This document shows positions 1 to 15,168 of a DNA stretch of 15,168 bases, piece by piece; within the stretch, counting starts at the first letter, position 1, and every line of letters begins with the position of its first letter. The stretch spans positions 1-15,168 of the forward strand of contig JBKHIT010000083.1 of assembly GCA_046538485.1 (NCBI GenBank), given 5' to 3'. This DNA comes from Candidatus Brocadiia bacterium (GTDB lineage Bacteria; Planctomycetota; Brocadiia; SM23-32). The position numbers and the translations under genes were made by a program. Below the pieces are notes generated by a model. The model was not told the DNA's origin and did no database searches. It worked only from the letters and a program-made list of their open reading frames with translations.

Positions 1-244
1 GGGCAGGTATTATCTCCTGCTGAAGTCCTGTGCCTTTCCACGGCACACTGAGAAAAGCGGGTTAGGGATCCGGAAAATGGGTGCCCCGCAGTCTTATTTT
101 TATCTGCAAAAATACCCGTCGGAATCAGAACTGTGCACGCATTTAACCCAAAAAACCGCCGCGCCATTCTATTTCTGCCACTACCCGGGAAAAACAGACC
201 AGCAAAAGGTATCTGTTTGCAAAAGACATGATCGCGGGCGATTC

Positions 245-273
245 TTGACCCCGTCCCCGAAGTGCGATATGAT
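245..273 (+). promoter_or_regulatory. sigma70-type promoter for the tRNA gene
   Basis: TTGACC (245-250), 17-nt spacer, TATGAT (268-273), 22 nt upstream of the tRNA 5' end. Confidence 0.75.
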
Positions 274-295
274 GACTTTCTATTCGAACAAAAAT

Positions 296-372
296 GCGCC
301 CGTAGCTCAACTGGACAGAGCGTCGGACTTCGGATCCGATTGTTGGGGGTTCGAATCCTCCCGGGCGTGCCA
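296..372 (+). tRNA. tRNA-Arg, anticodon TCG (UCG)
   Basis: 77-nt cloverleaf. Acceptor stem GCGCCCG/CGGGCGT, discriminator G, encoded CCA. D-arm GCTC..GAGC with GGA (A20 Arg identity element). Anticodon stem TCGGA/TCCGA around loop CT-TCG-GA (anticodon 330-332). T-loop TTCGAAT. Confidence 0.97.
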
Positions 373-386
373 CTTCTCTATTTATT

Positions 387-420
387 AGAAGCCCTTGTCA
401 GCCAAGGGCTTCTGTTTTGT
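387..420 (+). terminator. intrinsic terminator-like hairpin after the tRNA
   Basis: Perfect 11-bp stem AGAAGCCCTTG (387-397) / CAAGGGCTTCT (403-413), 5-nt loop, followed by GTTTTGT. Confidence 0.7.
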
Positions 421-445
421 ACATACCAACCGAAGACCGGATTAT

Positions 446-490
446 CGGTACAAAATGACGGCACAGAAATGATAGCAAACTTATAGCAAA
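446..490 (+). repeat. two pairs of short direct repeats next to the tRNA (possible integrase arm-type sites)
   Basis: CGGTACAAAATGA (446-458) / CGGCACAGAAATGA (459-472), and ATAGCAAA at 472-479 and 483-490. The repeats are seen; the function is inferred. Confidence 0.4.
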
Positions 491-555
491 GGGGTTAACA
501 AGCGATGCCGATCGACATCTGGTGGTACGAGTGACAATGGTGCGGGTGGGCCGAT

Positions 556-788
556 ACCTTCGCCCGCATTGCAGTGCGGCTGCAGCTTTTCGTTCTGGCC
601 TGTAATCTGGCCAACTTCATGCGCGCCTGCCCTGCCCGAGCCTGTGGAACACAGGTCGCTGACGACGCTGCGGGAGAAACTGGTGAAGATCGGGGGCCAC
701 GCCCGCCCGCATCGCGTTCCAGATGGCGGAGATTGCGGTCCCGCGGGACCTGTTCGGAGCCATACTGGAGCGGATTCGGCGGCTCTGA
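556..788 (+). pseudogene. IS1380-family transposase, frameshifted C-terminal fragment
   Basis: Stitching three frames gives TFARIAVRLQLFVLACNLANFMR / ALPEPVEHRSLTTLREKLVKIG / IAFQMAEIAVPRDLFGAILERIRRL*. This matches the IS1380 C-terminus as I recall it (NAVRLQLxxLAYNLxNFxR..SLTTLREKLVKIG..FQMAEVAVPR). The N-terminal part is missing. Confidence 0.85.
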
Positions 789-1036
789 CCCGCGCCGACC
801 TGAGGGAGCATCGCGGATTCCGCAAGAAAAAACGCGCCATACATCTGCCGACGGGGACGGTATCGCCCGAAGCTCCAGAACCCCCTTTTCCGCCTCTTGC
901 CACAGGCGCAAAAGCGCCTCCGAAGTCTCTGTAAGAGCAGCAGAGTCGCGGAATTCGGCTTGACAAACCTCCAGAGGGTACAATATTACGAACGAGGCGA
1001 AGTTATAATTTCGCTCCATCAAATGGGAAATCTGGG
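556..1036 (+). mobile_element. truncated IS1380-family element (3' portion with probable right end)
   Basis: Transposase tail, then a ~230-nt noncoding tail ending in AAATGGGAAATCTGGG (1021-1036), which resembles IS1380-type right ends. No left end is seen. Confidence 0.55.
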
Positions 1037-1068
1037 TGATTATTCAGAATCTTGCACCTTATAACGAG

Positions 1069-4000
1069 ATGAACGCTCGCAGTCGGTCTGTCCTCGGTGC
1101 AGGCAAGTGGTTCCGCGTGATCATCATTTCCGGGTTGCTTTCTCTGGTGCTGCTGGGAAGCGATTCGTTCGCCGGCGGGCCAGGTCTGGATGAGGTAGAG
1201 GATATCGAGGGTTTTCCCCAGCTTGAGCAAACGCGAACGCCGGTGCAGCGTGAAGTCGAAGCGGAACACATCGCCATCACGTGGCTGAGTAACGTCGTTT
1301 CCTGGGTGGAAGCGGCGAAACAGGGGGAGGAAAGAAAAGTCTCTATCGTCAGGCTGCCCAACAACCGAAAAGGGGTTCGCCTCCACCGGGGGACGGGGAT
1401 TGCGCACAAGGTGGAAATCCCGGAAGCCGGCAGTTACCGCCTCTGGGTTTCCTATCGCGCATCTTCCGGCAGGCGCTCTCCATTCCACCTAAAACTCATT
1501 GGACAGAACACTTTTTCCCACACCTACGGAGCACTCAAGCTGTCCTCACCCTGGGAACAGGCAAGGGAACGGACGGGAGGAATGGGGTCAGGGAATGCGT
1601 ACCGAGAAGGACCGCTCGGCGCCGGCGAGGGGGTTGTGTGGGAGTGTGCGGATGCCGAGTTGCACCGTGGCGAGACGACGATTCGCCTCACGGCGGACGA
1701 TCGTACAGATTCCCCGCCCATCGAGTCCCTGGTAATAACAAAGAGCAAAGAGTTCAAGCCCTCGCGTTCGAGTATGGCGGAGGAGAAGACCTTTGGTCGC
1801 CTGTATCTGCGCGTCCGCCTCAGGGGAGTCCAAGAGCCCGTCGGAGTGAGCGGGCGTATGCTGTACATGAAACGCTTCTCGGGCCCCGGCAGGTACAACG
1901 GTGAATTTACGGGAGGGCTCGGGCACTTTTCCGATCCCGGCAACGCTACACTTACGCCCGGGAAATGGTCCGCGTGGGAAGAGGCCACGTTCCCCCTGAC
2001 AACGGGCGGCAGTTGGGCAATCGGCAGATTCTACATGTCCGGTGGCCCGGATGGGACGATGGACGTGCAGATGGCATGGTATCCGAACAAGGGAGCCGTT
2101 GCGAAGTCCATTTCTACGGTGATTCGGCAGGGCGGGGCCTACGTGCTGCTGCCCGTTTCCAGCAGCGGGTTCGGCGGCAATCCGCGCGATGGATGGACGC
2201 CTCCAGACATGTTCCGCAAATCCACCGTGGCCCGATTCCGCCCCCTGGAAGCCTTGCAAGAGCAGATGGACGGGTATTGTGAACGGGCACTTGAGGCGGT
2301 CGGGGGGGACATCGGCCCCCTCCAACACCTTCAGTTCCACGCGTTCGTCCAGGGGCCTCCGCAGGTGATCGAAGAGTCGGTGTCCCGCCTCAGGCGCATG
2401 GGGCTCAACCGCTTTTCGCCCGGCAAAAGGGAAGGCGACATCTGGTTGAGTTACAGCGGCATCGGCTTCTCCGAGGATCGTCGTAAGACGATCGAAGCGC
2501 AGGCCAGAAGGTGGAAGCGCCACCGAGACGAAAAGGACCACCAGCCACGGTTGGTCAAGCTGGGAGATGAAATCAGCAACTACGCCGGGCCGGGAAAGAT
2601 CAACTCTTCCCCAGAAGGACTCAAGCTCTTCCACAGTTACCTCTCCGACGAGCTTGAGCGGTTGGGCAAAGAGGCTCCGTTCCTGGGGGTCAATGACGTC
2701 CGAGAACTGGTTTGCTACGCCCCGCGGATGGCCGGGTCCGATGATTCAGAATCTGAACCGGACCTTCCTCGTCCCGAGGGGATCACGGATCCCCTCCTCG
2801 GGGATGGGGAGTCGGACGACGCGATGCCGGAACTCGAAGACGAGGAGAAGGCTTCCGCTCCCGGGGAAGGGCAGAAATCCGCTCCCGCCCCTGATGGCGA
2901 GAAGGATATACCCGATTTGGGTCCGGCCGAAACCGAGCGCCTGCGCGTCATGAGCCGGCGCTTCATCACCTGGCTCACGGCCTGGTACTACAGGGGCAAG
3001 ACCGAGGCCATCCGAAAAGCCTTCCCCAAAGCCGATACGTTCACGAATCACGACACCGGTTTTATGTTCGGCAAACACTGCAACCAATTCGACCCGCTCT
3101 GGATCATGAACGTCCGCTACCAGGGCACGACCATGGCTGCGGCGGAGGACTGGGCCTGGCCCAGCAAGGGTGGCACGGCCTCCTGCGGCATCCAGACCGT
3201 CAGCTTCTACGGGGCGATCATGGACTGCGCGGCCCGCGAACACGGGGGGCCCAAGGGCTTTCAAAACATCGCCACGTCCAATCACGCCGCGCGCAAAATC
3301 TTCAGCCTGGTCGGAGAAGGCGTCTTCTTCCAGGACCTGTACAACTATGGGCCTCCTTACTTCCGAAAGGGAGGGACCATAGACTGCTGGGGTCACAAAC
3401 ACTGGGTCTACAAACAGGTCGCCCAGGCCCTGGCCGCGCTCAAGCCGGCCGAAAAGCGTATCGCTGAGGGAACTCCAGACCCTACACGGGTTGCCATGAT
3501 CACCAACCTCTCGGACGACCTGCGGGACGGAGACGTGCCGGGTTTTCTCAAAGATCGGCTGCTGGTCTACCTGGCGCTGCGCCACGCCCAGATGCCAGTC
3601 GATCTGCTGCTGGAACGGGACCTGCGCCGGCAGAGCCAGATTGATCTCAACGCCTACGACGCCATCTACCTGACCGGTATGCGCCTGGAGAGGGAAGCGT
3701 TCGGGGTGCTGAAAGATTGGTGCGAAGCGGGCGGTACCCTGATGGCCACCGGCATGGCTGCAACGCAGGACGAATTCGGCGATTCAATACCGGGGTCCGA
3801 TGCGTTTTTTGGCGCCGGACGGGCGGTTGCGACAATCAATAAAAAGAGCTGGCATCCCGACAACATCCCGAACCTGAAGCCTCTCGGCGAGGCAATGTTC
3901 GAAAAATCCGAGTATGCGCCCGCCACGAGCGTGCCCGTCGTCGGCGTCAGGTACGCGATCCGGCCGGAAGAAGATTGCAGGACATTGGCACACTTTGAGG

Positions 4001-4431
4001 ATGGATCGCCCGCCGCCTCGATGCGGGAGGCGGGCGAAGGACGGGTCATTCTCTACGCATTCCAACCCGGTATGAGTTACCGCTTCGACACGTCGCGACA
4101 GGGTGGGAAGATCTGCGGCTACCGAGACGAGCGCCGCGATGTGATTGCGATGCCGGTGTCGAGAGCCTGCGGTCCTCCCCGCCTCACCAGTTCGTCCCCC
4201 CTGGTCGAAACCACCACCTTTAGCGACGCCGCCGGGCTGGCCGTCCTGCTCAACGATTTCACCTGGGAGGATGAGCGTGAGATGAGAATCACGGTAAGAA
4301 CCGAACGCCCGGTGAAAAACGTGGCTGCCACCCTGGGCAAAGTAAAGAAATGGCAACAGGAGAACGGCAGAGTTCGGATCACGTGTAGCGCTCCGGACCC
4401 CGTTGATGTTATCATTCTGGACTATGAATGA
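1069..4431 (+). CDS. secreted glycoside-hydrolase-like protein with beta-galactosidase (GH42) trimerisation-type domain
   Basis: Long ORF. ATG 1069 (MNARSRS..WFRVIIISGLLSLVLLGSDSFA) gives a Sec signal peptide; the alternative GTG 1036 overlaps the IS end. N-terminal beta-sandwich/CBM-like segment (VEIPEAGSYRLWVSY). Candidate clan GH-A motifs LGDEI and AAEDW. C-terminal RVAMI..VYLALRHAQMPVDLL..YDAIYL..LKDWCEAGGTLM is typical of the GH42 trimerisation (GATase-like) domain. Confidence 0.8.
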   Translation: MNARSRSVLGAGKWFRVIIISGLLSLVLLGSDSFAGGPGLDEVEDIEGFPQLEQTRTPVQREVEAEHIAITWLSNVVSWVEAAKQGEERKVSIVRLPNNRKGVRLHRGTGIAHKVEIPEAGSYRLWVSYRASSGRRSPFHLKLIGQNTFSHTYGALKLSSPWEQARERTGGMGSGNAYREGPLGAGEGVVWECADAELHRGETTIRLTADDRTDSPPIESLVITKSKEFKPSRSSMAEEKTFGRLYLRVRLRGVQEPVGVSGRMLYMKRFSGPGRYNGEFTGGLGHFSDPGNATLTPGKWSAWEEATFPLTTGGSWAIGRFYMSGGPDGTMDVQMAWYPNKGAVAKSISTVIRQGGAYVLLPVSSSGFGGNPRDGWTPPDMFRKSTVARFRPLEALQEQMDGYCERALEAVGGDIGPLQHLQFHAFVQGPPQVIEESVSRLRRMGLNRFSPGKREGDIWLSYSGIGFSEDRRKTIEAQARRWKRHRDEKDHQPRLVKLGDEISNYAGPGKINSSPEGLKLFHSYLSDELERLGKEAPFLGVNDVRELVCYAPRMAGSDDSESEPDLPRPEGITDPLLGDGESDDAMPELEDEEKASAPGEGQKSAPAPDGEKDIPDLGPAETERLRVMSRRFITWLTAWYYRGKTEAIRKAFPKADTFTNHDTGFMFGKHCNQFDPLWIMNVRYQGTTMAAAEDWAWPSKGGTASCGIQTVSFYGAIMDCAAREHGGPKGFQNIATSNHAARKIFSLVGEGVFFQDLYNYGPPYFRKGGTIDCWGHKHWVYKQVAQALAALKPAEKRIAEGTPDPTRVAMITNLSDDLRDGDVPGFLKDRLLVYLALRHAQMPVDLLLERDLRRQSQIDLNAYDAIYLTGMRLEREAFGVLKDWCEAGGTLMATGMAATQDEFGDSIPGSDAFFGAGRAVATINKKSWHPDNIPNLKPLGEAMFEKSEYAPATSVPVVGVRYAIRPEEDCRTLAHFEDGSPAASMREAGEGRVILYAFQPGMSYRFDTSRQGGKICGYRDERRDVIAMPVSRACGPPRLTSSSPLVETTTFSDAAGLAVLLNDFTWEDEREMRITVRTERPVKNVAATLGKVKKWQQENGRVRITCSAPDPVDVIILDYE

Positions 4432-4544
4432 GGCCGCCGTCCGCCCCCTGTGTGGGGTCTGCGTGAACGGAGGCAGGACGTCTGCGAAGGGCAAAGTCGA
4501 AAGCGGAGATTAAACCGTATCCCTCTGGAGAATGGAGAAGGCAG

Positions 4545-5243
4545 ATGGGAAGAACGAGACGAGGTTTCACGCTTATCGAATTGCTGGTTGTCATAGCGAT
4601 CATAGCGATTCTGGCGGCGCTGCTGATGCCGGCGCTCGAGCAGGCTCGGGCCTCGGCTCGGCAGGTGGCCTGCCTGAGCCGCGAACGTCAGTTTTATCTC
4701 GCCGGCACCTTCTACGCGAATGATACCGGCTGGTGGCCGGCCAGTTACGTGAAGAACCCGGACGGCACGGCGCAGACATTCTACGACATCGTCCCGTACC
4801 TCGACATGGGTAGCACGAAAGACGGCCGCAACGTCGGTCCCGCAGAGAACTTCTGGCTCTGCCCGGAGGCGCCGTTCCCCAGGAAGTGGAATAAAAACGA
4901 GTTTCGATATTACGCTTGGGGATACACGCACGTGGGAAACTACTGGACCACCCATTTCTTTGGTTTCAGCGAGACATCTTTCCCCAGCATGATGGTGCCC
5001 GCCAACCGTGTGCCCGCCACGCGCAGGGCACAGCCGAAGTTCGGCAGCGCCAGCAAGATTGTCTGGCTTGGGGAGACCTGCGGCATTACTGCTAACAGGT
5101 GGAAAGGCAGTTGGAACCAGTTGGCCCCCGGCGGACCTGACACATACCACCCGAACGACAGCGCCGACGTGGTCACCATGGACGGCCGAGCCCTTAACGT
5201 GCGGGGATGGGAGGACGCCGGCCTGAAGTTCTATGAGGAGTGA
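4545..5243 (+). CDS. prepilin-type N-terminal cleavage/methylation domain protein (DUF1559 / H-X9-DG-like)
   Basis: [41 protein letters not shown] is a class III signal peptide followed by the DUF1559-type AR..AR...C motif. C-terminal [17 protein letters not shown] upstream of the ATG. Confidence 0.9.
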
Positions 5244-5388
5244 GTTCTCCTTGGTCGAAAGTACACCAGTGGGGCTTTCTCACAGCACCTGGATCACATT
5301 TCGGGGAGCACGCCACCATCTGCATTCAAAAAAGAATTTTCCCCGGACCACTTAGAACTGCGCAAAAGTTGTAAACCCGCTTTTCTCA

Positions 5389-5421
5389 AGCGGCGCCCCC
5401 GGAGGGCGAACCGCTGTTTTT
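5389..5421 (+). terminator. probable intrinsic terminator of the GH/prepilin gene pair
   Basis: AGCGG-CGCCC-ccgga-GGGCG-aa-CCGCT hairpin followed by GTTTTT, ~145 nt after the prepilin stop. Confidence 0.5.
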
Positions 5422-5517
5422 AGACTCAGATTACAGACGGTGTCCCCAGATCAGATGCGAAATATAGTGCAAGGTCTTTCTGGGATGCGGTTTATAATAA
5501 TTATACCTTCAGGTTCG

Positions 5518-5731
5518 GTAGAGTAGAAATGTGGCGCGGTGGCGTTTAGGCCCGGCTTATCTGGGGCTCGCCCTTTCGTCTGCGAGTGCCTCTGGTAGCC
5601 TGACCATGCACTCCGTTTCCACATCCCTCTCGTCAAACCGGACGTGCGAATTTCCCGCATCCGGCTTTCTCTGTTATCAAAGGTAATGCCCGGCTATCGG
5701 CTCGCACCTTCGCCACGCATACCTGACATAC
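5518..5731 (-). ncRNA. miniature ORF-less group II intron derivative, copy 1 (5' end + domain V + domain VI)
   Basis: Minus strand starts GTATGTCAGGTATGCGTGG (GUGYG-like). DV is AAGCCGGAT-GCGG-GAAAT-TCGC-AC-GTCCGGTTT with AGC triad and AC bulge. DVI is GAGAGGGATGTGG..CCACATTTCT-A-CTC with the bulged A 7 nt from the end. Ends CTCTAC. 214 nt. Confidence 0.85.
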
Positions 5732-5813
5732 TCCGCAGCTTCCCGACACTTTCTGGAGTTGTTAGACTCATCGTCAATCTCCTTGCCTTACATGCCGCTT
5801 CCGGCATCTATAC
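5732..5813 (-). pseudogene. remnant of a group II intron-encoded RT/maturase start
   Basis: AAGGAG RBS, then ATG at 5771 giving MSLTTPESVGKLR, which resembles N-termini of bacterial intron RTs (MSLxTPExVxKLQ..). Cut by the IS on one side and the mini-intron on the other. Only 13 codons. Confidence 0.5.
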
Positions 5814-5849
5814 TCAGAGCTCCTTAACCGCTGGAAAATGCGATGGGAC

Positions 5850-8087
5850 CTATTTGGGCGGATCGGTTGAGCCGGCGAAAGAGTATTCCAGTGTGAAGTC
5901 GGTGCCGGGATAGGCTGTTTCTGTCTCATTCAGGTTCTTCAGCAGCTGGCTTATGGCTCTGTTTGCCCGTGGGCTGGCCATGTGATGAATCTGGACCCTC
6001 AGCACGCCTCGGTCCGAATCCGGGATTATGTCGGCCGGGGAGCGATAGAGGTCCCCAAGAAGGCGACGGGCGTCACTGTCTTTACCTGAATGCTCCTTAA
6101 GATACTCCGCCATAGCCGTCTCTGATCGGTACGCTATCATTTTGATCGTATCGGTCAGAAGCTTGCGGCTCGGCGCCAGTTGCTGAAATCTTTCCTCCTC
6201 GCTCAGATCTCCCATCGTTACGTGTTTGTTCTCGTCCCTCCGCTTCTCTTTTAGCTCCTCATGCTCCTTCTCCAGATGCTCGATCTGTTCCCTGAGTTGC
6301 GATTTTCGCCGTTGCCAGTCCTCATAATCTCTCTGCCTGAGCTTCTCGTCCGCGTGCAAACACCCGAACTGATGCTCCGCTCTGTCGAGTTTGGCGCCCG
6401 CTGAACGACATTGCGAGTTCAACTCCCTCCACCTGGGATTTATTACCCGTTGGGGATCAGGTAGGTCCACCGTTTCGTATTCGCTAAGTGCATCTATGGC
6501 AAACTCTTGCATCATGTAGCGGAAGAAGTTTTCCTGGGACCATCTGGTAAAAAGCCACTTGCAATCTTCCGGCTTCAGATTAGCATGCCCCGGACTGATG
6601 ACGCTGACCTGATGGCCCGCCTGGGTCAGTTTTCGCACCTCATCGACCCAAAGAGCGTCCCGGCCGCTGCCTATGAAGCTGCCCCTCTCGGCCAACTTCA
6701 TTTTCACCCGGGCCCCACTGGGCATTCGAATTTCGGTCTCCCGAAACTCCTCCTGCGGCCACTCCCCCCGCGGATACTTGTGATAGGTGATGCAGCATAT
6801 GCGGTGCTGCTGCCACATTTCCCTGAAGAAACCAGGGCTGTATCCCTCCCGGTCAAAAACCATCAGGAAACGCGACAGGTGAGGGTCTTCCTCCAGCTGC
6901 TGCTCGGTGGGCTGATCGGGCACATCTTCCAGCAGCCGGGGCACAACTTCGTAGCGCAGTGTCCTCAGCAGCCCATCGTCCACGGGTTTGGAGACCACGA
7001 AGAACGGGCGTCCGCTCGCATCGTTCACCCAGTAGTCGGTCGTGCCGCGCAGACACAGCCTCTGGCGGGCCACGTAGCGGCGGGGCAGTTTGGCCTTCTT
7101 TCCGTGATAGACCCGCACGTGCCCGTCCACATACAAAACGCCGGTGCGTTCGGGGTGCTGCTCCATCCATTGCCGGCTAAGAAGCGCATGCCACTTCCGG
7201 ACCTGGCCCTTCTGGCTCAGTTCGCCCATTTTCTCTCGCAGGCACCGCACCTCGGGCACCCGACCGGAGCCCCATCACTTTTCCCAGCTCACCCGGCGGC
7301 TCGAAACGAAGGCGTTCCGCGCATCTCATGTGCCACAGGGCCATGTAGGCAAGGAGCAGGAAGATATGAAGCCTCTGGTAGTAGCCGTCCAGCTTCTGAA
7401 AACACCCCTCCAGATGGTCCAGTAGCCCGGCGGCAAGGAGGGCCGGCACAGCACACAGCACACCCCGAACTCCACGCTCCGGCAGGCCTCAAAGCGGGTC
7501 GGAGCCCCGCCGAGGGCCCCCACCGCCGCCATGGCTCTCTCCACCGGCCGGGTGCAGGCGGTTCCCATCTTGGCCTCGGCGTCCTCCTTGTCCCGTTCGG
7601 ATCTCTCTGAGGCTGCCTCGCCCCCCTCGGCGTCTCCTCCCATCTGGCGGATACGGCCATCCTGTATGGCTTTGCTGAGCGTGTTCTATTTTACGCCCAG
7701 ATGGTCGGCCACATCGCCTCGGGCCCACCCCTGCGCAAAGAGCCGCTCTGCATCCTCAATAACAGTCGCAGTAATGACGTTCGCCCCGCGGCTCCGCCTG
7801 GGGGCGTAGAAGGCCTCGATACCTTCCTCTCGGTACTTCTTGACCGCTCGTTTCACACTGTTGGTGCTCACCCCGAAGGTGCGGATGATATCCACCTGCT
7901 TGCACCGCCCCTGACAGTAGAGCTGGCTGGTAAACATGCGGAATGAGGCCGTATCGTCGGCCGCGTGGTGGAAAACGGGATAGGTGCCTACAAGGTAGAA
8001 CCACGTCTCATCTTCGTTGACCACCGATATTCTCTCAGTCAGTCGGGTTGCACCGGCCGGGATAAACGGTAGAATGGCCTGTGGCAT
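5850..8087 (-). pseudogene. large DDE transposase with N-terminal HTH, disrupted by one nonsense codon and two frameshifts
   Basis: Fragments join into one ~745-codon frame: MPQAILP..HTH (KQVDIIRTFGVSTNSVKRAVKKY)..GVK-TAG(7686-7688)-NTLSKA..EFG / frameshift ~7467 / VLCAVPALL..GKVMGL / frameshift ~7268 / RVPEVRCLR..LYVDGH..VFDREG..RWSQENFF (candidate D-D-E)..coiled coil..stop at 5850. Confidence 0.85.
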
Positions 8088-8088
8088 A

Positions 8089-8183
8089 GGTACCTTTCCT
8101 CTCGGTTTTGGCTTTCTGTCTGCAGCAAACAGACGAAAACCGGGGGAAAGGTATCATTTTATTTTCCAATCCGTCACAGGCAA
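8089..8183 (-). promoter_or_regulatory. transposase promoter and RBS-sequestering inverted repeat
   Basis: Minus strand TTGCCT (8183-8178), N16, TAAAAT (8161-8156). Arms 8136-8155 and 8089-8109 form a ~20-bp imperfect stem over the RBS just upstream of ATG 8087. Confidence 0.55.
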
Positions 8184-8281
8184 GTCAAATTCTATTCCCC
8201 CCCTCCCATCCCGAGTCTTAAACACGACTTATGGCATAATCTCCCATCTGATCTCCTCTCAAGAGATCAGGAGTTCTGAGA

Positions 8282-8495
8282 TTATGTCAGGTATGCGTGG
8301 CAAAGGTGCGAGCTGATAGCCGAGCATTACCTTTGATAACAGAGAAAGCCGAATGCGAGAGATCCACACGTTTGGTTTGACGAGAGTGATGTGGAAATGA
8401 AGCGCATGGTCAGGCTACCAAAAGGCACTCGAAGACGAAAGGGCGAGCCCCAGATAAGCGGGGCTAAACGCCACCGCGCCACATTTCTACTCTGC
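8282..8495 (+). ncRNA. miniature ORF-less group II intron derivative, copy 2 (more degenerate)
   Basis: 214 nt, about 21 differences from copy 1 by manual alignment (~90% identical), in inverted orientation. Starts TTATGTCAGG and ends CTCTGC. DV upper stem is mispaired; DVI and the branch A are retained. Confidence 0.8.
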
Positions 8496-8677
8496 CGATC
8501 AGCCCGAATATCCCGGGTAATTAAGCAAAAACAAAATAGATCGTTTCAGAGATTCTGGAGGGGCTTTTGTCGGTGGCGTCTAAAAAGTAGAAGTCTCTGA
8601 AAACGCGCAGGCCACTGACCAATTTTGGTATGTTCCCGGATCGCAGAAAAAGGTGGAAATGAGAGCCCTCTTTTTTT

Positions 8678-11600
8678 TCACAATCCGGAAGATGTCGCTT
8701 CCTTTAGATCTTCTGGTATGGCGGGAGTGGGCGTTTTATCCTCCATACCGCTCGGGCGTGCGTCCTCGGGCAGGCCCGGCTGGCCGGGAGGAATCCGATA
8801 CACTATCTGCAGGTTCTTCCAGTTGTTCTCCACTGCCACCACATACTCGCCATTTTCCCTGAGAAAAGCGTTCACCGCCACCGGTATATCGAGCAGGCTG
8901 GTTTCACCGTAGAGTTTGGGACCCGGGAACATAGTCCCCAGAAACTCCCCGTTTCGGGTATTATACACCCATATCTGCCCTTCACGCGGGGTCGGAGTAG
9001 TCCGTCCAAGAAACAGCAGCTCGCCGGCCACATCCATGCTGCGGAAGACATCAGCCCTCGGGGGGGTTCCCCTGAAGGTCCACGGCAAGTCGATCCGGGT
9101 GCGGACCTCGCGCTTGTCCGGATCGCTCCAGTTATCGTACCGGACCACGGTTGGGCCCACGCCCCACGAATCTTTTTCCCTGTTTCGGCCTTCTTCCCCC
9201 TCAAAATAGTCTTTCGGATGTCCCGCCAGATACATCGTATCGGTGCGGGCGTTATAACGCATTCTCCTTATTGCCTCGTGAGTTCGAGAGGGATGGAAGG
9301 GTTCGGGCTGGCCGTGAAGGACGCCGTTCTTTAATTTAAAGTCGTATAGCGGATTTCCATGTTCGTCGAACCCTTCGAGCGGATACTCCATCAGACCGCC
9401 CGGTTCGGAACGCAGCTTCTTAAAGCCGTTAAAGTGTTCCCATAAGGAACCATCCGACCACAGGTCCCACCTTGACGTATTCTGATGATGCTCCGCCACA
9501 ACGTATTCATCCTCTCGCACCTGTCCGCTGCCGTCTTTATCGCGCCACATAATCCGTGAGGGATTACCGTTGTCAGAGGGCCTGCCCGGCGGATAACTCA
9601 GAGAACTGAGATGTCCGTTCGACAGAAGCACGGAAGGGGCGAAAATATAACTGTCTTCATCTTCCTTCCGCAATATAAGCGTTTCAGTGGACCACGGAGC
9701 GACGAGATAAAGTTTATCATTGGGCAAACGCCGCACGTGTCCCGCAAAGCTCCGGCGATCGGACGGATAACGGCTGTTATCCCTTGTAACGCCCACCCAG
9801 GTATCCAGAGGTCCGTTGCCGCGGCTATAATCGAGGATGAATTTATTGACTCCTCCATGCCCGGAATAAACGACAGTACCGTCATAGGCGGGATCGAAAG
9901 AGGTCCCGTTCATAAACGTGGCCGTGTATCGTTCCCATATTGCACGTCTTTCGGGGTCGAACTGTCGGATAAAGCTGCCTGTAGAGCCCCGGGTACTTAT
10001 GGTTACGCGACCCTGATCGTCCACTCCGACGCCGGAGATCGTATCCAGCCGATCAACCCCTCTGCGCCCCTCTACCGGACCGGCGAAGAGGCCGCCGGGT
10101 TCCCCGATGATCTCCACGCGTTCAGGCTCGGAGCCTCCTATATCGTAAACGAAAACCTGGAGCCTGTCGGGATGTGCATCGGCTACATACAGCCGATTCT
10201 CCGGCCCGCCGAAATCCAGGGCCGACGGCCGTTTTAACTCAGTGATCTCTTCTCCCGTCGGTTCCCCTTCGGCAGTGTACTGCACAATCCGATGCGGGCC
10301 GCGCTCAAGCCAACCGGCGCTGCCTTCAACTTCATCTGTATCCGGTCTCTCCACAACCCAGAGATATCCGTTGTGATCGAGCGCTATCGGGCCGGGGAAA
10401 GCCACCTCGAAACTGTGTTTTACCCGCATGGAATCCACCTCGATTACATGAATTTGGTGGGGTCTTCCCATATCTTCAGACACGAAAAGGGTCTCGCCGT
10501 CGCTGGCGATTCCCCGCGGCTGCTGCGGCGGGCGGTGACGTCTGTCGTCTTCGTAAGGATCTTTTTCTTCAGCCTCTTCTTTAACCTCCCGCAGCATTTG
10601 AGCCGATATGTCCGATTCCCCGGGAGCTGAGGGGTCGGCATTTTCACCCCCCAAGTGATTCGACTGACTGGTGGGATACTCTTCCATAACCTCCTCCGAG
10701 ATTTCTACCAGAGGCAGTATATGGTTGTCCGATCCCACCCCGCCTTGGAAGGGCGCAGGGCGCGTCCATTTTATACTGTAAGTGTATCTGTCGCGATCAG
10801 TCCGTGGGCCGCGACGGTAGTTACGGGTCCTGAATTTATCGAGATGGTATCGTGCCACGCCACGTTTCACACTGCCGTTTTGTTCGAAATTGGAAGGGGC
10901 ATAAACATAGCGGTCATCGCCGCCGATTATTCTGCCCATCCGTTCGGGCACAGCGGCAATTATATCCCCGTCTTCGGAGTAGATAGTCGTATCACGGTGC
11001 CCTTCATCCCAGGGGCTGCTGGTAAGCAGACGTCCGTCCGGAAGGCTGGTAAGGTAGCTTATGGAGGTCTGCATCCATTCCGGGCCTCCTCCCCAGGAAT
11101 TGCCGAACCAACTGCTGCTGTAGCGAAGCCCCTCATCGGAAATCTGGTCTGGAACTGTAAGGTAGTCCGCATCCTTTTTCGGCATCCGCACCCGGGCGGC
11201 CGCCACATCCTTATCGCTCACCGCCACCTCCCCCGAAAGCCGTTTCAGCCCCTCGAGACCGTCGATACGGATGATATTCATCCCGTTTGAACCGGCTACG
11301 GCGTAAACATTCCCATCCTCTGCCTGCACAATGCTGCCTCCGTAGTGACCTCGCCCGAAACGCCATTTGCCCATGTTTTCTCCCTCTCCGGTCTCCCTCG
11401 GATCTCCGGCCGGTGCACCGAAGAGGTTACCCACCAGAAAGCCGTCGCCGGTGTAACAATACCATTCCCCGCCATCGGCGGCGGTAAAGAAAAATTCTTC
11501 ATCCTCAACTTCGATCCGCCCGACGGGGAAATGTTCCTGGTTCAGAACGCCTGGAGGCCTCTCATACCAGTGTCCTTCGCCGTATAGCTCGGCCCGCACG

Positions 11601-14600
11601 GTGTGTTGATTTAAATGTTTCCACAGAACAGTCTCGCCGTTGCTGTCCAACAGACGCGTTCCGGTCATCAGGACCCTCCCCTTATCGTCAGCCCAGGCAC
11701 GGCGCAGGTTTCCCTTGCGGGACAGAAGACGCCGGGTATCGCCGGGGTCAGCATAGGTCTTGACGGTTTCTTTTTTGTCTATATCGTACAGGGGGATGCC
11801 CTGGTCGGTAAAGGAGGTGGGATTCAAGCGCAGGCCCTCATCCCCATCTTCCGCGATGGAAAGCAATGAGAGGTCCTCCCCAACGATCCAGACATCCTCC
11901 TTACCGTTCCCTTCCCATACCCGAACCTCATCCACGTGGGGAGTGCCGTCTCCACGGCGGTCGGACCAGAGAAACAGCGTCGAATACGGGTCCAATCCGC
12001 CGAATTTTTCACGCAGTTCCGGGTATTGCCGCACCGCTTCCCAATCCCCGAGCCGACCGACGACCGCGACCGGTTCGGCCGCGTTATCCCGTTCCAAGGC
12101 CACAGTGGCCACGGATGCCGGCACCTGGTGTGGGGCAACCAGGTAGCGTTCATCCTGGTGGTAAATTGCACGCTCCACCTCGTGGCCGAGCAGTGAGTCA
12201 AGCCGCCAGCTCCGGTCCTCCCAATCAACGGCGAATTTCATCCCTTTATACATCACCACACCCCGGTCGCGCGGGTCCATGAACCCCCCTCCCCCGGCCG
12301 CTCCCCCCAGGAACCACTTATAGGGTTTGCCGTCGGAGCCGAAGCCCATAACCCTTTTCGGATACCTGGTATAATCCGCGACCCAAACCCTGCCGGCACT
12401 GTCAACGTCCACCTGAGCCGGATTCTCGAGTCTTGCCGGATCCCATTCCCCCGGCTGCTGGCCACCCGGGACCCCGAACTTACGCACGAATTCTCCCTCT
12501 GCGGGATCGAACACGTTCACAGTCTTTGAGCCTTTATCGGAGACATAAATATCCCCCTCGGGGCCGAACGTAAAATGCGCCGGATCATCCAATGCTTCTT
12601 GATCGTCCACCACCACCCGGGACTGCTGGTTTTCCTCAAGCGGTACGGTAACTATTCGACCATCCGAGAGGCAATGCAGCGTCCCATCGGCATCAAAGGC
12701 GAGGGCATTCGGATGGGAAAACGGGATACTGCGAACCAGTTCCGCCCTTGCCGCTCCGGCTTCGGAGTCGGGAAGGTCGAGCACCTCAATACGCCGATTT
12801 TCCTCCGGCAGCAACCCCTCCGGATGATCCCCGGCCGCCTCATATGCCACTACAGACTCAATGCCGACCACAGATTCTTTTTCGTTCTCTGAAACTTCAT
12901 TTCCGCTCAGGAAACGCAGCCGTAGCGCTTTGGTGCGCTCCATCCGGCCGAAATCCGCCTGGAAAACAACAGGATTGTGATCTATACGAAATTCACGGAC
13001 GGGTTCCCACCGCTCGGGAGCGTCCAGAGCGTCCTCGACATCTCCATCCCCGGCGCTGGTCCATCTGTCCACAACGACCCTGGCCGGACGTTCACCCCCT
13101 TTTGCGCCGGGTGGCCGGATCAGACTTAATCCGCGGATCTCGCGTTCCCTATCCCATTCCAATCCCATTACCGCCGGCTGCAGTTCGGTGACCATGGAGT
13201 CTTCTCTGCGCACCTGCCAGCCACCGGTGGACGTTTCTTCTCCCTCCCAAAAAACACGCCTGGCATCCGGCGCAATATCCCTCAACCGATGCGCCATTAT
13301 CTGTGAATATTGCAGACGGTCAACCCGATAACGGAGAGCCTTTGTTTCCAGGCCGCCTTCCGGTGCTTGTGCCACCCCTGGGCCGCCATCCTTGTCTTTT
13401 CTCTTAAGCGATATCCATCTTTCATCGAGTGATGCACCCAAAATGGTGTCCAAATCCAAATCCTCGTCATCATCTTTGTCTTCTTCCAAAAAGCTCTCTG
13501 TATCCTCGGCATCCCGAGGGATTGTATCAATAGCCTCCTTCAGCTCAATATCCTCTTCCAAAGCCTGGACCTCAATAGTGTCATCGGGTATTAATACGGA
13601 TCCCACGGTAACTTTTTCTTTAAAACCCACCACGATCCAGCCTTTGTTCTTTCCATCAGTAGGCGCATCGCCGTAGTAGACCTGTTCGGAGCTGGGTAAA
13701 GGTTCATTCGGATAAGAGCGCGTCTCCTCGGGCATCTGTTCGGTAAGGAAGGTCGCATGGTACTTCATCAACTCATCATAAACTCCCCAGCCGTAAGTCT
13801 CATCCTGCCCTTTAGGAGCACGCCTCCCGCCGGGGGCGGAGATGCTGACGATGGGCTGCGAATGCTGCGGGTCCATCTTAGAGGCCGAAAAGGAAGACGC
13901 GAGCCACCTTGAGGGGACGTTTACAGCCCTGTAAAGCCTGCCGTTGCGTACAGCCAGGCCGCCGGAGGCGGGTCCCATGCCCTGATCGTCCCCGGGGCGG
14001 GGAAACGCTTCTGTATCTTGGATGTCATATATCAGTTCTTTTTGAAAATCACGCTGTGGTGCGATCCTGTAAACGGCCGAATCGGTTTGAACGTAAACAT
14101 ATCTTTTGTCGACTGCGATATGAAGGGGCGCCTCCTCATCTTCGGAAAACGCATCGGTTCCCCAAAGCAAATTGCCTTCAAGGTCAAGGGCCACAAGACT
14201 GTAAGCTCCACCGGCATCCGGTGTGCCGATCCATACTATCTCTCCCTGTATGGCAACAATACTGGGTTGGAAACCATAGGGCGCCCTCATCTTGCCATCT
14301 GATTTTCCATCTCCAGGATCATAAATGCTCATTTCTCGCTTAAGATGCAGGGGCGGAAGAACAAAACCTTTCCAAGTATAATGGCCGGGATTCACAAGCC
14401 TTTCTTCATCATCGCGCAAGTCCCAGGGTTCCGTAAATTCTCCTGCCTCCCGCCATTTCTCAGCAATCAGGCGGCGCACGCGCTCGCCGGAATCACTGTT
14501 GAAAATGTCAATGGTAACGTACCCATCCACCGGGATTTGATAGCTTAATTCAAACGGCGAAGCATATTTTTCATTATCACTGGGCCTGCCCTGAACTTGG

Positions 14601-14686
14601 CGAAGCGTAGATATCAGACCACCGGGAGGAGATATCAGAATAAACCCAAACAACAGCAACGCACTGATCCACTTTGTTTTTTTCAT
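8678..14686 (-). CDS. very large secreted protein: FlgD Ig-like domain plus NHL/beta-propeller repeats, two-module fusion
   Basis: Uninterrupted ORF (open to 14806). The likely start ATG 14686 (MKKTKWISALLLFGFILISPP) gives a signal peptide and 2002 aa. FlgD-like segment ELSYQIPVDGYVTIDIFN..RVRRLI..WDLRDDEERLVNPGHYTWK. NHL-like repeats (PNALAFDADGTL, PAHFTFGPEGDIYVSD, PAQVDVDSAGRVWVAD, PRGIASDGETLFVSE, PGPIALDHNGYLWVVE). Function unknown. Confidence 0.85.
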   Translation of the reverse strand: MKKTKWISALLLFGFILISPPGGLISTLRQVQGRPSDNEKYASPFELSYQIPVDGYVTIDIFNSDSGERVRRLIAEKWREAGEFTEPWDLRDDEERLVNPGHYTWKGFVLPPLHLKREMSIYDPGDGKSDGKMRAPYGFQPSIVAIQGEIVWIGTPDAGGAYSLVALDLEGNLLWGTDAFSEDEEAPLHIAVDKRYVYVQTDSAVYRIAPQRDFQKELIYDIQDTEAFPRPGDDQGMGPASGGLAVRNGRLYRAVNVPSRWLASSFSASKMDPQHSQPIVSISAPGGRRAPKGQDETYGWGVYDELMKYHATFLTEQMPEETRSYPNEPLPSSEQVYYGDAPTDGKNKGWIVVGFKEKVTVGSVLIPDDTIEVQALEEDIELKEAIDTIPRDAEDTESFLEEDKDDDEDLDLDTILGASLDERWISLKRKDKDGGPGVAQAPEGGLETKALRYRVDRLQYSQIMAHRLRDIAPDARRVFWEGEETSTGGWQVRREDSMVTELQPAVMGLEWDREREIRGLSLIRPPGAKGGERPARVVVDRWTSAGDGDVEDALDAPERWEPVREFRIDHNPVVFQADFGRMERTKALRLRFLSGNEVSENEKESVVGIESVVAYEAAGDHPEGLLPEENRRIEVLDLPDSEAGAARAELVRSIPFSHPNALAFDADGTLHCLSDGRIVTVPLEENQQSRVVVDDQEALDDPAHFTFGPEGDIYVSDKGSKTVNVFDPAEGEFVRKFGVPGGQQPGEWDPARLENPAQVDVDSAGRVWVADYTRYPKRVMGFGSDGKPYKWFLGGAAGGGGFMDPRDRGVVMYKGMKFAVDWEDRSWRLDSLLGHEVERAIYHQDERYLVAPHQVPASVATVALERDNAAEPVAVVGRLGDWEAVRQYPELREKFGGLDPYSTLFLWSDRRGDGTPHVDEVRVWEGNGKEDVWIVGEDLSLLSIAEDGDEGLRLNPTSFTDQGIPLYDIDKKETVKTYADPGDTRRLLSRKGNLRRAWADDKGRVLMTGTRLLDSNGETVLWKHLNQHTVRAELYGEGHWYERPPGVLNQEHFPVGRIEVEDEEFFFTAADGGEWYCYTGDGFLVGNLFGAPAGDPRETGEGENMGKWRFGRGHYGGSIVQAEDGNVYAVAGSNGMNIIRIDGLEGLKRLSGEVAVSDKDVAAARVRMPKKDADYLTVPDQISDEGLRYSSSWFGNSWGGGPEWMQTSISYLTSLPDGRLLTSSPWDEGHRDTTIYSEDGDIIAAVPERMGRIIGGDDRYVYAPSNFEQNGSVKRGVARYHLDKFRTRNYRRGPRTDRDRYTYSIKWTRPAPFQGGVGSDNHILPLVEISEEVMEEYPTSQSNHLGGENADPSAPGESDISAQMLREVKEEAEEKDPYEDDRRHRPPQQPRGIASDGETLFVSEDMGRPHQIHVIEVDSMRVKHSFEVAFPGPIALDHNGYLWVVERPDTDEVEGSAGWLERGPHRIVQYTAEGEPTGEEITELKRPSALDFGGPENRLYVADAHPDRLQVFVYDIGGSEPERVEIIGEPGGLFAGPVEGRRGVDRLDTISGVGVDDQGRVTISTRGSTGSFIRQFDPERRAIWERYTATFMNGTSFDPAYDGTVVYSGHGGVNKFILDYSRGNGPLDTWVGVTRDNSRYPSDRRSFAGHVRRLPNDKLYLVAPWSTETLILRKEDEDSYIFAPSVLLSNGHLSSLSYPPGRPSDNGNPSRIMWRDKDGSGQVREDEYVVAEHHQNTSRWDLWSDGSLWEHFNGFKKLRSEPGGLMEYPLEGFDEHGNPLYDFKLKNGVLHGQPEPFHPSRTHEAIRRMRYNARTDTMYLAGHPKDYFEGEEGRNREKDSWGVGPTVVRYDNWSDPDKREVRTRIDLPWTFRGTPPRADVFRSMDVAGELLFLGRTTPTPREGQIWVYNTRNGEFLGTMFPGPKLYGETSLLDIPVAVNAFLRENGEYVVAVENNWKNLQIVYRIPPGQPGLPEDARPSGMEDKTPTPAIPEDLKEATSSGL

Positions 14687-14792
14687 GGTATTAGTCTCAA
14701 AAATTAATTCGTTTCTCTCATAAGTTCGCGTACCCCATAGATGGCATAAGACACACGCCGCGGTATGCTCGACCATATTCAGGCGAGTTTCC

Positions 14793-14820
14793 ACTATAAT
14801 TCCCACTCTTACTTTTTCAA
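14793..14820 (-). promoter_or_regulatory. candidate sigma70 promoter for the large gene
   Basis: Minus strand TTGAAA (14820-14815), N16, TATAGT (14798-14793), in AT-rich DNA. It overlaps the ORF-track start at 14806, which supports the later ATG. Confidence 0.45.
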
Positions 14821-14842
14821 AGAGTTGTCAAAGTTCAATGAA

Positions 14843-14869
14843 GGCCGAGCCAGGGCTCGGCATTCCCAG
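14843..14869 (-). repeat. single REP-like GC-rich hairpin
   Basis: Minus strand CTGGGAAT-GCCGAGC-cctg-GCTCGGC. One copy in the window. Confidence 0.3.
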
Positions 14870-14877
14870 CGGACCTA

Positions 14878-15145
14878 GTGGTCCCTGACACTTGATTTTA
14901 CCGGTTCAGTCGGGCGCTGGTAGTGCATATGCAAGGCGCAGTGAGAAGTTCGACCCAAACGGGTCCACGCCGAACTGCAACACCGCATATGGGCTGCCAG
15001 CGCACGACCCGTAGGGAGCAATTCTGCCGGGCCATTTCTTCGTTGCGGCTTCGCAGGGACCCGGCTGGGTCACCTTTGGCGCCGCGCCTCGAACTGACCT
15101 CGGCAGAACTGCTCTGAACCGGTAAAATCAAGTGTCAGGGACCAC
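14878..15145. mobile_element. MITE, IS630-like (268 bp, 32-bp perfect TIRs, TA on both sides)
   Basis: GTGGTCCCTGACACTTGATTTTACCGGTTCAG (14878-14909) is the exact reverse complement of 15114-15145. TA at 14876-14877 and 15146-15147. No transposase inside. Confidence 0.88.
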
Positions 15146-15168
15146 TAAGCGGTTTCAGGTAAGTGCGT

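Follow-up and report, generated by a model that had tools for sequence, protein, structure and literature searches.

Truncated ORF-less group II introns at the two ends of a decayed insertion sequence in Candidatus Brocadiia

The group II intron RmInt1 homes into an insertion sequence (IS). Homing of group II introns into other mobile elements has also been described more generally (PMC4181065), and truncated copies of bacterial group II introns are documented (Zimmerly and Semper 2015, PMC4424553). ORF-less introns of Thermosynechococcus share their deletion breakpoints and are mobilised in trans by related intron proteins (IEPs), and 3' fragments as well as an IS-interrupted intron are present in this system (Mohr, Ghanem and Lambowitz 2010, PMC2882425).

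The window, i.e. the whole stretch of 15,168 nucleotides that was analysed (contig JBKHIT010000083.1, assembly GCA_046538485.1), contains remnants of introns whose organisation resembles that of TeI3 from T. elongatus, for which TeI4 provides the "driver" proteins. Common to both are the deletion of the domain IV ORF with the same breakpoints in all copies, the retention of DIVa together with the first ORF codons, the localization of copies at different sites with good EBS/IBS pairing, and the presence of 3' fragments and of an IS-interrupted copy in the genome. In contrast to TeI3 as described, we found three loci instead of the 17 in T. elongatus, a 62-nt hairpin that replaces the ORF and is followed on its 3' side by no detectable remnant of it, an assembly without an intact gene for a cognate protein, and a planctomycete-type host genome (DUF1559/N_methyl proteins). 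The two intron copies of the window, designated A and B, match the truncated copies described in PMC4424553 with nothing essential different, but the way in which two 3' fragments are paired in inverse orientation about a single IS is unusual, albeit derived. As in other introns that home into mobile elements, the family inserts outside genes, into the terminal repeat of a mobile repeat that is present in multiple copies, whereas the target is a MITE-like repeat of ~160 bp and not a transposase-coding IS. Copies A and B are thus ordinary mobile-element debris from group II introns of an already known, gene-less type.

The region from 5376 to 8495 is very probably a nest of dead mobile elements that contains no pair of miniature introns (Table 1). 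The original prediction had described two 214-nt copies with ~90% identity, and this repeat pair is real. The copies at 5518-5731 (minus strand) and 8282-8495 (plus strand) are inverted and 91% identical over 212 nt, far above chance (E 5.6e-79 in a search of the 5.2-Mb genome), and the inverted arms as a whole comprise 5515-5733 and 8280-8498. The predicted domain V, with its catalytic AGC and a two-base bulge, and domain VI, with a bulged A and an AY 3' end, were also confirmed: RF00029 (domains V-VI) matches copy A with 48.9 bits (gathering 40), and copy B, in which two pairs of the DV helix are broken, with 26.1 bits (E 0.03), i.e. below gathering. The claim of intron-precise boundaries holds for the 3' ends, where the similarity between A and B is lost 3 nt (CGA) past ...CTCTAC and ...CTCTGC, respectively; the outer flanks have only CG(A) in common and show no duplication. 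It fails for the 5' boundary, because copy A runs on upstream and copy B abuts the IS terminus at 8279/8280.

Table 1. Features of the mobile-element nest and of a further intron end in the window
Feature	Position	Strand	Basis or remark
Further group II intron 5' end (48->1), off contig start; 5' exon CTAACCCGCTTTTCTCA (65->49)	1..65	-	
~160-bp MITE-like repeat, whose body and right terminal repeat form the 3' exon of copy A	5376..5517	-	BLAST
Copy A, 5'-truncated ORF-less group II intron fragment (~intron nt 470-765)	5518..5813	-	RF00029; C79 + G005:C3 alignment; consensus fold
Copy A, long DVI	about 5518-5631	-	intron-precise 3' end at 5518
Copy A, DV	about 5635-5667	-	
Copy A, 62-nt ORF-replacing hairpin	5670-5731; helix about 5675-5730	-	
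Copy A, DIVa hairpin with remnants of first ~13 IEP codons	about 5735-5798	-	
Insertion sequence, ~2.47 kb, decayed Transposase_29 gene	5814..8279	-	PF21804; TIR comparison; run contigs
Transposase, C-terminal part	7259-5850	-	
Transposase, N-terminal HTH part, ends in TAG	8087-7686	-	read over 8300-7180; frameshifted stretch next
Copy B, 5'-truncated fragment of the same ORF-less intron (intron nt 551-765)	8280..8495	+	RF00029; C79 identity
Copy B, 62-nt hairpin, decaying DV, DVI	DV about 8346-8378; 3' end at 8495	+	

The key to the nature of the repeat is a third copy on contig C79, which forms part of a 765-nt group II intron that is complete but ORF-less (C79:8832-9596). This intron starts with GTGCG, is recognised by RF02003 (D1-D4, 60.4 bits, gathering 49) and RF00029 (37.1 bits), and its EBS1 (ATTAGG) pairs at six of six positions with the 5' exon (CCTAAT). 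The 214-mer corresponds to nt 553-765. The proposed intron 5' terminus GTATG/TTATG (GTATGTCAGGTATGCG) is accordingly nt 553 within the C79 intron, and the segment regarded as a 5' end fused to DV-DVI is the domain IV hairpin (nt 553-614) directly upstream of DV; in the alignment with C79 the first ~35 nt of the repeat, like the rest of this segment, map to domain IV, an outcome that the original prediction had itself named as refuting it. Copies A and B are 90% and 89% identical to C79:9312-9598 and C79:9382-9598, respectively. The BLAST match of copy A reaches 5802, and the intron match probably extends to 5813, i.e. ~82 nt upstream of the claimed start; in contigs from other runs the match continues up to 5814 and is followed by intron-like sequence. 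The 214-nt stretch therefore does not represent a unit: the C79 copy is internal, copy A extends further upstream, and copy B adjoins the IS terminus.

One lineage has lost its reverse-transcriptase (RT) gene, the ~1.3-kb ORF in domain IV being replaced by the conserved 62-nt hairpin. The ORF-containing relative G024:C70 (1993 nt), which encodes an IEP of 437 aa with RVT_1 and GIIM, aligns to nt 1-529 and 615-765 of the C79 intron with its ORF in between, and ORF-containing relatives carry the RT gene at the domain IV site of the hairpin. A complete intron from another genus (G005:C3:62-822, 761 nt) exhibits the same ORF-less architecture and is 74% identical over nt 2-765; in the consensus fold of the 62 nt, four pairs are changed on both sides in G005. 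The large internal deletion that was proposed to be shared by the copies stands only in this sense, as the common ORF-less domain IV of a 765-nt parent, which occurs at three loci in this genome and at one in the other genus. The ORF-less copies have three different 3' flanks, and the form without a protein gene, although not a 214-nt miniature, has indeed been copied and has spread. The expected full-length parent exists, but its 5' end reads GTGCG and not GTATG.

The 5' ends of the family proper are GTGCGCCGTG.../GTGTGCCGTG... (GTGCG/GTGTG-CCGTG). EBS1/IBS1 pairing is complete (6/6) in C79, C113, C117 and G024, which are all introns readable on both sides (n=4), and involves three different sequence pairs. 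The intron end at the start of the window has a 5' exon that looks like a MITE terminal repeat; over the first 48 nt this intron does not differ from copies at the contig ends C117, C98 and C73. The near-identity of the 5' ends on these four contigs points to intron copies that are missing from the assembly, a fragmented bin. A 75-nt 3' fragment without an adjoining IS is located at C20:69-143. C104:2235-2382 was considered as a propagated mini-intron and rejected, since it is a single-copy 148-nt deletion remnant, made up of ~98 nt from the start and ~50 nt from the end of an intron. C104 has 55 nt in common with the ends of contigs C76 and C88; in G127:C84 these 55 nt are the normal DVI end of a full-length RT-coding subfamily, and both contigs accordingly end in ordinary introns.

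Neither copy of the window retains the 5' GUGYG terminus or a domain I with exon-binding sites, Rfam models of D1-D4 have no match within 5300-8700 even at E<=1, and there is no RT ORF in or adjoining the copies, the ORF between them being that of the transposase. Copies A and B lack domains I-III and should therefore be unable to splice or move. By their sequence they are dead fragments without function, and DV of copy B is already decaying.

The element between the copies is an IS whose transposase matches PF21804 (Transposase_29) with an E value of 1.2e-150 over profile positions 103-559 of 562; the upstream transposase piece is matched by HTH_28/HTH_23. Its terminal inverted repeats are imperfect (TCAGAGCTCCT.. 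and TCAGAACTCCT.., 12/16). There is no direct repeat at its flanks that would represent a target-site duplication, as expected if the element has been rearranged. A second IS end, preserved as a remnant on C53, likewise ceases to be similar at base 8279. Both 5813/5814 and 8279/8280 are bridged by contigs of run X1, and other runs provide loose ends at 5814 and 8279. Tblastn found the transposase as a single copy in the genome and no match on plasmids, and among 31 genomes of the family the IS end is limited to this genome (window and C53 remnant) plus one weak match.

On its outer side, copy A adjoins the MITE-like repeat, which has the ends CCCGCATTTCTCA ... TGAGAAAAGCGGG. BLAST gives over 15 matches to this repeat across the genome, the majority of them ending exactly at 5517. 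The 17 aligned rows comprise 11 uninterrupted sites, four with an intron 3' end at this position, and two with introns elsewhere. Moreover, five of eight intron 5' flanks and four of six intron 3' flanks correspond to the MITE terminal repeat. The natural homing site of the intron family is TTTCTCA^CGAACC within the terminal repeat, and the contig end of C88 suggests that both inverted MITE ends are open to intron insertion. The junction between MITE and intron at 5517/5518 is represented in a Logan contig with only 28 nt on the intron side, which is no formal bridge. Copy B resides at a non-MITE site with the 3' flank CGATCAGCCCG.

Copies A and B comprise the 3'-terminal ~296 and ~216 nt, respectively, of two ORF-less introns at different target sites, and each of them ends exactly at one terminus of the IS. 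In the proposed scenario, the protein of an ORF-containing relative would have spread the ORF-less introns in trans, and the IS would later have landed in domain IV of such introns. Recombination of two IS copies, or inversion of a segment by intramolecular transposition, would then have brought two 3' intron parts into inverted orientation. This layout requires two separate joins between an IS end and domain IV, at nt ~470 and nt 551; the assembly yielded neither a reciprocal product nor a second full copy of the IS. Also against the scenario, copy B starts at nt 551, only a few bases away from where the ORF deletion has its 5' breakpoint, a coincidence that is accounted for only insofar as both lie at the 3' foot of DIVa.

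The idea that the 214-nt copies are miniature introns complete in themselves, copied in a MITE- or SINE-like manner by the RNP of a full-length intron, has in its favour that both boundaries are shared within 2-3 nt and the 3' ends are intron-precise. Moreover, the 62-nt segment has a z of 2.6 against the 5' end of G024 and contains a 16-nt stretch resembling the 5' terminal hairpin of that intron (14/16), a score that is also reached by 15 of 500 shuffles. The same segment does not resemble the 5' end of the parent intron (z = 0), so that its origin as a copied intron 5' end is unsupported, and its derivation from the 3' end of the ORF was likewise rejected (last 143 nt of G024 before DV, z 1.2, 90/500 shuffles). 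It occurs at only three loci in the genome, none of which (0/3) has a free 5' junction at GTATG, and among 132 genomes of the class there is no further copy of the miniature, the segment being present in two of them, both times within longer introns. A metagenome pattern scan yielded 76 loci, with some DV-DVI similarity in two, the segment in none and an ORF-less domain IV context in none. Together with the position inside the 765-nt intron, the upstream continuation of copy A and the IS terminus at copy B, this makes propagating miniature introns very improbable. Comparably improbable is a composite transposon 5518-8495 that moves as a unit with the repeats as its termini. Inverted arms of 214-219 bp do lie on either side of a transposase gene, but their identity is no more than ~90%, short inverted termini that belong to the IS itself lie inside them, and the outer flanks show no duplication. 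The IS end on C53 and a contig of run X3 continue with unrelated DNA without an intron arm right after 8279, a second composite copy is missing, and the transposase gene is broken.

Two explanations concern the origin of the junctions. Synthesis of group II intron cDNA begins at the intron 3' end, and aborted reverse transcription at or near a stable, protein-bound DIVa, comparable to LINEs, would be expected to leave 3' fragments with precise 3' ends; the IS would then adjoin them for other reasons. The start of copy B at the 3' foot of DIVa and the C20 fragment, which exists without an IS, would fit this scenario. The truncation points of both copies, however, coincide to the base with the termini of one and the same IS. 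Such an outcome follows by definition when an IS inserts, and the double coincidence that abortive cDNA synthesis would require renders this origin improbable, if still the least so of the alternatives. A chimeric contig joined via repeated intron sequence might be suspected, since the bin is fragmented and its contigs are interrupted at copies of the intron. The arms, however, differ at ~10% of their positions, hence they are no fold-back of one sequence, and Logan contigs of run X1, which may be the source sample and thus a second assembler rather than a second sample, cover 5735-6164, 6135-7569 and 7540-8312 without differences. An assembly artefact is therefore the most remote of all readings, and truncation at the termini of a rearranged IS is retained as the explanation for both copies.

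The protein that served the ORF-less introns was probably supplied in trans by a related ORF-containing intron, as in Thermosynechococcus. Against this, no intact cognate IEP gene was found in the assembled genome (88% complete). In the same intron family, the IEP of C113 is a 335-aa frame without the N-terminal ~120 residues, C97 carries only a piece of an IEP at the contig end, and three further RT genes are distant (32-36% identity). It is conceivable, though rather doubtful, that the 765-nt lineage is still alive and exploits its ORF-containing relatives as a trans-mobilised parasite, which shares the MITE homing site with them and has reached new sites by retargeting of EBS1; if so, one parasite would exploit a second one on a third. 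As part of this reading, the IS may have a preference for the foot of the DIVa hairpin as target. The analysis corrects an attractive but wrong reading, as no miniature, SINE-like group II intron is present, and beyond annotation the locus carries little weight. Nevertheless, the clear homing site in the MITE terminal repeat with its many empty sites would make the family well suited as a natural system in which to study trans-mobilisation, provided that an intact gene for the protein is recovered.

The window does contain two inverted 214-nt repeats, copy A on the minus strand at 5518-5731 and copy B on the plus strand at 8282-8495. They share 91% identity over 212 nt, with inverted arms at 5515-5733 and 8280-8498. 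Their similarity ends 3 nt beyond the intron 3' end, as claimed in the original prediction, which took both repeats for miniature introns. The 3' ends are intron-precise and located at different targets, and copies A and B are therefore independent insertions. Copy A matches the Rfam domain V-VI model RF00029 with 48.9 bits (gathering score 40); copy B reaches 26.1 bits (E 0.03), which is under the gathering score, and two pairs of its DV helix are broken in a four-sequence alignment. Domain VI is unusually long in all DV-DVI copies (~110 nt with a branched insertion, e.g. window 5518-5631), and across genera it is far better conserved (~91-96% identity) than domains I-III (69-78%).

Searched with the 214-mer, the genome to which the window belongs (143 contigs, 88% complete) yielded six matches at E <= 0.001. 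Three of them span at least 211 nt, namely copies A and B and C79:9384-9596, which falls within a complete 765-nt intron without an ORF (C79:8832-9596). This parent intron starts with GTGCGCCGTG, scores 60.4 bits against RF02003 (group II D1-D4; gathering 49) and 37.1 bits against RF00029, and its EBS1 loop ATTAGG pairs with all of the final six 5' exon bases (CCTAAT; 6/6). The GTATG that had been proposed as the intron 5' start corresponds to its nt 553, i.e. to an internal position.

A relative from another genus of the same taxonomic family harbors an intron with an ORF (G024:C70, 2095 to 103; 1993 nt). It encodes a 437-aa protein with RVT_1 and the maturase domain GIIM, in which no endonuclease domain was found. 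C79 nt 1-529 align with G024 nt 1-523 and C79 nt 615-765 with G024 nt 1844-1993, hence the RT gene occupies the exact place of ~85 nt in C79. The consensus fold of four sequences (the C79 intron, copies A and B, and G005:C3, a 761-nt counterpart in another genus) contains two hairpins 5' of DV. In G024 the loop of the first hairpin contains, as read from the sequence, both GGAG and the ORF's initiating ATG; established group II biology marks this hairpin as DIVa, the main protein-binding site. Copy A, again as read from the sequence, retains codons that look like the protein's first 13. The second hairpin corresponds to the first 62 nt of the 214-mer and is kept in the other genus (G005), where four pairs are changed on both sides.

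Contigs of three sequencing runs (X1, X2 and X4; at least 90% likeness) match DIVa as far as 5735-5737 before they depart, and the reverse complement of their loose ends translates to LHAKAKD vs ALHAKAKE in the G024 protein; DV-matching contigs (at least 90% likeness) diverge at 5666-5669. Because of these departures on both sides, the 62 nt are the ORF replacement in the ORF-less lineage. The segment originally regarded as the intron 5' end thus maps to domain IV, which refutes the original prediction on its own terms. Neither the end of the G024 ORF region (z 1.2) nor the 5' end of the parent intron itself (z 0) is significantly similar to the segment. The motif GTGGCAAAGG, located within the 62-nt hairpin (window 5731-5670), is unchanged among the four ORF-less copies and looks like CGTGGGAAAGGCGCGA of the 5' terminal hairpin (G024 nt 7-22), a statistically weak likeness, as the 14/16 match was equally high in 15 of 500 shuffles.

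The DNA between the two copies is an insertion sequence (IS). Its ORF at 7259-5850 (minus strand) matches Pfam PF21804 (Transposase_29; E 1.2e-150, profile positions 103-559 of 562), and helix-turn-helix domains are located on the piece 8087-7686. A TAG at 7688-7686 and a frameshift interrupt the transposase gene, and no second copy was found in its own genome. Imperfect inverted termini (12/16) begin at 5814 and 8279. A related IS-end remnant on C53 is similar to exactly 8279, followed by unrelated DNA, and a contig of run X3 likewise leaves the window sequence at 8279; the remnant retains only about the first 17 transposase codons. The termini, the remnant and the X3 contig fix the extent of the IS to ~5814-8279, and copies A and B therefore each start at an IS terminus. 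According to BLAST, the upstream match of copy A to the C79 intron extends to 5802; it probably reaches 5813, because intron-matching contigs of other samples lose the window match at 5814. Logan contigs of run X1, which may be the source sample, cover 5735-6164, 6135-7569 and 7540-8312 with zero differences, thus bridging both IS/intron junctions.

As one IS cannot enter two introns simultaneously, the two inverted 3' parts require two IS-to-intron joins and a rearrangement. This could have been a recombination between two IS copies in opposite orientation, each inside an intron; alternatively, the IS may have transposed intramolecularly, with inversion, into another intron nearby. A fold-back duplication as source of the inverted copies is unlikely, since the similarity stops at the intron 3' end and never enters the flanks. 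No reciprocal product of the rearrangement was found in the assembly. The junction of copy B (nt 551) lies within a few bases of the point at the 3' foot of DIVa where the ORF deletion begins.

Copy A is followed on its 3' side (minus strand, 5517 to 5376) by a repeat with more than 15 genome copies. It has inverted ends (CCCGCATTTCTCA ... TGAGAAAAGCGGG) and a MITE-like appearance. It measures ~160 bp, contains a TATAAT-rich stretch in its interior and is apparently flanked by 4-bp repeats (TTAA, GGAA); C76 and C88 carry longer variants. Introns of the family home into this repeat, and its right end seems to be a target as well, judging from the C88 contig end. In the homing-site alignment, 11 of the 17 rows are uninterrupted (TTTCTCA/CGAACC or TTTCTAC/CGAACC), four carry the intron 3' end at the site (copy A, C20, C113, C76) and two represent introns elsewhere (C79, copy B). 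The matching sequence TTAGCCCGCAT(A/T)TT(C)TCA precedes five of the eight intron 5' ends, one of which (window 48 to 1) belongs to an intron running off the contig. This end (window 1-65, minus strand) is preceded by CTAACCCGCTTTTCTCA, which resembles the MITE terminal repeat; the identical 48 nt terminate contigs C117, C98 and C73, and the assembly therefore breaks at the multi-copy intron. EBS1 and the 5' exon co-vary in each of the four introns where both are readable (TGAAAT/ATTTCA twice, ATTAGG/CCTAAT, TCCAAT/ATTGGA). These introns have genuinely retrohomed, and many of the family's sites are empty.

The features are compiled in the table; proteins combining an N-terminal methylation motif with DUF1559 are typical of Planctomycetes.

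Coordinates of features in the window and of related loci
Feature	Location	Strand	Remarks
tRNA-Arg, anticodon TCG	296-372	+	Rfam 65.6 bits, ARAGORN agrees
1131-aa ORF	1036-4431	+	zero Pfam matches
N-terminal methylation motif protein	4545-5243	+	weak DUF1559 match
2042-aa ORF	8678-14806	-	NHL repeats
First hairpin	C79 nt ~485-549; window ~5735-5798		consensus fold
Second hairpin (62-nt segment)	window 5670-5731		consensus fold
MITE-like repeat, examples	window 5376-5517; C125:13246-13389; C119:13557-13698
Solo IS-end remnant	C53:17923-18175		75% identical to window 8032-8280
214-mer match	C113		covers nt 63-214
214-mer match	C20		covers nt 141-214
214-mer match	C10		nt 66-107 only
Defective intron	C113:35210-36823		1614 nt; RT frame N-truncated, corresponds to G024 nt 851 onward
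Intron piece at contig end	C97:165402-165872		same start point as C113 form
Internally deleted intron remnant	G000:C104:2235-2382 (L150:436-583)		148 nt; non-MITE site

The sole element of the genome that resembles the idea of a miniature intron is the C104 remnant, whose two parts, the first ~98 nt and the last ~50 nt of an intron, meet at an AAC microhomology. Contigs C76 and C88 terminate in the same 55 nt. A propagated mini-intron was rejected, because in another genome (G127:C84) those 55 nt come after a normal DV and RT gene and are the usual 3' terminus of introns in a full-length subfamily. The C104 remnant is a single deletion product that was not propagated.

The ORF-less domain IV segment occurs in two of the 132 genomes of the class, with three loci in the window's own genome, and in none of 76 metagenome pattern hits. 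G005 harbors a piece and a single full copy of 761 nt, whose first base is mutated and whose EBS1 loop is deleted. That copies at different sites have their breakpoints in common points to copying of the ORF-less form itself. This shared-breakpoint argument was also made, and tested by experiment, for the TeI3 introns of Thermosynechococcus, whose genome likewise has 3' fragments and an IS-interrupted intron (PMC2882425). An intact cognate protein gene is not assembled in the window's own genome (88% complete): the RT frame on C113 lacks ~120 N-terminal residues, C97 contains a piece at the contig end, and the identity of the three remaining RT genes is as low as 32-36%. This N-truncated form may exist in two copies, because the C97 piece starts at the same point as C113.

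The window carries an IS pseudogene, a MITE and the truncated, inactive remains of a group II intron that has no ORF. ORF-less introns are rare in bacteria and nearly always co-resident with related introns, as stated in a review (PMC4424553), and the 765-nt lineage falls within this already known class.
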